The position numbers were made by a program, and so were the translations under genes. The notes beneath the pieces were generated by a model, which was not told where the DNA came from, did not search any database, and worked only from the letters and a program-made list of their open reading frames with translations. Below, one piece after another: positions 1-64,000 of a stretch of 64,000 bases of DNA. How positions within the stretch are numbered: position 1 is the stretch's first letter; every line of letters starts with the position of its first letter. This stretch comes from an uncultured delta proteobacterium (GTDB lineage Bacteria; Desulfobacterota; Desulfomonilia; UBA1062). The stretch covers positions 257,308 to 321,307 of the forward strand of contig CAWAUM010000002.1 of NCBI GenBank assembly GCA_963785235.1, written 5' to 3'.

Positions 1-243
1 AAGAAACAGGGGATCAACCCCAACAGGAAGAGCGCCCACTACACAATACAGGCGCCGTTTGAAGGCTCGGACAGGCAGGTGAGGGGTGCGATCCTCAGGC
101 TTCTTCTCACAAAAGATACTATTACCGAGAAAAAGCTCATTGGCCTTTTAGGTATAAACCAAGACCGTGCTGAGAATATCCTCACAAGCCTTGAGAAAGA
201 CGATTTCATTGACCGTTCTGGGCCGGAGATCCATATTAAGTGA
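1..243 (+). CDS. C-terminal part of a short-form A/G-specific adenine glycosylase (MutY-like), cut by the window edge
   Basis: Frame 1 reads KKQGINPNRKSAHYTIQAPFEGSDRQVRGAILRLL...IHIK*. The NPNR.SAHY..Q..FEGS.RQ.RG motif is typical of short MutY C-termini. Confidence 0.7.
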   Translation, partial: KKQGINPNRKSAHYTIQAPFEGSDRQVRGAILRLLLTKDTITEKKLIGLLGINQDRAENILTSLEKDDFIDRSGPEIHIK

Positions 244-282
244 AATATATCATGCGCTGATAGTTTATTTGAGGAGTAGGTC

Positions 283-2007
283 GTGGCTGGGATTTCTTTG
301 TATGTAAAGGCAAAATGGACTGCCAAGGATTCTTCTGAGAGCCTGCTTTATAGCATAATCATTTGCCTGGTACTTATCGTGGCCATTTGCATTGTTTATG
401 GACAGGTTCTTGGTTTCGGGTTCATCAATCTCGATGATCCAGGATATGTTAGTGGAAATGATATTGTCAAACAGGGAATAACTACCGACGGAATCAGGTG
501 GGCATATTCAACCTTTCACAAGGCAAACTGGCACCCAGTGACCTGGATCTCGCATATGCTCGATGTTCAATTTTTCGGAATGAACCCGGGCATGCATCAC
601 CTGACCAATGTGATCTTCCACATTCTCAATGCTCTCTTGCTGTTTTTTGTTTTGAAGAGGATGACCGGGACATTGTGGAGGAGCGCTGCCGTTGCTGGCC
701 TTTTTGCCCTGCACCCTTTGCATGTAGAGTCGGTTGTTTGGATCTCTGAACGCAAGGATGTGCTGAGCACTTTTTTCTGGCTGCTCACCATGGCGGGCTA
801 CCTATGGTATGTGCAGCAATGCACTGTTCGCAGATATCTTGTTGTAGTTCTGTTCTTTGTCCTAGGGCTTTTGTCGAAACCCATGCTGGTGACGTTGCCT
901 TTTGTATTAGTGCTTTTGGATTTCTGGCCCTTGAAGCGCTGGGAACCCTATATACAAGGAAACATCGGCAATGATCCTGGCAAAAGGACATTGAGGTCCA
1001 GGTATAAACAACAAGTATTACCAATCTTTATCGCCGAGAAGATACCACTCATTGTACTTTCAACGGTATCAAGCATCGTTACTTTTTATGCACAGAAAAG
1101 TGGTGGTGCGGTGGGTTCTGTTGATAGCTTCGCCATAGGAACAAGACTGGCCAACGCTATTACATCCTATGCGGCTTATCTAGATAAGATGGTTAGGCCA
1201 TACAATCTAGCCGTTTTCTACCCATACACGGATACCTTCAGTTTCATCACAGTGTCGCTGTCTGCCTTGCTTCTCATTCTCATAACGACTGCTGTCATCC
1301 TTGCAGTAAAAGAGAAGCCGTATCTTTTTGTTGGATGGTTCTGGTATCTCGGAACTCTCTTTCCGGTCATCGGAATTGTGCAGGTTGGATCCCAGTCCAT
1401 GGCGGACAGGTACACATATATTCCGCTTATTGGAGTATTTGTGATGATTGTATGGGGCATTGTTGATTTCCTCAGTCGGCAGCGATATGGGAAGACCGTT
1501 CTTAGAACGGTTATTCTTGTTTTTCCACTATTCATATGGGTTTCCTGGGTCCAGGTTGGTTTGTGGAAGAACAGTGAAACCCTATTCATGCATGCGCTTG
1601 ATGTAACGAGAAACAATTATCTAATACACTACAACTTAGGAATTACCCTCTACGAACAAGGGAATGTCGATGGTGCTATGAGAGAATACCAAGCGTCCTT
1701 GCAAATAAAACCTGATTTTACAGAAGCCCATAATAATCTTGGGACTATATTGTTGCTTAAGGGGTATCCTGATGAAACTATCAGGCATTATCGAGAATCA
1801 TTGAGGATAAATTCTCATCAAACAGATACATATAATAATCTTGGTGCCGCCTATTTTCGAAAAGGGAATATCCCAATAGCAATAGAATGCTTTCAGGCGG
1901 CTATTCGCGAAAAATCGGATAATGCTAGTGCGATAAAGAATCTCGAGATTGCTAGAACAGCCCAGAAAAAGCCTGTGGGTTTGAATCAAAGGATCAAAGA
2001 TAAATAA
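283..2007 (+). CDS. TMTC-like membrane glycosyltransferase (GT-C) with C-terminal TPR repeats
   Basis: Motifs NLDDPGYV, NWHPVTWISHMLD, HPLHVESVVWISERKD, SKPMLVTLP and ADRYTYIP; multiple TM helices; TPRs (AHNNLG, TYNNLG). Confidence 0.85.
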   Translation: MAGISLYVKAKWTAKDSSESLLYSIIICLVLIVAICIVYGQVLGFGFINLDDPGYVSGNDIVKQGITTDGIRWAYSTFHKANWHPVTWISHMLDVQFFGMNPGMHHLTNVIFHILNALLLFFVLKRMTGTLWRSAAVAGLFALHPLHVESVVWISERKDVLSTFFWLLTMAGYLWYVQQCTVRRYLVVVLFFVLGLLSKPMLVTLPFVLVLLDFWPLKRWEPYIQGNIGNDPGKRTLRSRYKQQVLPIFIAEKIPLIVLSTVSSIVTFYAQKSGGAVGSVDSFAIGTRLANAITSYAAYLDKMVRPYNLAVFYPYTDTFSFITVSLSALLLILITTAVILAVKEKPYLFVGWFWYLGTLFPVIGIVQVGSQSMADRYTYIPLIGVFVMIVWGIVDFLSRQRYGKTVLRTVILVFPLFIWVSWVQVGLWKNSETLFMHALDVTRNNYLIHYNLGITLYEQGNVDGAMREYQASLQIKPDFTEAHNNLGTILLLKGYPDETIRHYRESLRINSHQTDTYNNLGAAYFRKGNIPIAIECFQAAIREKSDNASAIKNLEIARTAQKKPVGLNQRIKDK

Positions 2008-2066
2008 AGATCAATTGTCCTTTCTATCCGTTGATGTTGATTTGACAAAAAAGGTGTGCAGTAACG

Positions 2067-2108
2067 TGCCCCCGGCAGGAATCGGACCTGCGACACCAGG
2101 ATTAGGAA
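2067..2108 (-). repeat. att site: exact 42-bp duplicate of the 3' portion of tRNA-Arg(CCT)
   Basis: TGCCCCCGGCAGGAATCGGACCTGCGACACCAGGATTAGGAA is identical to 10322-10363. Confidence 0.95.
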
Positions 2109-2212
2109 AACTTCACATCATCCACAAAATCAGCTAACCTATCGAATTTCCTTTGTTGTTGCTTTAGCCTGTTGGCTTAAAATCGGCCTAAAGAGTCTAG
2201 TTTTTCAACAAT

Positions 2213-2235
2213 TCACCCATAACAGTCACCCATAA
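2213..2235 (+). repeat. Tandem TCACCCATAA repeats, candidate integrase arm-type sites
   Basis: Copies at 2213-2222 and 2226-2235 (13-bp period); a related pair lies at 10263-10272 and 10276-10285. Confidence 0.55.
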
Positions 2236-2246
2236 GGAGGAGAACC

Positions 2247-3020
2247 ATGTCGTATAAAAACACTCTTCAAAAAGTGGACACAGAAAAGGCTTTATCGCTT
2301 ATCGGAATTGAGTATCAGACCCAGGGAGCTTATGTCAAGTTCCCCTGTCCCAACTGCAAGGAACAAGCTGTTATCAAAGCATATGGAGACAAGAAGAATC
2401 TGTATTACTGCCCAAAATGCAAACTTAGCGGCCATATCATATCCCTTGTCATGAAGACTAAGGATATTGAATGGCAGGAAGCTGATCTACTCCTTTCCAA
2501 GACACAGGAAACAGCCAAGAAGATCACTCAAGAACTCACCATGAAATATGAGCTCCAGTATGACAAATATCTTGAAAACATCGGCTTAACTGAGAAATTC
2601 TGTAGAGACTACGAAATCGGTGTACCCAAAGGGAAGACGATGCTTGCTGGGTGCGTGGCGTTCACGGTCAAAGATGAAACTGGGTTAAAGGTGGCCTATT
2701 ACGGGATAAAGATGAAGGACAGGAAGCCAATGTTCCATAAGTCATTCAATCCTGAACTCTACCTGTACAACTTGTGCAATATCAATCCGGGTGAAATGAA
2801 AGAACCTGTCTACTTCACCACTGACATCTTAAAATGTGTCAGGATGATTCAAGAGGGCAAACAGTGTATCTCAAGCTTCGGCCTCCCATATCTCTCGAAT
2901 TATCATATCGAGCTTCTACAGAGTATCGAACACATAGTCTTCAAGGTTGATGCCGAGCTTATTAAGCCTATAGCTATTCAGCTTTCTGAAAGCCGTAAGG
3001 GATTCTATTATTTCGAATAA
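2247..3020 (+). CDS. Zinc-finger DNA primase-like protein (CHC2-type zinc finger plus degenerate Toprim-like region)
   Basis: CPNC...YYCPKC..SGHIISLV zinc finger and primase-like core (Y.IG...G..ML.G.VAF.V.D..G..VAY.G); AGGAG RBS. Confidence 0.65.
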   Translation: MSYKNTLQKVDTEKALSLIGIEYQTQGAYVKFPCPNCKEQAVIKAYGDKKNLYYCPKCKLSGHIISLVMKTKDIEWQEADLLLSKTQETAKKITQELTMKYELQYDKYLENIGLTEKFCRDYEIGVPKGKTMLAGCVAFTVKDETGLKVAYYGIKMKDRKPMFHKSFNPELYLYNLCNINPGEMKEPVYFTTDILKCVRMIQEGKQCISSFGLPYLSNYHIELLQSIEHIVFKVDAELIKPIAIQLSESRKGFYYFE

Positions 3021-3029
3021 CTCATAAGA

Positions 3030-3066
3030 AAAAGGGAGAGTATCACAATGTGATTCTCTCCCTTTT
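3030..3066 (+). terminator. Intrinsic terminator-like hairpin
   Basis: AAAAGGGAGAG-TATCACAATGTGAT-TCTCTCCCTTTT inverted repeat just after the primase-like gene. Confidence 0.65.
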
Positions 3067-3361
3067 AAATTTGATCTGAAATTTGTGGAGTCTTATATGT
3101 TGCATATTCCACGTGGAACAATGTTAAGACTACCAGTTAATATCCCAATTATTATAGGATATCTTTGTACAAACCCTTCAGTTAGGCAAATGTTGGTTAT
3201 AGAACATAATCTCTGGTTGAGTGTGTGAACATAGAACAGATGATTTTTATTGCATTATCATCACATTAGCCTATATGAATAGTTCTCCTAAAAATCAATG
3301 GTTGAGATCTAGTGTTCCGCCTTGATTTTACAAGTCTAGATTTTGATGGTAGTGCTTACAT

Positions 3362-3395
3362 AAAAAAGGCAGGGTTTTAAAATAGCCCCTGCCTT
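3362..3395 (-). terminator. Terminator downstream of the peroxiredoxin gene
   Basis: AAGGCAGGG...CCCTGCCTT stem followed by a T-run on the minus strand. Confidence 0.6.
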
Positions 3396-3420
3396 CATTC
3401 GGGTCGATTATAAATTAGTA

Positions 3421-4140
3421 TCAGTCAAATGCCATGGAAGTCTTCCAGACTTCCCAAACCTTCCCGACAAGATCCGGTCCAGGTTTGAGTGTTAATTTAC
3501 CTGGTCTCCATCCTGATGGTGTTGCTTCGGTCCCTTTGCTGTTTCTTACAAGCTGAAATGCCTGGATCTGCCTTAGTGTCTCATTTACATTTCTTCCCAC
3601 CGGTGGGGTAAGTACTTCATAACCCTGTATCACACCATCGGGATCGATAAGGAACCGCCCACGCATCTCTACCCCAGCATCAGGATCGTAGACATTATAG
3701 ACACTGCCCACTCTCCCACCTGAATCGGATAGCATGGCAAAAGGGACACCATCCTTAACCATTTTAGAAAGCTCATGATCATTCCACATCTTGTGGACGA
3801 AGACGCTGTCAATGCTCATGGAAAAGACCTCGACACCAAGCTTCTGGAACTCACCGTATTTCTCGGCAACTGCCGAGATCTCAGTTGCTCAGACAAAGGT
3901 GAAATCACCCGGGTAGAAACAGAGCACCACCCACTTGCCGAGGGACTCCGAGAGCTTGATCTGTACGAACTTGCCCTTGAGATACGCCGGGGCAGTGAAG
4001 TCCGGGGCCTTACCTCCAACCTTAATCATGATCTTGGTCTCCTTTCTGATACCCTCCTCCAGGGGAGGTGCTGTCTTGGGTTCCTCTCCCACAGGTCCAC
4101 CTGTAGGCCTTGCACATCCTGCCTTGATTTCTTCAGGCAT
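3421..4140 (-). CDS. prxU: Selenocysteine-containing AhpC/Prx1-type peroxiredoxin (PrxU)
   Basis: ORFs 3889-4191 and 3421-3819 are in one frame, separated only by TGA at 3889-3891 in the peroxidatic position (FYPGDFTFV-U-ATE). AGGAG RBS precedes the ATG at 4140. Confidence 0.9.
3861..3878 (-). promoter_or_regulatory. Bacterial SECIS hairpin
   Basis: mRNA reads UGA-GCAACUGAGA-UCUCGGC-AGUU-GCCGAGA: a 7-bp stem with the loop 17 nt after UGA and GU in the loop. Confidence 0.75.
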
Positions 4141-4277
4141 AACTAAACTCCTTTCATTTATTAACAGTCGTTCATCATTCCCTCTAAACAATAGCGCGAT
4201 TGATCTAATTAATAAAATTATCAGTATTATATGACCGTTTTTTCGCCGCCTGTCAGAAGACCTTAAATATGTTTATG

Positions 4278-6485
<2,208 letters not shown>

Positions 6486-6614
6486 CTACTATGAATAATA
6501 GCGTTTCGCTGCCCATATAACTTACATGGATTTGCCCGCCTGCATTCATTTGGCAGGCTAGAAATTCCCTCATCAGTCTTTGGCTTCCCTGCCATTGATT
6601 CCGAATCCTCATTT

Positions 6615-7079
6615 TCACAATTCCTTCTTCTGACACTTGGGACATAGACCGAAAAAGTCGAGGCGATGGGAGAAGATCTTGTACCCTGTTTTAACGCTCA
6701 TCTCCTCGCTGATTTCTCCCAGGTGGACAAGCTTAGGGTCCATGATCTTTTTACATCTCGTGCAGATAACATGGGGATGGGGATAGGGCTTGGTGCCATC
6801 ATAGCGATTGCTCCCGTCTGGAAACCCAAGCTCCAAGACCTCATTTAGGTCCTTGAGCAGCGATACAGTCTTATATACCGTAGCCAGACTTGTAGTAGGA
6901 AACTGAGTCCTCACCTTCTTGTAGATCTCTTCTACATTGGGATGTTCTTCGCTACCGGCCAGAATAGTAAGCACAGCGATTCTCTGCGGTGTTATACGGA
7001 AATCATGGCCCTTAATTTTTGAGAGCATCTGGTCTATTCTATCCTTAGGCGATGATATTTTCCCTTGACGATTCATCAT
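6615..7079 (-). CDS. perR: Fur-family peroxide-responsive regulator (PerR-like)
   Basis: RITPQR, HPNVEEIY, SLATVYKT, HPHVICTRC and C-terminal CPKC; directly upstream of katG. Confidence 0.85.
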   Translation of the reverse strand: MMNRQGKISSPKDRIDQMLSKIKGHDFRITPQRIAVLTILAGSEEHPNVEEIYKKVRTQFPTTSLATVYKTVSLLKDLNEVLELGFPDGSNRYDGTKPYPHPHVICTRCKKIMDPKLVHLGEISEEMSVKTGYKIFSHRLDFFGLCPKCQKKEL

Positions 7080-7111
7080 GAAAGTCCGATCTAATGAGGG
7101 TGATTATTTAT

Positions 7112-7126
7112 TAAGAATAATTATTA
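7112..7126 (-). promoter_or_regulatory. Candidate PerR box (autoregulation)
   Basis: TAATAATTATTCTTA matches TTATAATnATTATAA at 11 of 14 positions, about 35 bp upstream of perR; the region is AT-rich, so a chance match is possible. Confidence 0.45.
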
Positions 7127-7282
7127 ATATAATGACCATATTGTGATTTTCAAGATGTCTCTCTCAGATAGTTGGCATCATTGCCCTTATTTGGTTTATA
7201 AATTCCTCGACAACCCTGCCCCTTAATTAGGTAGAATTGGTGAAGCTGGAAGACCAAACATCTAAGTTGTTTGTGGCTCTCT

Positions 7283-7720
7283 TTACTTTAATTGGTCTGC
7301 AATGGCATCATTTAAGGCTTTTTGTGCTTCAAGAAGCTTTTTGTACTTGGAAGTTATTTTAGCCATATTACCAGAAAGAATCGCTTTCAGGAGATCGCCT
7401 TCCAGTTCGGCCACATCGATTCTCCGGTAGTAGTCCATGGTTTCCTTGAGATGGGCCAGAACGATCTTTCCGGTTAGGATGGGATGGTTGTTCGTGACAT
7501 TGGCGTCTTTAAATCTCGTCCCGTGCTCCAGTTCCACCTCCAATCCCATGCGAAAATCTTCGAGAGGTATAGGCATACCCTCAGTATTGACAATAGCGAG
7601 AATTTTAGAGCTCTCTTCTATCGAAACAACCGCTTCAGTCCGTTTTGACCAATCGTCCATCTCAATCTCATCACAAACCCTAGCGACTTCTTTCGCTGTT
7701 ACGTAATCAGGCAATATCAT
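7283..7720 (-). CDS. DUF5661-like protein
   Basis: FRMGLEVELEHG...NVTNNHPILTGKIVLAHLKETMDYY motif. Confidence 0.7.
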   Translation of the reverse strand: MILPDYVTAKEVARVCDEIEMDDWSKRTEAVVSIEESSKILAIVNTEGMPIPLEDFRMGLEVELEHGTRFKDANVTNNHPILTGKIVLAHLKETMDYYRRIDVAELEGDLLKAILSGNMAKITSKYKKLLEAQKALNDAIADQLK

Positions 7721-8473
7721 TTTTTTCTCCTTTCAAAAAAACCTGTGGTCCTGAAATATCTTTCTACGCAGATCTTTACTTAATTGTCTTGATAAGATAG
7801 TGCTTCTTAAAAGAGGATAATCGTTGGTCTTTCCTTAAGTCTGTCGTGTAGAACTTTTTGCGATAGCATCCTAAGAAACATATCATTCACCTCTGTCTTT
7901 TTAATAATGCACAATCCGCAACATTCAAGAGGTGTAGCCTGTTAGATTGATTATGATCCTGGTTGGCCCCAACCGATGATTTCATGCGAGATTGTTGAAA
8001 AACCTCGGCAAGTGTAAAAATAATCAAATTTGGAACATCAAAACACAAGTCTCGATCAAAATTCTCTCGATGTCGTGTGTTCTGTGAGGTCGTTTTTCTG
8101 CCACCAATCATCCATTTGGTTTTTCAACAAACTCTGCCATCAACATGCCCTGATGTGGAGCGCCGTTCAGCATAGGTCCTGACCCATCATCTCTTATCGG
8201 ACCTGAAATGTTTGGTGCCACCAAAAACTTGTATACCTGACCAATTGGTTTCATCAATGCAGGGTTTATTGTGTAATCGCAGAGGCAATAGGTATTGATT
8301 GGCAAACCCCGTATTTGCCATTCTGACATTTATAGCAGTGCCCCTGAGGGCATTTTGTCATTTTGTACCCGTTCATCTCCCGGCAGAAGGCCTTTCTGCC
8401 AAAGTGGCAGTATCGGGGGAAAACCTGTTGATTATTATTGCCTGTTATCAATGAGTTATAAATTATCAGAACC

Positions 8474-8488
8474 TGGCACGCCCCTTGC
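8474..8488 (+). promoter_or_regulatory. sigma54 (-24/-12) promoter
   Basis: TGGCACGCCCCTTGC matches the TGGCAC-N5-TTGC consensus exactly, about 50 bp before the ATG at 8537. Confidence 0.85.
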
Positions 8489-8536
8489 CTTATATAAGCT
8501 AGAAAGAAAAAAACAAACCCCAGGGAGGGCAAGACA

Positions 8537-8713
8537 ATGATGACATTATGGATCGTAATCGGCGCACTGTTCATGACCGGCATAGGGATCAGGTTCACCT
8601 ACAAGGTATTGGGACTCACCCCGGTAGAAGCAAGCGCGGTATTCGTCCTGGTGGTCGCCCTGGTAACCATCAACACCGGCCCGGCACGTGAGATCCTCAT
8701 GAGCCTGTTCTAA
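8537..8713 (+). CDS. 58-aa two-TM membrane protein (below the ORF-track cutoff)
   Basis: MMTLWIVIGALFMTGIGIRFTYKVLGLTPVEASAVFVLVVALVTINTGPAREILMSLF with a GGGAGG RBS. Confidence 0.7.
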   Translation: MMTLWIVIGALFMTGIGIRFTYKVLGLTPVEASAVFVLVVALVTINTGPAREILMSLF

Positions 8714-8754
8714 GGCAGGACTCGATAGAGATAAAAAGGATAAGGAGGAAGGCC

Positions 8755-8994
8755 ATGAAGACAAAGAAAGAAAAGATCGAAAAGGCACTGGCCAACAGGC
8801 TCAGCAGGATAAGCGCATACAGCCTGGTGCTCGTTACGATGACCTTCCTCGGACTCTACGGCGGCATGTATCTGGACAGGGTTCTCGGCATGGCACCCAA
8901 CTTCACGATGGTAGGACTGGTGGCCGGCATAGCACTGGGCTTCAAGGGGTTCATCGAAGAGGTCGTGATCGAGAGAAAGGTAAAGAGGGCTTAG
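8755..8994 (+). CDS. AtpZ/AtpI (ATPase_gene1)-family small membrane protein
   Basis: GLYGGMYLDRVLGMAPNFTMVGLVAGIALGF pattern; AGGAGG RBS. Confidence 0.75.
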   Translation: MKTKKEKIEKALANRLSRISAYSLVLVTMTFLGLYGGMYLDRVLGMAPNFTMVGLVAGIALGFKGFIEEVVIERKVKRA

Positions 8995-8996
8995 CC

Positions 8997-9101
8997 ATGA
9001 CAGTCATCTTTGTAACCATCGGCTTCACAACATTCCTGGCCCTGACTGCACGGTTCTTGAAACGAGCAGAGCATGCTCCCAGGACAGTGCACAACCGGTA
9101 A
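8997..9101 (+). CDS. 34-aa single-TM peptide
   Basis: MTVIFVTIGFTTFLALTARFLKRAEHAPRTVHNR starts 2 nt after the previous stop and ends before a terminator. Confidence 0.45.
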   Translation: MTVIFVTIGFTTFLALTARFLKRAEHAPRTVHNR

Positions 9102-9157
9102 TCAAACAGGACACGTCTACTTTACAGCGTATTTCCTCCCCAGGTAAAATCCATATA

Positions 9158-9192
9158 ACACACCGCGGCCCCTAAAGGGTCGTGTTTTTTAT
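9158..9192 (+). terminator. Terminator of the plus-strand mini-operon
   Basis: CGCGGCCC-CTAAA-GGGTCGTG hairpin followed by a T-run. Confidence 0.6.
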
Positions 9193-9210
9193 TCAACTGA
9201 TTATCCCGCT

Positions 9211-9248
9211 AAAAGCAACGGGCCGCCTGTAGTGGGCGGCCCGCTTTC
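9211..9248 (-). terminator. Terminator of the minus-strand mini-operon
   Basis: CGGGCCGCC-TGTAGTG-GGCGGCCCG stem flanked by A and T runs. Confidence 0.6.
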
Positions 9249-9295
9249 ATGATGCATCTTCTAGATGTTTTTTGATGGCTCTCTTGATGTATTGA

Positions 9296-9559
9296 CTAAG
9301 ACTGGAACCTTACTCTTCTTTTATTCAACTCATCCTTGGCCTTTGTGTAGTCCGTGTACATCCGTCCTATGCACAGAGAGAGTCCCAGCATGAACAGTCC
9401 AAGCATGAAGGTCGGTTCCGTGTTGAACTTTACATCGATCCACCGGCCTGCGAACATGAACAGGAATGAGGAGATAACCAGGGTGAAGCTCCATGCGCTC
9501 AGCAGTATGATCTGATTCAGCGTCTTTGTCTGGAGTTTGTTTCTTCGTACCCTTTTCAT
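9296..9559 (-). CDS. Second AtpZ/AtpI-family small membrane protein
   Basis: FMFAGRWIDVKFNTEPTFMLGLFMLGL pattern; AGGAG RBS. Confidence 0.75.
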   Translation of the reverse strand: MKRVRRNKLQTKTLNQIILLSAWSFTLVISSFLFMFAGRWIDVKFNTEPTFMLGLFMLGLSLCIGRMYTDYTKAKDELNKRRVRFQS

Positions 9560-9590
9560 GGCCTCTCCTCCTTTATAGGTTATGATCTTC

Positions 9591-9866
9591 TTAGCTGATC
9601 ATGCCTTTTACTGCTTCAAGGACCGGAGCAGTGAACAGGGCCACGAGCACGGCATACAGTGCGAAAGATCCGATTGCCTCACTCATGTATATCTTCTCAT
9701 AGCGATACTTCAAAGAGATGATGGTGAGCCCGCCCATGATCAGACAACCAAGGTGGAAGTACGGTAAGCTGTTGCCGCCGGAAACTGCTGTTGCTGCAAA
9801 AGCAAACGTGCCAGTGATCATTACCACGAACATTGCTACGATTATTGTCTGGATTGTCCTTTTCAT
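9591..9866 (-). CDS. Small membrane protein with signal peptide, resembling 8537-8713
   Basis: MKRTIQ...AFA signal peptide then two TM helices sharing an EA...F.L...LV...T.P..E pattern; GGAGG RBS. Confidence 0.7.
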   Translation of the reverse strand: MKRTIQTIIVAMFVVMITGTFAFAATAVSGGNSLPYFHLGCLIMGGLTIISLKYRYEKIYMSEAIGSFALYAVLVALFTAPVLEAVKGMIS

Positions 9867-9905
9867 TGTCTGACCTCCACTTTGTTTTTTTATACTATTT
9901 ATAAG

Positions 9906-9920
9906 GCATACATTGTGCCA
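9906..9920 (-). promoter_or_regulatory. sigma54 promoter
   Basis: TGGCACAATGTATGC on the minus strand, 40 bp before the ATG at 9866. Confidence 0.75.
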
Positions 9921-10321
9921 ACTCTGTGGCATGTGAGCATAATACCTTTCATCATATTGTTAATATTGATTATTAGATGAATTTCCATTCATCTGAGATC
10001 CGGTAGAAACATATAAAAACCATGATTCATTCGATGGAATGTTCAAAGGGATTGAATGAAACGTGTGAAATGCAGGACAACAAGTTGAATAAGAGTCCCT
10101 CGAGGGTCGACATTGATTAAGACCGTGAAAGTCCTCTAAAACGAAAATATCGCAAATCTCACTTCAAGGTTAAAACCCTTGTCTCAAGCTTTTAAAAAAT
10201 CAGTGAGCCTTAAAAAATCATCACTCCATAAAACCAAGCCAGAAGCTACTTTACAACGGAAGTACCTCATAGATTTCACCCATGTTGCATGTGTAAGACA
10301 CACTAAACCCTTTATAGATCA

Positions 10322-10394
10322 TGCCCCCGGCAGGAATCGGACCTGCGACACCAGGATTAGGAATCCTGTGCTCTATCCACTGAGCTACGGGGGC
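10322..10394 (-). tRNA. tRNA-Arg(CCT), CCA not encoded
   Basis: GCCCCCG acceptor stem, TAGCTCAGTGGATAGAGC D-arm, CAGGA-TTCCTAA-TCCTG anticodon arm and GCAGG-TCCGATT-CCTGC T-arm. Confidence 0.95.
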
Positions 10395-10527
10395 ATTGGG
10401 CCTTAATTAACTGCCCGGCCGGATCTAGTCAAGGAGAAAATGGGCATGAAATATAGGCCTTGGCAGGCCCTGGGCAGGTGTTTCGGTCTTGTGCGGCAAG
10501 CGCTGTTGCGCTATAGCCTTCTGTGCA

Positions 10528-11773
10528 ATGAAACGACCTGAAATCTTAGCACCGGCAGGCAGTATGGAGACCCTGCAGACCGCCTGCATCTACGGGGCCG
10601 ATGCCGTGTACATGGGCCTGCGTGGAGATACAAGCCTCAGGGCCTTTGCCAGGAACTTCTCGCCGGAGGAGCTTAGAGAGGCAGTGGCCTTTGCCCATGC
10701 AAAAGGGGTGAAGGTCTATCTGGCGCTGAACACGTATCCCCATGATCAGCAGTATGAGGGGCTCCCCGGCCTGGTCCGCTTTGCTGCTCAGGAGGCTCAT
10801 ATCGATGCAGTCATTGTATCAGACATTGGGGTATTGAGTCTGGTAAGACAGCTTTGTCCGAATCTTCATGTCCACCTGAGCACCCAGGCCAATGCCGTGA
10901 GCACCCATGCAGTAAATGCCTGGGCGGCCCTGGGGGTGAACAGGGTGATTCTTGCCCGGGAACTCTCGCGAGAAGAGATCAAGCTTATCAGGAAGAACTA
11001 CGGACATCGAACTTGAAATCTTCATTCATGGCAGTGTGTGTATATCCATCTCCGGCAGGTGCCTTATCAGCAATTACCTGTGCGACCGAGATGCAAATCA
11101 AGGCCAGTGCACCCAGCCATGCAGGTGGGACTATGCCCTTGTGGAAAAAACACGGCCCGGGCAGTATATGCCGCTGACCGAAGAAGATGGATTTACCTCC
11201 CTGTACAACTCGAAAGACCTCTGTCTTCTCCCGGTGTTCGACCAGGTCATGGGTCTTGGCCTTGATGGCATCAAGATCGAGGGCAGAAACAAGGCCCCGT
11301 TGTATGTAGCAACAATCGTTTCGGCCTACAGGAATGCCCGGGATGAGTATATGAGAGATCCTGCTGCATTTTCTGTAAAACCCGAGTGGATCAAGGAGGC
11401 AGGAATGGTAAGCAACCGGGCCTACTTCACCGGGTTCTTCACGGGCAGGCCGGACAGCACGGGCATCAATTATGGCTTTAAGGACTATGAGCAGACGCAT
11501 CACCTCGCAGCCAAGGTCCTTGGGGTTCAAGACGGCATGACGCTCATGGAGGCCCGCAATCCCCTGATTGCAGGAATGGAGCTTGAATGGCTTGCAGCAG
11601 ACGGCACGAGACAAAAATTTATTCTGGAGGGTGCCTTCAGTGAGGGTACCCCCATAGAGCGCATCAGGCCAAGCCAGCTCTTTACCTTAAAGACCCCTTT
11701 TATTCCGGGTCCGGGCGAACTTATTCGCAAGCCTTTCAGCAAGGGTGACAAGGTCATCCAGGGGAAGACTTGA
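10528..11773 (+). CDS. Peptidase U32-family protein (TrhP-like tRNA hydroxylase), frameshift near 11,000
   Basis: PEILAPAG, GADAVY, HLSTQAN and ILARELS, then in a second frame HGSVCISISGRC, QGQCTQPCRW and KIEGR. Confidence 0.85.
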
Positions 11774-13638
11774 TGCCGGCGAGACTCCTTGACGGCCTCA
11801 ACCCGGAGCAGTCACGCGCGGTGAGACATGTGGACGGGCCGCTTCTTATCTTCGCTGGCGCAGGCTCGGGCAAGACCAGGGTCATTGTCCACCGGGTGGC
11901 GCACCTCATTGCGCAGGGTGTGGATGCAAGCCGGATACTCTGCCTCACCTTTACCAACAAGGCAGCCGGCGAGATGAAGGAGCGGCTGAGGTCCCTGCTT
12001 GGAAAACATGATATTGCCCTGTGGGCAGGGACATTTCATTCTTTTGGGGCATGGATGCTTCGGCGCGAAGCGCACCGCATAGGGTATCCTGCAGCGTTCG
12101 TTATTTACGATGAGGCTGACCAGCGCTCGCTCATTGGCAGGTGTCTCAAGGAGTTGAACATTGACCGCGAGCGGGGATGGGATGCCCGCATTGCCTGGCT
12201 TATCGGCATGAGCAAGGATACGGTGCGGCCCATAGACCAGATTCCCTTTGACCTTCACCTTGACCCGGCCCCGGTGGTCAGCCTTTATGAACAGAAAAAA
12301 CAGGTCTGCGGCGCCTTTGACTTTGCAGATCTCATCTATCTCCCCGGGCAGATGCTCGCTGCCATGTCCGACCTTAGTGAGCACTATCACAAGAGGTTCA
12401 CCCATATCCTGGTGGATGAATACCAGGACACCAATATGGCCCAGTACAAGCTTCTCATGCAACTTGTGGGGCCGGGCAGAAACATCTGCGTGGTGGGTGA
12501 TGATGACCAGTCCATCTATGGGTGGAGGGGTGCTGATGTGGGGAATATCCTCAGGTTCAGGGACGACTTTCCCGACTCCCATGTCGTGACGCTGGAGCAG
12601 AACTACCGATCCACCGAAGACATCCTGAAGGCCGCCACATCGTTGATCGCCAACAATTCATGCCGGGCACCAAAGACATTACGCTCTGCTTGCGGGCCTG
12701 GAAGCGATGTAAGCATCATGGAATACAGCGATGATGGTGAGGAGGCGCTCCATACGGCCTATAACATCTCCCGCCTTGTTGATAAGGGCGTAAGCCCATC
12801 TTCCATAGGGGTGTTCTACCGGATCAATGCCTTGTCAAGGGTGTTGGAAGAGGCCTTTGTGAGGCGGGCCATACCCTATGCAGTCTATGGGGGCACAAGA
12901 TTTTATGACCGCAGGGAGATAAAGGACCTGCTTGCATATTTGCGTGTCATCGCCAATCCTGCCGATGGAGAGGCCCTCGCAAGGATCATCAACACCCCGC
13001 CAAGGGGCATGGGGGAAAAGAGCCTGGAGACAGTACAGGGCCTTGCCAGGGCCGAGGGACTAACCTTCTATGATGCTCTGGAAAAGGCGGTCTCAGGCAG
13101 GGTGCTCAAGGGGGCCGCAGCCAAAGGGGCGGTTATCTTCCTTGCCATGATGGAGGAGTTCAAAAGGTTAAGTGCTGTCGCTGATGTAGCTGAGCTGCTC
13201 TCCCGGATCGTGGATCGGACAGCTTATAAAGATTACCTCGGCGGGGATATGGATGGGCAGGACAGGCTCCTGAACGTCCGGGAGCTCATCGCCAGCGTGG
13301 CAGGGATTACCGACTTGACGACCTATCTTCAGGAAAAGGCCCTGATGACAACCATGGACGTGGCCCGAGGTGAAACGGCCAGTGTCATGACCCTGCATAT
13401 GTCCAAGGGGCTCGAGTTTGATCATGTCTTCATAGTCGGGTGTGAAGAGGGCCTGCTGCCCCACTCCCGGTCGTATGATACCACGGAGAACATCGAAGAA
13501 GAGCGGCGGCTCCTGTATGTTGGCATTACAAGGGCGCGCAGACATGTCGTCCTGTCCTGGTCCCGGGTGAGGGCGCTCTATGGCAGGGAGACCTACCAGA
13601 TGCCCTCAGGGTTCCTCCGGGAGATCTCAAATCCCTAG
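11770..13638 (+). CDS. uvrD: UvrD/PcrA DNA helicase
   Basis: AGAGSGKT, TFTNKAA, VDEYQDTN, VGDDDQSIY, LEQNYRS, TLHMSKGLEF and EERRLLYVGITRA. Confidence 0.92.
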   Translation: MMPARLLDGLNPEQSRAVRHVDGPLLIFAGAGSGKTRVIVHRVAHLIAQGVDASRILCLTFTNKAAGEMKERLRSLLGKHDIALWAGTFHSFGAWMLRREAHRIGYPAAFVIYDEADQRSLIGRCLKELNIDRERGWDARIAWLIGMSKDTVRPIDQIPFDLHLDPAPVVSLYEQKKQVCGAFDFADLIYLPGQMLAAMSDLSEHYHKRFTHILVDEYQDTNMAQYKLLMQLVGPGRNICVVGDDDQSIYGWRGADVGNILRFRDDFPDSHVVTLEQNYRSTEDILKAATSLIANNSCRAPKTLRSACGPGSDVSIMEYSDDGEEALHTAYNISRLVDKGVSPSSIGVFYRINALSRVLEEAFVRRAIPYAVYGGTRFYDRREIKDLLAYLRVIANPADGEALARIINTPPRGMGEKSLETVQGLARAEGLTFYDALEKAVSGRVLKGAAAKGAVIFLAMMEEFKRLSAVADVAELLSRIVDRTAYKDYLGGDMDGQDRLLNVRELIASVAGITDLTTYLQEKALMTTMDVARGETASVMTLHMSKGLEFDHVFIVGCEEGLLPHSRSYDTTENIEEERRLLYVGITRARRHVVLSWSRVRALYGRETYQMPSGFLREISNP

Positions 13639-14198
13639 AATTTCACCTGCGGGACAGCAGTCTCCTGTTCAGGTATATCGAAATACTGTGCTTCCTTTAC
13701 ACCTGCCCATGAAGAAAAGAGTACACCTGGGAAGGTCTTTACATATGAATTGAGTTCCCGGACAATGTCGTTGTACCGCTTGCGCTCCACCGCTATGCGG
13801 TTTTCCGTCCCCTCGAGGGAATCCTGGAGCTTCATGAAATTCTCGTTGGACTTGAGTTCAGGGTAGCGCTCCTGGAGTAGCAGCAGCCTGGACAGAGCCT
13901 GCTCCAAACCACCTGCCGCCTTGGCCTTCGCTGCCACATCAGGGGCTGAGAAGTATGCCTTCCTGGCCTCAGCGATCCCTAAGAATATGGATTTTTCCTG
14001 GTTGGCAAAACCCTTGACGGTCTCCATGAGGTTCGGGATGAGATCAAACCGGCGCTTTAGCTGGTTTTCCACCTGCGCCCACTGGGCCGTCACCGCCTCG
14101 TTCATACGGCGGGCCTTGTTGAAGCCGGATATGCCCAATCCTGTAACGAGGATGATAATGACAACAATCCCGATGATTACCTGAGTCGTTTTGCTCAT
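13635..14198 (-). CDS. lemA: LemA family protein
   Basis: QLKRRFDLIPNL, ERYPELKSN and LEGTENRIAVERKRYN. Confidence 0.93.
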   Translation of the reverse strand: MSKTTQVIIGIVVIIILVTGLGISGFNKARRMNEAVTAQWAQVENQLKRRFDLIPNLMETVKGFANQEKSIFLGIAEARKAYFSAPDVAAKAKAAGGLEQALSRLLLLQERYPELKSNENFMKLQDSLEGTENRIAVERKRYNDIVRELNSYVKTFPGVLFSSWAGVKEAQYFDIPEQETAVPQVKF

Positions 14199-14293
14199 AC
14201 AACCTCCTGTCTATCTGCGAGCATGAATGCGTATATATAGAAACGCCCTCTAAAGGGTAGCAGCCTCATAAAGTTTGGCTTCTTGATGCAGCT

Positions 14294-15076
14294 TCACCAT
14301 CCGCCGGACGAGCCCCCTCCTCCGAATCCACCACCTCCACCACCGCCGAAGGAGCCGAATCCTCCCCCGCCAAAGCTGCCGAAACCGCCCGAACTCCCAC
14401 GTCCGCCTCCTCCAAGGAGAGCACCTAGGAGAAGTGCCGGCAGGATACCCCCGGACCGGGAGCGGGAAAGGGAAGAGAGAACGATTACGAATATGATAAA
14501 AAAGAGTAAGGCTCCTATGGGAGAACCATGGGCGCGTCTGCCTGGTTGCTTCACTTCCGGTAATCCGCTGAGCTTTATGCCCTGGGCATCGGCAATGGTG
14601 CGCGCGATGACAGAGGTGGTGTTCATTGTTCCCTTGGTATAATCGCCTGCCTTGAATGCCGGGACAAGGTATGCTCTGCCGATGCTCCCCAGCATACTGT
14701 CGGGTAGAATTTGCTCCAGTCCATACCCGGTTTCAAACCGGTATTTCCTATCCTTGACTGCGATAAGCATGAGCAGGCCGTTGTCCTTGCCCTTCTTTCC
14801 CAGCCCCCATTTCTCCGCCTGCTCAAGGCTGTACTGCTCAATGGGAATGCCTTCGGTACTTGGTACGGTAAGGATGATCATCTGAACGGTCGTCTTCTGC
14901 TCCAACTCCTGCAGTAATCCGGCCAGCTTGCTCCTGGCCCCGTCTTCTATGATGCCGGCATTGTCTACTACATAGGTGGCAGGTTGGCCCTGTGCCGCGA
15001 AGACACCCAGGGGAAAGAGAATGCATGCAAGAAGAAACTTAAACTGCCAGTGCATCTGTGGCCGCACAAAGTTCAT
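14294..15076 (-). CDS. TPM-domain (YgcG-like) protein with Gly-rich tail
   Basis: VVDNAGII, WGLGKKGKDNGLL, ETGYGLE and GGGFGGGGSSGGW end; start uncertain. Confidence 0.88.
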   Translation of the reverse strand: MNFVRPQMHWQFKFLLACILFPLGVFAAQGQPATYVVDNAGIIEDGARSKLAGLLQELEQKTTVQMIILTVPSTEGIPIEQYSLEQAEKWGLGKKGKDNGLLMLIAVKDRKYRFETGYGLEQILPDSMLGSIGRAYLVPAFKAGDYTKGTMNTTSVIARTIADAQGIKLSGLPEVKQPGRRAHGSPIGALLFFIIFVIVLSSLSRSRSGGILPALLLGALLGGGGRGSSGGFGSFGGGGFGSFGGGGGGGFGGGGSSGGW

Positions 15077-15791
15077 GGGTAATCCTGTAGGCCTCTTTGA
15101 AAAGGCCAATTATAGTATTCCGATTAAGGAAAAAACTCCTGTCAGCCTTCAATGCAATGATATCTCGAAGTCCGGCCATAGGAATATGATAGAGGGCCTC
15201 TGCCTCGATCAACACATCCGCCTTTCGAGCAGGAGGCTCCTCTGGGGCCTGGACAAGGAACAGCATGGACCTCAGCAGTGCGAAGAATCCGGGCAGGGCC
15301 TCCAGGAGCAGCGCCTTGATCTCTCTGGTCCTGCCTTCACAGGAGACATAACCGCGCTGCAGGTTGATGAGCTTGCCCTTGAGGTCGCGCTCGCACTGCA
15401 TCCTTAGATGTGCCTTGTCGATGGCAAGCTTGCCGAAATGGTCGGGGCCATAAACCGTCTTGTGAAAGAGTTTGATGTCCAGGAACTCTATGGGGAAGAC
15501 ATCCAGAGAGCGCTTTATGTAATCCTCGGTCATAACGAGAGGGCTATTGATGCGCCTTCTTTTGAACCTTGACATGGAGGCAAGGATATCAAGTTCGGGC
15601 TGATCCGTCTGGGTAAGCACGAGCACGGAATTGATATCAGACTGACCGGGGACGAAGTCGCCTGTAATGCAACTCCCGGTTACACACAGCGACAGGAGTC
15701 TTAAGGAAAATTTTGCCAGCAGCTCCTGGGCAAAGGGCTGGAAGACCACTGCAGCCTCACCAGGGATGCCTTTCAGTTCGAAATCGGCCAT
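15039..15791 (-). CDS. Nucleotidyltransferase-fold protein of the lemA/TPM cluster
   Basis: GS...GDFVPGQSDINS and SLDVFPIEFLDIK motifs. Confidence 0.65.
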   Translation of the reverse strand: MADFELKGIPGEAAVVFQPFAQELLAKFSLRLLSLCVTGSCITGDFVPGQSDINSVLVLTQTDQPELDILASMSRFKRRRINSPLVMTEDYIKRSLDVFPIEFLDIKLFHKTVYGPDHFGKLAIDKAHLRMQCERDLKGKLINLQRGYVSCEGRTREIKALLLEALPGFFALLRSMLFLVQAPEEPPARKADVLIEAEALYHIPMAGLRDIIALKADRSFFLNRNTIIGLFKEAYRITHELCAATDALAV

Positions 15792-16213
15792 GGATAACTC
15801 CTTTGGGATGTGTTGTATCACACGGATGTATTCCATCCAAGCCTGAAGTCTAAAGCATGGGGAAGGGCTCCCTGGCGGCTTATGAATAAAGCTGTAAGCA
15901 CGGCAGAAGGATTTTTTAATAAAAAAAATAGCCAGAAGAAGTTTAGGTTTAAGGACAAAGCACGAGATGTTTTGTCCCCTCTTCTGGCGTAAAGGAGGTC
16001 AGAACAACACTTGTTGTAATTGCATTCATGACACTTAATGCATGCCCGGTCAACAAAAAAATGATTCATTGATCAAACATATGATATTTTGTATGCTGTA
16101 TAATATGTCTTACAATCAGACATCGTAGAGTGGTCCTTGGAGACGAGCGATAATAGGGACTATACTCTGTTTGTGCAGCTATTGAAAGATACACTCAATT
16201 GCGACATCCGAGC

Positions 16214-18637
16214 CTAAAAGGTTTCGTTCTTCAGCCGCATGGCATTGGTAATGACGGACACCGAGCTGAAGCTCATGGCTGCTGCTGCTATCATAGGAGA
16301 CATGATAATCCCGAAGAAAGGATAGAGTATCCCTGCTGCAATGGGTACACACAGGATATTATAGAAAAATGCAAAGAAGAGATTCTGTTTGATATTGCGC
16401 ATGGTTGCCTTGCTCAGGAGCCGTGCCCTGGCAATGGCCCGCAAGTCTCCCTTGATAAGGGTAACATGTGCGCTTGCAATAGCGATATCCGTCCCGCCTC
16501 CCATGGCAATGCCCACGTTTGCTTGAGCAAGGGCCGGTGCGTCATTGATGCCGTCGCCGGCCATGGCAACCTGGCGGCCTTGGCCTTGTAGTTTTTTAAT
16601 TACATCAACTTTTTCCGTAGGCAATACCCCGGCGATGACATCACGGATGCCAAGCTCCTTTGCTATGGCCTGGGCTGCGGATATTCTGTCTCCGGTAAGC
16701 ATGACCAGGTGAAGCCCGTCATTGATAAGCATGTGTACTGCTGATTTGGAGGTTCCCTTAATGGCATCCGAAACCGCGATTACCCCTTGCGCCTTCCCGT
16801 CAACAGCAATGTACATAACGGTTGCACCCTGCTTTGATAGCTGTTCCGCCTGAGGTTGGAGCCATCCGGCTTCAATATGAAGGTCCTGCAGCAGGTGATC
16901 GTTACCTAATGCGACCTCGTGGTTTTCCACAGAGCCAGTAATACCTTTGCCTGTATGAGCTGTGAAACCCGAAGGTGAGGCAACTTGGATACCTCGGCTG
17001 AGGGCAGCTTGTACAATGGCCTGAGACAATGGGTGCTCGCTGCCCTTTTCAATGCTAGCGGCCAGAAAGAGGAGGGTATCCTCATTGAATGCACCGCTTG
17101 GTATGATGGCGTGAAGTGTGGGCTTACCCTGGGTGAGGGTCCCTGTCTTGTCCACAACCACAGTATCCACCTTTTCAAAGGACTGGATGGCCTCGGCATC
17201 CCTGAACAGCACGCCCATATGCGCGCCTTTGCCTGTAGCAACGAGGATGGACATGGGTGTTGCGAGACCCAATGCGCATGGGCAGGCAATTATGAGCACC
17301 GATACAGCCGATACGATGGCATAAGGAAGTCTGGGTTCAGGCCCAAAGATCATCCAGATGATGAAGGAGATGAAAGAGACGGCAAATATTGCAGGGACAA
17401 AGTAGGAGGCCACTACATCAGCAAGCTGTTGGATAGGAGCCCTGCTCCTGCCGGCCTCGATGGTGAGGCGAACGATCTGGGACAACAATGTCTCGCTTCC
17501 AACCTTCTCGGCCTTCATGACAAACGAGCCGTTCCCGTTTACCGTAGCCCCCACAACCTTGTTGCCCATGGTCTTTTCCACCGGTATGGGCTCGCCCGAG
17601 ATCATGGATTCATCAATCGAGCTTGTTCCCTCCATGATGAGACCGTCTGTTGGGACTTTCTCGCCGGGTCTCACCCGCAAGAGGTCGCCAGGGTGGATCA
17701 TCTCCAGGGGTATATCCTCTTCGTAACCGTCCGCCCGTATGATCCTGGCGGTTTTAGGCGCGAGTTTCAAGAGCGCCCTGATGGCGTCGCCTGTCCGGGA
17801 CCGTGCCCCCAGTTCAAGGACCTGACCCAGAAGGACCAGGGTCACGATCATGGCCGATGCCTCAAAATATACCCCCACTGTACCCTCTTTCCCTTTGAGC
17901 GTTGCCGGAAAGAGATCAGGGAAAAGGGTTGCAATAAGGCTATAGCCAAAGGAGACCAAGACCCCGATGCCGATGAGGGTGAACATGTTAAGGTTCCTTG
18001 TTTTTATGGATATCCAGGCGCGAACAAAGAACGGCCATCCGCACCAGAGCACCACCGGGGTAGCCATCAGGAACTCAACCCATACGAAGGCCTGTTCAGA
18101 TGCAATACCCTCAAAGAGATGTCCCGGCAGCATATGCCTCATTGCGATAAGCATGATGGGGATAGTGAGCGCTAGCCCGAAAAAGAACCTCCTCTTCATA
18201 TCGAGGTATTCCGGGTTTTCTTCTTCCTCCAAAGAAGGCGCCATGGGCTCCAGGGCCATACCGCACTTGGGACAGATCCCCGGACCATCCGTGATGATCT
18301 CCGGGTCCATCGGGCATGTATATTTCCCGGTTGCTGATTCTTGCATCATAACCGGTGAAAGCGTTGCTGAAAGGCTTGGATCTGTCAGGCGGTTGATATA
18401 TGTCTGTGGGTCCTTCTTGAATTTTTCCAGACACTTGGGATTACAGAAATAATAGATCGACCCCTTATGTTCATAAGGCATGTATGCTTCCTTGTCAGTG
18501 GTGCGCATCATGCAAACCGGATCAATGTATTCTGCCTGGGCATGTGCAGGAGAACAGTGCGGACAGCTCTTGATAGAAGTCTGGATCTGAATACCTTTGT
18601 CCACGATCTTCATGGGTTTGTCCCGGGGATTATCCAT
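16214..18637 (-). CDS. copA: Cu(I)-translocating P1B-type ATPase with YHS and heavy-metal-binding domains
   Basis: DPVC/YYFC YHS domain, YTCPM..CPKCGM, CPCALG, DKTGT, SEHP, GDGIND, YN and MSFSS motifs. Confidence 0.92.
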
Positions 18638-18725
18638 TGAATGCCTCCTGCCTGGGTTTTATCACACAAGTGTCGCATTTCTTAGATAAGGCCGTTGATA
18701 AGGGATATCAAGATGTTATACCGCA

Positions 18726-21095
18726 TTAAGTGCCACAGGTGTCTTTACGCTCAGGTTCCTTGCCTAAAGAGTCATCCTCGGCAAAAAATGTTTCGGTCTT
18801 GATGATGTCTTCCATCCGGAGCTTGTCCGGGGAGAAGCTCTCCAGGAGCAGCACAGGAGAAATGGTCCTGCCCTGGTTAAAGGCCAGACGCAGGGTCGTA
18901 GGGTCAGAATATTCAAGATAATCAGCCACGGACAGAGATTTGCCCTCCTTCACTACGCATGCATCAGGCGTGAGCGATAGGGCAAAAGGTTTGAGGGTCC
19001 TGTAAGTATAAGATCGAACCTGCTTCAATTTACCCTCAGCACAGGAGATGACGGATGACCCTGCCGGCAGGTTTGCATCGAGGCGCTCTGATATCTCTTT
19101 GGGATTAACGGGGTGCTTGAGTTCGATGGATACATACTCGCATTTTGATGCGATCCCATAGGAGGTTGGTGGGGTGGTGCTGAGTTTCATAATGGGGCTG
19201 AAGCCCTGGGAGTAGATCGCATCGAGTCCGGCCCTCCGAATGGCCCTCCTGAGCATCTCCTGGAATTCACGGGGAGAGAGAAACCGCAATCCCTCCTCTT
19301 TGGAAAGTCCTATTACATAAGAATACGCGCCGTGGGCTGACCTCTCGTGGAAAAGATGAATTGGCTCGGGTTTTTGCCTTATTATGTTAGTTAGCCCTGC
19401 GGTGCAAACCCCGCACTTGTTGCAGTCCCCGTCCCTGCAGTCGTTGGTGGGTTTTTCGCCATGGGCGCGCATGCGCTCTGCGAGCAGAAAGCCTTTCTCA
19501 ATTCCCATGTCGATAAAGTCCCAGGGCAACGTCTGCTCTGTTTTCCTTGGTCCAAGATATGATGCCGCATCTATCCCGGTCACAGCAAAGGCCTTTTCCC
19601 AGGCTTGCATATTAAGCGTGTCGCCCCATCCGTCCAGATATGCCCCGCCGCGGTGCGCCTCAAGCAGAAGGCGCGAAAGCGTAAGATCACCACGGGCGAA
19701 CACCCCTTCCAACGTTGAAAGCCTCGAGTCATGCCATTTTAACGTGATGCTTCTATGGCGCAGTTGTTTCTGGAGGAGGTTCACTGCCACCTGGTACTTC
19801 TCAGCCGATATCTGTCCCTCCCACTGGAAAGGTGTAAAGGCCTTTGGAATATAACAGGAGATGCTGATGGTGAGGTTTCCTCTGAAGGCTTTGGAAAGAT
19901 TGCGCGACAGTTCGCTGATGGCCTCGATGTCAGCCTCTTGTTCTGTAGGGAGGCCAACCATGAAATAGAGCTTCAGCGATCTCCACCCGAGATCCCGGAT
20001 GAGCGACGCGCTCCTGAACAGGTCTTCTTCTGTGTTGCCCTTGTTGATCACCGCCCTCAGACGCTCAGTGGCGGCCTCGGGTGCCATTGTGAATCCGGGC
20101 TTCTTGACCGAAGCGATGAGGTCGGCCACAGTTCGGGTGATGCCTTCCACCCGCAAAGAGGGGATGCTCACCGATATCTCCCTGGATGGACAATGGACCG
20201 ACTCTATGAGCTCGTTTATGTAGCTCAGGTCGGTCATGGAAAGGGCCATCATGCCCACGATGTCACAACCTGTTGTTGCAAGGCCTTTTCTGTAGGATTC
20301 CAGCACTGATGGATAGGAACGCTCGCGGTAGGGGCGGTAAATCATGCCTGCCTGGCAGAACCTGCATCCTCGCGTACAGCCCCTGGCAACCTCCACGCCG
20401 ATGCGGTCGTGGACGATTCCGATATGCGGCAGCACGGGTGAGCCCGGGAAGGGATAGAGGTCCAGGTCCGGCAACACCCGGCGACGAGGCCGCGTGGGAT
20501 TTCCAGGAAGATACACGCCCTGGATCTCGGAAAAGGCCTGAAGTCGTTCCTTGCGATTTTTTGTAGCCAGGCATATCCTTGCCATCTCCTGCACGATTTC
20601 CTCACCGTCGCCAATCACCACAAGGTCTAAGAAGTCCATAACCGGGGTGGGGTTTGCATAGAATGTTCCACCAGCAATTACGATGGGGTCGGCGTCGCCG
20701 CGCTCGGCTGCAAAAAGAGGGATGCCTGCCATCTTCAGCATGCCGAGCATGGTGGTAAAGGAGAGCTCATATAAAAGGGAAAATCCAACGATGTCGAATT
20801 GCGAAATGGGCCTGCCTTCCTCCAAGCTCGCTAGGGGGATATTATGCCGGGTAAGCTGTTCGGCAAGGTCATGCCAGGGCGCAAAGACACGTTGTGCCCA
20901 GATGCCGGGCATGGAGTTGAGGATGTTATAGAGGATCTTGATGCCCGCATGTGACATACCGATCTCATAGACATCAGGGAATGCCAGGGCAAAGCGAACC
21001 TTGACCTCATCATCTTTCTTGATGACCTGGTTTACTTCACCCCCGATATACCTGGCAGGTTTGGTTATGGATTCAAGCAAATTGAGAATGTTCAT
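18726..21095 (-). CDS. B12-binding radical SAM protein (TIGR03960-like) fused to a TIGR03936/DUF2344-like domain
   Basis: KPARYIGGE, FPDVYEIGMS, RGCTRGCRFC and C-terminal RRAGL..YSQGFSP. Confidence 0.88.
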   Translation of the reverse strand: MNILNLLESITKPARYIGGEVNQVIKKDDEVKVRFALAFPDVYEIGMSHAGIKILYNILNSMPGIWAQRVFAPWHDLAEQLTRHNIPLASLEEGRPISQFDIVGFSLLYELSFTTMLGMLKMAGIPLFAAERGDADPIVIAGGTFYANPTPVMDFLDLVVIGDGEEIVQEMARICLATKNRKERLQAFSEIQGVYLPGNPTRPRRRVLPDLDLYPFPGSPVLPHIGIVHDRIGVEVARGCTRGCRFCQAGMIYRPYRERSYPSVLESYRKGLATTGCDIVGMMALSMTDLSYINELIESVHCPSREISVSIPSLRVEGITRTVADLIASVKKPGFTMAPEAATERLRAVINKGNTEEDLFRSASLIRDLGWRSLKLYFMVGLPTEQEADIEAISELSRNLSKAFRGNLTISISCYIPKAFTPFQWEGQISAEKYQVAVNLLQKQLRHRSITLKWHDSRLSTLEGVFARGDLTLSRLLLEAHRGGAYLDGWGDTLNMQAWEKAFAVTGIDAASYLGPRKTEQTLPWDFIDMGIEKGFLLAERMRAHGEKPTNDCRDGDCNKCGVCTAGLTNIIRQKPEPIHLFHERSAHGAYSYVIGLSKEEGLRFLSPREFQEMLRRAIRRAGLDAIYSQGFSPIMKLSTTPPTSYGIASKCEYVSIELKHPVNPKEISERLDANLPAGSSVISCAEGKLKQVRSYTYRTLKPFALSLTPDACVVKEGKSLSVADYLEYSDPTTLRLAFNQGRTISPVLLLESFSPDKLRMEDIIKTETFFAEDDSLGKEPERKDTCGT

Positions 21096-21241
21096 TATGG
21101 CCTTGGTATCCCCAGCTGAATTTTAGAGTCCCCCAGGGTAGCCACAGATATTCCCAAGAGTCAATGCTGCATTCTCGCCGGACGCATTCATCCTTGCCTG
21201 GCCGTACTGGTCATGATAATGGGGGAAGACAGGAGAAGACA

Positions 21242-21685
21242 ATGTCAGAAGAGAAGCTCACCTTGGGAGAATATTTCAAGAGGGAACGGGAAAGCAAGGG
21301 CATCGATCTTAAAGAGATTGAGGAAAGGACAAAGATCTCTGCCCAGACCCTCATATTTCTCGAGGAAGACCAGCTTGACCTGCTCCCGCCCAGGACCTTT
21401 CTGAGGGGGTTCCTGCGCGTTATCAGCAAAGAGTTCCATTTCGATGAAGAGGAACTCCTGGCTCACCTGGAAGAGACACTGTCATCGCATGAACTTAAAA
21501 ACAAGAAGGCAAAAGTGGTGTCATATCATAATAAACCTGCAATGCCTGTTATCCTGATCATCATTGCGGTCGTGCTGATTGCAGTAGTCATCTTCGCGGT
21601 GGCGCTAAAAAGATGTGGACAGGAGCCACAGGGCGACCAGAAGACCAGCAGTCTTTCCCAGACCTATGCCACCACAGTTATTTGA
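21242..21685 (+). CDS. RodZ-like HTH membrane protein
   Basis: LGEYFKRERESKGIDL...TKI...LP...F.RGF N-terminus followed by one TM helix. Confidence 0.8.
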   Translation: MSEEKLTLGEYFKRERESKGIDLKEIEERTKISAQTLIFLEEDQLDLLPPRTFLRGFLRVISKEFHFDEEELLAHLEETLSSHELKNKKAKVVSYHNKPAMPVILIIIAVVLIAVVIFAVALKRCGQEPQGDQKTSSLSQTYATTVI

Positions 21686-21759
21686 ATTTGTCCTCAAGCC
21701 CCCCTTAAATTTATGAACCGGCTGAACCTTAGCTGAAACAACCCTAAACAGGCCAAAAG

Positions 21760-22477
21760 ATGCCGCGATACACTTCAGAGGCCATCATCCTGCACACAAC
21801 TGATTTTCTGGAATCGGACAAGATCGTGCACGCCCTGACCAGGGAACAGGGACTTATTTCCGCCATCGCCAAGGGCGCACACCGCAGCAAGAAGAGGTTC
21901 CCCGGAACATTGGAGCCTTTCTGCGAGGTGACCCTGGAGGTCTATCAGGGCCGCAGCACCGATCTGCAGCGCATAGAGTCGGCAACCCTGATCAATGCGA
22001 ACCTGGGGATACGCGAGGACCTCTCACTTATTGGATATTCCTGTGTGCTTCTGGAGGTGGTTAAGGAGAATCTCGGGCCATACGATCCATCTCCTGTTAC
22101 CTATGAATGCTTACGCAAGGCCCTTATCGGTCATGGATCCCTGCAGGCAGTGGTTTCCCCTGTGGAGCATCTCCATGGTGAATATCCTGCGCTCACTGGG
22201 GTACGGCATCGATTTTGAGACCCTTGCCCGGGGCGTGGATCACGCAGGCAATGGCAGCTGGTCAGACAGGACCGGCCTTTCTGCAGAGGCCTGCATGTTC
22301 CTGGAGAAGGGTGCCCAGCTGGAGTCCGATGTGCTGGTCAGGATCAATGTGAGCCTTCAGGCCAGGAGGGAGATCACCTCATACCTGCTGCGCCTGTGCT
22401 CCAAGATCTCCGAAAGACCCCTGAAAACAGCCATGTTCCTGGCAAAGCTGCTTGACCTGGATATGAACCAATGCTAG
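21760..22477 (+). CDS. recO: DNA repair protein RecO, frameshift near 22,130
   Basis: [17 protein letters not shown] and [17 protein letters not shown]; lies before glyQ; the C-terminus continues in ORF 21995-22477. Confidence 0.85.
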
Positions 22478-22488
22478 ATGGTGAGACT

Positions 22489-23350
22489 ATGGATTTCCAA
22501 GAATTAATACTGAATTTACACGATTACTGGTCACGGTACGGTTGCCTCATTGCCCAGCCCTATGATCTTGAGGTCGGCGCCGGCACCTTCAACCCTTCCA
22601 CGTTCCTGCGGGTTCTGGGCCCTGAGCCATGGAACGTCGCCTATGTCGAGCCCAGCAGAAGGCCCACTGACGGCCGCTACGGGGAAAATCCCAACAGGCT
22701 CCAGCACTACTACCAGTACCAGGTCATCCTGAAGCCCTCCCCGCTCGATGTCCAGGAGATCTACCTGGACAGCCTGAGACAGCTCGGCATCGATACACGA
22801 GAGCACGACATCCGCTTCGTGGAGGACGACTGGGAATCCCCAACGCTTGGCGCGTGGGGGCTTGGCTGGGAGGTGTGGCTGGACGGCATGGAAATCACCC
22901 AGTTCACCTACTTCCAGCAGGTAGGAGGCTTTGACCTGGATCCGGTATGCACCGAGATCACCTATGGCCTGGAGCGCATCGCCATGTATCTCCAGAACAA
23001 GGGCTCGGTCTATGATATAAAGTGGAAAGATAACTGGAACTATGGGTATGTGCACCATAAAGGCGAGGTGCAGTGGTCCAAATACAACTTCGAGCTCGCC
23101 GACGTACAGATGCTCCTGGAGCTCTTCAGGCTCTACGAGGAAGAGGGCAAGCGTATCGCCCTGCAGGCGTTTGTGCCTGCCGGTCTATGATATGTGCCTC
23201 AAGTGTTCGCACATCTTCAACCTGCTGAACGCGCGCGGCGCCATCAGTACCACCGAGCGCCAGTCGTATGTGCTCAGGGTCCGCGAGCTGGCACGTACGG
23301 CTGCCAGGTTGTACCTGGATGATATCCAGGCAAAGGGCGAGGTGGCGTGA
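22489..23350 (+). CDS. glyQ: Glycine-tRNA ligase alpha subunit, frameshift near 23,170
   Basis: [27 protein letters not shown] and EITYGLER; the tail [18 protein letters not shown] is in a second frame. Confidence 0.95.
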
Positions 23351-24400
23351 TGGCCAAGACACTGCTCTTCGAAATCGGCACCGAGGAGATCCCCTCGGGC
23401 TTCATCGTTCCTGCGCTGAACTTCATGAAGGCCTCAATCACCGAGAAGCTTTCTGCGCTGAAGTTCGAGCACGAAGAAGTTCAGATGTTCTCTACGCCCC
23501 GGAGGTTCGCCTTCAGGATAGCCGGCATGACCGAGACCCTGCCGGATGCCATGGAGACCAAGATGGGCCCGCCCAAAGGCATAGCCTTCGACAAGGAAGG
23601 CAACCCCACCAAGGCAGGCCTCGGATTCGCCCAGACCTGTGGCGTTGACATCACTGAGGTGGTCATCGCAAAGACACCAAAGGGTGAATACTTAAGCGTT
23701 ACCAGGAATATACCCGGGAAATCCGCCATGGAGGTCCTGCCCGAAATACTCGAGGAGATGATCCTCAAGATCCCGTTCACCAAGACCATGCGGTGGTCAA
23801 ACCCTGATGTGCGTTTTGCCCGGCCCGTTCATTGGATACTGGCCATGTTCGGCCAGGAAGTGCTTCCGGTGAAATTCGGCAATATCAAGGCCGGCAGGCT
23901 AACCTATGGCAACAGGTTCATGACAAAAGACCCTATCGAGATAACAAGCCCCGATGACTACGAGCAGATCCTGGAAAAGGCCTATGTCATCCCGGACCTG
24001 GAAAAGCGGAAGGCTGCCATCTGGAAGGCGGTTGAGGACCAGGCCAAGAAAATCGGCGCCGAGGTCCTGGACAAGGACCTGCTTGCCGAGGTGGCGGACC
24101 TTCTGGAATACCCGCACCCCATCATCGGCACCTTTGACGAGGCATTCTTAAGGCTCCCCAAGGAAGTCCTTGTCACGGTAATGAAGCACCACCAGAGATA
24201 CTTCCCCATGTATGCCGCGCTCGACAGCTCGAAACTCAAGGCATCATTCGGGGCATTCAGCAACATCGTACCCAAGGACGATGCCGTTGTGAGGACCGGC
24301 AACGAGCGGGTTCTCAAGGCCCGGTTGGATGATGCCCGCTATTTCTTTGATGAGGATCTCAAGGTGCCACTGAAGGTGTATGCGGATCGCCTCAAGAACG
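23347..24400 (+). CDS. glyS: Glycine-tRNA ligase beta subunit, N-terminal half only (truncated at the junction)
   Basis: [18 protein letters not shown]...FARPVHW, HQRYFP and [17 protein letters not shown]; homology ends at RLKNV. Confidence 0.92.
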
Positions 24401-24401
24401 T

Positions 24402-24911
24402 CAGCGCAACGTCCGCCTCTATTCCAGCTGGGACGCCGATGCCGTCGAGATCGACAGCACCAGGGTCAACTGGCGGTCCATCACCCCCGCCCAGATGGCC
24501 CGCTACAAGCTGCGCCAGGACCCCGGCCCGCTGAACGCGCTCGGCAGGGTGAAATTCGTCTTCCCCAACCGCTTTGCCATCTACATGCACGACACGCCGA
24601 AACGCGATCTCTTCAGCCAGTCGGCAAGAAATTTCAGTCACGGCTGCATCCGGGTCAGCGACCCCCTGGCCCTGGCCGCCTTCGCCCTGGAAGAGGAGAA
24701 AAAAGACTGGACCGTGGAGAAAATCAAAGAGACCATCGATACCGGCAGACGAAAGATCGTCCAGTTGACAGCCCCTCTTTCGGTCCATCTCACATATCAG
24801 ACAACTTGGGTTGACAAAGAGGGATCAATCCATTTTAATAGGGACGTTTATGGCAGGGACACCGAACTTTCCCTTGCATTATTAGGAGAAAACCACCCAA
24901 TGAGAAACTAA
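24402..24911 (+). CDS. C-terminal part of an L,D-transpeptidase (YcbB/LdtD-like), 5'-truncated
   Basis: The frame from 24402 reads QRNVRLYSSW...RQDPGPLNALGRVKFVFPNRFAIYMHDTP...SHGCIRV. Confidence 0.88.
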   Translation, partial: QRNVRLYSSWDADAVEIDSTRVNWRSITPAQMARYKLRQDPGPLNALGRVKFVFPNRFAIYMHDTPKRDLFSQSARNFSHGCIRVSDPLALAAFALEEEKKDWTVEKIKETIDTGRRKIVQLTAPLSVHLTYQTTWVDKEGSIHFNRDVYGRDTELSLALLGENHPMRN

Positions 24912-24926
24912 ACTTCAGGATGCCAG

Positions 24927-25490
24927 ATGCCAACCAACGAGACCTTTAAACGATTTTTTCTAAGCCGGCGCAAATTTCTCGCCGCCTCCGCCCAGTTGGC
25001 CATCGGCCTGCTGCTGAGTACCCCGCTCGATGCCATTTCAAGCACCATCGAACCCCACATGCTCTCATTCATCCACACCCACACCGGAGAGCAGCTTGAA
25101 ATCAATTACATTCCCGGCAAATGCCCACTGACGGCCAAATCACAGCTTAAAACCTTCCTCCGTGATTTCCGCACCGGCGACACCCATGTCATCGACACGG
25201 CCCTGATGGACATACTCACCCGCATCCAGCGGCTCAGCGGTAGCAAGGGCGTCTACGAGGTCATTTCCGGCTACCGTTCGCCCCGTACCAACGCCTACCT
25301 GCGCGCCAAGAGCGCGGGCGTGGCCAGGGACAGTCTGCACATGCGGGGCAAGGCGATTGATGTCCGCCTCACCGATGTACGGACCAGGGAACTGCGGGAT
25401 ATTGCCAGGCAGCTTCGCTTCGGCGGGGTCGGTTATTATGCCAAATCGGACTTTGTCCACCTCGATACCGGCCAGTTCCGCCACTGGTAG
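24927..25490 (+). CDS. YcbK/MepK (DUF882) peptidase M15, Tat-exported
   Basis: SRRKFL signal, ISGYRSP.TN, SLHM.GKAID and FVHLDTG; follows the ycbB-like gene. Confidence 0.9.
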   Translation: MPTNETFKRFFLSRRKFLAASAQLAIGLLLSTPLDAISSTIEPHMLSFIHTHTGEQLEINYIPGKCPLTAKSQLKTFLRDFRTGDTHVIDTALMDILTRIQRLSGSKGVYEVISGYRSPRTNAYLRAKSAGVARDSLHMRGKAIDVRLTDVRTRELRDIARQLRFGGVGYYAKSDFVHLDTGQFRHW

Positions 25491-25530
25491 GGAAAGGGCC
25501 GCTGGTTTTCCAGCGGCCCTTTCCTTTTTC
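25491..25530 (+). terminator. Intrinsic terminator
   Basis: GGAAAGGGCCGCTGG-TTTT-CCAGCGGCCCTTTCC perfect stem followed by a T-run. Confidence 0.85.
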
Positions 25531-25604
25531 CACCGCCCGCCTTGCACGGGCGGCGTTCTCTTTTAACCCTCTGATATTCATCTGGAACAGGCCGGCTATC
25601 GCTC

Positions 25605-27050
25605 ATGGTTATCGACATAGACGAATTCCTCGCGACAGTGGCCGAAGTCGTTGCCGGGACCAGCACCCCGGTCGTCGATCTTATCGCAGTTCAGACCGAG
25701 GACCCGTTCAAGATCCTCGTTGCCACCATCCTTTCGGCCCGCACCAAGGACGAGGTAACCGCCCGGGCTGCCGACCGTCTCTTTAAGGTGGCCGACACCG
25801 TCGAGGCTCTCGACCTACTTTCCGAACAGGCAATCGCCGAGTGCATTTATCCGGTCGGCTTCTACAAAAGCAAGGCCCGTTACCTCAAGCAGCTCCCCGG
25901 CGCCATCAAGGCCTGCGGCAACCGGGTACCCGAAACCATCGAGGAACTGCTCACCCTGCCCGGCGTCGGCCGAAAGACCGCCAACTTGGTCCGCAGCGTC
26001 GCCTTCGGCAAACCGGCGATCTGCGTCGATACCCATGTCCATCGAATCATGAATATCTGGGAATATGTCGAGACCGATACCCCCCTCGAAACGGAGATGG
26101 CCCTGCGCGAAAAGCTGCCGGAGCGGCACTGGCGGCAGGTGAATTCCCTGCTGGTCGCCTTCGGTCAGTCGCTCTGCCGGCCGGTCAGTCCCCATTGCGA
26201 TGTCTGCCCCCTCCTTGGCAGATGTCCACAACACGGCGTCACCCCGAGAAAAATAATGAAAAAATCCGCGGATAACGGCAGAAGGCCCCTCAGGTTTATC
26301 TCTTGGAACGTCAACGGCATCAGGGCCGTCGAACAGAAAGGCTTCAGCGGACTGTTGAGCGGCTTTGACGCCGACATCATCGCCATCCAGGAGACCAAGG
26401 CCCACCCCGACCAGCTTTCGCCGGAACTGAAGGAGATACCTGGCTATACCTCTTACTGGTACAGCGCCGAGAGAAGGGGCTATTCCGGGGTCGCCTGCTA
26501 CAGTCGGCTGGCGCCGCTGCGGGTCATGACTGGCCTGGGCGACCCGGAATTCGACTGCGAAGGACGGGTGCTCACCCTGGAATTTCCCGGTTTCTATTTC
26601 TCCAACGTATACTTTCCCAACAGCGGCGAGGGCTTGAAACGGCTCGACTATAAACTCCGCTTCAATCATGCCCTGGTCGCCTTCGCCTCCCGCCTGCGGG
26701 ACGAGAAGACTGTGGTGCTCTGCGGCGACCTCAACGTCGCCCACAAGGAAATCGACCTGAAAAACCCGGCGGCGAACGTCAAAAACGCCGGCTTCACCCC
26801 GGAGGAGCGGGCCTGGATGGACTCCTTCATCGAGGCAGGATTCGTCGACACCTTCCGGATGTTCAACCAGGAACCGGAACAGTATACCTGGTGGAGCTAT
26901 CGCTTCAATGCCAGGGCCAAGAATGTCGGATGGCGTATCGACTACTTCTGCATCGATCAGAAGAGCCGTGACAAGGTGCACGGTGCAGCCATCCTCCTTG
27001 ACGTCATGGGCTCGGATCACTGCCCGGTGCAGCTCGAATTCCTCCCCTGA
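25605..27050 (+). CDS. Endonuclease III (Nth) - exodeoxyribonuclease III (Xth) fusion
   Basis: LPGVGRKTAN, VDTHV and C-x6-C-x2-C-x5-C, then SWNVNG, QETK, CGDLN, WRIDY and SDHCP in one continuous frame. Confidence 0.9.
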   Translation: MVIDIDEFLATVAEVVAGTSTPVVDLIAVQTEDPFKILVATILSARTKDEVTARAADRLFKVADTVEALDLLSEQAIAECIYPVGFYKSKARYLKQLPGAIKACGNRVPETIEELLTLPGVGRKTANLVRSVAFGKPAICVDTHVHRIMNIWEYVETDTPLETEMALREKLPERHWRQVNSLLVAFGQSLCRPVSPHCDVCPLLGRCPQHGVTPRKIMKKSADNGRRPLRFISWNVNGIRAVEQKGFSGLLSGFDADIIAIQETKAHPDQLSPELKEIPGYTSYWYSAERRGYSGVACYSRLAPLRVMTGLGDPEFDCEGRVLTLEFPGFYFSNVYFPNSGEGLKRLDYKLRFNHALVAFASRLRDEKTVVLCGDLNVAHKEIDLKNPAANVKNAGFTPEERAWMDSFIEAGFVDTFRMFNQEPEQYTWWSYRFNARAKNVGWRIDYFCIDQKSRDKVHGAAILLDVMGSDHCPVQLEFLP

Positions 27051-27089
27051 TTCCTTGCTGCCGGCCTCAACCCGCCGGCAACCTCGGCA

Positions 27090-28196
27090 TCACCTGCACA
27101 GCTCGGCCATCTCGTCTGGGCAGGTCTTAAAGAGATACGTCAGAAGTTTCCGATGTCCGCTCGGGAAGGCGTACTCGGCCAGCTCCTCGGGCAGGACCCA
27201 GCGGCCGTCCTGGGCGGCCTGGAGCCTGGCGACGTGCCCGTCGCCGACCAGGCGGCAGGCGAAACAGTGCAGCACCACCTTGTAGCAGGTGAAGTGGTGG
27301 ATGACGGTGGTTATCCGGCTGCAGACCTCGACCGTAAAGCCGGTCTCCTCCAGATATTCCCTGACAACCGCCTGCTCCGGCGGTTCGCCCTCCTCCAGCC
27401 GGCCGCCGGGAAACTCCCACAGTCCTCCCCAGATATCGTCGGCCAGCCGCTGCTGGATGAAAAGCCGTCCTTCCCTGGCCACAATCCCCGTCGCCATCTC
27501 AATGACGATCGTCTTTCGGCGGCTGCCCGCCACCGGCCGGTCGGCCACGGTTCCCCGCAGGAAGGCAAGGCAGAACCGGGCAAGAGGACAGTCCTCGCAG
27601 CGCGGATTCTTCGGGGTGCAGACCAGGCCACCGAGGTCCATCAGGGCCTGGTTGAAGGCTCTCGCCTTGCCCGCCGGCAGCAGTTCCCAGGCCAACTGCT
27701 CGATACGCCGCCTGCAGCTCCGATCCTTGATCGGCTCGTCAATATCGAAGAGACGGGCGAAGATCCGCATGACGTTGGCATCGATGACCGGCATATCCTG
27801 ATCGCAGGCGATGCTCGCTATGGCCGCCGCGGTATAGGGCCCGATCCCCGGCAGGGAGTGCAGGGCGGCATACTCGCAAGGGATCATGCCGCCATGCTCC
27901 TCGACCAGCACTCGGGCGGCCCGATGCAGATTCCTGGCCCTGGCGTAATAGCCCAGCCCCTCCCAATACTTGAGGATTTCCTGCTCCTCGGCGGCCGCCA
28001 CGGCGGTCACGTCGGGAAAGCGGGCAACCCAGCGCCGGAAATAGTCCACCCCCCGATCCATCTGGGTCTGCTGCAGCATGATCTCGGAAATCCAGACATG
28101 ATACGGATCATAGGTCCGGCGCCAGGGCAGGTCGCGTTTCGTCCGGCGGAACCAGGCCAGCAGTCGTCGCTCGATATGTTCTTTCTTCTCTTTCAT
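27090..28196 (-). CDS. mutY: A/G-specific adenine glycosylase with Nudix-like C-terminus
   Basis: SEIMLQQTQ, WEGLGYYARARNLH, LPGIGPYTA, NQALMDLG..C and WEFPGG. Confidence 0.95.
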   Translation of the reverse strand: MKEKKEHIERRLLAWFRRTKRDLPWRRTYDPYHVWISEIMLQQTQMDRGVDYFRRWVARFPDVTAVAAAEEQEILKYWEGLGYYARARNLHRAARVLVEEHGGMIPCEYAALHSLPGIGPYTAAAIASIACDQDMPVIDANVMRIFARLFDIDEPIKDRSCRRRIEQLAWELLPAGKARAFNQALMDLGGLVCTPKNPRCEDCPLARFCLAFLRGTVADRPVAGSRRKTIVIEMATGIVAREGRLFIQQRLADDIWGGLWEFPGGRLEEGEPPEQAVVREYLEETGFTVEVCSRITTVIHHFTCYKVVLHCFACRLVGDGHVARLQAAQDGRWVLPEELAEYAFPSGHRKLLTYLFKTCPDEMAELCR

Positions 28197-28218
28197 CGGG
28201 ATGCCGCCGCCGGCCGAC

Positions 28219-29163
28219 CTACAAACCCAGCCACTGCAGGCTGAACAGGGCGATGGTATAGGATACGACGGAAAACAGGGTGGAGAGCATGATGATCGAG
28301 CCGGAGAGTTCTGCGTCCCCTTTCATCTGCTGGGCCATGATATAGGCGGCGGTGGCCGTCGGCGTGCCGGCGAAGATCACCCCGATGGCCAGATCTCGGC
28401 CGCCGATCCCGAGAAAAAACAGAATCAAGGCTGTGCACAGGGGCAGCCAGACGATCTTGATAGCGGTGGCGATGAGGGCCTTGGAGAGATCGCCGCGCAA
28501 CTTCTCCAGCGAAAACGAGGCGCCGATGGCCAGCAGGGCCAACGGCAGGGCCATGCCGGTGATGATGTCGAGACTCCGGTCGATCACCTGCGGCAGGGGC
28601 AGTTCCAGAAAACTCCAGAGAATACCGGCAAAGGAGGAAATGATCAGGGGATTGAAGCCGAGCTGCTGGGCCCAGAAGGCCGCGCCGATCCGCTGGCCGT
28701 TATGCCGGTGCGGCAGGAGCAGGGCAATGATCGCCAGGAAATTGAAAAACGGCACGATGAAGCCCAGGAGGATGCCGGCCGCGGCCAGGCCCTCCTCGCC
28801 GAAGGCATTGAAGACAATGGCCAGGCCGATATAGGCGAGATTGCCGCGGAAGGCCCCCTGGCAGAAGCTGCCGCGCACCTCGGGCGGATAGCCGCGAAGG
28901 GCTGCATAGCCGTAGGAGAGCAGGAAGGTCAGAAAGACGCCGGCAAGCAGGCCGAGTAGCAGCATGCTGTTAAAGCTGGCGGTGAAATCGGCCACCGCGA
29001 TCTTATAAAACAGCAGGGCCGGCAGTGCGATATAGTAGATCAGCCGGTTGAGCTGATAGAGAAAAACGCTGTTGACAAGCCCCGTCCGTTTCAGGCTGAA
29101 ACCAAGGCCAATCACCAGAAATACCGGCAGGACGATAAGCAGGATATCGAGAAAGAGGGGCAT
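28219..29163 (-). CDS. AEC (auxin efflux carrier) family transporter
   Basis: About 10 TM helices; YIALPALLF, RGNLAYIG, NPLII and PTATAAY motifs. Confidence 0.88.
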   Translation of the reverse strand: MPLFLDILLIVLPVFLVIGLGFSLKRTGLVNSVFLYQLNRLIYYIALPALLFYKIAVADFTASFNSMLLLGLLAGVFLTFLLSYGYAALRGYPPEVRGSFCQGAFRGNLAYIGLAIVFNAFGEEGLAAAGILLGFIVPFFNFLAIIALLLPHRHNGQRIGAAFWAQQLGFNPLIISSFAGILWSFLELPLPQVIDRSLDIITGMALPLALLAIGASFSLEKLRGDLSKALIATAIKIVWLPLCTALILFFLGIGGRDLAIGVIFAGTPTATAAYIMAQQMKGDAELSGSIIMLSTLFSVVSYTIALFSLQWLGL

Positions 29164-29619
29164 ACGGGATCAGGGTGTTCGAACGTTATGGCTTGACGGC
29201 TGGCGGACCGGCCTGGATGAGCACGAATGTATATTCCCTTCTACCGGACCTGTCAATTCTTCCGGTCAGTCATCGGTCAAAACCAGAAACGACCTCAGCT
29301 ATTTCTGAAACTAGAGGATCCTGTTATGCATGGCATTCCTGCGCAAATACTCCGCAAACCTGGATTCCATTTTTGCCGGGACACTAAGCATTCGGAGCTC
29401 ACAAGTCTCTGCACAACCGTCTTTTTATGTATGATACTCAGAGAGAACCGACTAACAAGTTGCAAAACCCATGACAAGAGATTTATATGTAGTTCAGATC
29501 TGTTATGCAAGGACAATGGAGCCTGTTACCGGTCGCCTCGCAACTTCAGGGCATTCTGGCGGATCTGGAAGGAGGTTTTTTAAATCTGTAACTTGGAGCT
29601 TTCGAGAAACTGCTCAAAC

Positions 29620-29880
29620 ATTTTTTATGTGGGCAAATTTAAATAGCAATGGCAGTGGCAAAACTGCCCTGTCAAAAGTTATTTTCTATGAATCTAATTA
29701 TCCAGATTGCTACCTGCCACGGCAAGCCAACCCATTAGTACCAGTAGTGTATAATAGAGATTTTGTGAAAAGTCATTTTTCACAGAGCAACTCGATTAAA
29801 GGTATTTTCACGTTGGGCATAGATGCCAACGAAGCCAAAATATTTAAAAAAAGAAACTAAGCAAAAAATTGATGAGCACA
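29620..29880 (+). pseudogene. Remnant of an AAA_13/RloC-like ATPase N-terminus
   Basis: NGSGKT Walker A followed by VYNRDFVKSHF...IKGIFTLG, then truncated. Confidence 0.6.
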
Positions 29881-29881
29881 C

Positions 29882-29971
29882 AACAAACAAAAACATACAC
29901 CAGATGGCGAGAACTATGCGGCGCTGAATCGGCATGTTCAAGGTCAGTACTGGTGCTGTAAATCGTTAAAC
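29882..29971 (+). repeat. Degenerate attC-like site
   Basis: AAC-AAAAA-CATACACCAG...CTGGTGCTG-TAAATC-GTTAAAC fits the R''/L''/L'/R' layout. Confidence 0.5.
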
Positions 29972-30112
29972 TCAAGATTGAAGGTTTCGTAATAAGCCCA
30001 TTTCAAAAAACGACGCCTTGTAAATTCAATATGTTATCATCGATAATATGACCATTTGGGGACTTTTTACGGGATCATCAAGATTAATACACCCAATTTC
30101 CGGACATATCCC

Positions 30113-30769
30113 ATGACAGAATACATTGAATTTTATTGGAAAAAAAGAATTGAAACATGCAGGACAGCATTGCAAAAGAATAATTTTGAAGTTTTTCTTG
30201 CTGAAGATCCAGCAGATGCCAACAAATTGATACTTAATGAAATATTTCCCACAATTTCCGTTAGGAGTGTTTCATGGGGCGACTCGATGTCTCTGCACGC
30301 AACCAAGGTTCTCGAAAAGATAGAGGAGAACCAGGATATCGAAATTATCAAGACATTCGAACCTGGTGTGCCACGGGATGAAATCATGGAACGTCGCAGG
30401 CAAGCCTTGCTCGTTGATGTGTTTTTTAGCGGAAGCAATGCTCTTACTGAATCAGGAAAGTTGGTTAATCTCGATATGGTTGGCAATCGAGTTGCCGGAA
30501 TTATCTTTGGACCTAAATACGTAATCATTACAGTTGGAAGAAATAAAATTGTTGCAGAGGTTGAGGAAGCGATGCATCGTATTAAAAATTACGCTGCTCC
30601 CCTGAATGCCATCAGGCATACCGGCTTTAAAACGCCATGTGCAAAAAATTCATACTGTTCCGATTGCAAAAGCCCCGATCGAATATGTAATGTCTGGACA
30701 ATTACCGAAAAATCGTATCCCAAAGGCAGGATTAAGGTCGTAATAATCAACCGGGATCTTGGTTTATAA
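30113..30769 (+). CDS. LUD-domain (lactate utilization/YkgG-like) protein
   Basis: SNALTESGKLVNLDMVGNRVA, GRNKIV and PC..C.DC.SPDRIC. Confidence 0.85.
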   Translation: MTEYIEFYWKKRIETCRTALQKNNFEVFLAEDPADANKLILNEIFPTISVRSVSWGDSMSLHATKVLEKIEENQDIEIIKTFEPGVPRDEIMERRRQALLVDVFFSGSNALTESGKLVNLDMVGNRVAGIIFGPKYVIITVGRNKIVAEVEEAMHRIKNYAAPLNAIRHTGFKTPCAKNSYCSDCKSPDRICNVWTITEKSYPKGRIKVVIINRDLGL

Positions 30770-30867
30770 AAAGCGCGTCCGATGTATAAAGGAAAACGAT
30801 CAGGAACGCCATAACCTGCAAATGAATCTCTCCCTAGAAATCCAGCGCATTAAGGTGGTATATACAT

Positions 30868-30966
30868 GAATGACCAGCCTCTGCAACAGACGGGCAACTG
30901 CGATACTGTTATTTCAGAGTTTACTGTCTCGCGGCGCGGCCGCCGCTGCTGAGCTTATCGTTGGAA
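30868..30966 (+). repeat. Degenerate attC-like site
   Basis: TGACCAGCCTCTGCAACAGAC...GCTGCTGAGCTTATC-GTTGGAA, 35 bp before a gene start. Confidence 0.55.
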
Positions 30967-31000
30967 CTACATAGAAAGTTGATAAAAATCAGGAGGTAGA

Positions 31001-31837
31001 ATGAAAAATGTGATGGCAGTGATCTTCAGTGTGTTTTTTGTGCTGGCGGGATTTGATTGCTCTATGGCCGCCGATCAGGATGTAAAAGGGAGCAAGGATC
31101 GTCCCCTGCTTTCGAGAATGCCCAACTTCTACATATCGGAATATAAGGACACCGAGTTCGACAGCCATAGATTCATCGGCGAAGACAAAAAGCCGATCAG
31201 CATTGAAGGCCACAAATACTACATCGGATACAAGCTGAACAAGGGTGCTGCGGAGCCCGGAGAATTGAAGATACGCAGGAACATCCAGGACGCCTTGAAG
31301 AAGATCGGCGGAAAAGTCGTCTTCGACGATAACTTCAACAGAGTCTCCACAATCGTGCTCCAAAAGGACGGTAAAGAGACCTGGGTCGAGGTCAGGTCCT
31401 TCAATAACATGTACCGACTGTCGATAGTGGAAAAGGAGATCATGAAACAAGAGGTCGTGGCCAGCGCTGAGGTGATGGGCAACGACATCAATTCGACCGG
31501 CCATGTTTCGATATACGGTATATACTTTGACACCGGGAAGTCGGAGATAAAACCCGAATCCGACGCCGCTATCTCGGAAATCGCAAAGCTCCTTGAAAAC
31601 GACGGGGCACTGAAGGTGTATGTCGTCGGCCATACGGACAACGCGGGATCCCTCGATTTCAATATGAAACTTTCGAAAGACCGGGCGGACGCGGTGGCAA
31701 AGACCCTGTCCGGCAAACACGGAATCGCCGCAATGCGGTTGAAACCCTTTGGGGTGGCCTCCCTTTCGCCCGTCGCATCGAACGACACAGAGGACGGAAT
31801 GGCGAAAAACCGACGGGTGGAATTGGTCAAGCAGTAA
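31001..31837 (+). CDS. OmpA-family peptidoglycan-binding protein (DUF4892-like N-terminus)
   Basis: Signal peptide, GSKD.PLLSRMP, IYFDTGK, VVGHTD, LS..RA and NRRVE. Confidence 0.88.
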   Translation: MKNVMAVIFSVFFVLAGFDCSMAADQDVKGSKDRPLLSRMPNFYISEYKDTEFDSHRFIGEDKKPISIEGHKYYIGYKLNKGAAEPGELKIRRNIQDALKKIGGKVVFDDNFNRVSTIVLQKDGKETWVEVRSFNNMYRLSIVEKEIMKQEVVASAEVMGNDINSTGHVSIYGIYFDTGKSEIKPESDAAISEIAKLLENDGALKVYVVGHTDNAGSLDFNMKLSKDRADAVAKTLSGKHGIAAMRLKPFGVASLSPVASNDTEDGMAKNRRVELVKQ

Positions 31838-31943
31838 TACCAACAGACAAAGCTTTGGCGACTTTATTACGCAGACTGCTTATCCTGCTATGAACTACAA
31901 AACACATGGGAGGGAGCAACCTGATTAGGGAAATTTCCAGATG

Positions 31944-32004
31944 CCTGTAAGCCTTTTCAGCGGGCGCGCAAAAAAACCAGCGCGCCCGCTGAGTTCCCAG
32001 TCAA
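31944..32004 (+). repeat. Short attC-like or terminator hairpin
   Basis: TCAGCGGGCGCGC-N10-GCGCGCCCGCTGA perfect 13-bp stem with eroded outer boxes. Confidence 0.4.
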
Positions 32005-32101
32005 TAGGATGATCTCGCTGAAGGTAAATTTAATGAGAAACAATCAACTGAAGCCTGTTCGCTTCAAAAACACACAATTCAAATAAAAGAAGGGCAAAGA
32101 A

Positions 32102-32461
32102 ATGACAAATAACGTTGTTATTACTGTTGCAAGCGGCACTGACGATCCAAATCGCGCGACAAGGGCCATTCATCTGGCAACAGTTGCTCACAAGGAAGGA
32201 AAAAACGTCACCCTGTTTCTTCTCGATGAAGCGGTTTACCTCGCCAAGAAGGGACTATTAGACAATCTTCGGGCCGCGACAGGTGATGTGGCAGATGACC
32301 TCATGACGTATCTGCAGGCGAACGAGGTACCTGTGCTTGCTTGCACTCCGTGCGCCAAGGCCCGTGGGATCTCCAAGGAAGACCTGATTGACGGCGCCAG
32401 GATGGGTACTGCCGTTGAATTGATACATCTTGCCTGCGACGCAACGGTTATCAGTCTGTAG
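32102..32461 (+). CDS. DsrE/DsrF-family protein
   Basis: LFLLDEAVYL and ACTPCAKARG. Confidence 0.85.
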   Translation: MTNNVVITVASGTDDPNRATRAIHLATVAHKEGKNVTLFLLDEAVYLAKKGLLDNLRAATGDVADDLMTYLQANEVPVLACTPCAKARGISKEDLIDGARMGTAVELIHLACDATVISL

Positions 32462-33100
32462 GTCTCGGATACCCCGCGGATCTGGCCAAAATTATGGCTG
32501 GCACACCGACGGGTGTGCAACGGAGTGGCGCTACTGGGTAGGACCAAGCTGACAGATTGTCATGTAGTGTCCATCCGGAATCGGCTCTTTTTCTCTGACT
32601 CTTCGTTGCTCTCAGAATTTAATCCTCCGGTAAGCGAGGTACGAGATTCCGAGATATCAGGTATATGCCTGCGGTTAATTTCATCGAGTGCCTCGATTCA
32701 TGAAAAAACATCTTGTTTCCAAATGAACCCAATTCAATAAAAAATACCGTATAAAACCGACGTTTTTACGGCTATAATACGTTTTTGGCCGGCAAAAAGC
32801 GCATTGCAGGCCTTTGTTTGGCATGGCCAAAGCAATTCGGCACGGCCCCTCCCGCCCGGAATCTGAGCATTCAGGTCCTGGCGGCAGCTTTTTGGGGCCG
32901 AAAAGGAAGTTATCGGGGTAAATAATGCCATTTCAAAGGATTATTACCCTTCAATATCGAGTAGATAACTCAGGTATCCGCTACCAGTACGGGATTGTTT
33001 GCCTCACCTCGTTTCATGGGTAGCATCAAGGAATAATGCGGGTTTACGATGGGGTCGGCGATTACACCCCTTCAACCCATAATAGCAGGAGGAATAGATC

Positions 33101-33445
33101 ATGCAGGCAGCGAACGTTGTGCAGTTTTTCTGGCCGGAGATGAATAACACGGTATCTATTGTTGCCCTCGTTGTGGCGCTGATGATATTCGTCTTCGGAG
33201 CGTTCAGCGGCGCTCGGGCAAACAAAATCCGCATCGTCTTTGCCGTGATCCTGTCCACGGCGATTGGCTGGTTCGCCATGCCCCTGGCTGTCAAGGCGGC
33301 CTCGGCATTGCACATTTTGGATACGAATTCAGGCCTCATGATTCTCATCACGGCAATGATGTTGTTTGTCGCGGCCGTTGCGACAAGCATCTATGAGATA
33401 ATTACGGTAACATTCCCGGATATCGGCATGTCACCCAGGAAGTGA
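33101..33445 (+). CDS. Hypothetical 3-TM membrane protein
   Basis: AGGAGG RBS and three hydrophobic helices. Confidence 0.6.
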   Translation: MQAANVVQFFWPEMNNTVSIVALVVALMIFVFGAFSGARANKIRIVFAVILSTAIGWFAMPLAVKAASALHILDTNSGLMILITAMMLFVAAVATSIYEIITVTFPDIGMSPRK

Positions 33446-33964
33446 GGCGGGGAATACGTTTGTCGTATCAAATCAACAGTATGTTTTTATATGGAAAGTT
33501 ATTTAAGATGCGGAAATTATAGTCATTGAACGATCTTGCAAAACTCCTTAACATCGTGTTTCCGTCTCCGGCGCAGATCGGGAAGACAGAGATTTCTCCC
33601 TTCGGCCGAAATGACAGGGGTGGTCGGTATCCCAGTCGCCGCTACAAAAAATATATCGAAATGCCAATCCGGAATATTGGTTTGTCATCGAACTGGAAAG
33701 CGGAGAAACAATCCTGACTCAGAATGCAGTAATAACAAAAATTCTCGTTACCGTTCTATTCCGGCAAAAGGCATACGGTCAAAGATCGAATTTCACGACC
33801 AGGAAGGTCTTCCAGTGAAGCATGCCCTGTCAGCATCGCTGTGATTATGCAATCACATCCGGACGCGATTAATCTCTCCGAATAAGGTTCACGTCCAACA
33901 AACTGCCGGCCGGCGCGTCTACGATATTAAATCACCATCCGGCCTTTCCCGCACACCAAAGCCC

Positions 33965-34495
33965 TTACCTGTTCTCCCTGAACGTATACACTTCTTTCAG
34001 TTTCTTGTCGTATTTGACGACCTTGAACTCACCGAGATAGGTATTGAAAAGCGGATATCCTTTTTCTGCCCAGCCGACTATGCCATTTTCAACGAGATAC
34101 ACGTTCCTGTATCCATACCTGTACAACGTTCCGACAAAATAGGTGGCCCGGTGTGTTGTCCGGCAGTACACCCACATCTCCGTCTCCGGGTCGGCCCACT
34201 TATCGGGCATCGTATAGGCATGGCCTGAATCGACATTGTTCGAATCCTTGATATGACCGCTGGCAAACTCTGCTTCAGTCCGCAGGTCTATAAGGACTGC
34301 CTTGCTCTTGCCGGCCTGAACTTCCTGCCATTTCCGGTACAGGTCATCGATTGTCTTTATCCTGTCCGGGGAGATGAGTCCTCTCATTTCCTTGTAGTAC
34401 GTTTTCTCTCCGCTTTTGGTTCCTTCTGCCCATGCGCCATCCGGCATGATGCACAATATCGCCATGATCAAACCCGCCAGCATTTTCTTCATCAT
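33965..34495 (-). CDS. Exported rhodanese-like protein
   Basis: Signal peptide ending AWA, LIDLRT..EF..GHI, YCRTTHRA active loop and GIVGW...GYP. Confidence 0.85.
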   Translation of the reverse strand: MMKKMLAGLIMAILCIMPDGAWAEGTKSGEKTYYKEMRGLISPDRIKTIDDLYRKWQEVQAGKSKAVLIDLRTEAEFASGHIKDSNNVDSGHAYTMPDKWADPETEMWVYCRTTHRATYFVGTLYRYGYRNVYLVENGIVGWAEKGYPLFNTYLGEFKVVKYDKKLKEVYTFRENR

Positions 34496-34772
34496 CTCAC
34501 CTCATCACATAATAATGATATATCTTGATATTTTGCATGATTGCATGTATCTGCCAGCGCCTCATACAGCATTTTTAATATGTCAGGAAGAAGTGTATAG
34601 AAAGTGTACACAACTTTTCATGGTTCCGCAGACCGAGCCTCAGACACGTGTTTGCCGGGAGACCGGCATGTTTTCGATGCATCTTCCCGCCTGTCAAAAA
34701 CAGACTGAGGCAGGTTTTTCGGTCAGAGCATCAGTCCAACCCCCGGAATGTCAATTGATTTATTTTAATACA

Positions 34773-34787
34773 GCGAAAAGAGTACCA
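34773..34787 (-). promoter_or_regulatory. sigma54 promoter (copy 3 of the repeated module)
   Basis: ATCATTC-TGGTACTCTTTTCGC; 34770-34880 aligns with 37850-37960. Confidence 0.6.
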
Positions 34788-34920
34788 GAATGATACACAT
34801 TACTATTGAACACTTTCTGAGGCGGTTCAATAGTACGATTTTCAGCGAATTTTATTTCGTCGATGTCGATCATGACTCGACGGTTCCACATGAGCAGGCC
34901 TGAATAATTTCTTCAGATCT

Positions 34921-35232
34921 TCACTCATCACCGGTTTCAAAGCCGTTTGGCAGGCGTGTGGCTTTCAATGGAATGCTGGACATCAGTTTCGGCATCTCTG
35001 AAGATTGACTATCAGAATATTTTTCCAGGCGGTTCAGAACTGCCATGTAAGTCAAGGGAACAAAGGGTGAGATGAATGCCAGAAATGTTATTGTCGTCCC
35101 GAAGGCGCTGGACCACTTTCCGGTATTGATACCGTAAATGATGCCGCCTGCCGTGATGATGAGAGCAAGTGAGATGAATTGAATACTGATGATACGCTTA
35201 ATGCCTCTTTTTTCCTGTTCGATTGTTTTCAT
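34921..35232 (-). CDS. Small 2-TM hypothetical protein
   Basis: GGAG RBS before MKTIEQEK; two hydrophobic helices. Confidence 0.55.
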   Translation of the reverse strand: MKTIEQEKRGIKRIISIQFISLALIITAGGIIYGINTGKWSSAFGTTITFLAFISPFVPLTYMAVLNRLEKYSDSQSSEMPKLMSSIPLKATRLPNGFETGDE

Positions 35233-35419
35233 CGGTAGAATCTCCTTGGTTTCTATATCTTTCCAAACTGAGTTTCTTGTTGAGGAACTCGAATAAGGTT
35301 GCTTTACAGTAATAGTCATCGGGGAGTCTTTTCCGGAATTCAGATAGAATATCAGCCTGTTGTTGTTGAGAATAGAGTTCCCATCTGGTCGAGATATCCT
35401 TTTGCTGCCTCTTTTTCAT
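35198..35419 (-). CDS. 73-aa hypothetical protein
   Basis: RBS-like GGAGCAGGA; candidate sigma54 site CGGCAAAGCCTATGC at 35456-35470. Confidence 0.45.
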   Translation of the reverse strand: MKKRQQKDISTRWELYSQQQQADILSEFRKRLPDDYYCKATLFEFLNKKLSLERYRNQGDSTDENNRTGKKRH

Positions 35420-35633
35420 AACAAGTATCCTGCTCCGTTGATGTTGATATTCCCTGCATAGGCTTTGCCGGCAACCTGTTTAAGAAATGATAAATTTTTC
35501 ATCGTCCCTGGATAGATATCTGCTACCGCCTGGTTTTTATAAGCTGTTTTTCTGCCGGAGGTTTATCAGCTGCGGAGAGAAGTGAGGCGGTCAAAGCGGA
35601 TAGCCCCAGTCCCCTGGGCAACCTGTGTTATGA

Positions 35634-35822
35634 TCATACTCTTGCAAGCATTTCCGGCATAATTGCCTCGCCTTCCCGTTTCACTGCCGTATCCCGACAG
35701 TATTTCCCCGGAATGGCCAGTCGCCCGACCAGCCAGCAGCAGAGCATGACCAACGGAAAAACGACATACAGGGCTGCGGGAAGAAACCACAAGCATACGA
35801 TTACTTCTGCCATTCCAGTCAT
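35634..35822 (-). CDS. 62-aa membrane peptide, paralog A
   Basis: MTGMAEVIVCLWFLPAALYVVFPLVMLCCWLVGRL...; GGAGG 7 nt upstream; paralogous to 37594-37788. Confidence 0.75.
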   Translation of the reverse strand: MTGMAEVIVCLWFLPAALYVVFPLVMLCCWLVGRLAIPGKYCRDTAVKREGEAIMPEMLARV

Positions 35823-35891
35823 TTTCATACCTCCCTTTGTATTGTGTGCACTCGGCGCCATCGCCAGCAGTCTGCGTTCACCCTTCCTTAC

Positions 35892-35906
35892 GCAAAAGGA
35901 GTACCA
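35892..35906 (-). promoter_or_regulatory. sigma54 promoter (copy 1)
   Basis: TGGTACTCCTTTTGC, 70 bp upstream of peptide A. Confidence 0.75.
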
Positions 35907-36025
35907 GAATGATAAAGTTCGCCGCCCAACATCACGGAAACTGGTCAACACTTCGATATTGCATGGAAATTGACTAGAGAGAGGGCGATCATCCGCTGCC
36001 GGCTTCTCATCAGGCGGCGTGAAAA

Positions 36026-36075
36026 TGTCTACCGAATAGACATTATATTCTTCGATACTGTACAAGAAGTGGACA
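36026..36075. promoter_or_regulatory. Tandem palindromic enhancer (UAS) sites
   Basis: TGTCTA-N5-TAGACA (36026-36042) and TGTACA-N5-TGGACA (36059-36075), 33 bp apart. Confidence 0.7.
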
Positions 36076-36110
36076 GTATCGGGGAATTGGCCAGTCTGTC
36101 ATCCGGAAGT

Positions 36111-37289
36111 TTATCCCTCAGCCGCCTGGCGAAGAACATCTGTCACCGTATTAACCGGTATTGTCAGGTGCTTGAATGCCAATTCCCCTATTCTGAACAG
36201 TACGACCTGCCGCAGCATGCACTCGCGTCTCGGCGGCCTCCACGCATCGCCCCAACTCGGCTTCAAGGCGCCGCATGGCCGGCACCAGTGCCGGGCAAAA
36301 CAACTCGCGCATTCCGCGAGATCGTCGGTTTGCACGGGCATCCTCATTCCCTGCGGCAGATGATCGCTCGCAAGAATGTTGCCTGAATAGAATTGCGGAA
36401 ACTTGTAGAGAAGATGGCAGGCGTAGACATCACCATCAGGTCCGACGGCAAAATCACGAATTCCGGCAGGGCGCCGGTCGTCGACGACAGATGCTCCCCC
36501 ACCATCGAGCAAGGGCACAAGGAGTTCGCTGAAGTACACGTCAACAAGGCCATTTCGCCCATACAGCAGCGATTCGAACCACCAGTTGACAGCCTCCAGA
36601 TGGCAATCAAGAAGCCGCTCAAAATGACAGTCGTCGAATGGATACAGTTCCAGCGGTGCCGGGGGATAGGCGGTATGAAAAATGAGCTTCTCTACCCCCA
36701 GGCCTGCCGTGAACCGGAAGAGATCAACAATTGAACATCCCTGATCGATATGCCTGGACGTATATACGGTTTCGATCGCGGTCGGTACCCGGTTGCTAAG
36801 CAATGCCTCTATCGTCGTAACGGCCTCATCGAAGCTGCCCATCCCTTGTGCACTGGGTCTCAACGCATCGTGGATATACTTGGGACCATCGAGGCTGACT
36901 GTCGCAGCGATGTTATGTTCTCTGCAGAATGCCACCATTTCAGGAGCATGTTGAGAGGCGCCGTTCGTCACTATTCCGAAACTCGGCGGCTGCGAGATGA
37001 TTCCCTGGCTGACCATGCGCATGGTCTCATCGACGATCGCCCGCACTGCTGGCATGTTCAGTGTCGGTTCACCTCCGGAAAATTGCAAGAAATTGCACGA
37101 TTCGAAATGTGAAAAAACGCGTCGAACGATATTTCTAGCGGCTTCCTCGCTCATCAACCTTGTCCTGCTTTCTGCATCCGGAAGCCTGACGCAACAGTAA
37201 CTGCAATTGAGGTTGCATGTTTCGGAAAGGAAGAGTGTGAGTTTATCGATCTTATTTATCGATTGCGACCTAGGTATCTGTGAATTCAA
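36111..37289 (-). CDS. Radical SAM protein with SPASM-like C-terminal domain
   Basis: CNLNCSYC, GGEP, TNG, VSLDG..HD..R, GDVYAC and CASCFARHWCRPC...C. Likely TTG start at 37289 after GGAGG (ORF track starts at 37421). Confidence 0.85.
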   Translation of the reverse strand: MNSQIPRSQSINKIDKLTLFLSETCNLNCSYCCVRLPDAESRTRLMSEEAARNIVRRVFSHFESCNFLQFSGGEPTLNMPAVRAIVDETMRMVSQGIISQPPSFGIVTNGASQHAPEMVAFCREHNIAATVSLDGPKYIHDALRPSAQGMGSFDEAVTTIEALLSNRVPTAIETVYTSRHIDQGCSIVDLFRFTAGLGVEKLIFHTAYPPAPLELYPFDDCHFERLLDCHLEAVNWWFESLLYGRNGLVDVYFSELLVPLLDGGGASVVDDRRPAGIRDFAVGPDGDVYACHLLYKFPQFYSGNILASDHLPQGMRMPVQTDDLAECASCFARHWCRPCGALKPSWGDAWRPPRRECMLRQVVLFRIGELAFKHLTIPVNTVTDVLRQAAEG

Positions 37290-37593
37290 GCGATTTTCCC
37301 TCCATGCCACCATGCCTGCACTTTTCGTCGAGATGCAGGCATTCCCGGATACGGAGCGGCTGACCCGTGGCAGCCGCTCCTGCCTGAAAATTGGATCGTA
37401 CGGGAACGATTTCTCCTGCACCTAATGTTCATTTTTCTTCTCCCGGTGCATTAACAAAAAAACGCCGATTGCCGCTATCTGACCAATCCTGCCTGACCTG
37501 TCACACCGACACCTCATCTTTCCTGAATTTTGAGCCGCTCAGGTGAACGAGGGAATCAAGGCGGGGGATTCCCCCTCTCGTTGCCGGAATGGT

Positions 37594-37788
37594 TTACGCT
37601 CCGTCTTTTGCAAACATTTCCGGTACATCTGCCTCGGCTTCCCGGTATACTGCTGATTCCCGACGTTCTTTCTGCGGGAAAATCAGTCGCCCGACCAGCC
37701 AGCCGGACAGCATGGCCAGCGGGATAACGCTGTACAGCACGACCGGAAGAATCCACAAACATACGATCACATCTGCTAATCCAGTCAT
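37594..37788 (-). CDS. 64-aa membrane peptide, paralog B
   Basis: MTGLADVIVCLWILPVVLYSVIPLAMLSGWLVGRL...; GGAGG 7 nt upstream. Confidence 0.75.
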   Translation of the reverse strand: MTGLADVIVCLWILPVVLYSVIPLAMLSGWLVGRLIFPQKERRESAVYREAEADVPEMFAKDGA

Positions 37789-37853
37789 TTTTATCCCTCC
37801 CTTTGCGTTGTGGGCAATCGGCGCCACCATCGGCATCGTTTATGAATCCCCAT

Positions 37854-37868
37854 GCGAAAGGAGTACCA
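37854..37868 (-). promoter_or_regulatory. sigma54 promoter (copy 2)
   Basis: TGGTACTCCTTTCGC, with an IHF-like AATCGAAATATTG on the minus strand near 37908-37920. Confidence 0.7.
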
Positions 37869-37988
37869 GAATGATCCTGATCGCCGCCGATCCTTTCTGG
37901 GGTGGTTCAATATTTCGATTTTTCATGGAAATTGATTTCGTCGAGAGCGATCATCAGACGGCATTCTCTCAAGCGTTGGCGTGAAAAA

Positions 37989-38037
37989 TGTCCATCGATT
38001 AGACATTTTTCCCTCGACGATATATAAGAAATTGACA
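37989..38037. promoter_or_regulatory. Tandem palindromic enhancer (UAS) sites
   Basis: TGTCCA-N5-TAGACA (37989-38005) and TATATA-N5-TTGACA (38021-38037), immediately upstream of the activator gene. Confidence 0.65.
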
Positions 38038-38093
38038 GTCACAGAAACCGGCTCAGTCCCACCACTGCATGTTCACGACAGAAGAGGTCCGGC

Positions 38094-39657
38094 ATGGCCG
38101 AACAGTTCCATCTCTCGGACAAGGAATTCTCCCTGTTCTGCGAGGTCACCACTTCATTCCATACTATCCGGGACATGGACGAAATGATCCTGGATATCTT
38201 CAGCAAAATCAAATCCATCCTGAACATCGAGGGTGCATCCATAGCCCTGCACGATGCGGCGGACAAGGAGTTTTATTTTATCCGTACCGTCGGCGAATGT
38301 GCGGGCATGAAAAACACCGACAACGCCGCCCTGCGTTTTCCCGACGATAAAGGCGTTGCCGGCTGGGTAAGGGAGAACAACTGCGCAGCCGTGATTAACG
38401 ACGTCTCACGTGACAAACGTTTTTTCAGCGGTATGGATGTAAAAGGTCACTTCAATACCCAATCGATGATCTGCGTGCCGCTCCAGACCAGGAAAGGATT
38501 TCTGGGAGTCCTGTACGCGTTGAACAAAATCAACGGCCAATTCAGCGAAAGGGAGGAGAAAATTCTGGTGATCCTCTCCGGGACTATCGCAGTTTCCATC
38601 GAAAATGCGAAACTGTATGGCGAACTGAAAGATCACGTCCATTCTCTCGAACGGGAAAAACGGCTCCTGCTGTCCCAGGCGCAGGCCGGCTCAGGCTTCA
38701 AGGAGATCATCGGTTCCAGCCTGCCGATGCGCCGGATGTTCGAGCTCATCGAGAAAGTGATCGACACCCCGACAACGGTCCTGATCCAGGGAGAAACCGG
38801 TACCGGCAAGGAACTTATCGCCAAGGTCATCCATTATAACGGACCGCTGAAAAACAAGCCCTTTGTCGCCGAAAACTGCGGCGCCCTGCCGGAACAGCTG
38901 CTGGAGAGCGAACTGTTCGGCCATGTCAGGGGTGCCTTTACCGGGGCGGTAATGAACAAGAAAGGCCTGTTTGAGATCGCCGACGGCGGCACCATCTTTC
39001 TCGATGAGGTCGGCGAAATGTCGCCGCACATGCAGGTCAAGCTTCTCAGGGTTCTCCAGGAGTGGTCAGTTCAGGCCGGTCGGCGGTAATCACACCCGCC
39101 AGGTCAATGTGCGGCTGATCGCCTCGACCAACCGGGACCTCGCCGAAGAAATCCGCAAGGGAAATTTCCGGGAGGACCTCTACTATCGCATCAATGTCTT
39201 TCAGATCACGCCCCCGCCACTACGGGAGAGGAAAGAGGACATCCTCCTTCTCGCCAGCCATTTTCTCGAAAAATTCGCCGGAAAGACCGGCAGGACGGTT
39301 CCCGTTATTTCTCCCCAGGTCCTGAACCTCCTGATGCGATTCGACTGGCCCGGCAACGTCAGGGAACTTGAAAACGAAATGGAACGGGCCTTGACCATGG
39401 CCGGCAAGGGAAAGATCATCCTGAAGGAGTTCCTCTCAGACAAGATTAGGGGAACAGGGCAGGAAGGAAAGGATAGCAACGCCCCTGCAGAGTTCTCCCG
39501 GACCTTGAAGGATGCTATCCAACTCGTCGAGGCGCGTCTCATCCGGGAGACCCTGGCCTCAACCGGCGGCAACCGATCCAGGACGGCCAAGTCGCTCGGT
39601 ATTTCCAGGCAGGGATTACTCAACAAAATCGCGGCATACAACATCCCCATAGGATAG
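38094..39657 (+). CDS. GAF-AAA+-Fis-HTH sigma54-dependent activator, frameshift near 39,062
   Basis: GAF domain, [28 protein letters not shown] and KLLRVLQE, then [16 protein letters not shown] and HTH in ORF 38971-39657. Confidence 0.9.
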
Positions 39658-39672
39658 AAATCGGTACCGGAT

Positions 39673-41913
39673 ATGAACCACCTCTGGCGTGGGCTCTTGA
39701 TCGGATCACTGATCGCCATTGCAGGAACGGCTCTTTTCTTTTCGCCCTTGGGGCTGAAGGTCGAGGAGGAATTCGGCCTGGCGATGCTGTTCAAGATCCG
39801 GGGGTCGCGTCTTCCTCCCGATGGGGTGGTGATCGTCAACCTTGACCAGGACCCTTCCTCCCGGCTGGGCCTGCCGGAAAATTTCAGCGTATGGCCGCGG
39901 ACTATCCATGCGAGGATGGTCGACAGGCTGAAGAGCCTCGGTGCGGAAGCCATCGCCTTCGACGTTCATTTCGCCGAAGCGAGGAATCCCGCCGATGATC
40001 TCGTCCTCGCCGAATCGATCCGCCGGGCCGGCAACGTCATCCTGTTCGCAGAACTGAAACGGCAAACCATCGACCCCTCTGGCCGCGCCCGGGAAGCAGG
40101 CAAGGTCGATATCGACATCCTTGTTCCTCCGATTCCGCCCCTCGCCGATGCGGCCCTGGCGCTTGCCCCCTTCCCCATCCCCAAACGGCCGGTGCGGATC
40201 AACCAGACCTGGCTGTTCAAGCAGTCCGCCGGAGAGATGCCGACCTTGCCGGTCGTCGTCCTCCAGACCATGGCCGGCAAACACGACGCCTACCTGCAGT
40301 CGCTTCTCGGCAGGAACATGCCCGACCGCATCGACACACCGCCGGCGATCACCCGGCAGGCGGCCGCTCCGGTCGACAACATCCGCACCGCACGGGAGAT
40401 CTTCAAGCAGCGCCCCGAGCTGAAGGCACAGCTTCTCTCCGACCTCGCCGCAGGTCCAACCGCACTGCCCTCGCCCGCCGACCGGGCCCTGCTGCAGGCG
40501 CTGGTGCGAATGTACGCAGGCAGGGACAACATCCACATCAACTATTACGGCCCGCCGGCATCACTCCTCACCTTATCGTACAGTGACATCCTGTCGCCGG
40601 AGAGCTCAGACACCACCGCCCTCGAGGAACGGATCAGAGGCAGGGCGGTATTCATCGGCGCTGCCAGAAAGACCTGGTCCGGCCAGAAGGACGGTTTCTA
40701 CACCGTTTTTTCACAACCGGACGGGCTCGATCTGAGCGGTGTCGAGATCGCGGCGACAATATATGCCAATCTTCTCGAAAATTCCCAGATCCGGCGATCA
40801 GCGCCGCTCTTCAGCGCCGCCCTGCTCGTTGCCTGCAGCCTCGCGGCCTGCCTGATCAGCTTTCTGCTGTCTCCGACGATCGCGGCAATCGCCCTTTCAG
40901 CACTCGTCTTCTGCTACCTTTCCGTGGCGAGTTATTTTTTTGTCCGGCATGGCGTCTGGCCGCCGCTCATCATTCCCCTGGCCATGCAGTTGCCGGCCGC
41001 CATCCTCGCCTCCATCCTCTGCAAATATGTCAGGGCATGCCAGGAAAGGGGAAATGTGCGCAAGGCTCTGCAGTTGTATCTTCCCGACAATGTGGTGAGC
41101 GAACTGACGAGCGACCTTTCGTTCATCAGGACCGGCGACCGGATGGTCTACAGCGCCTGCCTGATCACCGATGCCCAGCACTACACCTCACTCTCGGAAA
41201 AATTGGCCCCTGCAGAAATGAGCAGGTTGATGAAAGACTACTTCGAGCACCTCTTCAGGCCGGTGAACGAATACGACGGACAGGTCTGCAATGTGATCGG
41301 AGATTCAATGCTGGCGCTCTGGCCTTCCGTTCAGCCTCTCGCCGAACAAAGAGCAAAGGCCTGTCAAGCCGCCTTGCAGATACACGCGGCTGTTGACCAG
41401 TTCAACCGCAAGCATCCGGAAACCTCACTGCCGACCAGGATCGGCCTCCATTACGGCTACCTGCTGATGGGCAATATCGGCGCGGAAAGCCATTTCGAAT
41501 ATGCCCCGGTCGGCGATATCGTCAACACGGCATCGCGGATCGAAGGGCTGAACAAGCTGCTGGGCACCCGGATCCTCGCCTCCGAGGCGACGGTTGAAGG
41601 TGTAGCCGGAGTTCTCACCCGCAAACTGGGCATGTTCCTTTTTGCAGGCAAGACCCAACCGATCGCGATCCGCGAGCTGTTGAGCGCCGATGAGGAAGTC
41701 GAGAAGCAACAGGAGACGATTGTGCAGATATTTCCCGAAGCACTGAATGATTTTCAGCAGAGGCACTGGAGTCGGGCGATCGAAGGTTTCAGGCTCTGCA
41801 TCGCCCTGCTGGGCGATGACGGCCCCTCGCGGTTCTACCTGCAGCTCAGCAGATCCTACCGCGAGCAGCCGCCGCCGACAGATTGGGGGGGAACGCTCCT
41901 GGTGGACAAGTGA
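39673..41913 (+). CDS. CHASE2-domain class III adenylate/guanylate cyclase
   Basis: TM, CHASE2 (WPR..HA, AFDVHF, SGVEI.A), three TMs and a cyclase domain (TD, GD, RIGLHYG, GDIVNTASRIEGLNK). Confidence 0.9.
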   Translation: MNHLWRGLLIGSLIAIAGTALFFSPLGLKVEEEFGLAMLFKIRGSRLPPDGVVIVNLDQDPSSRLGLPENFSVWPRTIHARMVDRLKSLGAEAIAFDVHFAEARNPADDLVLAESIRRAGNVILFAELKRQTIDPSGRAREAGKVDIDILVPPIPPLADAALALAPFPIPKRPVRINQTWLFKQSAGEMPTLPVVVLQTMAGKHDAYLQSLLGRNMPDRIDTPPAITRQAAAPVDNIRTAREIFKQRPELKAQLLSDLAAGPTALPSPADRALLQALVRMYAGRDNIHINYYGPPASLLTLSYSDILSPESSDTTALEERIRGRAVFIGAARKTWSGQKDGFYTVFSQPDGLDLSGVEIAATIYANLLENSQIRRSAPLFSAALLVACSLAACLISFLLSPTIAAIALSALVFCYLSVASYFFVRHGVWPPLIIPLAMQLPAAILASILCKYVRACQERGNVRKALQLYLPDNVVSELTSDLSFIRTGDRMVYSACLITDAQHYTSLSEKLAPAEMSRLMKDYFEHLFRPVNEYDGQVCNVIGDSMLALWPSVQPLAEQRAKACQAALQIHAAVDQFNRKHPETSLPTRIGLHYGYLLMGNIGAESHFEYAPVGDIVNTASRIEGLNKLLGTRILASEATVEGVAGVLTRKLGMFLFAGKTQPIAIRELLSADEEVEKQQETIVQIFPEALNDFQQRHWSRAIEGFRLCIALLGDDGPSRFYLQLSRSYREQPPPTDWGGTLLVDK

Positions 41914-42089
41914 CCGAAAATGGGTTGCCGAATGACTGTCGATCAGCAACCCATGGCCGGAAAGGCCTTGTTTCGTGCCATGACCGTTCAGCCGGGGTGG
42001 TCGACGATCTCTAAAGAAATCGTGCGAGTGCACCGCATGGCTCCCGTCATCAACCGTTGTTTTTCATTATCACGGACTGTGCACCGAGT

Positions 42090-42323
42090 TCAGTTGCAGA
42101 TCTGTTTATACCCGGTGCTGGTTTTGATGACGATGCAACCCGGGCTGCCCCAGGCGAACAGCAAGGAGTGACTTGTCGCTTTGTTCAGACTTGCCTCTGA
42201 CAACTTGCGGATTTCCACCTTGTCGCCATGTTTAGAGCCCACTCCCTCGATAGCGACAACGTCGACAAGGTCTCCCGTCACATCATCAAAAATAAGTTCA
42301 ACTTTAAAACTCTCTCTCGGCAT
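42090..42323 (-). CDS. 77-aa protein with C-terminal GSPGC-x12-C motif
   Basis: AAAGGAGG RBS 7 nt before the ATG at 42323; ends WGSPGCIVIKTSTGYKQICN. Confidence 0.7.
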   Translation of the reverse strand: MPRESFKVELIFDDVTGDLVDVVAIEGVGSKHGDKVEIRKLSEASLNKATSHSLLFAWGSPGCIVIKTSTGYKQICN

Positions 42324-42499
42324 CGCATGACCTCCTTTGGCACATAATGATTGAACATCGATAGATGGCTGGACTAACGATACAAACAATTTGATTCCTC
42401 GATCATCCACCTCCTTTCCAAGGTATTGAACTGCCTTGGCTCAGTCGTTCAGCTCACTCCCTTGCTGCCGTGTCTGTAAAGAATTGGCCGGCCTGATTG

Positions 42500-45400
42500 T
42501 CAGAACACTAGTGTCACCCGGAGCAGCAGCAGCTGGTCGGGAGCTATCCGGGGATTGCCGGGATCGGTGTCCTGGAATCTGATCTCCTGATCGAAGAGGT
42601 TTCTTGCCTCCAGCAATACAATTCCGCGACGTTTCGGCAGGCGATAGCCGATACTGCAGTCAACGACCCAGAACTGATCGTCGTCCTGCATGGCCGCGAG
42701 GGTGAGGGGATCGAAGAAATCACCCCGCTGGTCGGCATAGGTCGCGTAAAGACGCAGGAACATCCCTGAGCCATGGAACAAGCTGCCTCCCAACCGCAGC
42801 CGATTTGTTTCAAGTGTCTGGAAATTCTCAGTCCCGACAAACTCATCCCCCCTGTCAAATTCTTCCAGGAAATATTCCATGCTGGTCGAGAGCCATAAGC
42901 GAGGGGTCCAGTAGAGATAGACACGGGCCAGATTTTCCTGCCAATCGGCCTCTCTGCGTTCCGGCAAACCCGATAGATTCTGAGAGTCCAAACTCTCGTA
43001 AGGGACATCCTGGCGGCGGGCGGCGAGTTCCATCCCGCCGAAAAGATTTTCGGAAAAGCCTTGATCCACGGCCCCGCCGTAGATCCAGTTGCCGACTCCC
43101 GCCGCATCATCATAAAATTGATTGAATCCGGCAATCTGAGTAGGTTCGATGGTCTGATCGGAAACAAGGGATCTGGTCAAAACCCGGAAAACGGAAGTCC
43201 GGAACGTTGTTTTCGGCAAGGGATTCCAAGCAAGGCCCAATTTGGGATTGAACTGATCTTTTTCAGACTGCTCGTCGTCAAAGGCATCATAACTCATCCC
43301 GGTGGTGAGAATAAGATTCTTCAAAAGATCGATCTGAGAATAGATGTATGCATTGGCATGCGTGATATCGCTGGAATCCCCCGGCGAGGAATCAGACGCT
43401 ACGGAGAGATCATATATCAGTTCGAAATTCTGCGTGTTTTCAGCTGCAAACAGGCCTGTTCCACCTGTAACGTCAAATACGGCGGACCGGAACTGATGCT
43501 GCACTTCAGCGAGATACCCATCGGTCTGTTCGAAGTAACTCAGCACTCCCCCATCAAATCCGGTTTCAAACCTTTCCTCCAGGTCCTGCACGGTCACTAC
43601 GCCCAGCAGTGCCGAAACAGGAGAGAAATTGTGATGAAAACCGATTCTCCCTGTCTTCCTGTTGGTTTCCTGTTCCTGATCACTGAAAAACCACTGAGGA
43701 TCAAACAGCATTTCCAGATCGCCCGTATCCCTTTCGCTATTCCGTACCTCAGCGAGGACGCTGGTATCGTTGGAAACACGGTACTGGAGATAGGCGTTCT
43801 GGATATCCTGATCCTGGTCGTTATTTTCCCGGAATCCTTCGGCCTGGTAATGAAACTGGCCGAGACTGTAGGAAAATCTGTTCCACACCCCGGACTGAAC
43901 CACCTCGTCGCCGAGAATCTCATTGCCGCCAGCCACACCACTGGCCTGGAGAGCCAGCCTGTTGCGGACAAACAGCGGGGTGTACTCGTTGAACGAGGCC
44001 TCGGCGGGTCCGGCTCCGTCGAGGATGAACAGGCTGCTTTCCGCCATTTGCGGTTGAACAGGGGTAATACTGAGAGGCTGGAGCAACTGCGATTGCAGCA
44101 GTTCGCTGACCCTGGCGATTTCATGTCGAGGAAGGACGCTGTAGGAGTCGGCAAGGAATCGGTGGGCTGAATAGTTGGCCGGATCGATGTTCACCGATTT
44201 CCACCCCTCGACCAGGGCCAGCTGCTGGAAGCCGAGATCACTGTAGATCCGGCCAAGACTGGCGCTGCGGGTGGCCAGATCGTCGTCGAGCAGCAGTCTC
44301 GAGCGATAGACCGCCCGGTTGTCGTTGAGCTCGATCGACCGCTGCAGGTCCCGCAGGGCCTCCACCGGCCGGTTGACGCTCTGCTTGCGCAGGGCGTCGT
44401 AGAACCAGGGGGTAGGGTCGGCCGGGTCGAGGGACTTGGCAATGTCGTACTGCCGCCGGGATTGACTGTCCCGTTTCTCCTCATAGTAGGCCTTGCCCAG
44501 GTAGCTGCGGATCAGGGCGTTGCCGGGATCAAGGGCGGCGGCGATCTCGATCTCGGCCCGCCCCGCTTCCAGGTCGCCATCCCGGATCAAGGCCAGCCCC
44601 AGTCCGAGACGGGCGAGAGGCAGGGCGGGATCGAGAGAAATGGCCTTTCTGAATGCCTCCTGGGCCTTGCCGGTTTCGATACGGGTCAGGTGGGCAAAAC
44701 CGAGGACGGTCTGGATCCGGCCGACATCGGGGTTGAGGGCAGCGGCCTGCCGGGCTGAACTCTCGGCCTTGTCCAGCTCGCCGACCGAGAGCTGGAGTTC
44801 GGCGAGACGGGCCAGAATCTCGGCGCTGTCAGGATTGAATTCTTTCGCCTTCTCGAGGGTCGCCAATGCGCCGGGAAGGTCGAAACGGGACTGCTGGGCA
44901 TACGACAAGGCAAGACCGGCGGCGGCGGAACGGGGATTGATCTCGATCGCCTTTGAGGCAAGGCGCAAGGCCATTTCCGAGTTGTTCTGGACGACCTCGA
45001 TAATGGCCAGCAGGGCAAAGGCCTCACTGCTGGCCGGATCCTTCTCCAGTATTCCGGCGATCAGCTCGCGTGCCTCTGCAACCCTGCCGACAGCGAGATT
45101 ATCGACTGCCTGCAGGAGGGGATCACTATCGCTCTTTTCCTCCCTGACAGCGGGGCGATCGATGATGAACGGGTAATACAGCGTCCACTGCGCGGCATCC
45201 CGGGGCCTGACCACGGTCGTATAACGCGGCGCCATGCCTCTCTCGGCGACGATCGCCTGGCCGGTGGAGACGTCCAACTGCCCCTGCCCGTTGACGGCCC
45301 TGACCTTTCCCTCGAAGACGATGATGACCGTATTTTCGGGTTTGACCTGAACGAGGAACTCTGTACCCTCAACCGCCCCGTTGACATAGGGCGTGGCGAT

Positions 45401-45781
45401 GTCCAGAGAGCGGGGGCGGTGGCTGAAGATATGGAGGATGCCTTTCAGGAGCTTGATGAGGCTGGCTGTTCCGGTCGAGGAAACGCCGAAACTGAGGGTG
45501 CTGTTCTGGTCGACCCGGAGAAGGGATTCGTTGGCCAGGACCACGGCCACCCGCCCATGATTCCCGACCCTCAGGGTATCGCCGGGGCAGAGGCTGTTGT
45601 CTCTCCGAACAGGATCCCAGGTCGACTGCCCGCTGTTCTGAACCTGCGCATCGCCTTGCACGGAAACCAGCCGGCCGGCCGGTTCCCGGCATCGCTCCGC
45701 AGCACCGGCGGCAGAGAAAAAGATATGAATGCCGACAACAACCAACCATGGGACCGAAAATACGCGTGCTCCAATGCTCAT
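42500..45781 (-). CDS. FecR-TPR-beta-barrel outer-membrane receptor (NsrA-like)
   Basis: Signal peptide, FecR domain (LCPGDTLRVG, TPYVNGAVEGTEF), many TPRs, AVYRSRLLLD, and an amphipathic beta-strand C-terminal half ending in F. Confidence 0.85.
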   Translation of the reverse strand: MSIGARVFSVPWLVVVGIHIFFSAAGAAERCREPAGRLVSVQGDAQVQNSGQSTWDPVRRDNSLCPGDTLRVGNHGRVAVVLANESLLRVDQNSTLSFGVSSTGTASLIKLLKGILHIFSHRPRSLDIATPYVNGAVEGTEFLVQVKPENTVIIVFEGKVRAVNGQGQLDVSTGQAIVAERGMAPRYTTVVRPRDAAQWTLYYPFIIDRPAVREEKSDSDPLLQAVDNLAVGRVAEARELIAGILEKDPASSEAFALLAIIEVVQNNSEMALRLASKAIEINPRSAAAGLALSYAQQSRFDLPGALATLEKAKEFNPDSAEILARLAELQLSVGELDKAESSARQAAALNPDVGRIQTVLGFAHLTRIETGKAQEAFRKAISLDPALPLARLGLGLALIRDGDLEAGRAEIEIAAALDPGNALIRSYLGKAYYEEKRDSQSRRQYDIAKSLDPADPTPWFYDALRKQSVNRPVEALRDLQRSIELNDNRAVYRSRLLLDDDLATRSASLGRIYSDLGFQQLALVEGWKSVNIDPANYSAHRFLADSYSVLPRHEIARVSELLQSQLLQPLSITPVQPQMAESSLFILDGAGPAEASFNEYTPLFVRNRLALQASGVAGGNEILGDEVVQSGVWNRFSYSLGQFHYQAEGFRENNDQDQDIQNAYLQYRVSNDTSVLAEVRNSERDTGDLEMLFDPQWFFSDQEQETNRKTGRIGFHHNFSPVSALLGVVTVQDLEERFETGFDGGVLSYFEQTDGYLAEVQHQFRSAVFDVTGGTGLFAAENTQNFELIYDLSVASDSSPGDSSDITHANAYIYSQIDLLKNLILTTGMSYDAFDDEQSEKDQFNPKLGLAWNPLPKTTFRTSVFRVLTRSLVSDQTIEPTQIAGFNQFYDDAAGVGNWIYGGAVDQGFSENLFGGMELAARRQDVPYESLDSQNLSGLPERREADWQENLARVYLYWTPRLWLSTSMEYFLEEFDRGDEFVGTENFQTLETNRLRLGGSLFHGSGMFLRLYATYADQRGDFFDPLTLAAMQDDDQFWVVDCSIGYRLPKRRGIVLLEARNLFDQEIRFQDTDPGNPRIAPDQLLLLRVTLVF

Positions 45782-46142
45782 AGCTTCCCCTCCAGAAACT
45801 ATTGGTGCATACGGTCTTGCCTTCCTGCTGCCCCCTTATTCTTCGGAATGCCTGCTCACGGAACGCGAGTAGAAGATCCGATCACCCGCAAAAGAATCAT
45901 TTCCCTGATGCCCAACGGCGATCTGTCATGACTTTCCTGATTTATCGCAACCAGGATGTACGAGCAATATTGCCCAATATATAAGAAAAGGCTATCCTGT
46001 TTGTCAGGCCATAGCAAGTAATTTTCAGACTTTTCCGACAAACGCCCATTCCGGCAGGAAGGAGAAGGTTGAACGATCAAACGGGAACATCTGCAAGGTC
46101 TCTGACCGTGCATCACAATTAGGGAATACAACAGGAATCGAA

Positions 46143-47045
46143 ATGAATATCGGTTTAGCCCTGGGAAGCGGTTCTGCCCGCGGATGGTCGCATATAGGTG
46201 TTATCAGCGCCCTGAGTGATCAGGGCATCGTGCCCGATATTGTTTGCGGCACCTCCGTGGGCTCATTGGTCGGCGCAGCGTATGTTTCAGGTACCATAGA
46301 TAAATTAGAGGAATGGGTGCGGTCACTGACTAAATTTGAGACAGCCAGGTTTTTTGAAATTAATCCTTCATTGAACGGTTTCGTGAATACGGAAAGGCTG
46401 CGCCATTTCTTGTATGAATACGTGGCGAATGATAATGCATTGATAGAAGATCTTGCCAAACGATTTGCCGCCGTCGCGACGGAACTGGAAACCGGCAGGG
46501 AGGTATGGCTGACCAGAGGTCCGGTGCTGGAGGCAGTCTGGTCGTCCATCTCGTTACCCGGGCTCTTTCCGGCCATAAAAAACAATAACAAGTGGCTTGT
46601 GGACGGCGGATTGGTCAATCCGGTTCCCGTTTCGGTCTGTAGAGCGCTGGGCGCGGAGATTGTCATAGCCGTAAATTTGAATGGCGATATTGTCGGAAAA
46701 CATTTCCAGAAGCCGAAAAAATTAATAAACCAGGAAAAAAATCAAGGTGTTGTAGGTAAAATTACAGGATTGGTCGCAGAATATACCGCTTCAATATTTG
46801 CAACGGCGAAGGTTGAAGATCAACCACCGAACTTGTTTGAAGCTATTGCCGGCTCCGTCAATATTACCCAGGACAGAATCACCAGGAGTCGAATGGCTGG
46901 GGACCCGCCGGATATTTTGCTTTCACCGAGGTTGTCCCATATTGGATTATTGGAGTTTTATCGGGCAAATGAAGCTATAAGTGAGGGAAAAGAATGTGTC
47001 CGGAGAATGATGCCGATTATCCAACATGCATTGGGTTTAGACTGA
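46143..47045 (+). CDS. rssA: Patatin-like phospholipase (RssA-like)
   Basis: LGSGSARGWSHIG, GTSVG and VDGGLVNPVP. Confidence 0.85.
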   Translation: MNIGLALGSGSARGWSHIGVISALSDQGIVPDIVCGTSVGSLVGAAYVSGTIDKLEEWVRSLTKFETARFFEINPSLNGFVNTERLRHFLYEYVANDNALIEDLAKRFAAVATELETGREVWLTRGPVLEAVWSSISLPGLFPAIKNNNKWLVDGGLVNPVPVSVCRALGAEIVIAVNLNGDIVGKHFQKPKKLINQEKNQGVVGKITGLVAEYTASIFATAKVEDQPPNLFEAIAGSVNITQDRITRSRMAGDPPDILLSPRLSHIGLLEFYRANEAISEGKECVRRMMPIIQHALGLD

Positions 47046-47266
47046 CATCTATATGGCTTCCAGCTGCCATGATATAAACATCCCAATAAATCAGCAGAAA
47101 TAACAATGATATAGGAATTCCATCTCAGAAATCAGGTTTCCTAGCAACCGATTCGCGAGGGCCACTCGGCATTTTCGATGCCGGGATTCAGCGCCTTCGG
47201 GTAGCGCCTCTGCAGCAAGCATCTATCGGGATATGCCGGATAGCCCAAAAATCTTCATTTGATATT

Positions 47267-48034
47267 TCAGAAGCGTTTCATCTCTTTTTTCTTCAACGTC
47301 GTCCATTTCGGACCATCGATTCCATCGGAAATTCTCGCAACCGGGATTACCCGGGTGTCGTCCAGCAATACCGTTTTGACCGTATCTTCGGCAAAGAGAA
47401 CCAGATCTTCAGATTCCAGCTGCTCACCGGTATCAGTCATTACAGCATCTACAAAGGCATGGCTGCACAATTCCGCCACAGTGATCACATCACCGGTACT
47501 GCCGAGTTGATGCCATCCCCGGTAACGACCGTCATTGCCGAACAGTCTCAGGCCGGTTGCCGCCAGAGCCCCGATTACCCCGCCTCCGGTCCCTCCATGT
47601 TCAGAAAGGTGCACGCCCAGGGTATCGGCGAGGTCGTATGCCGACTGCTTGTCAAGGACGGTCTTTTTGGCATTTCTGCCGAAGTTTATCAGGGCATCCT
47701 TATCGAGATGTGAGTCGTCTATAACAACACACAAGCCTGGATCGGAGCCTTCAGCTGATGAACATTGCAGGAATGACTGGCCGAAGGAAATGATATCCTC
47801 CAATCTGTCGGCATGACTTATGGCGGGAATGCACATCGCGCTGTTGTGGGAGGTGAAGGGAATATCCTTGTGAACGAAAAGCTGGTGGCGGGTTATGCCC
47901 TCACATTCAGCAAGGCCGTTGCTCTGCAATGCCCTTGCCAGATTCTCCGCAGCGGTTCCTGATCCGGGACTGTCGAGGTTGTCAGTGTCATCGATACCAA
48001 TCAATATTTTCAGCATACTGATGTTTCTTGTCAT
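47267..48034 (-). CDS. TiaS N-terminal-like (DDTD motif) protein of unknown function
   Basis: IGIDDTD, TRHQL, FTSHNSAMC, GSDPGLC and GVIGALAA. Confidence 0.6.
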   Translation of the reverse strand: MTRNISMLKILIGIDDTDNLDSPGSGTAAENLARALQSNGLAECEGITRHQLFVHKDIPFTSHNSAMCIPAISHADRLEDIISFGQSFLQCSSAEGSDPGLCVVIDDSHLDKDALINFGRNAKKTVLDKQSAYDLADTLGVHLSEHGGTGGGVIGALAATGLRLFGNDGRYRGWHQLGSTGDVITVAELCSHAFVDAVMTDTGEQLESEDLVLFAEDTVKTVLLDDTRVIPVARISDGIDGPKWTTLKKKEMKRF

Positions 48035-48433
48035 AATAAGTCATCCTTGTTCCCAAAAGGGGCTCGAAATCGAAACAGTAAAAATAAAAAGACGAAAAAA
48101 GCATAAACAGACACAGGATAACATCATATTTTTCAGGTGATTATGCCGCAACTATCTGCTTTCTCCTTTCACCGGGTTTATTGAGATTCCAGTCACGTTT
48201 TTATTTAAAAAGAGGTCCGCACACCGATATGCCAGATCCTCCTCGCGCCTGCCATAATGGAAAAAAATCTCAACAATTTGTCTAACATACCAGACATATG
48301 CACACATTAAAAAAATAATAAATTACCATTAATAACCATTAATGACAGGAGAATGCTCCTTGCCATCTCATGCATGGTGCCCTATACTTTTTTTAAGGCT
48401 GTACCCCTACACATATCATCAAGGAGGAAGACC

Positions 48434-48631
48434 ATGGCTGGACAAATTTTTTATAGAGAACGGCAAAAGGCAAAAGATGGGGCAAAAACACCTCGGTATC
48501 GAATAGTCGCTGTCACCGGTGTTGACCTGAAGGTATACGGCAACCACTTACGAAAGGCCGAACTGGAGCAGATAGCCAGCGCCACCAAGGCCAGCCTTGT
48601 CACATTGCAGCGCGGCCCGAAGCATCAGTAA
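48434..48631 (+). CDS. 65-aa basic hypothetical protein
   Basis: AAGGAGG RBS; MAGQIFYRER...; co-oriented with the next gene. Confidence 0.65.
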   Translation: MAGQIFYRERQKAKDGAKTPRYRIVAVTGVDLKVYGNHLRKAELEQIASATKASLVTLQRGPKHQ

Positions 48632-48669
48632 CAGAAAATCGACATCGCCGATTGACAAGGAGAGAAAAC

Positions 48670-49500
48670 ATGGCATTGGTGCGGGAAAAAGATGGCAAGC
48701 GACTGCACGTCAAAAGTATGTTGATGGGCGAGAGTCTGGTGAGCAAGGAATTCATCGGTCAACTGAATATTGCTCCGCAGGAACGTTTGTATCCGGATAT
48801 CGCAATAATGAAGATAGGCGGCCAATCGATCTGCGACCGCGGGGTAAAGGCCTTGCCGGCGATTCTCAAGGAAATCGTCAGGATTCGCCAGGACCATAAA
48901 CTCCTGATTACCACCGGCGGCGGCACCAGGAGCCGCCATATTTATACTATCGGTCTGGAAATGGGCATGCCGACCGGCGTGATCGCCAAATTCGGCAGCA
49001 TGGTCTCCGAGCAGAACGCCTTGATGATCGCCACCCTGTTGTCACCATGGGGCGGAATCAAAATATCCCACTCGGATATCGTCAAGCTGCCGACCTACTT
49101 TGCCGAAAACATCATTCCGGTCATGCACGGCATGCCCCCGTACGACTATTTCGCAATCAAACCCAAAGTCGGTCGCATACCGATCCATCGTACCGATGTC
49201 GGCCTGGTGATTCTTGCCGATCTCATCGGTTCCCGGACCATACTCTTCATCAAGGATGAAGATGGCCTATACACTGACGATCCGAAAAAGAACCCGAACG
49301 CCGAATTCATTCCGGAGATCGGCGCCCAGGACCTCCTTGATCAAGATCAGGACGATCTGGTGATTGAAAGACCCTGTCTCGAGATCATACAGAACAGCGA
49401 GGTCATCGAGAAGGTGCAGATCATTAACGGTCTGGTCGAGGGTAACATCACCCGTGCCCTGAACGGAGAGCATGTCGGGACAATTATCTACAAACAGTAG
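48670..49500 (+). CDS. Molybdenum storage protein-like (amino acid kinase/UMP kinase fold)
   Basis: S.LMGESL, KIGGQSICDRG, GGGTRSRH, GMPTG, GMPPY, GRIP.HRTD and KDEDGLYTDDPK. Confidence 0.8.
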   Translation: MALVREKDGKRLHVKSMLMGESLVSKEFIGQLNIAPQERLYPDIAIMKIGGQSICDRGVKALPAILKEIVRIRQDHKLLITTGGGTRSRHIYTIGLEMGMPTGVIAKFGSMVSEQNALMIATLLSPWGGIKISHSDIVKLPTYFAENIIPVMHGMPPYDYFAIKPKVGRIPIHRTDVGLVILADLIGSRTILFIKDEDGLYTDDPKKNPNAEFIPEIGAQDLLDQDQDDLVIERPCLEIIQNSEVIEKVQIINGLVEGNITRALNGEHVGTIIYKQ

Positions 49501-49751
49501 ATAGTCTGGTCAGAGTAGAGAGGAGTTGAGCCGCCGGGATTTCGGCGGCGGCAAACTCTTTCTTCCTTGCTTCTTTTCTCAATTATGGCAGATTTCACCC
49601 AGGGTGCTACGAAAACATTCCCTGTAACTATCTGACATTCCCAAAACTTAGACAATCGTCTCAAAATTTGCTCGAAACCTTGGATTCGGGTTATATTGAA
49701 AGCGGTAACGTTCCGAGATTCCGTTCCATGTAGGCATTGCAGGAGGGTAGT

Positions 49752-50069
49752 ATGACTTTTTGGGATCTGACCACGCTGAAATTGGCAGAGTTCAGGCCGG
49801 GCATTCTGAGCAAGGCGGAAATAGGCGATAATCTGATCATGGTCTGCATGCAGATCGCTCCCGGCAAGGAAGACACCGGTCATGTCCACCCGTTCGACCA
49901 GTGCGGCGTTGTCCTGGAAGGGCAGATAGAGATGTTTGCCGGCGATGCCCGCCGATTGCTCAACGCCAATGAAAGCTATTTCATCCCGGCAGGCGAACGC
50001 CATGGCTGGAAGACCTTTGCCGAACCGGTGAAGATTCTCGATGTTTCGTTGAAACAGCCAGCGGAATAA
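49752..50069 (+). CDS. Cupin-domain protein
   Basis: HVHPFDQCGVVLEG and IPAGERHG. Confidence 0.85.
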   Translation: MTFWDLTTLKLAEFRPGILSKAEIGDNLIMVCMQIAPGKEDTGHVHPFDQCGVVLEGQIEMFAGDARRLLNANESYFIPAGERHGWKTFAEPVKILDVSLKQPAE

Positions 50070-50359
50070 GTCCGTCTGACAGGCGATTCCTCCCTATTAT
50101 TGATGCGATAGTCAGCAATCGGCGGACACTTCCCGGGCAGGAGTCTCTGCCTGAGGGAAGTATTTTTGCACGTATCTGCGGACGACTGCCTCCCCAAGTT
50201 GGAAATCGTTGCCAAGTATCGCGGGAACGTATTGCCCTTCGATATTTCGTGCTTACAGGTGTCACCTGTCGTTCCGAAACGCCATCGACCTTCAAACCTC
50301 AGCAAACCTCGACAGCGCCCGACAGGCTCCCGGACCTGCCAGGTTCCCGGTCCCGCCCT

Positions 50360-51514
50360 ATGTCCGCCAATCTGAAGATCCTGTTTGCCCTTACCCTCAT
50401 CCATTTCACCGGCGATTTTTTCACCGCCTTTATCAGTCCGCTGTTTCCGGTTTTCGTCGACAAACTTGGTCTCTCCCTGACTCAGGTCGGAATTATTGCC
50501 GGCACGATGCGCCTTCTGGCCTTCATCATCCAACCGACCGTCGGCTATCTGGCGGACCGGCACCCGACACGGGCCTTTATTTTCACCGGCCTGGCCTTGA
50601 CCATCGTGTTTATCCCGCTTACCGGCATCGCCCCCAATTTCTGGGTCCTGCTGCTCTTTGTCGCCCTCGGTTCCGTCGGCTCGTCGATGTTCCACCCCTC
50701 GGTCACCGGTATGGTGCCCGTCTACGCCGGCAACAAGGCCGGCTTCTCCATGTCGATCTTCAATACCGGCGGCACCCTGGCCTTCGGCCTCGGCCCTCTG
50801 TTCATCACCTGGTACGTGGCCTATTTCGGATTGTCGGCCATGCCCGTAACCATGATCGCCGGTCTGCTGGTCCTCCTCTACCTGCTGACGGTCATTCCCA
50901 AACCGCAGAGCGAGGGCCTGCGGCGCTCCGGCTTTCTCGGGGCGCTCAAGGAAAGTCTGGGCGACGCCTGGAAGGCCGTGGCCCTGATCTGGCTGGTTAT
51001 GTTCATGCGCGCCGTGGTTGGCCAGTCCTTTCTGACCTTCATGCCGGTTCTCTATGTGCGGGAGGGGTTCAGCGTGGTGTCGGCGGGAGCGATTTATTCG
51101 CTCTTTACGGTATCGGGCACCGTCAGCGGCCTGCTCTCCGGCCATATCTCCGACCGCATCGGTTTCAAGCCGGTCTTCATCTTTTCCTACCTGTTCATGG
51201 CCCCCGCCCTCTGGCTGCTGTTGCAGCTCGACGGCAACTGGGTCTATCTCGGTTCGGCCCTGGCCGGGGCCTTCGTCCTGGCGCCGCTTCCCCTCGGCGT
51301 GACCATGGCCCAGACCCTCGCCCCGAAAGGCCGTTCCATGGTTGCGAGCCTGATGATGGGTTTCGCCTACGGCCTCGGCGGGGCCATCACCCCCCTTGTC
51401 GGAAAAATGGCCGATATCTACTCCATTCGCCCCGTACTCATCTTCGTCGCCTGCATCCCGTTGCTCACCCTTCCCATTATCGCCTTCTTTCCGAAGATCC
51501 GCAGCAACGGGTAA
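50360..51514 (+). CDS. MFS transporter (Fsr-like)
   Basis: About 12 TM helices; QPTVGYLADR, GSSMFHP and GHISDRIG. Confidence 0.88.
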   Translation: MSANLKILFALTLIHFTGDFFTAFISPLFPVFVDKLGLSLTQVGIIAGTMRLLAFIIQPTVGYLADRHPTRAFIFTGLALTIVFIPLTGIAPNFWVLLLFVALGSVGSSMFHPSVTGMVPVYAGNKAGFSMSIFNTGGTLAFGLGPLFITWYVAYFGLSAMPVTMIAGLLVLLYLLTVIPKPQSEGLRRSGFLGALKESLGDAWKAVALIWLVMFMRAVVGQSFLTFMPVLYVREGFSVVSAGAIYSLFTVSGTVSGLLSGHISDRIGFKPVFIFSYLFMAPALWLLLQLDGNWVYLGSALAGAFVLAPLPLGVTMAQTLAPKGRSMVASLMMGFAYGLGGAITPLVGKMADIYSIRPVLIFVACIPLLTLPIIAFFPKIRSNG

Positions 51515-51568
51515 GCAGAGTCTTCCCGGTGTTGTCATCGCAGCAATGTTGATCGCGGACTGATCATG

Positions 51569-52843
51569 CTACTCCCCGGCTAGGCCTTCCTCCACCTGCA
51601 GCCGGGGATAGATGTTCTGGGGATTCCACAACATCCATCCGGAACTGCCGAAGGCCTCGGCGGCCCTGATCTGGGTCCTGACCCTCTCGTCACCGAATGC
51701 ACCGGCGCCAAAAGCATAATCGCGAAAGGCCTGGAGCCAGGGACGAAAGCGCAACGGTGAGGCGCCGCTCCGCTCCTGGCCTCGTTTGAGCGACCTGTTG
51801 ACGATTTCATAGGGATGGGTAACCGGATTTGGGTATCCGGGGATGCCGAACTGGAAACCCGAGGGGTAGAGCATCGGTGAGACGATATCCACACTGTCCA
51901 TGATCGGTACGAGTTTCTGGCCGACATCGGTGTCGTTGGCATTCCAGAGAACGTAGCCGAAGATATCGGCTGCCACCAGCACATTATAGGGGATGAGGGC
52001 CTGCCTGGCGTCCTGCAGAAAACCGCTGACGGCGGCAGTTCGACTCGCCTCGTTGGCAGGTTCTGCATACCTGAGACCGGGTTTGTCGGGAAAGCGGAGG
52101 TAATCGAACTGGATTTCCTCAAAACCCAACTCCGCCGCAATCCTGGCGATGGCGATATTGTACGTCCAAACCTCCGGTATAAACGGATCGACCCATTGCA
52201 GTTTTTCAAAATCGCGGTAGGGGACGCCGGACGCGGTCTTTACCGCCCATTCCGGTCTTGCCGCCGCGAGCAGGTCATCCTTGAAGACCACGATACGGGC
52301 GATCAGGTAGATGCCCTGCTGCCGCAGTTTGTCCAGCAGAGCCGGCATATCCCTGACGGTAATGATATTCTGGGCGCCAACGGCGACAGCGGCAGGGAGA
52401 TCGATGCGAAAGGGAATGAATCCCCGGTCGCCCTTCACATCGATGACCAGGGCGTTCATCCCGTTCTTTCTCAGGGTGTCGAGAGCCGCCTCCCGCAACC
52501 GTCTGTGCCCGATCCCGTAGACGGAGAGGTAGAGTGCTTTCACCGTCAGGGGTCTGAGCGGAATCACGGCATCCGGTTCCCCGGGGTGATCCTGTACGAA
52601 GTCCCGGCGCCAGTATCCGGGAGCCCGCAGGCGGAGCACCGGGTATGCTCCGGCCGGCACGTTCTCAAGATGGAACCGGCCGTAGGAATCGGTGCGCGTC
52701 ACCCGGGTGCCGTGGGTCACCACCGCATCGGCAATCGGCGCAAGCGTTTCGCTGTCGTACACCCGGCCCTCGTAGGCGGACACGCCGGTGGAAACAATGA
52801 GGATCGTCGCCGCCAGCCAGAGGGCAACTAGTGCGCTCTTCAT
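51569..52843 (-). CDS. Putative glycoside hydrolase (DUF4015-like), exported
   Basis: NALVIDVKGDRG, IARIVVFKD, EIQFDYLRFP, SPMLYPS and RPWLQAF. Confidence 0.82.
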   Translation of the reverse strand: MKSALVALWLAATILIVSTGVSAYEGRVYDSETLAPIADAVVTHGTRVTRTDSYGRFHLENVPAGAYPVLRLRAPGYWRRDFVQDHPGEPDAVIPLRPLTVKALYLSVYGIGHRRLREAALDTLRKNGMNALVIDVKGDRGFIPFRIDLPAAVAVGAQNIITVRDMPALLDKLRQQGIYLIARIVVFKDDLLAAARPEWAVKTASGVPYRDFEKLQWVDPFIPEVWTYNIAIARIAAELGFEEIQFDYLRFPDKPGLRYAEPANEASRTAAVSGFLQDARQALIPYNVLVAADIFGYVLWNANDTDVGQKLVPIMDSVDIVSPMLYPSGFQFGIPGYPNPVTHPYEIVNRSLKRGQERSGASPLRFRPWLQAFRDYAFGAGAFGDERVRTQIRAAEAFGSSGWMLWNPQNIYPRLQVEEGLAGE

Positions 52844-53859
52844 CTCTCTTTTTCTCCATCCCCTGCCGCGGGATTCGCATCGCTGACAATCCGCCGGATG
52901 CCGTGACCGCTGACGACCTGATACCTGGGCAAGGCCATGGGTTTTTCAGCGCCGGTCACCGGGCGGCGCTCGATCGTGAAGGCCGCCGCATACCCTGCCT
53001 TTTCCGCCTCTTCTTCCAGCCATTCGTCATGGATGCCGAACGGCCAGGCCAGGAGGTCAATTTTCCCGGCCAGATGCCGCTCCAGAACAGACTTTGATTT
53101 CTGCAGCTGCATCCGGACCAGCGCCTCATAGTCGGCCGGTGCAAGCCGCTTCCTTTCCGTCTTGAAGTTGGGATGCCAAAAAGTATGGGAGCCAACGTCG
53201 ACCAGCCCCGTCGCCTGCATTTCCGCAACCTGTTGCCAGGTCAGGGCGTAGGATGCGTTGGATATGGCGGAAGGATAGAGGAACAGGGTGACGGGGACAG
53301 CGTATTGCCTGATTACCGGCAGCATCTCGTACCAGACCGAGCGGTGCCCGTCGTCAACAGTGATGACCACCGCCCGTGGGGGCGGCGGGGGGATTCCATG
53401 GCGCAAAAAGTCGATCAGGCTGCGCAGCGGGATGACGGTATAGCGGTTATCCCTGAGCCAGGCCAAATCCTCCCTGAATTCCCGGGTGGCGACGGTCGTC
53501 GAATCCGTCCCCGTCGCAGCGAACCGGTGATAGACCAGCACAGGTACCCGCACCTCCGCCGTCCCGCTGACCAACTCATTGACCCAGAAGAAAATGAGAA
53601 ACGCAATGCCGGGTATGATTGTGAGCATCCGAACCAAATTCCCCTCCCTCGACTGCATGTCCGGAACTATAAAGAATCCCTGCGAAAAGCCATCTTGTCC
53701 AACGGAAAGAATAATACAGGACAGGACAAGTAGCCAGACCATCTTGAGCGATGACTGAGGATAATCCGCGCAATCTCCCCGGAGCAGCTCTTTTCCTTGA
53801 CCAGGCCCGCAAAACGGTGCGAGAATACCTCCAGGCGCCGTACCAAACATCACCCGCAC
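52840..53859 (-). CDS. Polysaccharide deacetylase (CE4); start uncertain
   Basis: PVLVYH, ITVDDG, GSHTFWH and AWPFG. Confidence 0.85.
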   Translation of the reverse strand: MRVMFGTAPGGILAPFCGPGQGKELLRGDCADYPQSSLKMVWLLVLSCIILSVGQDGFSQGFFIVPDMQSREGNLVRMLTIIPGIAFLIFFWVNELVSGTAEVRVPVLVYHRFAATGTDSTTVATREFREDLAWLRDNRYTVIPLRSLIDFLRHGIPPPPPRAVVITVDDGHRSVWYEMLPVIRQYAVPVTLFLYPSAISNASYALTWQQVAEMQATGLVDVGSHTFWHPNFKTERKRLAPADYEALVRMQLQKSKSVLERHLAGKIDLLAWPFGIHDEWLEEEAEKAGYAAAFTIERRPVTGAEKPMALPRYQVVSGHGIRRIVSDANPAAGDGEKER

Positions 53860-53967
53860 GGTCCCGTCATGAGTAATGAATGGGGCGCTTTATTGATCAC
53901 TCAATTCCATTTGCACGCGCCCGGATGAGACTTACTCGCGGCATCCACTCAACGAAAGGAGAAGGCC

Positions 53968-54936
53968 ATGTTAATAGTAACTAATCGAAATGTTATCGAA
54001 AGTAACTTCAAAAACGGCGTCGGAAATGAAGACGGTTTTGGCGAACATGTAAACGCCAAAGGTCCAAATGAGTTACGGCTGGCCCAGGCGGAAAAGAAAG
54101 AGACCGGCTGGGTCCTGCGCCTGATCGCCGAACCCGCGAACATGACGAGGGAGAACGTTCCTTCCCGGGTCCAGTTTGAGAAACTTGTAAAACGATGTTT
54201 GGCGCAGAAGAAAAACTGTCTTTTTTATGTGCATGGCTACAACAAGCCGTTTACGGAAACCCTTGAGCAGGGATGGCTTTTGCAGGAGCGGTATGGACTT
54301 GAAGTTGTCGTCTTTTCCTGGCCATCGAATACGGGCGGTATGATGCCGGTTGAGTACAGGGATGCCCGTCGGATTGCACAGGCCTCCTTCGGCGCGTTTG
54401 ATTCCCTGATCGAGAAATTCAGTATCTACCTGCGTGAATGGCAGACGCCGATGGACGAGACCGCCCTGCTGAAGTGTGAAATTACTGTAAACCTTATGGC
54501 TCACAGCCTTGGCAATTACCTTTTTGAGCATTATGTGCACAGCACTGCATACCAGGCCGAGACCAGGATTTTCACGAATGTCGTATTGAGCCAGGCGGAT
54601 GTCAACAGCGTTAACCATAGAAGCTGGGTTGACAAAATTGTGGCAGGCCAGCGCGTCTATGTGACGATCAACGAAAACGACAAGATCTTGGGTTGGTCCG
54701 AAACCCTCAATCCCCCGCGATTGGGAAAAACCCTTGCGAATCTCGAATCGCCGAATGCCACCTATTTCGATTTCACCGGCGGCAAGAAAGTGGGCAGCAA
54801 GCATCAATTATGGGGTGAGGTAAAAAACCCGGTTGTTACGGCCTATTTTCAAGCCGTACTGAACGGCGGACGGGGCGAGGACATTGTTGGATTTGACTTC
54901 AGCGACCGTCTCAACGCATTTCGGATTCTCTCGTGA
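53968..54936 (+). CDS. Alpha/beta hydrolase (DUF900-like)
   Basis: YVHGYN, FSWPS, AHSLG nucleophile elbow and RLG. Confidence 0.8.
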   Translation: MLIVTNRNVIESNFKNGVGNEDGFGEHVNAKGPNELRLAQAEKKETGWVLRLIAEPANMTRENVPSRVQFEKLVKRCLAQKKNCLFYVHGYNKPFTETLEQGWLLQERYGLEVVVFSWPSNTGGMMPVEYRDARRIAQASFGAFDSLIEKFSIYLREWQTPMDETALLKCEITVNLMAHSLGNYLFEHYVHSTAYQAETRIFTNVVLSQADVNSVNHRSWVDKIVAGQRVYVTINENDKILGWSETLNPPRLGKTLANLESPNATYFDFTGGKKVGSKHQLWGEVKNPVVTAYFQAVLNGGRGEDIVGFDFSDRLNAFRILS

Positions 54937-55009
54937 GACAGGCACTCCCGCCTCCCCTAATGGTTCCAATGTGCCCGCTCTGATCGCAACCTTGATCGGA
55001 TCTCAGCGC

Positions 55010-55348
55010 TCAGCCGCCATAGCCGAGGCCGAGATATCTGGCCAGGGCCACCAGCCCCATGCCGACGATGACGGTGGCGAAGAGGCTTTTGCTCTTCCAG
55101 GCCACCGGGAAGGCTATCAGGGCCGTCCAGAAGAAAATATTGTCGAAACCCAGATCGAGGCGCTTCTCGGGGATCAGCAGCGGCGGCACCAGCATCGCCG
55201 CCAGCACCGCCGGCGGCACCAGACGCAGCCAGGCCACCAGCAGGGGCCGCAGGGTCCTGCCGCTCAAGAAGAGGATGGGCAGCAGGCGCGGCAGATAAGT
55301 GACCACCGCCATACCGACCATGGTCAGGAGGATCAGCCCCTGGTCCAT
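55010..55348 (-). CDS. azlD: Branched-chain amino acid exporter small subunit
   Basis: GMAVVTYLPRLLP and VPPAVLAAMLVP; follows azlC. Confidence 0.85.
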   Translation of the reverse strand: MDQGLILLTMVGMAVVTYLPRLLPILFLSGRTLRPLLVAWLRLVPPAVLAAMLVPPLLIPEKRLDLGFDNIFFWTALIAFPVAWKSKSLFATVIVGMGLVALARYLGLGYGG

Positions 55349-56034
55349 CGTTCGACCCCCAGTCCGAAGGTGGCGCCGGCCACGGTCGCCACGATGATAT
55401 GGAACTGGTGCCAACCCGCCAGGTACAGGCCGGTCGCCAGCGCCCCCGAGAAAATGGCGGTGGCCACCCGCACCGGATTGCTGCACTGGCTGACCAGGAG
55501 GCCGATAAACATGGCGGAGAGGGCGTAATCCAGGCCAAGCGGTTTGACATCGCCGATCAGATTCGAGGCGACGATACCGAGCACAGTCCCCAGCACCCAG
55601 GAGGCCTGGGCGGTGACATTGAGGCTCAGGGCCTCGAGCGGACAGCTGTTGAGGGTCTTGGCGGCCGAGGAATGGAGGGCGAAGGTCTCGTCGGTCAACT
55701 CAAAGGCAAAGAAGGCCAGATGCCTCTTCCTCCAACCTGCCAGATAGGGCGTCAGCGAAGCGGCCATCAGCAGGTGCCTGAGATTGACGACAAAGGTGGT
55801 GAGGATAACGGCAGCCGCGCCGGTGCCGCTGGCGAACAGCCCTACGGCGATGAACTGGGCTGAGCCGGCAAAGACGATCAGGGACATGATCAGGGTATTG
55901 GCGGACGAAATGCCGCTTTTGCCGGCCAGGACCCCGTAGGCAAAGCCGATCGGGATATAGCCCAGGACAATGGGCAGAGCCCGCCGGACGCCTTTGAGAC
56001 AGGCCGCGGTGCGTGAATTTGCTGTTTCGTTCAT
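55333..56034 (-). CDS. azlC: Branched-chain amino acid exporter permease
   Basis: MSLIVFAGSAQF, VNLRHLLM and LTDETFA. Confidence 0.9.
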   Translation of the reverse strand: MNETANSRTAACLKGVRRALPIVLGYIPIGFAYGVLAGKSGISSANTLIMSLIVFAGSAQFIAVGLFASGTGAAAVILTTFVVNLRHLLMAASLTPYLAGWRKRHLAFFAFELTDETFALHSSAAKTLNSCPLEALSLNVTAQASWVLGTVLGIVASNLIGDVKPLGLDYALSAMFIGLLVSQCSNPVRVATAIFSGALATGLYLAGWHQFHIIVATVAGATFGLGVERWTRG

Positions 56035-56357
56035 GACTGATGTTTCGAAAAGCCAGGGATAAGAAAAAAGCGACGAACTGCAAGTGTGCAATAATTCGGA
56101 AACAAAAGCAAGGCGGGATTGGCAGGGAGGCAGTGAAATCGAGAAAAAAGGAGAAAGATGCATCGTCCGGCCGGGCAGCACCTCTCCCCTTTTCTCGGGT
56201 ATCCTCCTCGCAGGAATGCTTGATTGGCCCGGTTGATGATCAAGCCGCACTTCAGACAGGGATAGATCGTGTAGTCCCCGGCTTCTCCCGCCGGCCCTGC
56301 AGGCCGGCGGGAGTGCTCATCGGTATTGATCCATAAATAAACCTACATCCTCCGGGT

Positions 56358-58487
56358 TCACCAGTGGGTTGACCAGGCTGCTCGGGACCGATCCGGTACG
56401 GCCGCATCATCTCGTTGTCCTCGTGCTCGACGATATGGCAGTGCCAGACGAACTGCCCGGGTGTGTTGAACTGCGCCTTGATGCGGGTGACCTGCCCGGG
56501 ATAGGCGATAACCGTATCCTTGAAGCCGGATCTCCCATGGCTCGGGCAGTGTTGGATCGCCAACCAGTTGAATCGGCTGGACGACCTCGCCATCGTCATC
56601 AAGCACCAATCCCTGGCGGTTCACGACCTCGAAAACGACTTCGTGCACATGCATCGGATGGGCGTCGCCGGTGGTGTTGTACAACTCCCAAATCTCGGTG
56701 GCGCCCACGGCCGGGTTCTCGGTGACGGGTTCCATCCACATCTTTTCCATCGGCATGCCTTCCGCATCAACCGTGCCGAGGAGGGCCTCGACAGGACCGT
56801 CATCGATGGATCATGACCCCATCATCTCGATAAGCGCCAGCGGACGAGTGACCGTTTCACCGGAAGAGGTGCGATGGCAGGCAGCTGCAGGAATTGCGGC
56901 GGCGTGGTGGGGTCAGCGCGCGACGGCCGGCACGACCCGAAATTGCATGATCTGGCCGGTAGTTGTCCGGGTCGGCCGAATCGGGAAATCTACACCGGGT
57001 ACGCCGCCGCCGAACGGTTCATCCGGCCCGACATTGCCAAGGACATAGTTCCCCACCGGCACGTTGGTGAAGTCCACGATGATGTCGGCGCGCTCGGCGA
57101 GTCCGAGCAGGAGCCTGTTGCCGTGGTCGCGGTGATATTCACCGGCGCGGCAAGGAAACCGCCCTCGTTGCCGATCGCCCAGACCTCGACACCGGGGATA
57201 CTGTTGAAATCGAGAATCAGAAAGCGCGACTGGCAGCCGTTGAGGAACCTGAAGCGGTAGCGTCTCTGCTCCACCGTCTGGAACGGCCAGGTGTTGCCGT
57301 TGACCATGATGCAGTTGCCGAAGAACTCGGGATTCCAAATGGGTGAGAATTCCTCGGGAATATAACCACCGGAATATAAGGTCCTGACGATTCCGTCAAA
57401 AAATGCCCTGGTGTCCGGATAGAACAGCGACCCGTCGTCATTGAACGAACGGTCCTGGATGGCGATCGGAATCTCGTAGTAGGTCTTGTTCGGCGGAAAT
57501 TTATCGCCTTCCTTCGGTGCCGGGCCGGGGAGCACGGCAACAGTGCCGGATCGCGTATCAAGCACCGCCTTATCCCCGGCCGGGCCGCCGCGGATGATGT
57601 AGAAGCCTGCCGGACCGGCATAGACGTTCAGCCGGGTCATGCCGAGCGTATGGTCATGGTACCAGACGGTCGAGGCCCGGTTGATGGTTCGGGTACTGGA
57701 AGGTGGCGAATCCCGGTCCCCAGGTCGCACCGAATTTCGCCACGGCCTTGCCGGCGAAAAAGTCATACCAGGTGCCCTCGGTGGCATAGCCTGCGGGAAT
57801 ATTGTTCGCCGCCGGCAGGAACCAGGCCTCGGGATAGCCGTCACTCTCGTCGCCGACACCGATGGCGCCGTGCACGTGGGTGACTATCGGCACGGGTCCG
57901 GTGTAGGGGCCGGGTGTCTCGGTAAAGGTGGGACGGGTATCCCTGCCCATCGTCCCCCCGGGCGGGTTGGCCCAGTGGAGGGTCGGATCGACCGGCAGCA
58001 GGTGCGGCAGGTAATTTCCATTGGCGTCCTTCAGGTCGTTGATCCACTTGACACGGACAGGCCGGCCCACCTGGGCCTCAATGGTCAGCGACGGGGCGTT
58101 GTGGACCAGCAACGGGTTTTTGCTCCGCGCCTGTGACCGCACCGTAGCCCCAGACAGTAGTTGTCGGTAGCCCAGCCGGCAGAATCTGCTGTGTGAACTG
58201 TTTCACCGAGATCTCGTAATAATCGACGGGCTTGCCCCCCTTTGGATTAATGGTACCGGCCTTCGGCATGACCGGCGGGATCAGCATCGGCGTGGCAAAT
58301 TTTGGTACACTAAGCGGATCGAGGGTGCCGCCGGGAATGGCCACGCATAGGCCTTCGGCAGTCTGAACTGCCAGGGCAACGCCAACCCTGCCGCCCCGAT
58401 AAGTCCGGCCTTCAAGACCTGCCGCCGGGTCCAGGCGATCGTCACCGGATTCTTTATCCTTTTGTTTTTTTTCCGTTTACCAGCCAT
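56358..58487 (-). CDS. Tat-exported multicopper oxidase (CotA/bilirubin-oxidase-like), split by several frameshifts
   Basis: TRRQVLK Tat signal; THVHG, WYHDH, HPMHVH and WHCHIVEHEDNEMM copper motifs spread over about seven overlapping ORFs. The 3' end is approximate. Confidence 0.85.
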
Positions 58488-59340
58488 TGTTTGCCTCCTT
58501 TATTGATGGTTAATATTGAGGGTAGTGACGATATATGAGGATAGGATGTATCCCACCTCCTGCCATGGATCCTGACGATTTCCTGATCGGCAAACTGACC
58601 GATTGAAATTTCAGGAATCAATATCAACATATTGGTGGACAATGGTGAACAAAAAGAACGGTAAAGAATGAGCCCTTACCCGGATGGCTCTCAATGCCTC
58701 CGGCATTTTCCCTGGGTTTCCCTGGTGTCCAGGCGCCCCTCATCGGCGAAACACCATTTCGAACAGGCTGTTGCCCCTAGGAAAATCGTATCAAAAGCAT
58801 GTGCAAAAGCAATGGTAAAAATATGAGATATATATGATATATAAATTATCATACAATCAATGGCGCATACGGATTTTGGCGGCCAGGAGGCCGATGACGA
58901 TTGCGGGGAGAACCGCTTGTTCAGGCGTGCGCCGCGGATGGTTCGGAACCGGTGCCTTTGCCCTCAGGCTTGGAGTCCAACATGTTGTTTAAGGTCCGGA
59001 GCTTGCCTTCACTTCCGTAATGCTGGTCCCGAAGACCTGCGATCGGTTATGTTGCGGCTGAAAAGGGTGAACGCCGTGATTGTGACGTTTTTATCAGGTG
59101 CGGGATAGCTGGAATGGTCGATGAAAATTTTGTTACGCTTGATGTCGTGAGGAATGGAACAGGGAAATCCTTCTTCAAAATCTCGATTATTATCTCTGAA
59201 CGCCTCAACGGGCGAACTTGAGGCCTGGTTCCGTCTAGTCTGCCAGAAACTCACGGTTGATCCTCCGGGCCGGGTTTGCCGCCCACTCAATGAGATGGGC
59301 CTCACCCCGCCCACACAATCCCCTGCCCTTTTCCCAGATC

Positions 59341-59382
59341 AAAAAAATGCCCTTACGGTTCGCGATTGAACCGTAAGGGCAT
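59341..59382 (-). terminator. Intrinsic terminator
   Basis: ATGCCCTTACGGTTC-GCGATT-GAACCGTAAGGGCAT perfect stem with a T-run on the minus strand. Confidence 0.85.
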
Positions 59383-59416
59383 CCTCCCAAAAATCCGGTC
59401 AGGCTTGAGGCAGCTG

Positions 59417-59836
59417 TTACGGGAATTCGATGGTAGCGGACGCCTCACCTTTCTTGTCAATGGCGCTGACCTTCAATTCCAGGCTGTTGTTGCGAAAGCC
59501 GATGGCCAGCAGCGATTTGTCCTTGCTCTTGTCAAGGTGGGCGATCTCCCTGATCGCTTTGATGATCTTCCCGCCGATTTCCGAACCGGGGGGCGGGAGT
59601 TCCGTTTTCTTGTATTTGGCCATGACTGTGACGGCGCCATCCTGGTCCTGCTGAACGGTAATCTTTTCCGCATTGTTGTTGATGCCATGCAGAACCGCCA
59701 GGGCAAGCCACTTCACCACCGCTTCGTCGGTGTCTTTATCCTTTTGTATTTTGGACATTTCCTTGAGCGGATCGTTCGTTGCATAACAATCGCACATTTC
59801 CTGGACTTTCAGGTGCAGATTTGTGGAATCTTTCAT
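59417..59836 (-). CDS. Hypothetical protein, 139 aa
   Basis: GGAG RBS, followed by a terminator; N-terminus HLKVQEMCDCYATNDPLKEMS. Confidence 0.7.
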   Translation of the reverse strand: MKDSTNLHLKVQEMCDCYATNDPLKEMSKIQKDKDTDEAVVKWLALAVLHGINNNAEKITVQQDQDGAVTVMAKYKKTELPPPGSEIGGKIIKAIREIAHLDKSKDKSLLAIGFRNNSLELKVSAIDKKGEASATIEFP

Positions 59837-60091
59837 ACGGGTTCTCCCTGGTATTGGTTATGTTCGTTTACGTCTCAGATACGGGTTGAATGCCGCTTAC
59901 GGAAAATCTTTTACCGCCTGTTCGGGTACTGCAAACTGACCTGTCTCAGCTGATACGCACTAGGTGGCTGAGGAGGCGAAATACATGAAGCATCTGTAAT
60001 GGTTTCATGTTTTGACCTTTTCCAGATAATAAGCACGTACCTGGGAATTGCTTGCAGCCATACATCGTTTTATCCACCTTTCATTCTCCGC

Positions 60092-62260
60092 TTAGCCTTT
60101 CCCCATCGCCGCAAGTACCTTGTCTGCTGTCAGGGGCAAAGAACGCACCCGGGCGCCGGAGACGGCGAAGAGTGCGTTGGTTACCGCCGGAGCGATTGGC
60201 GGTACGCCGGGCTCGCCGATTCCGCCGGGGTTTTCGGTGCTCGGCACGATGTGCACCTCGATTTCCGGGGTCTCGTCCAGCCGCAGAAGCGGATAGTCAT
60301 CGAAATTGCCCTGTTCGACCCGGCCGTCCTTCAAGGTGATGGCTCCATGCAGGGCGGCGGTGAGGCCGAAGACGATCCCCGACTCCATCTGCGCCGCGAT
60401 GGTGTCGGGATTGACGATACGGCCGCAGTCGACGGCGCAGACCACGCGGTGCACCCGTACGCCTCCGGCCTTATTCACCGAGACCTCCGCCACCTGGGCG
60501 ATGAAGCTGCCGAAAGAGGAGTGGACCGCGACACCCATGCCGCGTCCGGCCGGCAGCGGTTTGCCCCAACCGGCTTTCTGTACTGCCAGTTCCAGCACGC
60601 CGAGGTGACGGGGGTGTTTCGCGAGCAGCGTCCGCCGCAACTCCACGGGATCACGGCCGGCAGCGTGGGCGACCTCGTCGAGGAAGCTTTCGACCACGAA
60701 GGCGGTGTGGGAGTGGCCTACCGACCGCCACCACAACACCGGCACCGGCTGCGTCGGGCTGTGCAGATCGACGAGGATGTTGGGAATGGCGTACGGGGTA
60801 TCGGCGGCTCCCTCCACCGAGGTCTCGTCGATCCCCTCTTTGATCATCCCCGCGAAGGCGGTTCCAGCCATGATCGACTGGCCGACGATGGTGTGCCGCC
60901 AGCAGTCCACCCCCCCCTTGGCGTCGAGACCGGCCGCGATGCGGTCGTACCAGAAAGGACGATAGTAGCCGGCACGCGTGTCGTCCTCCCGGGTGCGGAT
61001 AACCTTGACCGGTTTGCCGATCGCCTTGGCCACCTGCACCGCCTCAACGACGAAGTCCGATGTGGGGGTGGCGCGGCGGCCGAAACCGCCGCCGAGGAAG
61101 GTAGTGTGGACCCGCACCTTCTCCGGCGGCAGGCCGGAGACGCGGGCAGCGGCGTCGCGGTCTCCGGTCTGCATCTGGGTGCCGGTATAGACATCGCAGC
61201 CGTCGGGGCGTAAATCGACGCAGCAGTTGAGCGGCTCCATCGGGGCATGGGCGAGATAGGGCACCTCGTACTCGGCCTCAAGGGTCTTCGCTGCCCGGGC
61301 CATGGCGGCCTGAACGTCCCCCTCCAGGCGGGCGGGGAGTCCTGGGGTGCGAGCCAGCGCGGCGTACTGCCGCCTCATCTCCTCGGATGAAAGCTTCGCC
61401 CCCGGGCCTTCATCCCAGCTGATCTGCAAGACATCACGTCCATGCAGCGCCGGCCAGAAGCGGTCGGCGACCACCGCTACCCCGGCCGGTATCGCCACCA
61501 CAGCCTTTACCCCGGGCACCGCCTTGGCCTTCTCATCGTCGACCTTCTTAAGGGTGGCTCCGAAGACCGGCGGTCGGGCAATGACTGCAACCAGCATGCC
61601 GGGAAGCTGCACGTCAATGCCGAAAACGGCGGTGCCGTTGACCTTGGCCGGACTGTCGAGTCGGTGGACCGGCTGGCCGATCAGTGTATAACGCGCCGGG
61701 TCCTTGAGCTTCACCTGTTCGGGAACGGGCAGCTCCGAGGCCTTTGCCGCCAATTCGCCGTAGCTGAGTTTGCGGCCGTCGGGATGGATGACCTGGCCCT
61801 TCTCGGTCCGGCAGGCGGCGGGGTCGGCCTGCCAGGTCTGCGCCGCCGCCTGGACAAGCATGGTCCGGGCCGTGGCGCCGGCCAGGGCCAGGCGTTGCCA
61901 TTCGGTGCGGACACTGGTGCTGCCGCCGGTCACCTGGCTGCCGAATTCGGTGTGGTTATATATCGGTGCGACCGGAGCGGCTTCCACCCGTACCTTCTGC
62001 CAGTCGCAGTCCAGTTCCTCGGCAACAATCATCGGCAGCGAGGTGTAAACCCCCTGGCCCATCTCCGATTTGTTGTCGATAATAGTCACCGATCCATCAG
62101 TACCGATGCGCAGAAAGGCTTTCGGCCAAACATTGGCAGCCGGTTCTGCGGCCCCGGCCTGATCGGAGAACGGAAGGTACCAGGCCAGCACCAGGCCGCC
62201 GCCGAGCGCGATGCCGGTCTTGAGGAGGTAGCGTCTGTCCAGCTTGATGATATCGTTCAT
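60092..62260 (-). CDS. iorB: Isoquinoline 1-oxidoreductase beta-like molybdopterin subunit
   Basis: Twin-Arg N-terminus, EMGQG, TGGSTS, HAPMEP, GGGFGRR, WRSVGHS and GGIGEP. Confidence 0.88.
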
Positions 62261-62718
62261 TTGCCACCTCCTTTCGGCTCCGCCGCCACCTGGTGAATCG
62301 CCTTGCGGATGCGCGGGTAGGTGCCGCAGCGGCAGAGATTGTCGCCCATGGCGCTATCGATCTCGGCATCGCTTGGTTGAGGTTTGTTCTGCAACAGGGC
62401 GGCCGCCGTCATGATCTGACCCGGCTGGCAGTAGCCGCACTGGGAGACTTCCTCATCCAGCCAGGCCTGCTTGACGGGGTGGTTCTCCGGCAGTCCTTCG
62501 ATCGTGACAATTTCCTTTCCCTGCATATTTTCCACCGGAGTGACGCACGAACGAACCGGATCGCCGCCGACATGCACGGTGCATGCGCCGCATATTCCCT
62601 CGCCGCAGCCGAACTTGGTGCCGGTCAGCTGCAGTTCTTCACGCAACACCCACAGCAGGGGTGTATCGGGAGTTACGGAAACCTCATGTTTTTTGCCGTT
62701 TACGTCCAGTGTGATCAT
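62257..62718 (-). CDS. iorA: [2Fe-2S] subunit (IorA-like)
   Basis: [23 protein letters not shown] and NLCRCGTY. Confidence 0.9.
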
Positions 62719-63016
62719 TTTTTCCTCCCCTTGCAAGATTCAGACGGCGACTTCCCCGTGAGGTGGAAGCACCTTCAGGTTGCGCACCAGCTCCCGCCAA
62801 CGGCGTGACCAGTGTGTCCGGAAAAGATTCTGACGGTAACTGAGCCCTCATTTCGGCTTCATATGCATATAAGGATATAACAAGGCACTCCGCTCTTGCA
62901 AGGGGAGGGGAAGATCGGACAGGCTTTTTTTGTTATCGCCGCAGGGTTTTTGAATCAGTCGCCTTGTATTTTCAAGCCGTTGCAGGCAGAACACTGCGGC
63001 TGAAGCGACTATGCGT

Positions 63017-63847
63017 CTACAATGCCGACTGCCGGCAGCCGCGAGACGGCTGCCGGTGGATATATGATTCCGCTTCACTGACTTTGCCGGTCGGCGGCTT
63101 CATGAACGAGGTCATCATCTCCATCGGAATGGGGAAGATAATGGTGTTCGAGGTATTCTTCGTTGAAATATCGGCCAGGGTCTGAAGATAGCGAAGCTGC
63201 AGGGCCTGGGGGTTGCGGGAGATGACCTCGGCTGCCGACAGCAGCTTTTCCGAGGCCTGGAATTCGCCCTCCGAATTGATGACCTTGGCCCGTCTTTCCC
63301 GTTCCGCCTCCGCCTGTCTGGCGATGGCCCGGATCATCGACTCGTTGAGGTCGATATGCTTTATCTCGACGTTGATCACCTTAATTCCCCAGGCGTCGGC
63401 CCGCATGTCGATGATCTCCTGGATGTCGTTGTTCAGTTTCTCCCGCTCTGCCAGCATTTCGTCAAGTTCGTGCTGACCGAGTACCGACCGCAGGGTCGTC
63501 TGGGACAACTGGTTGATCGCGTTCATGAAATCCTCAACCTGGATGATCGCCTTTTCCGGGTCGACAACCCGAAAATAGAGGACGGCGTTGACCCGTACCG
63601 TGACATTGTCCCGGGAGATGACATCCTGGGGCGGGACATCCAGCGTCACTACCCGCAGATCGACCTTGAAGGCCCGCTGCACACCGGGAACGATGATGCG
63701 CAACCCGGGCTGTTTGACAGTCTGGAACCTGCCCAGAAAGAGGACGACCAGTCTCTCGTATTCGGCAACGATCCTGAAAGAGATGGCTATCAGGCCAATG
63801 ATCAGGGCCAGCGGGGCTACATATTGCAGTAGATTAGGTGAAATCAT
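63017..63847 (-). CDS. Stomatin/slipin SPFH-domain protein
   Basis: EYER.V...LGR, QDVISRDNV, QTTLRSVLG, QAEAERERRA and LQLRYLQTL. Confidence 0.92.
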   Translation of the reverse strand: MISPNLLQYVAPLALIIGLIAISFRIVAEYERLVVLFLGRFQTVKQPGLRIIVPGVQRAFKVDLRVVTLDVPPQDVISRDNVTVRVNAVLYFRVVDPEKAIIQVEDFMNAINQLSQTTLRSVLGQHELDEMLAEREKLNNDIQEIIDMRADAWGIKVINVEIKHIDLNESMIRAIARQAEAERERRAKVINSEGEFQASEKLLSAAEVISRNPQALQLRYLQTLADISTKNTSNTIIFPIPMEMMTSFMKPPTGKVSEAESYIHRQPSRGCRQSAL

Positions 63848-63848
63848 C

Positions 63849-64000
63849 TCAGTGCTCCTCCTTGATCTTTTCCACGGTCAGGATCAGTCCCTCCTTGGCC
63901 GTAACCTTTACTTTTTCGCCTCTTTGCAGCTTTTCCGCAGTTTCTGCTGCCAGGATTGCCCCATCAGCCAGATCCTGCCTTCCCCGCTGAAATCCTCGCG
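63849..64000 (-). CDS. nfeD: NfeD C-terminal OB-fold fragment (partial, with a small frameshift)
   Basis: GEGRIWLMGQSW / AETAEKLQRGEKVKVTAKEGLILTVE; directly upstream of the stomatin gene. Confidence 0.75.
   Translation of the reverse strand, partial: RGFQRGRQDLADGAILAAETAEKLQRGEKVKVTAKEGLILTVEKIKEEH

Follow-up and report, generated by a model that had tools for sequence, protein, structure and literature searches.

To our knowledge, the small proteins AtpZ, AtpI, AtpQ and AtpR are poorly understood and have so far been met only as constitutive passengers of atp operons. In the passages of the literature on which we draw, AtpZ is reported to aid Mg2+ uptake, and AtpZ and AtpI of Bacillus pseudofirmus are proposed to function in Mg2+/Ca2+ uptake (PMC4453477, PMC3543383). 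The relevant passages of Dibrova et al. (2010, PMC2881411) report that AtpI aids c-ring assembly, describe the N-ATPase operon atpDCQRBEFAG, in which AtpQ (PF09527) is paired with AtpR, propose that AtpR acts on c-subunits, and place atpQ-type genes also outside N-ATPase operons. The genome analysed here harbors a classical AtpZ-AtpI form in an atpZ-atpI-atpB-atpE operon and, on contig C7, an N-ATPase-type operon with AtpQ-AtpR. It also harbors a module that is described nowhere in the literature searched, as the original prediction for this locus had supposed.

In terms of organization, two paralogous operons in the window (the whole stretch of 64,000 nucleotides analysed here), predicted to depend on sigma54 and an activator, encode very small inner-membrane proteins (Table 1). 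Operon A, on the forward strand, leads from a sigma54 promoter into X (58 aa), Y (79 aa, PF09527/AtpZ-like) and Z (34 aa), and operon B, on the reverse strand, leads from a sigma54 promoter into X′ (91 aa) and Y′ (87 aa, PF09527). The operon ends lie ~100 nt apart, and each has a separate hairpin. The original prediction of two convergent mini-operons, each with a sigma54 promoter, a small membrane protein and an AtpZ-like gene, with CTTATA following both promoters and terminators in between, is borne out in every part, the A terminator being found by scan and the B hairpin by eye. It had also placed the module away from ATP synthase genes, and a scan of ORFs of 110 aa or more between window positions 283 and 15833 detected none. 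The third gene of operon A, the multi-copy nature of the units and the existence of variants without an AtpZ-like gene lie beyond that first reading.

Table 1. Positions of the features of the convergent module in the window
Feature	Position	Strand	Basis or description
Repeated convergent module (operons A and B with control regions)	8135..10276		blastn against the source genome
Operon A distal upstream element, TGCCATTCTGACA	8316..8328	+	TGYCA-N3-TGRCA palindrome; conserved in the A copies of the source genome
Operon A middle upstream element, TGTCATTTTGTAC	8356..8368	+	Degenerate palindrome copy; conserved block in seven A regions of the source genome
Operon A proximal upstream element, TGCCAAAGTGGCA	8397..8409	+	Conserved; palindrome counts
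Operon A IHF-like site (presumed), TATCAATGAGTTA	8446..8458	+	Between upstream elements and promoter; conserved block ATCAAT.AGTTATAA in 7/7 copies of the source genome
Operon A sigma54-type -24/-12 promoter, TGGCACGCCCCTTGC	8474..8488	+	Exact consensus match
A1 (X), 58 aa	8537..8713	+	Short version, with two predicted membrane helices, of a family lacking a Pfam model
A2 (Y), 79 aa	8755..8994	+	PF09527 (AtpZ/AtpQ-type hairpin), 40.9 bits
A3 (Z), 34 aa	8997..9101	+	One predicted membrane helix and basic tail; conserved N-terminal helix
Operon A intrinsic terminator	9164..9194	+	Terminator scan (9164-9184): 8-pair stem, then TTTTTTATTC
Operon B terminator-like hairpin, T-rich tail	9209..9244	-	Read by eye; absent from terminator scan list
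B2 (Y′), 87 aa	9296..9559	-	PF09527, 35.3 bits
B1 (X′), 91 aa	9591..9866	-	Signal-peptide-like N-terminal helix and X-type two-helix core; profile match to X
Operon B sigma54-type promoter, TGGCACAATGTATGC	9906..9920	-	One mismatch to consensus
Operon B upstream element, ACGTTTCATTCAAT ... TTGAACATTCCATCGAATGAA	10021..10068	-	Conserved in B units of the source and other genomes; shared with spare c-subunit operon

Searched with blastn against its own genome, the module recurs as a second copy of 2.1 kb (C11:126706-128837; 90% identity) and as a third in which window positions 8314-10069 are matched at C5:538394-536651 (87% identity). The source genome holds seven A units and five B units, arranged as three convergent A/B pairs and six single units, and units of both types are restricted to one family of the class Desulfomonilia. 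Among RNA-library contigs of relatives, one 594-nt record spans A1, A2 and A3 (8557-9110) and one 633-nt record spans B2 and B1 (9240-9871), which indicates presence only and is not proof of transcription. Contig cover is absent over 8300-8421, 9154-9214 and 9886-10100 in four of four runs, gaps that are not evidence of transcript ends.

The promoters were assigned with the consensus TGGCAC-N5-TTGC (-24 GG, -12 GC). With at most one mismatch, this pattern occurs seven times in the window versus 5.4 expected, a count reached by 31 of 100 shuffles. Mere occurrence of the motif therefore does not exceed chance, whereas its conservation does: all seven A and all five B copies of the source genome retain the -24/-12 element while the surrounding sequence diverges, the A promoter is found 50-63 nt ahead of the A1 start in all but one of 21 loci of relatives, and promoters are conserved across at least seven genera. 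The B promoter reads TGGCAC in 5/5 source-genome copies and TGGCA[CT] in 8/8 loci of other genera, seven of which have TTTC or TTCC, not TTGC, in the -12 part, a departure from the canonical GC that counts against the functional reading given below. Sigma54 control is upheld as a conserved feature (12 of 12 units of the source genome and 20 of 21 A loci of relatives), and both operons are predicted to be sigma54- and activator-dependent.

The conserved blocks upstream of operon A are candidate binding sites for such an activator. The source genome contains 13 exact copies of the palindrome TGCCA-N3-TGGCA versus ~3.7 expected, six of them upstream of A units, and the sigma54-like sites with an A-type element upstream number six and are found only at A units. 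The middle element is also present in three relatives (L019, L022 and L026). The IHF-like site, assigned from the IHF consensus, matches [AT]ATCA[AT]N4TT[AG] in 10 of 21 loci of relatives. An NtrC-type regulator beside the A unit at C2:37k was considered as the A activator and set aside because its linkage is inconsistent, orthologs lying near A/B units only in the source genome, G104 and G106.

X is the constant component of the units, usually followed by Y and, in type A, also by Z. It is a two-helix hairpin with a Gly-rich helix 1, a basic loop and a helix 2 that carries a nearly invariant Glu and Pro, and its two versions are A1, of 58 aa, and B1, of 91 aa, the latter including a signal-peptide-like leader (a 113-aa ORF at the B1 position is an upstream extension of the 91-aa protein). 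The motif originally proposed to be common to both small proteins is not supported by pairwise comparison (BLASTP E = 3, not significant) but does emerge from profile-profile alignment (hhalign probability 82%, E 1.1e-5), in which A1 residues 6-58 fall on B1 residues 37-90. In addition, the B1 profile matches the A1 gene of another genome (E 2e-4), and a merged X/X′ alignment retains G9, G15, I18, E31, A32 and P49. By profile comparison, X and X′ are thus judged homologous. Lack of homology or of conservation of the partner proteins had been set beforehand as grounds for rejecting the module; beside the hhalign result, close homologues number 223 for A1 and 358 for B1. The X/X′ family has 47 representatives among 1.84 billion clusters, with A1 detected in 48 of the 51 further genomes from the bacterial family and B1 in 33 of 52. 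Differences by codon position among the paralogues of the source genome (A1, 118/72/250; B1, 56/22/214; B2, 88/61/160) show a third-position excess, which argues that A1, B1 and B2 are real genes under purifying selection. The expectation that such ORFs fall below annotation cutoffs does not hold everywhere for A1, as some public 58-aa gene calls exist under the name "hypothetical protein".

No described family could be assigned to X. A1 has no Pfam or NCBIfam family (nothing above NCBIfam cut-offs), 26 diverse X members searched against Pfam gave Bax1-I as the best recurrent match (5/26, E 0.014 or worse), the X profile has zero matches in the PDB, and B1 in the ESM Atlas returned only its own unnamed clusters. 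Kinship with the small proteins of atp operons was examined and rejected for AtpI/UncI (PF03899; no Pfam match, hhalign probability 0.8% against AtpI of the source genome), subunit c (no PF00137 match, 0.8%) and AtpR (0.3%). A weak tblastn resemblance to subunit c is confined to helix 2 (E 0.07-0.13). With X, the module contributes a protein family of 58 to 91 aa, listed as "hypothetical" in databases and not covered by any Pfam model.

Failure of the AtpZ match in a profile search had likewise been named beforehand as refuting the assignment; both Y proteins exceed the gathering cut-off of PF09527 (ATPase_gene1), 26.6 bits. B2 and A2 are 25% identical (E 3e-9), and an alignment of 17 A2/B2-type sequences shows no variation at G37, D41, P48 and F50, which form the core G-x3-D ... 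P-x-F, with helix positions taken from hydrophobicity. Fifteen PF09527 genes are present in the source genome, 12 within A or B units, each of which has a promoter and terminator to itself, and two in ATPase operons; the remaining one (C5:569k) stands apart from both. A2 directly follows A1 in 18 of 21 loci of relatives, the other three being units of X and Z without Y, and B2 follows B1 in all five units of the source genome and in seven of eight single-copy loci of other genera, the eighth being a B1 without B2. These variants identify the hairpin protein X, not AtpZ, as the constant part, and the dispensability of Y in some units weakens an AtpZ-centred reading. A complex prediction for X with Y (alignments A1 + A4) returned "no answer" with a score of 0.00, which speaks neither for nor against pairing. 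The N-terminal helix of A3, ending in RF, is found in 7/7 units of the source genome and ~16/21 loci of relatives, in which the A3 start frequently overlaps the A2 stop; the A3 tail evolves freely (differences by codon position 19/19/20).

The B units can be placed in a regulatory context. A module of the source genome at C2:183269-191814 comprises a sigma54-controlled spare c subunit with an output-less Cache protein, a Cache/PAS kinase and an NtrC-type activator, whose gene spans C2:190435-191814. Its c2-Cache2 operon has a sigma54 promoter, c2 (PF00137, 62.6 bits) and Cache2 (dCache_1, 54.2 bits) and lies ~2.8 kb from the kinase gene in divergent orientation, a layout with similar counterparts in G072, G090 and G087. 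The two-component system, a dCache-PAS histidine kinase with an NtrC-type sigma54 activator, is encoded directly upstream of B1 in five of eight single-copy loci, and, of the 18 genomes outside the source genus that have the activator ortholog, 14, representing seven genera, carry B1 on the same strand 224-632 nt downstream of it. B1-B2 sits directly behind the activator gene in most genera. In the source genus, B1-B2 has left the activator locus, kept its promoter and upstream element, and multiplied, often tail-to-tail with an A unit.

The cis element and the phyletic pattern agree with this placement. A search with the exact palindrome TTGAAC-N5-GTTCAA (at most two mismatches) marked 2 of 105 sigma54-like sites versus ~1.4 expected; it was too strict and was replaced by a rank test, in which a site of 21 nt, taken from the region preceding c2 in the relative G087, was scored at all 105 sigma54-like sites of the source genome. 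The five B units (18, 18, 18, 17 and 15 of 21) and the c2 operon of the source genome (15) take ranks 1-6 of 105, all other sites scoring 14 or less. Over 52 genomes, B1 and Cache2 occur together in 31, B1 alone in two, Cache2 alone in none and neither in 19, and the counts for B1 and the activator are identical (31, 2, 0 and 19); these numbers overstate independence because the compared genomes are related, and both patterns are patchy within two genera. Taken together, regulator locus, cis element and phyletic pattern tie the B type to the spare c-subunit operon. Type A differs in its upstream element, is never near either Cache/c-subunit operon, shows no detectable tie to c-subunit genes and occurs also in genomes without c2 (A in 48/51). 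The earlier suggestion that the module tunes ATP synthase therefore gains indirect support for type B and none for type A. Family-wide, the units are not enriched near atpB (~3 of ~190 X matches within 7 kb versus ~2 expected, counted by hand). One unit of the source genome, on C1, lies 1.7 kb after atpHAGDC, and units of genus g4 lie 1.3-1.6 kb from atpB.

Since the B type appears to be on the same sensor switch as the spare rotor subunit, the A and B units look like on-demand helper parts of the ATP motor. We give an even chance to the reading in which the B unit supplies the accessory pair for an alternative rotor switched by a signal, with the A unit as a paralogous set under another activator, a function that we infer from these associations. 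The kinase would sense an extracellular ligand, its extracellular Cache domain suggesting a chemical one, and the activator would then turn on c2-Cache2 and X′-Y′ together. X′-Y′ would serve as a dedicated accessory or assembly pair that inserts c2 into the rotor ring, a role that would have its parallels in AtpZ-AtpI, which lead F-type operons, and in AtpQ-AtpR of N-ATPase operons. A related job may fall to type A (X-Y-Z), under a second activator that recognises TGCCA-N3-TGGCA.

A more radical variant, which we consider very unlikely, makes X itself a miniature c-subunit mimic that is produced with c2 on a chemical signal and, with Y, enters, caps or spaces the rotor ring. The likeness lies in the predicted topology (both termini outside, a basic loop in the cytoplasm), the Gly-rich helix 1 and the conserved carboxylate of helix 2. 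If this were true, energy-limited anaerobes could change their ion-to-ATP ratio or lock ATP synthase on demand, and the amplified A and B copies would provide graded dosage under two different signals.

Readings that dispense with ATP synthase must also be weighed. X-Y(-Z) could form a small, inducible channel for cations or assist in their uptake (Mg2+/Ca2+), a notion consistent with the membership of both Y proteins in PF09527, the invariant Asp of Y and nearly invariant Glu of X, the AtpZ-Mg2+ link stated in the passages cited from PMC4453477 and PMC3543383, the position of some source-genome copies near a P-type cation ATPase and a Na+/H+ exchanger, and the missing tie of type A to c-subunit genes. 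The co-occurrence of the B type with the spare c-subunit operon, their shared cis element, the existence of units without Y and the flanking genes, which are inconsistent between copies within the source genome and between genomes, argue against such an independent function, and we regard it as unlikely. PspG, PspB and PspC are small membrane-stress proteins of sigma54 regulons, and the units might encode generic peptides of this kind that stabilise the membrane or the proton-motive force with no specific partner complex. We find this rather improbable: sigma54 control, the very small hydrophobic products, the high copy number and metatranscriptome contigs from four different studies that cover the units would all be expected, but the 26 X members searched have no Psp or other family match (Bax1-I being the best recurrent one, 5/26), the B type is tightly associated with one two-component system and c2, and the kinase sensor is an extracellular Cache domain, not of the membrane-stress type.

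The copy number itself invites the view that the 2-kb module is a mobile or selfish repeat, either a non-autonomous element or a toxin-antitoxin-like cassette, with small ORFs that have no host function. Three modules of 87-90% identity and six single units are present in one genome, the identity among copies is a mosaic that varies by segment and points to recombination between them, and one copy terminates 45 nt from a tRNA-Arg gene. However, no transposase or integrase is found beside the copies in the source genome, terminal inverted repeats are absent (three weak internal pairs only), the two operons, with ~100 nt between their ends, offer no overlapping antisense partner, single-copy units of relatives occupy syntenic positions across genera, the ORFs are under purifying selection, and promoter conservation extends across at least seven genera. 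A repeat of this type is, in our judgment, extremely improbable.

Returning to the reading of the B unit as accessory pair of an alternative rotor, comparison with known systems defines both its precedents and its novelty. As in AtpZ-AtpI (PF09527 + PF03899), the gene of a PF09527 two-helix protein adjoins that of a second small polytopic membrane protein. In contrast to that pair, the X/Y units are detached from atp structural genes, have their own sigma54 promoter and terminator, are multi-copy and in some cases lack Y, and the gene of X comes ahead of that of Y, X having no kinship with AtpI (hhalign 0.8%). AtpQ-AtpR likewise combines a PF09527 protein with a small membrane protein that has a conserved charged intramembrane residue, but X has a conserved Glu where AtpR has two Arg, shows no similarity to AtpR (hhalign 0.3%) and stands before Y, in operons without ATPase genes. 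Relative to the c2-Cache2 module on C2, the B unit in the source genus is detached, amplified and paired with a type A unit of another control element. Were the proposed role correct, the module would offer a handle on ATP synthase remodelling by syntrophic or energy-starved anaerobes and on the actual function of AtpZ-type proteins, and the system lends itself to testing, as the kinase, the activator, the DNA element and the four small genes are all defined. In DctB/DctD-dctA style systems, an NtrC-family two-component system adjoins its sigma54-dependent target. The B loci resemble them in that the kinase and activator genes immediately precede a sigma54 promoter that has binding sites upstream; they differ in that a rotor subunit and tiny membrane proteins, instead of a transporter, are under control, and in that the targets in the source genome are scattered in trans. 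In the module described here, a PF09527 protein and a new partner family share free-standing operons under apparent sensor control.

The two convergent transcription units of the original prediction are present where it placed them, and they are paralogous sigma54-dependent operons for tiny membrane proteins. The AtpZ-like assignment holds in a Pfam profile search (40.9 bits for A2 and 35.3 bits for B2, against a PF09527 cut-off of 26.6), and A2 and B2 share 25% identity (E 3e-9). A1, B1, and A3 have no family match in Pfam or NCBIfam.

Features of units A and B, of a neighboring gene cluster in the window, and of the spare c-subunit (c2) region on contig C2 of the same genome
Feature	Location	Strand	Remarks
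AhpC/1-Cys peroxiredoxin	3421-3816	-	apparently truncated, C-terminal domain part only
Catalase-peroxidase	4278-6443	-	
Fur/PerR-family regulator	6615-7076	-	
Sigma54-type element, unit A	8474-8488	+	TGGCACGCCCCTTGC; exact match
A1	8537-8713	+	58 aa
A2	8755-8994	+	79 aa; PF09527
A3	8997-9101	+	34 aa; absent from the original prediction
Intrinsic terminator, unit A	9164-9184	+	terminator scan
GC-rich hairpin with T-rich tail, end of unit B	9244-9209	-	by eye; not in the terminator-scan list
B2	9559-9296	-	87 aa; PF09527
B1	9866-9591	-	91 aa counted from MKRTIQ start
Sigma54-type element, unit B	9920-9906	-	TGGCACAATGTATGC
Sigma54 element before c2	C2		TGGCATAGCTATTGCT
c2, c subunit with leader	C2		124 aa; PF00137, 62.6 bits
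Cache2, Cache membrane protein	C2		428 aa; dCache_1, 54.2 bits
FadL-like gene	C2, after Cache2		
Kinase and activator orthologs	C2, beyond FadL-like gene		divergent from c2-Cache2 side

That the small ORFs are coding is supported by a third-position excess, homologue numbers, and RNA-library contigs. Differences among paralogues fall mostly at third codon positions in A1 (118/72/250 by codon position), B1 (56/22/214), and B2 (88/61/160). For A1 there are 223 close homologues in public gene calls and for B1 358, unnamed or "hypothetical" bar a few generic automatic labels, with source names of Desulfomonilia, Deltaproteobacteria, or Desulfobacterota and one Syntrophaceae. Four metatranscriptome libraries, each from a separate study, contain contigs that cover the A and B genes at 85–99% likeness, which documents presence in RNA libraries and is not proof of transcription; a 594-nt record corresponds to 8557–9110 and takes in A1, A2, and A3, and a 633-nt record corresponds to 9240–9871 and takes in B2 and B1. 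The tail of A3 is less constrained (19/19/20), its N-terminal helix ends in RF in 7/7 units of the host genome and ~16 of 21 foreign loci, and in the foreign loci its start codon frequently overlaps the A2 stop.

The motif that the original prediction had seen shared by A1 and B1 is not recovered pairwise (BLASTP E = 3); homology emerges from profile comparison (probability 82%, E 1.1e-5; 30 sequences per profile), which aligns residues 6–58 of A1 to residues 37–90 of B1. The B1 profile also matches an A1 gene of another genome (E 2e-4). A1 and B1 are thus, as judged from their profiles, a single family, termed X. Positions G9, G15, I18, E31, A32, and P49 are invariant in the merged alignment, and one Gly, the Glu, and the Pro are each >90% conserved in the most diverse members. 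Short X (A1) is predicted to form two helices, and long X (B1) to carry an extra signal-peptide-like leader ending in AFA-A. When 1.84 billion cluster representatives were searched exhaustively by profile, only 47 matched at E ≤0.001, all of 30–148 aa, so there are no fused forms in that library. A PDB profile search with X gave 0 matches, and profile comparison assigned X a probability of <1% each as a relative of subunit c, AtpR, or AtpI.

Of 21 foreign A loci, 18 encode the AtpZ-like protein (Y) directly after X; in the other three, X is followed by the A3-type peptide (Z) without Y, and one B1 lacks B2, making X the constant part. In the Y-less variants (L023, L024, and L030, from relatives G100, G098, and G108) X is 59 aa, ends in LLG, and is directly followed by Z; a ResIII/DEAD-type helicase gene adjoins two of the three.

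Over the whole window, the bare sigma54 pattern does not exceed chance (7 matches at ≤1 mismatch vs 5.4 expected). It is conservation across copies, rather than the pattern alone, that sets the elements beyond chance and upholds the predicted promoters: the −24/−12 sequences are kept in 7/7 A and 5/5 B copies of the host genome, where neighboring sequence has diverged. TGGCA[CT]-N5-NTGC lies 50–63 nt before the A1 start in 20 of 21 A loci of relatives, and TGGCA[CT] is kept in 8/8 B loci of other genera, with the caveat that the −12 part is TTTC or TTCC, not TTGC, in seven of these eight. In A units TGYCA-N3-TGRCA occurs twice, at ~−158 and ~−77 relative to the promoter, and a third time in degenerate form; a conserved control-region block, ATCAAT.AGTTA, is IHF-like. 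The host genome has six sigma54-like sites preceded by the palindrome, only at A units. The upstream element of B units differs, consisting of ACGTTTCATTCAAT and, ~7 nt on, TTGAACATTCCATCGAATGAA. The A-type palindrome TGCCAGAATGGCA occurs also at C6:5923, on a short contig (6514 bases) that ends ~590 nt away; this may mark a truncated eighth A unit, and the A/B repeats may break the assembly.

The 15 PF09527 genes of the host genome comprise seven of A2 type, five of B2 type, two in ATPase operons (C1 atpZ-atpI-atpB-atpE and atpQ of the C7 N-ATPase operon), and one on C5 at 569 kb, away from ATPase genes. The convergent module (8135–10276) recurs whole on C11 at 90% identity and for the most part (8314–10069) on C5 at 87%; outside modules there are four single A and two single B units. 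Among the three full modules A1 and A2 are 99–100% identical in every pair, and the remaining segments range from 41% to 100%, a mosaic indicative of recombination or gene conversion between copies. Five A copies (window 8537–8994, C11, C5, C1, and C2:37k) show 0–3 differences per 174 nt in A1 and 1–4 per 237 nt in A2, with upstream regions, A3, and 3′ ends only 41–92% identical; such near-identity within diverged surroundings is suggestive of either gene conversion or selection acting at the RNA level. On C1 a TumE-type toxin/HVO_A0114-type pair (PF20126, PF25212; C1:580431–581164, L013 5132–5862) lies between atpC and the A unit.

In the window, an oxidative-stress cluster (3421–7076) sits just upstream of the module, and a tRNA-Arg(CCT) gene (10321–10395, reverse strand) lies 45 nt past its end; a 42-nt piece of the latter matches C2:259374–259415 exactly and C5:594506–594549 at 86%. 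Peptidase U32 is in two overlapping ORFs (10489–11016 and 10952–11773), and in the C11 flank FolE2 (GTP cyclohydrolase) and an AIR-synthase-like gene are each likewise split (L011 10694–11468, 11464–12457); the splits may reflect indel errors in the assembly or genuine frameshifts.

We surveyed 122 genomes of class Desulfomonilia. Of the 51 other genomes in the host's family, 48 contain short X, which has one weak match (E 6e-4) in the sister family (70 genomes); long X occurs in 33 of the family's 52, the host included. Convergent A/B pairs occur only in the host's genus (three times in the host genome; G098, G105, G106, G107, and G109), and in G104 the pair is divergent.

Flanking genes are inconsistent at the host's own copies and at single-copy A loci. 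At five of eight single-copy B loci of other genera, B1 directly follows a kinase (dCache_1-PAS-HisKA-HATPase, ~870 aa) and an activator (REC-Sigma54_activat-HTH_8, ~460 aa). Outside the host's genus, 14 of 18 activator-bearing genomes, from 7 genera, have B1 on the strand of the activator ortholog, 224–632 nt 3′ of it; within the genus, none of 13 does (gene at contig end in two). Directly 3′ of the activator in G116 (C112:63380–65052) are two same-strand B1 genes 1.4 kb apart, an arrangement that resembles a local B-unit duplication at the ancestral locus. The C2 activator and kinase of the host are 75–83% and 48–62% identical to relatives' proteins, and the activator is followed by a RelA/SpoT homologue rather than by a B unit. 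In G072, G090, and G087, comparable c2-Cache2 operons, each with a sigma54 element, adjoin the two-component system.

The 21-nt site that precedes the G087 c2 gene was used to score the −260 to −40 region at each of the 105 sigma54-like sites of the host genome. The five B units scored 18, 18, 18, 17, and 15 of 21, the c2 operon 15, and all remaining sites ≤14. Across the 52 family genomes, which are related so that the counts are not independent, B1 and Cache2 are both present in 31, B1 only in 2 (G089, G092), Cache2 only in 0, and neither in 19; the counts for B1 and the activator are the same (B1 only, G071 and G107). Patchiness within two genera (1/5 and 4/12) implies several gains or losses. 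The rank test and the presence/absence pattern tie the dispersed B units of the host to the C2 c2/two-component module, and three features, its locus, its cis element, and its phyletic pattern, place the B type with this Cache/PAS two-component system and spare c-subunit operon. A further orphan c subunit, c1 (C1:729292–731143, L049; 122 aa with leader, 56.6 bits to PF00137), precedes a second Cache-type protein of 431 aa, a pair found in 47/52 family genomes; upstream lies a sigma70-like TTGCAT-N17-TATTAA, and no sigma54 element was seen there.

We infer that an extracellular signal would lead the activator to switch on c2-Cache2 and B1-B2 (X′-Y′) together, with X′-Y′ as an accessory or assembly pair serving c2, and that type A would serve a related function under a different activator; to this reading as a whole we give about an even chance. 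Two results speak against a general ATP-synthase link: A units are never near either Cache/c-subunit operon, and the surroundings of atpB show no enrichment for X matches (~3 of ~190 within 7 kb vs ~2 expected, by hand count from tables). AtpZ has been linked to Mg2+ (PMC4453477, PMC3543383), and a cation channel independent of ATP synthase is conceivable, if unlikely; generic membrane-stress peptides appear somewhat less probable still. The X units have become detached and amplified in the host's genus, and that they are a selfish repeat we regard as very improbable.

No description of X-Y units was found in the full text of non-subscription literature. New findings are the X family, the association of X with orphan PF09527 genes, its place in the c2/two-component regulon, its detachment and amplification, and the second type, A. 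The known class that X-Y units would join is the accessory small membrane proteins of rotary ATPases. On the reading of X′-Y′ as serving c2, their role would parallel that of AtpZ-AtpI of F-type operons and AtpQ-AtpR of N-ATPase operons; in PMC2881411, AtpR is proposed to act on c subunits, AtpI is cited as a c-ring helper, and atpQ-type genes are found outside ATPase operons too.

Follow-up and report, generated by a model that had tools for sequence, protein, structure and literature searches.

The closest described systems combine an outer-membrane protein with a CHASE2 cyclase. The precedent in Sinorhizobium meliloti consists of NsrA and several CHASE2 cyclases (as set out in the available text of PMC7529298 and PMC13001267), and residues 600–1200 of NsrA are assigned to its barrel (available text of PMC7529298). 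In Campylobacterota, clusters are described that encode a CHASE2 cyclase, a FecR outer-membrane protein, a TPR protein and a phosphodiesterase (available text of PMC9239204). The locus analysed here lies in a 64,000-nt stretch of DNA (the window) and is, on balance, best read as a four-to-five-gene module leading from the envelope to a promoter, in which a receptor acts on a cyclase, the cyclic nucleotide on a GAF-containing activator, and the activator on a sigma54-dependent peptide operon.

Gene content and organisation

The receptor gene (nt 42500–45781, − strand) specifies a protein of 1093 aa with Pfam matches to FecR (E 6e-13) and TPRs. In the AlphaFold model a signal helix is followed by a FecR-like beta sandwich (residues ~36–188), a TPR solenoid (~221–566) and a C-terminal barrel (608–1092), which is modelled with 22 strands and without a plug domain (pLDDT 71.5) and is matched by the barrels of TonB-dependent transporters (Foldseek, E 1.7e-16). 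Receptor orthologs share 46–53% identity across phyla, and their position is supported by synteny (see below). The next gene (nt 42090–42323, − strand) has a ribosome-binding site (AGGAGG) and an ATG start, and encodes a 77-aa protein with two C-terminal cysteines (GSPGC-x12-IC-N) that belongs to no family in Pfam or NCBIfam. An ortholog occupies the same position in locus L072, and, of 50 loci searched by HMM, at least 37 have a small-protein gene 3' of the one for the receptor. These proteins fall into two subfamilies, which hhalign relates with a probability of 83% over the C-terminal 20 columns. The small protein encoded after the receptor gene is hitherto undescribed.

Both genes converge on an activator–cyclase pair carried on the + strand, the activator (nt 38094–39657) coming first and the cyclase (nt 39673–41913) following after a gap of 15 nt; positions, strands and domains agree with the original prediction of a receptor and a small Cys-pair protein facing such an operon. 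The cyclase (746 aa) matches CHASE2 (7e-28) and Guanylate_cyc (1.5e-14) in Pfam, and its topology comprises a TM segment, a periplasmic CHASE2 domain, three TM segments and a cytoplasmic catalytic domain. It is the only CHASE2 protein of the genome. All 77 orthologs keep both metal-binding aspartates (D500, D544) as well as N618 and R622. At the specificity positions, N540 and A611, the residues are non-canonical and vary across orthologs (N/D/E/G and A/R/T), the canonical Lys/Asp or Glu/Cys pair being absent from the cyclase (77 orthologs compared). The activator has the GAF, AAA+ (with GAFTGA) and HTH_8 domains of a sigma54 enhancer-binding protein, as detected by Pfam on its two pieces, and its best NCBIfam match is NifA (223 bits against a cut-off of 529).

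Divergent from the activator, all on the − strand, are pepA (nt 37594–37788), a radical SAM gene (nt 36111–37421, 436 aa) and pepB (nt 35634–35828), the radical SAM gene lying between the two peptide genes. They are followed by a gene for a membrane protein with two hydrophobic segments (nt 34921–35319, start probably internal to the ORF), which belongs to no family and is not conserved in related loci, and by one for a 176-aa rhodanese-domain protein (nt 33965–34495; Pfam Rhodanese 1.6e-15) with a signal-like hydrophobic segment at residues 1–23. The predicted gene layout therefore stands as regards the places of the genes, but the activator is split and the radical SAM gene is an insertion seen in one genome.

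The split is due to one extra base at nt 39063–39066, which divides what had been taken for one intact gene into ORFs 38094–39089 and 38971–39657, so that the relay in this genome is either broken or mis-assembled. One explanation takes the frameshift as genuine and the activator as a pseudogene: the module would be a remnant in decay, and the duplicated promoters would have lost the activator that drove them. The extra base is outside any homopolymer run, activator orthologs are single ORFs in 35 of 35 cases (516–564 aa), and another genome (L217) has a decayed activator without a cyclase. The module is also accessory within the genus, as the 14 other same-genus genomes have no ortholog of the cyclase. 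Against decay, the module's other genes are all open, and its palindromes and promoters, each present in duplicate, are intact. The extra base is missing in near relatives, where three of three contigs bridging the break are one base shorter at that site. An assembly error is possible since no contig identical to the window spans the site; the X1 pieces end at nt 39008 and restart at nt 39070. Decay of the local copy has a substantial, though less than even, chance of being correct.

Conservation of the module

Synteny was examined for 80 cyclase orthologs, all from other genomes, loci being assessable if they had at least 600 nt downstream for the receptor (66 loci) or at least 1700 nt upstream for the activator (64 loci). 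The receptor gene is next after the cyclase in 59 of the 66, and 34 of the 64 have an intact activator ortholog immediately upstream and in the same orientation. Where both flanks are present (54 loci), 29 loci carry receptor and activator, 21 the receptor only, one the activator only and three neither; no further protein of at least 90 aa recurs in more than eight of the cyclase loci. A reverse search with the GAF profile (E ≤ 1e-40) covered 251 genomes of the class to which Desulfofustis glycolicus (G122, the genome containing L064) belongs. Strong matches occur in 22 of them, one per genome; of the 21 loci that could be assessed, 19 have the cyclase gene directly after the activator ortholog. 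The genes for receptor, cyclase and GAF activator are thus conserved together, as anticipated.

Forty loci have no activator directly upstream, and 11 of the 40 encode a CAP-type cNMP_binding protein. Eight of these are within ~1.7 kb upstream of the cyclase (five Crp-like regulators, a cNMP+HDOD protein in L081 and stand-alone domains in L077 and L084), while three are more distant (PilZ+cNMP+kinase in L072, cNMP+sigma54 AAA+ in L101, stand-alone in L087). The presence of such proteins beside the cyclase where the activator is absent fits the suggestion that the activator takes the place of Crp.

Promoters, peptides and neighbouring genes

Three copies of a sigma54-type −24/−12 element (TGGTAC-N5-T[T/C]GC) are present, all on the − strand: TGGTAC-N5-TCGC 80 nt upstream of pepA (nt 37854–37868), TGGTAC-N5-TTGC 78 nt upstream of pepB (nt 35892–35906), and a third that precedes the rhodanese gene by ~280 nt (nt 34773–34787). 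The first two are preceded, at 137 and 136 nt respectively, by the palindrome TGTCYA-N5-TRGACA (nt 37989–38005 and 36026–36042), a putative upstream activator site. The strict palindrome has just two copies in the whole 3.9-Mb genome, both at the peptide genes, and the palindrome–promoter pair is likewise confined to this locus, so the arrangement is beyond chance. The genome contains rpoN.

PepA and PepB, of 64 aa each, are paralogs with 62% protein identity (76% over 242 nt), confirming the pair of membrane peptides expected here. PepA is a hydrophobic membrane segment with the core W-x-L-P-V-x-L-x-I-I-x-P-L, and PepB contains four cysteines. Of 31 eligible activator loci, 22 carry a member of the family and nine have none that could be detected; loci that lack the activator have none. 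Of 26 regions upstream of peptide genes, 24 contain a −24/−12 element (at least 8 of 10 positions) and 14 the palindrome–promoter pair, compared with 346 and 15, respectively, of 5000 random windows. In the pair the palindrome is ~135 nt upstream; the other 12 peptide promoters have no palindrome as defined here. The full set of 80 loci yielded 16 pairs, 12 of them before HMM-called peptide genes. One of the remaining four (L036) is beside an activator and precedes an unclassified 140-aa ORF, and three look like chance. The repeated activator-site and sigma54 modules of the original prediction hold for the two peptide genes and recur elsewhere, but no palindrome precedes the third copy of the promoter.

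The radical SAM protein (Pfam Radical_SAM 1.5e-13) has a C-terminal Cys motif and similarity to SPASM peptide maturases, which agrees with its earlier assignment; Pfam, however, returned no SPASM match at E ≤ 0.01, and the similarity is far below every NCBIfam cut-off. The gene had also been proposed as an output of the circuit. The 160 related loci contain no match to it, and a search of 121 further genomes from its class gave one match (29% identity) and no ortholog; the gene is an insertion peculiar to this genome that separates the two peptide modules. What is conserved as output is the peptide and, in the closest relative, the rhodanese: there (L114) the order is rhodanese (77% identity), peptide, activator and cyclase, the rhodanese gene being directly downstream of the peptide gene. 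L057 carries a rhodanese gene as well.

The peptides might instead be ribosomal precursors of a natural product that the radical SAM enzyme matures, a modified peptide then being the output. The location of the enzyme gene between pepA and pepB, the lack of a detectable terminator-like site between pepA and that gene, the resemblance to SPASM maturases and the four cysteines of PepB all point this way. We consider this very improbable, given that the peptide family is retained in 22 other loci without a radical SAM gene, that PepA is a hydrophobic membrane segment, and that the enzyme is so remote from the known maturases and so isolated within its class.

Type of the GAF domain

With the single activator GAF sequence as query, the GAFs of PDE5, PDE2, PDE10, PDE6 and CyaB2 are matched at E 7e-15 to 1e-6 and those of other sigma54 activators at 0.005–0.33. 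A 33-sequence profile gave 1.4e-27 for cNMP-binding GAFs, compared with 1.9e-8, 4.5e-7 and 4.7e-5 for other sigma54-activator GAFs. Residues S49, A89, F120 and T122 are invariant in the family, E67 nearly so, and they align to PDE2A GAF-B positions that we take to be cGMP contacts. The PDE2A E512 position is an invariant Tyr and the T488 position varies. In the NKFDE motif (described for GAF domains in the available text of PMC4411481), N144, K145 and F150 are invariant and the fifth position varies. The cAMP-bound GAF of Lcd1 (5w10) is among the top Foldseek neighbours, although the Foldseek scores give no clean division between cNMP GAFs and the rest (top match 2.4e-12, PtsP 1.7e-10, 3k2n 2.1e-9). 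Judged by its sequence, the domain is of the PDE/CyaB kind that binds cyclic nucleotides, with a partly PDE-like pocket.

The genes could form one module and the GAF still sense another ligand, such as a metabolite or redox cofactor, with the cyclase acting through CAP-type proteins elsewhere and activator and cyclase being co-transcribed branches. GAFs of known sigma54 activators do take other ligands (about 10% of such activators bear a GAF, according to the available text of PMC3162934), the pocket is only partly conserved relative to PDE2A, and the structural search does not discriminate. Five CAP-type cNMP-binding matches occur in the genome, and four activator-bearing loci encode a CAP-type protein and a GNAT in the peptide operon. 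This reading is nevertheless unlikely: in sequence and profile searches the cNMP-binding GAFs come out ahead by many orders of magnitude, the activator is single-copy and has the cyclase beside it in 19 of the 21 loci, and in other loci this neighbourhood is occupied by cNMP receptors of proven kinds.

Proposed signalling pathway

In the circuit that we favour, the barrel receptor, fused to periplasmic FecR-like and TPR domains, and its small partner would perceive an external or periplasmic cue and hand it to the periplasmic CHASE2 domain of the inner-membrane class III cyclase. The cyclase would make a cyclic mononucleotide, left here as cAMP or cGMP because of the non-canonical specificity pair, and this would bind the PDE-type GAF of the activator encoded directly upstream. 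The activator would in turn bind the palindrome ~135 nt upstream of the −24/−12 promoter and switch on the gene for the 64-aa membrane peptide, its putative output, together with the genes behind it: the rhodanese in the nearest relative, and here also a second copy of the peptide gene and a radical SAM gene that was apparently recruited. No phosphodiesterase gene is found within the locus. The rest of the genome encodes four further class III cyclase domains besides the CAP-type matches, so cross-talk is possible and the circuit, contrary to what had been supposed, is not self-contained. The overall interpretation survives in its co-conservation, its promoter modules and, by sequence, its GAF type, but not in its radical SAM output, self-containment or intact activator.

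Comparison with known systems

No cNMP-sensing sigma54 activator is described in the literature searched, and an activator with an apparent cyclic-nucleotide-binding sensor domain was not found described; the combination had not been recognised as a described one, which the search bears out for this part but not for the pairing of receptor and cyclase, already reported in the available text of PMC7529298 and PMC9239204. The GAFs of PDE5, PDE2, PDE10, PDE6, Anabaena CyaB2 and Leptospira Lcd1 (5w10) match best in sequence and by profile, rank among the top fold matches, and share the invariant N-K-F and several residues of a partly conserved pocket, but control phosphodiesterase, cyclase or diguanylate cyclase domains, whereas here the GAF is joined to a sigma54 AAA+ activator. 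NifA, NorR, FhlA and Nlh1/Nlh2 have the same GAF, AAA+ and HTH_8 architecture, yet their GAFs are much weaker profile matches. Those GAFs sense 2-oxoglutarate, NO or formate, and none of these activators is known to be paired with a cyclase.

In FecA–FecR–FecI, too, signalling across the envelope runs through a 22-strand barrel of the TonB-dependent transporter type and a FecR-type periplasmic domain. In the present module a single plug-less outer-membrane protein contains both the barrel and the FecR-like domain, the putative inner-membrane partner is a cyclase instead of an anti-sigma factor, and output is through sigma54 rather than an ECF sigma. The Campylobacterota cluster likewise has a CHASE2 cyclase, a FecR-domain outer-membrane protein and TPRs, and has also spread horizontally; in the available text of PMC9239204 the FecR and TPR proteins are separate, whereas here FecR, TPR and barrel form one chain, and a phosphodiesterase, absent here, is included, while that text mentions no sigma54 activator. 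The system of NsrA, the cyclases CyaK, CyaD1 and CyaD2 and the regulator Clr in S. meliloti appears to share the plan of an outer-membrane beta-barrel receptor acting with inner-membrane CHASE2 cyclases. Transcription is switched on by the nucleotide there and would be here too, and the barrel (608–1092) is much like that given for NsrA (600–1200) in the text available. The present module differs in having a small partner protein encoded after the receptor gene, a GAF–sigma54 activator in the cyclase operon in place of the Crp-like Clr, and as output a sigma54 promoter before a membrane peptide.

Gene Arrangement of the Module

Genes were called from an ORF listing combined with Pfam and NCBIfam scans. 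At the left, on the minus strand, are genes for a rhodanese-domain protein with a signal-like hydrophobic N-terminal segment (nt 33965–34495) and for a 132-aa protein of no recognised family with two hydrophobic segments (nt 34921–35319), followed by pepB (nt 35634–35828), a radical SAM gene (nt 36111–37421) and pepA (nt 37594–37788). The two pep genes, taken from the ORF listing, specify 64-aa hydrophobic peptides that are 62% identical and are the sole two copies in the genome. Three -24/-12 elements (TGGTAC-N5-T[T/C]GC) were located by sequence motif on the same strand, at nt 34773–87, 35892–906 and 37854–68. The plus strand then carries the GAF-sigma54 activator (nt 38094–39657; ORFs and Pfam) and, after a gap of 15 nt, a CHASE2-domain class III cyclase (nt 39673–41913; Pfam); no other CHASE2 protein is encoded in the genome. 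Convergent to this pair, on the minus strand, are the genes for a 77-aa small protein (nt 42090–42323) and a 1093-aa FecR-TPR receptor (nt 42500–45781). A patatin-like phospholipase gene (nt 46143–47045, plus strand), divergent from the receptor gene, is conserved in no related locus. A search of nt 33000–47000 against Rfam returned no match at E ≤ 0.4, no single public sequencing run contained more than 0.37 of the words of the stretch, and none of the runs listed for it is of RNA.

Conservation of the Module and the Effector Position

Eighty related loci (designated L and a number) were fetched from one-genome-per-species contigs using an alignment of 15 cyclase orthologs, and gene presence was scored by tblastn with the window proteins. 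A second scan, of metagenomes, gave relatives of at most 65% identity; relatives of 82–91% identity, seen in another search, lie outside the locus set. The receptor was found in 59 of the 66 loci whose downstream flank extends for 600 nt or more (31 on the cyclase's strand and 28 convergent), which shows cyclase and receptor to be genetically coupled. Of the 64 loci that reach 1700 nt or further in the upstream direction, 34 have the activator immediately before the cyclase in the same orientation. Where both flanks were available (54 loci), 29 carry both genes, 21 the receptor only, one the activator only and three neither. When ORFs of at least 90 aa within 8 kb were clustered, the only recurring proteins were the receptor, the cyclase and the activator; the next cluster, from eight loci, consists of receptor barrels encoded apart from the rest of the receptor. 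A FastTree reconstruction of 76 cyclases places the window copy in a well-supported clade of 31, of which 30 are activator-linked and come without exception from Desulfocapsaceae or Desulfobulbaceae. The activator-cyclase link is seen at three or more positions in the tree. In the reverse direction, 251 genomes sampled from the class of Desulfofustis glycolicus were searched with a profile of the GAF domain; 22 of them each gave a single strong match, with next-best matches at E 1e-15 or weaker, and the cyclase adjoins in 19 of the 21 activator loci with downstream sequence; these genomes overlap those of the cyclase loci, so the result is a view from the opposite side rather than an independent sample. 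The original prediction had proposed a synteny survey of receptor, cyclase and GAF activator, and the three genes are indeed co-conserved.

Among the 40 loci lacking an activator directly upstream, many of them cut short, 11 carry a protein with a CAP-type cNMP_binding domain, encoded in eight of them no further than about 1.7 kb upstream of the cyclase. Five of the eight are Crp-like regulators, divergent and 250–530 nt upstream (L075, L083, L085, L094 and L098), one combines cNMP_binding with HDOD (L081), and two are stand-alone cNMP_binding proteins (L077 and L084). The others are a PilZ, cNMP_binding and Ser/Thr kinase protein ending about 1.2 kb upstream (L072), a cNMP_binding protein with a sigma54 AAA+ domain about 3 kb upstream (L101), and a stand-alone cNMP_binding protein about 4 kb downstream (L087). 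These neighbours of the activator-less loci mark the place beside the cyclase as an effector slot, which most lineages fill with proven kinds of cyclic nucleotide receptor. The slot provides the strongest indirect argument that the GAF activator, by analogy, would be the cNMP receptor in its own clade. In the 928-aa L101 protein (L101:3484-6270, minus strand) the CAP-type cNMP_binding domain is joined to the sigma54 AAA+ domain, and a lid and a 4Fe-4S-like segment are present as well. The protein is a candidate for an independent cNMP-dependent sigma54 activator.

The Activator and Its GAF Domain

The activator has the features of a sigma54 enhancer-binding protein: Pfam returned the AAA+ sigma54-interaction domain (Sigma54_activat, 1.5e-49 and 1.6e-15) and HTH_8 (4e-12), and GAFTGA can be read in the sequence. 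Identification as NifA was rejected, as the NCBIfam score was below the cut-off. In the window, the gene (FRAMESHIFTED) is not a single uninterrupted reading frame: it consists of two overlapping ORFs (nt 38094–39089 and 38971–39657) that split the Pfam sigma54 domain at about profile position 120. There is one surplus base at nt 39063–39066, and the gene is back in frame when one or the other T is deleted. Each of the 35 orthologs whose N-terminal match is complete has an unbroken ORF of 516–564 aa. Contigs from four public sequencing runs were aligned to the window at the break, and the three that bridge it (one in run X1 and two in run X3) all lack one base at nt 39063 or 39066. These contigs represent relatives, with 4, 23 and 11 other letters differing from the window, and the four X1 pieces that are identical to the window stop at nt 39008 and restart at nt 39070. 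Since the identical pieces skip the critical interval and the bridging contigs are relatives, the extra base is either real in this strain or an assembly error. A separate activator ortholog, at L217 (G166:C1:3344688-3348107), is interrupted by a TAG, is truncated at its ends and stands without a neighbouring cyclase; it is a decayed copy of the module.

The closest similarity of the GAF domain, in both sequence and profile searches, is to GAF domains with bound cAMP or cGMP. A single-sequence search of PDB matched cNMP-linked GAFs (PDE5, PDE2A, PDE10A, PDE6, CyaB2, 5w10 and 4mcw) at E values of 6.8e-15 to 2.4e-6 within the top 20 distinct sequences, and GAFs of sigma54 activators at 0.0055 (Nlh1) and 0.33 (3k2n). 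With a profile of 33 orthologs the values were 1.4e-27 for PDE5 and 2.3e-20 for PDE10, and 1.9e-8, 4.5e-7 and 4.7e-5 for 3k2n, Nlh1 and NifA. Family conservation was mapped to PDE2A GAF-B through an alignment to 1mc0. Residues S49, A89, F120 and T122 are invariant, and E67 nearly so; they correspond to S424, A459, F490, T492 and D439 of PDE2A. In the work of Martinez et al. of 2002, S424, A459, T492 and D439 are said to be cGMP contacts, F490 not being among them. The position of PDE2A E512 is an invariant Tyr in the family and that of T488 is variable. Of the NKFDE motif (PMC4411481), N144, K145 and F150 show no variation, position 154 holds either D or E, and position 155 varies. A structural model of the domain (pLDDT 77.6) returned 4mcw, the GAF of an HD-GYP protein, and 5w10, the cAMP-bound Lcd1 GAF, as top Foldseek neighbours; unrelated GAFs follow close behind, so the fold search is supportive and does not separate ligand classes.

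The Receptor and the Cyclase

An AlphaFold model of the receptor built on 22 orthologs (mean pLDDT 71.5, with 76–92 in the barrel) consists of a signal helix, a beta sandwich (residues 36–188), TPR helices (221–566) and 22 strands (608–1092). Foldseek matched the barrel to FpvA, FecA, FhuA and other TonB-dependent transporters (E 1.7e-16). No plug domain was detected by Pfam at E ≤ 0.01, the N-terminus being occupied by FecR and TPR. Classification as a TonB-dependent transporter was rejected because the plug is absent despite the 22-stranded barrel. The transporter match and the missing plug together indicate, at the level of the model, a plug-less transporter-type barrel fused to TPR and FecR-like domains. 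Model and Foldseek thus give the plan of an NsrA/CyaK-type receptor, an outer-membrane beta-barrel with a large periplasmic N-terminal part. Orthologs of 46–53% identity occur in Thermodesulfobacteriota, Nitrospirota and Pseudomonadota. In a cluster of eight loci (including L030, L033, L036, L054, L062 and L076) the receptor is divided into an N-terminal FecR-TPR ORF and a separate barrel ORF of 375–446 aa with a match to Pfam TonB_dep_Rec_b-barrel, as seen in the L030 ortholog piece. These two-ORF receptors are either genuinely split or frameshifted.

The cyclase belongs to a large family with orthologs of about 750 aa. By alignment to bPAC, the two metal-binding Asp residues and the transition-state Asn and Arg (D500, D544, N618 and R622) are invariant in all 77 aligned orthologs, and the enzyme is probably active. 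The canonical class III specificity pairs are Lys with Asp or Thr for ATP, and Glu with Cys for GTP. Neither is present here (N540 and A611), and across the family these positions are N43/D31/E2/G1 and A35/R32/T10, so the product may be either cAMP or cGMP. No cyclase ortholog was found in 14 genomes of the same genus or in 26 other relatives, where the best matches had 27–36% identity in the catalytic half. The G+C fraction is 0.53–0.635 across nt 38000–46000 (0.58–0.635 for the module) vs 0.516 for the genome and 0.41–0.51 for the flanks. Given the missing orthologs in close relatives and the raised G+C, horizontal transfer is the probable origin of the module, to which Desulfocapsaceae and Desulfobulbaceae are the nearest of the named relatives. 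A DNA search with the flanks in the 14 same-genus genomes was uninformative and allowed no island borders to be defined.

A Small Protein Encoded Downstream of the Receptor

The receptor gene is followed immediately, in the same orientation, by a small ORF of 55–90 aa that carries no signal peptide and ends in a motif close to NP-x-[W/C]-V-x-I-G-G-x-W-Y. HMMs found it in 37 of the 50 loci with room for it, and the motif can be seen by eye in several of the other 13. The window copy belongs to a divergent 'SPG-C' subfamily, which hhalign connects to the main subfamily with 83% probability across the final 20 columns. At the W/C position, six loci have an in-frame TGA, after which the motif continues in frame to a true stop (...NPT-TGA-VRIGGKVYCR-stop): L044:8042-8239, L047:3472-3675, L048:12228-12419, L076:12242-12439, L038:12258-12458 and L109:2791-3009, all on the minus strand. 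A weak hairpin with a GGU(C) loop was found by RNAalifold 13–33 nt past the TGA (seven pairs, two of them compensatory, -4.45 kcal/mol). The alignment of TGA with W/C, together with the hairpin, makes the TGA form a candidate for a new family of small selenoproteins; the window protein has Cys at this position and not TGA. The interval that separates the small gene from the convergent cyclase gene contains a conserved nucleotide block, GGGG-N-TATTTCCCCACC-N-GAATAACCCCCTGCCAGTC, about 50–110 nt after the small gene in L044, L047, L048, L076 and L038; the block was also picked up as spurious ORFs in L046, L063 and L064 (Desulfofustis glycolicus). Possible explanations for it are an RNA element and a terminator acting in both directions.

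Promoters, Peptides and Other Outputs

A palindrome, TGTCYA-N5-TRGACA, which would serve as the upstream activating sequence (UAS), lies 136–137 nt upstream of the pepA and pepB promoter elements. In its strict form it has two copies in the 3.9-Mb genome, both at these genes, and its combination with a promoter-like element at 125–145 nt spacing is unique to the window; rpoN was found in the genome. No palindrome accompanies the third -24/-12 copy, which precedes the rhodanese gene by about 280 nt. No Pfam or NCBIfam family was found for pepA, pepB or the small protein, and a word-based protein search with pepA returned eight 'hypothetical' proteins and nothing else. A peptide HMM matched 22 loci (the L035 match was a false positive and was dropped). 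In the 31 activator loci whose upstream sequence spans 700 nt or more, a peptide gene is divergent within 900 nt in 18, absent in nine, and located elsewhere only, just upstream of the receptor gene, in four; no peptide was found in loci without an activator. An element with at least 8 of the 10 consensus positions precedes 24 of 26 peptide genes vs 346 of 5000 random 400-nt windows, and a palindrome 128–142 nt upstream of such an element occurs in 14 of the 26 regions vs 15 of 5000. A blind scan of the 80 loci gave 16 palindrome-promoter pairs, 12 of them before HMM-called peptide genes; one further pair lies beside the activator of L036, before an unclassified 140-aa ORF, and three look like chance.

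The radical SAM gene has no tblastn match in 160 related loci and one match, of 29% identity, in 121 other genomes of the class. It could not be assigned to a named SPASM peptide maturase: its best NCBIfam match, TIGR04064, scored 106 bits against a cut-off of 518.7, and all others were also below cut-off. In L114, the nearest relative among the fetched loci (activator 85% identical), the order is rhodanese, peptide, then divergent activator and cyclase, with a single promoter preceded by a palindrome at 135 nt, and neither a radical SAM gene nor a second peptide. The lack of the radical SAM gene from the related loci and the single peptide of L114 indicate that in this genome a promoter-peptide unit was duplicated around inserted genes, and that the radical SAM enzyme is a recruit and not a defining part of the module. 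The gene arrangement of the original prediction is real, with two corrections: there is a frameshift in the activator, and the radical SAM gene falls outside the conserved set. The peptide/radical SAM output proposed there does not hold for the radical SAM gene, and the repeated UAS-sigma54 modules are confirmed at pepA and pepB, the third promoter copy having no palindrome.

Other arrangements were seen among the related loci. In four activator-bearing loci (L031:5772-7443, L034, L045 and L068, minus strand) the peptide gene is followed by genes for a 126–130-aa protein, a GNAT acetyltransferase and a CAP-type cNMP_binding protein, an operon reminiscent of cAMP-regulated protein acetyltransferases. 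In L036, L038, L054 and L067, as well as at L044:12093-12341 and L076:16165-16443, the receptor gene is immediately preceded, in the same orientation, by a peptide-family gene with its -24/-12 element; this would place the receptor under sigma54 control and possibly create positive feedback.

Proposed Relay and Comparison with Known Systems

In the proposed relay, the plug-less receptor with its fused TPR and FecR domains, together with the small partner (possibly selenocysteine-containing in some species), would signal to the CHASE2 cyclase, whose cyclic nucleotide would act through the PDE-type GAF domain on a sigma54 promoter. The effector position would be exchangeable by lineage between the GAF activator, Crp, a CAP-domain sigma54 activator, and CAP-kinase or CAP-HDOD proteins. 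The circuit originally predicted, from receptor through CHASE2 cyclase to a cNMP-sensing sigma54 activator that replaces Crp, is largely upheld by synteny and by the PDE-like type of the GAF domain; its key biochemical steps are those that we infer. Cyclic AMP and cGMP act on bacterial transcription via Crp-family proteins. No cNMP-sensing sigma54 activator was found described in the accessible full-text literature, which omits most subscription journals. We see an even chance that the activator is the first cNMP-gated sigma54 enhancer-binding protein, ending a complete, portable relay with a lineage-exchangeable effector. If the GAF domain binds the cyclase product, second-messenger signalling would be tied directly to sigma54, a new class of input for enhancer-binding proteins. 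The module also offers a compact test bed for the poorly understood pairing of CHASE2 proteins with FecR outer-membrane receptors, with a well-defined predicted promoter, a cultured carrier (Desulfofustis glycolicus DSM 9705; genome G122, locus L064) and natural variants with swapped effectors.

In Sinorhizobium meliloti, according to PMC7529298 and PMC13001267, the outer-membrane protein NsrA and the CHASE2 cyclases CyaK, CyaD1 and CyaD2 relay a proteinaceous plant signal to the Crp-like Clr, and in Burkholderia FecR/LysM proteins are paired with CHASE2 histidine kinases (PMC5192318). With these precedents, the receptor-cyclase half is of a known kind, as judged from the published description of NsrA, and the small partner protein is a candidate for a missing component of NsrA-like receptors. 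Unlike the NsrA/CyaK/Clr system, the window module contains no CAP-type gene for a Clr-like Crp effector and carries the GAF-sigma54 activator in that place; Crp-like neighbours occur at five other loci.

Follow-up and report, generated by a model that had tools for sequence, protein, structure and literature searches.

A small cysteine-bracketed protein encoded behind a FecR-TPR-barrel receptor: a candidate ligand or modulator in an NsrA/CyaK-type envelope module

The small open reading frame behind the FecR-TPR-barrel receptor gene of the window (the whole stretch of 64,000 nucleotides that was analysed) is a real gene under purifying selection, and its product represents an undescribed small-protein family whose homologues are named 'hypothetical protein' if they are named at all. 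The data support the whole protein as a ligand or modulator of that receptor, and we put at about 0.5 the probability that it is the cognate protein ligand or modulator and so the third component of an envelope module of the NsrA/CyaK type. In such a module, a FecR-TPR-barrel protein of the outer membrane would be paired with a CHASE2 cyclase of the inner membrane. The predicted fold of the 77 residues is a single small beta-sheet domain, in which a hairpin at the N-terminus is followed by a variable middle and by a cationic C-terminal hairpin that C63 and C76 bracket. With no peptide being cleaved off, the whole protein would use the C-terminal hairpin to bind barrel loops that are hypervariable, acidic and probably on the surface side. 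As cognate ligand or modulator it would thus act on the receptor whose gene lies just upstream, and the receptor would relay its state via the periplasmic FecR/TPR part to the CHASE2 domain, with a change in cNMP synthesis as the result. The membrane side on which the small protein works, its role as a ligand and its effect on the cyclase are what we infer from the observations given below.

Background

The ligands of CHASE2 sensors are generally unknown (PMC5192318). NsrA is the one outer-membrane input to CHASE2 systems that has been studied, and its protein signal is puzzling. NsrA and its cyclases CyaK, CyaD1 and CyaD2 from Sinorhizobium meliloti (PMC7529298, PMC13001267) share with the locus studied here an exported protein of about 1100-1200 aa, with FecR at the N-terminus and a barrel, in the present case a probable one, at the C-terminus, beside a CHASE2 class III cyclase. 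The protein to which NsrA/CyaK responds is uL2, a basic ribosomal protein, and in the authors' proposal acidic loops on the surface of the NsrA barrel recognise it (PMC7529298). FecR-domain envelope proteins are also genetically coupled to CHASE2 sensors elsewhere, a coupling shared with this locus; no small Cys-hairpin protein is mentioned in the passages concerned, whereas here FecR, TPR and barrel are fused in one protein. A linked, fast-evolving small protein with a tail predicted to dock on the barrel makes the switching of trans-envelope cyclase systems concretely and cheaply testable, and it adds an unannotated small-protein family.

Identification of the small gene

The features of the locus are listed in Table 1. 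On translation, the C-terminal end of the small protein reads WGSPGC-IVIKTSTGYKQI-CN, exactly as the first-pass annotation of this DNA had written it, and the strong ribosome-binding site claimed there is present as well. An alternative frame that starts at GTG and encodes 106 aa showed no conservation in an 82%-identical relative (locus L014), and the ATG was therefore taken as the start. Against the same relative, dN/dS of the small gene was 0.16 (dS 0.63; differences at the three codon positions 10/5/23), which is close to the 0.19 of the receptor gene next door. The 77-aa sequence shows no hydrophobic stretch of the Sec type, in agreement with the absence of a Sec signal noted earlier. The N-terminal part, which had been called acidic, is so only mildly, with 10 D/E versus 7 K/R in residues 1-50 and a net charge of -1 for the whole protein. 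The gene was rightly placed in AT-richer DNA (GC 0.445-0.525 in 200-nt windows over 42100-42499, versus about 0.54-0.63 in the flanks) and directly behind the receptor, starting 176 nt downstream of the receptor stop on the same strand.

Table 1. Coordinates of the small gene, its elements and the neighbouring genes in the window
Feature	Position	Strand	Basis or remark
Small-protein gene (stop included)	42090..42323	minus	Translation: 77 residues + stop
Shine-Dalgarno sequence AAGGAGG	42331..42337	minus	7 nt before ATG (42323-42321), read from sequence
Cys-bracketed beta-hairpin, codons C63-C76 (CIVIKTSTGYKQIC, net charge +2)	42096..42137	minus	C63/C76 invariant in the 15-sequence family; predicted AF2 strands
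N-terminal beta-hairpin, codons of residues 7-24, nearly invariant turn glycine G17	42252..42305	minus	Predicted AF2 strands 8-12 and 19-24
Weak terminator-like hairpin with T-rich tail	42023..42037	minus	5-bp stem, about 55 nt past the small-gene stop
Receptor, 1093 aa: FecR and TPR region between a signal-peptide-like N-terminus and a probable C-terminal barrel (about 600-1093)	42500..45781	minus	Pfam and homologues
CHASE2 + class III nucleotidyl cyclase, 746 aa	39673..41913	plus	CHASE2 7.3e-28, Guanylate_cyc 1.5e-14 (Pfam); convergent with the small gene
GAF / sigma-54 activator / HTH_8 regulator, two overlapping ORFs here	38094..39657	plus	Just upstream of the cyclase

Homologues and classification

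A total of six close homologues of the small protein were found at 82-100% identity, the identical one (P0009) matching over 81% of the query only and being frameshifted thereafter. Ten distant homologues (79-97 aa, 31-50% identity) keep the pattern GSPGC-x12/13-C, together with H52, G59, S60, P61, C63, T68, G71, Y72 and C76. Genomic linkage is read from one of these ten (L015), the other nine being P0010, P0014, P0016, P0017, P0019, P0020, P0022, P0025 and P0026. In a scan of genome contigs, six stretches encoded a relative and no locus was returned. G17 is invariant in the alignment of the 15-sequence family (A2) and in alignment A4, and nearly invariant in that of the 44-sequence superfamily (A7). 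The divergent ORFs found at receptor loci matched the GSPGC family with an hhalign probability of 74.6% (E 2.6e-5, 76 columns), and a homologue search with the wider alignment returned its own inputs and one new protein only. Going by the source names of its homologues, the family occurs widely among Syntrophobacter-like lineages and others related to sulfate reducers. Seven long repeat proteins (P0012, P0013, P0015, P0018, P0021, P0023 and P0024), four of which were inspected, were excluded as spurious homologue matches. The metagenome loci L016-L018 were read as chance motif matches, the true loci from that scan being L014 and L015.

The small protein was assigned to no family of Pfam (best match E 0.015, under the cut-off and irrelevant), NCBIfam (nothing meaningful), PADLOC (0 families) or PHROGs (best E 0.052). 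Structural comparison gave a best E of 1.1 in the profile search of the PDB, nothing at E<=0.001 with Foldseek, a best Z of 2.7 with VIA-align wide on both models, and only unnamed clusters below 0.9 in the ESM Atlas, which was entered via a homologue. The literature searched, in which subscription journals were thinly covered, describes no small protein of this kind.

Predicted structure and conservation of the cysteine hairpin

The strands of the C-terminal hairpin were predicted by AF2 at residues 63-68 and 71-76 (two models, pLDDT 70 and 77.6), and the N-terminal part was predicted to fold in one sheet with it (pLDDT 77.6). The cysteine pair is conserved: no member of the 15-sequence family departs from C63 or C76, and in the superfamily of 44 sequences C76 is invariant and C63 nearly so. 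The variable loop expected between them is seen across the superfamily but not within the GSPGC family, where T68, G71 and Y72 are nearly invariant. Among 30 two-Cys tails the spacing was x12 in 14, x8 in eight, x13 in three, x10 and x14 in two each, and x16 in one. The non-hydrogen-bonded cross-strand positions of a beta-hairpin with a two-residue turn set a geometric rule for disulfide spacing, and by their Cys spacing 23 of the 30 tails fit these positions. In the models, C63 and C76 are placed where a cross-hairpin disulfide would fit, and the disulfide itself may be expected to form. The hairpin is cationic in 39 of 46 sequences and often rich in Trp/Tyr. Total Cys counts are even in 32 and odd in 14 of the 46, so that parity gives no clear sign of an exported disulfide protein and leaves the compartment unsettled.

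Thanatin, tachyplesin and arenicin are disulfide-stapled cationic beta-hairpin peptides that are eukaryotic, secreted and processed, and some of these peptides bind outer-membrane or periplasmic beta-proteins by strand pairing. The likeness, for which no sequence relation is claimed, lies in a cationic and often aromatic-rich hairpin of 10-18 residues whose base is closed by cysteines; in contrast, the hairpin here is the tail of a folded bacterial protein of 70-110 aa that lacks both a signal peptide and a propeptide site.

Inspection by eye of 46 sequences (31 small ORFs and 15 family members) revealed no signal peptide, lipobox or twin-arginine motif. A hydropathy screen gave only two credible candidates, a 239-aa ORF at locus L042 and a second small ORF at locus L050, the latter sharing the CCIxxxGxxYCWC motif and carrying a signal peptide of the Sec type. 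This paralogue indicates that the hairpin motif can be an exported one.

Neighbouring genes and relation to NsrA

The receptor has a hydrophobic N-terminus, as read from its sequence, followed by FecR (PF04773, E 6.4e-13, residues 68-161) and matches to several TPR families. No barrel family was matched in the receptor itself at E<=1; most homologues carry PF00593, and the C-terminal end is ...RVTLVF. The receptor is a distant relative of Sinorhizobium NsrA and the cyclase is CyaK-like. In a tblastn search, the receptor was 25% identical over residues 14-454 (E 4e-11) to the FecR protein adjacent to cyaK on pSymB; this likeness is weak and covers FecR and TPR only, and the barrel alone gave no tblastn match to the plasmid records. 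On pSymB, cyaK directly follows the FecR gene with no small ORF between them, whereas the receptor gene of the window is accompanied by one for a small protein. The NsrA signal comes from other organisms or cell extracts. Among distant loci for which upstream DNA was available, the cyclase lies directly upstream of the receptor on the same strand in all of 10, in one of them across a 2.3-kb gap.

Distribution across genomes

A search of 60 relatives turned up no receptor barrel and no small protein, and both are thus confined to the source genome among its kin. A sample of the phylum contained the barrel in 9 of 400 other genomes, with 12 receptor genes, downstream of which a small Cys-ended ORF was present at seven, absent at four and N-masked at one; all seven small ORFs have an AGGAG-type Shine-Dalgarno sequence in their upstream DNA. 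When the order of genome G394 was sampled, the barrel was found in 25 of 96 genomes and a Cys-ended small ORF in 24 of the 27 new loci; these ORFs were picked by a Shine-Dalgarno filter, and their Shine-Dalgarno sequences are therefore no independent result.

The first-pass annotation had proposed that linkage to the receptor be checked, and the linkage holds. The two relatives with genomic context, L014 (82%) and L015 (46%), both lie just after a homologous receptor. When the distant receptor loci were pooled, a small, Shine-Dalgarno-preceded ORF ending in Cys...Cys was found at the same place in 31 of 39 and was lacking in seven. These loci are kin and do not count as independent. The background of the loose Cys-end pattern among Shine-Dalgarno-preceded ORFs of 40-140 aa was about 5% (8/148 in the window and 31/625 in the loci). 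Since the seven loci and the nsrA-cyaK locus of S. meliloti have no such ORF, the receptor can work without one. L042 and L067 are two loci without a small ORF, and the gene found downstream in its place codes for a secreted, Cys-rich protein. The small protein evolves much faster than the receptor, with 46% identity in L015 versus roughly 70% for the receptor (by eye).

Predicted contact with the receptor barrel

A multimer prediction with the barrel, suggested in the first-pass annotation, turned out positive. The complex of small protein and receptor scored an ipSAE of 0.67 (runs 0.67, 0.58 and 0.67), versus 0.00 for the best of three controls, with a contact agreement of at least 77% and a partner pLDDT of at least 55 (56-59). 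Among 157 solved complexes 116 attain the mark set by the tool, as do 2 among 215 mismatched pairs, and these counts serve as a rough guide only where, as here, own alignments are used. In the predicted complex, residues 64-77 are the only ones of the small protein to touch the receptor, and they touch barrel residues exclusively (734-753, 782-786, 806, 836, 871, 893-895, 926-940 and 981-984). The three receptor segments compared across receptors (730-756, 920-948 and 976-988) are hypervariable with indels. All this comes from one prediction job with unpaired alignments, a partner pLDDT no higher than 59 and the barrel as partner, the cyclase catalytic domain and the FecR domain being further candidate partners. 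The hairpin is thus predicted to contact loops of the receptor barrel, and from a manual count of strands rather than from coordinates these loops are probably on the cell-surface side. Against the ligand proposal stands the fact that the small ORFs all lack a known export signal, yet the barrel loops are outside the inner membrane.

Alternative explanations

The small protein might instead be a constitutive subunit, lid or plug, that is, a permanent part of the receptor that closes or shapes a plug-less barrel and carries no information. The genes keep their order and share one orientation, Pfam found no Plug domain in the receptor, and the hairpin is predicted to lie among barrel residues, some of which alternate along strands (734/736/738/740/742 and 747/749/751/753). 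However, the Sec signal to be expected in a permanent envelope subunit is seen in none of these proteins, the ORF is missing from the seven loci and from S. meliloti nsrA, and its faster evolution also speaks against this reading, which we regard as unlikely. A further version, in which strands of the small protein complete an incomplete barrel, was dropped, there being no export signal and receptors without the ORF being equally long. The missing export signal would be natural for a cytoplasmic regulator acting on the cyclase catalytic domain or on a cNMP-responsive regulator, with the Cys pair perhaps as a redox switch; the cyclase is always adjacent and is the sole part of the module with a cytoplasmic domain, and Cys parity has no strong bias to even counts. 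Such a regulator is nevertheless doubtful: in a job with the barrel as partner the prediction put the hairpin there, each of the three controls scoring 0.00, the L050 paralogue of the motif carries a signal peptide, and a secreted Cys-rich protein takes the place of the small ORF in L042 and L067.

The small protein could also be cargo that the receptor exports or displays on the surface. Slam-type TPR-barrel proteins export substrates encoded next to them, and the TPR and barrel architecture, the substrate-like gene immediately downstream and a hairpin predicted inside or on the barrel all suit such a role. The receptor matches TPR_Slam at E 0.038, but with 14.8 bits versus a Pfam cut-off of 35.2; the barrel of its homologues is PF00593 rather than a Slam barrel, the small protein lacks the signal peptide or lipobox needed to cross the inner membrane, and the invariable pairing with a CHASE2 cyclase points to signalling, which makes this explanation improbable. 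It had originally been proposed that the protein is the precursor of a cyclic peptide; in its fullest form, an N-terminal leader would be cut off and a disulfide-cyclised hairpin exported as a RiPP- or bacteriocin-like signal or antimicrobial. The C-terminal, Cys-bracketed, cationic and often Trp/Tyr-rich hairpin is what such a precursor might have, and a radical SAM gene is located 4.7 kb away (36111-37421); no radical SAM family occurs among the scanned neighbours of the other loci. This proposal is not supported and is the least probable of those weighed here, because superfamily-wide conservation extends to the N-terminal two thirds, which are predicted to pack with the hairpin in one sheet, and because no maturase, leader peptidase, other protease or ABC exporter recurs beside the small ORFs (Pfam on 44 neighbour ORFs in 13 loci and on 11 neighbours in the window). 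The 44-sequence alignment likewise contains no conserved cleavage motif, double-glycine or other.

For the small protein as ligand or modulator of the receptor, a role as quorum or kin signal, as first suggested, is possible; no export signal is present. A more specific and speculative form, which we hold about as doubtful as a cytoplasmic regulator, is a kin-specific 'cell-death' signal. The leaderless protein would be stored in the cytoplasm, away from its own receptor, and be freed by the lysis of sister cells; oxidised outside to a disulfide-stapled cationic hairpin, it would reach surviving cells, dock in the acidic, hypervariable mouth of their cognate NsrA-like barrel and so fire the CHASE2 cyclase. 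If true, this would be the first endogenous ligand for CHASE2 pathways. It would explain why S. meliloti NsrA responds to uL2, a cytoplasmic protein present in any cell extract, and the fast co-diversification of hairpin and barrel loops would give kin discrimination.

Transcription signals and possible output

Scans for terminators and sigma-70 promoters gave sites no commoner than in shuffled sequences, and the sigma-54 consensus had no match upstream of the receptor or the small gene, its matches in the window being below chance. Two runs labelled RNA-Seq contained small shares of related sequence at the contig level, and a groundwater DNA contig covers 41803-46000 with 193 differences; neither is evidence on transcription. 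The GAF/sigma-54/HTH_8 regulator is possibly the output regulator of the module, and at locus L046 an intact homologue of 562 aa (66% identity) is located upstream of the cyclase. Loci without the small ORF carry genes for a class-II phosphodiesterase and for cNMP-binding proteins.

Small gene, reading frame and neighbours

The small gene starts 176 nt past the stop codon of the receptor, a 1093-aa FecR-TPR protein with a probable C-terminal barrel that is encoded on the same strand, and is convergent with the cyclase ORF. Its ATG was taken as the start because L014, the locus of an 82%-identical relative, does not conserve a longer, GTG-started frame (106 aa). The small ORF is a real, conserved gene. 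Compared with L014, it has a dS of 0.63, a dN of 0.098 and a dN/dS of 0.16 (0.19 for the receptor gene), with 23 of 38 nucleotide differences falling at third codon positions. The first-pass annotation was right about the strong RBS, about the AT-richer DNA (GC of 0.445-0.525 over gene and spacer versus approximately 0.54-0.63 on either flank) and about the missing Sec signal, no hydrophobic signal-like stretch being present in the sequence. The N-terminal part described there as acidic has a mild excess of acidic residues (10 D/E versus 7 K/R in residues 1-50) and is not strongly acidic; the net charge of the whole protein is -1.

Features of the small gene and its neighbourhood (window positions)
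Feature	Position	Strand	Description
Radical SAM protein	36111-37421	minus	4.7 kb from small gene; not recurring in other scanned loci
GAF/sigma-54 activator/HTH_8 regulator	38094-39657	plus	5' of cyclase; two overlapping ORFs (38094-39089, 38971-39657), overlap within Sigma54_activat domain
Cyclase	39673-41913	plus	CHASE2 domain and class III cyclase, 746 aa
Small gene	42090-42323	minus	77 residues, MPRESFKVEL...LLFAWGSPGCIVIKTSTGYKQICN
Shine-Dalgarno AAGGAGG	42331-42337	minus	7 nt 5' of small gene's ATG
Inverted repeat in spacer	42418-42439		6 bp, CCAAGG...CCTTGG, 10-nt loop
Receptor	42500-45781	minus	signal-peptide-like start, FecR domain (E 6.4e-13), TPR repeats
Patatin-like phospholipase	46143-47045	plus	divergent from receptor; not recurring in other scanned loci

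A second SD-like sequence, AAAGGAGG, stands after the inverted repeat; the spacer between receptor and small gene is not conserved in L014. PF00593 (TonB-dependent receptor barrel) was found in the C-terminal ~490 residues of most of at least 848 receptor homologues; the receptor itself, which matches no barrel family at E <= 1, ends in ...RVTLVF, and no Plug domain was seen in it. The TPR region is 59-70% identical between receptors whose barrels share 33-48% and FecR parts 39-47%, also at loci lacking the small ORF; it probably has an invariant binding partner, for which the CHASE2 domain is a candidate. The split of the GAF/sigma-54 regulator is a frameshift, pseudogene or assembly error, and L046, a distant locus, carries an intact 562-aa homologue (66% identity) in the equivalent position. 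This activator is a possible output regulator.

Homologues and superfamily of the small protein

A word-indexed search identified six close homologues with 82-100% identity. P0009, a metagenome protein, is 100% identical over just 81% of the query; it matches through residues 1-62, but beyond G62 its sequence diverges and the hairpin is absent, as a frameshift or an error in sequencing would produce. An exhaustive search, covering 1.84 billion representatives, returned 18 matches at E <= 0.001, namely P0009, 10 proteins of 79-97 aa (31-50% identity) and seven long repeat proteins that were dropped as homologues (four of them inspected), and no fused form was found among the 18. Pfam, NCBIfam, PADLOC and PHROGs hold no family for the small protein, whose only name is 'hypothetical protein', in MAGs that carry the labels Thermodesulfobacteriota, Syntrophobacter or Deltaproteobacteria, and no description of such a protein was found in the literature searched.

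In the 15-sequence alignment of this GSPGC family, G17, S60, P61, C63 and C76 are invariant and H52, G59, T68, G71 and Y72 nearly so. Of the conserved Cys pair with a variable loop that had been anticipated, the pair thus stood, but within the GSPGC family the loop is conserved too. Tails at distant loci belong to at least ten sequence types, including GC[KQ]LINGxW[YI]C, PPGCxFxNGRWYCNY, TNPxCVWVYTPAGWRKVCY, TNPTCYYYWWDGxRxW...PC, SPCCxKxGGxxWCWC, NxPCCVxxGxKxVCWPPC and GCVWRLIGGxWxC. These divergent ORFs were not detected by the GSPGC family HMM; profile-profile comparison of the family with seven of them gave 74.6% probability (E 2.6e-5, 76 columns). In the 44-sequence superfamily alignment, an N-terminal hairpin (h-x-h-x-h-[DN]-x-x-G-x-h-h-x-h, with G17 almost invariant) is followed by a middle part that varies, by a short strand and by a Cys-bracketed hairpin in which C76 is invariant and C63 nearly invariant. 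The two hairpins, together with the Cys pair at the C-terminal end, define this undescribed superfamily; the net charge of the terminal hairpin is positive in 39 of 46 sequences.

Linkage to receptor and cyclase

The small gene is tightly coupled in the genome to NsrA-like receptors and CHASE2 cyclases. On the small-protein side, genomic context was read for two homologues: L014 has the order of the window (receptor, small ORF, convergent cyclase), and in L015, which encodes P0011 (46% identity), the small ORF lies 167 nt behind a receptor barrel with ~70% identity by eye. Searches with the small protein and with its profile gave no match in 60 relatives or in 400 further genomes from the phylum, and the receptor barrel was not found in those 60 relatives; the pair is confined to this genome among the kin searched.

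The barrel was found in 9 of the 400 other phylum genomes, with 12 receptor genes (40-47% identity). Downstream of seven of these stands a small ORF (69-118 aa) that has an AGGAG-type SD and ends in a Cys...Cys tail (L035 is an atypical member), four lack the small ORF (three in genome G252, one in G223) and one locus is N-masked. Some loci without it carry other genes instead: class-II cAMP phosphodiesterase-like genes in L037, L038 and L042, with a cNMP-binding gene in L037 and a GGDEF gene in L038. At all 10 loci of the phylum sample (L035-L046) that include upstream DNA, the gene immediately 5' of the receptor encodes a CHASE2 cyclase in the same orientation; because the cyclase gene is downstream and convergent in the window and L014, a local rearrangement in their clade is indicated.

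Within the order of genome G394, the barrel was found in 25 of 96 genomes, and small Cys-tailed ORFs, chosen through an SD filter, at 24 of 27 new loci, 23 of them 71-265 nt past the stop codon of the receptor gene and the remaining one at +583. The exceptions are L059 (nothing), L065 (an apparent transposase by eye) and L067, where a Cys-rich protein of ~420 aa with a signal peptide starts ~150 nt past the receptor stop. Collecting small ORFs beside FecR-TPR-barrel receptors, as had been proposed, thus gave a Cys...Cys-ended ORF at 31 of 39 distant loci. As background, a loose form of this ending (C-x6-16-C-x0-6-end) was counted in the remaining ORFs of 40-140 aa that have an SD, giving 8/148 in the window and 31/625 in the loci. 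Because the sampled loci are kin, the comparison is not a statistical test.

Predicted structure and receptor contact

AlphaFold2 gave the small protein a pLDDT of 70 with the family alignment and 77.6 with the superfamily alignment, predicting identical elements (strands 8-12, 19-24, 54-57, 63-68 and 71-76; helix 38-43); none of the solved structures and families compared gave a significant match to this model. If residues 69-70 form a two-residue turn, C63 and C76 would be cross-strand neighbours at a non-hydrogen-bonded position, the usual place of a disulfide in beta-hairpins. By the same rule Cys spacings of 4n are expected, and 30 two-Cys tails have x8 (8), x12 (14), x16 (1), x13 (3, with one extra turn residue), x10 (2) and x14 (2).

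A single complex prediction of receptor residues 215-1093 (40-row alignment) with the small protein (family alignment) gave ipSAE values of 0.67, 0.58 and 0.67 in its three runs, against 0.00 in all three controls (two used unrelated partners, one replaced the receptor by an unrelated protein). Of 157 solved complexes 116 reach the ipSAE mark, as do 2 of 215 mismatched pairs; these counts are a rough guide here as our own alignments were supplied. At least 77% of contacts were common to the runs, with a partner pLDDT of at least 55. The multimer test suggested earlier for the barrel supports, yet does not show, binding. On the small protein, the confident interface is limited to residues 64-77; on the receptor it covers 734-753, 782-786, 806, 836, 871, 893-895, 926-940 and 981-984, all in the barrel. 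The C-terminus of outer-membrane barrels is periplasmic; on a manual strand count backwards from it, 885-895, 923-945 and 972-989 would be three successive long cell-surface-side loops. In a comparison across receptors, the contact segments 730-756, 920-948 and 976-988 lie between conserved anchors and are themselves hypervariable, in length as well as in sequence; in the window receptor they include the acidic residues E736, D743, E751, E929 and D932. The model thus favours the Cys hairpin as the receptor-binding part, meeting variable barrel loops.

Comparison with NsrA/CyaK and proposed role

When S. meliloti pSymB was searched by tblastn with the receptor, residues 14-454 aligned at 25% identity (E 4e-11) to a 'FecR domain-containing protein' of 1197 aa, whose gene has cyaK directly 3', with no small ORF between the two genes. 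According to the literature, this pair is NsrA-CyaK: NsrA is an outer-membrane receptor (barrel portion given as residues 600-1200) that with CHASE2 cyclases converts a protein signal, ribosomal protein uL2, present in any cell extract, into cAMP, and acidic surface loops of its barrel are proposed to recognise the basic uL2 (PMC7529298, PMC13001267). FecR-CHASE2 coupling is also reported for Campylobacterota and Burkholderia (PMC9239204, PMC5192318). The receptor-cyclase pair of the window is a distant member of this known kind; what is new is the addition of a dedicated, fast-evolving, hairpin-tailed partner protein.

The first-pass annotation proposed either the precursor of a cyclic beta-hairpin peptide sensed by the receptor or a receptor accessory factor. 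No maturase, protease or exporter recurs beside the small ORFs (window neighbours and other loci scanned), and the conserved N-terminal part is predicted to fold, which argues against a processed peptide. We infer that the small protein itself would be the cognate protein ligand or modulator of the receptor, thereby tuning cNMP output. None of the 46 small-protein sequences has an export signal; release by lysis, which would fit the uL2 precedent, is speculation.

L050 carries a second small ORF (3411-3665, plus strand, 84 aa) 467 nt past the receptor, with a Sec-type signal peptide, the CCIxxxGxxYCWC of the leaderless ORF before it and an 11-residue tail. In L042, where the leaderless small ORF is absent, a 239-aa secreted Cys-rich protein (7268-7987, minus strand) is encoded next after the receptor. 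Because of these two cases and the secreted protein of L067, which also lacks the small ORF, the Cys motif is suggested to work outside the cytoplasm.
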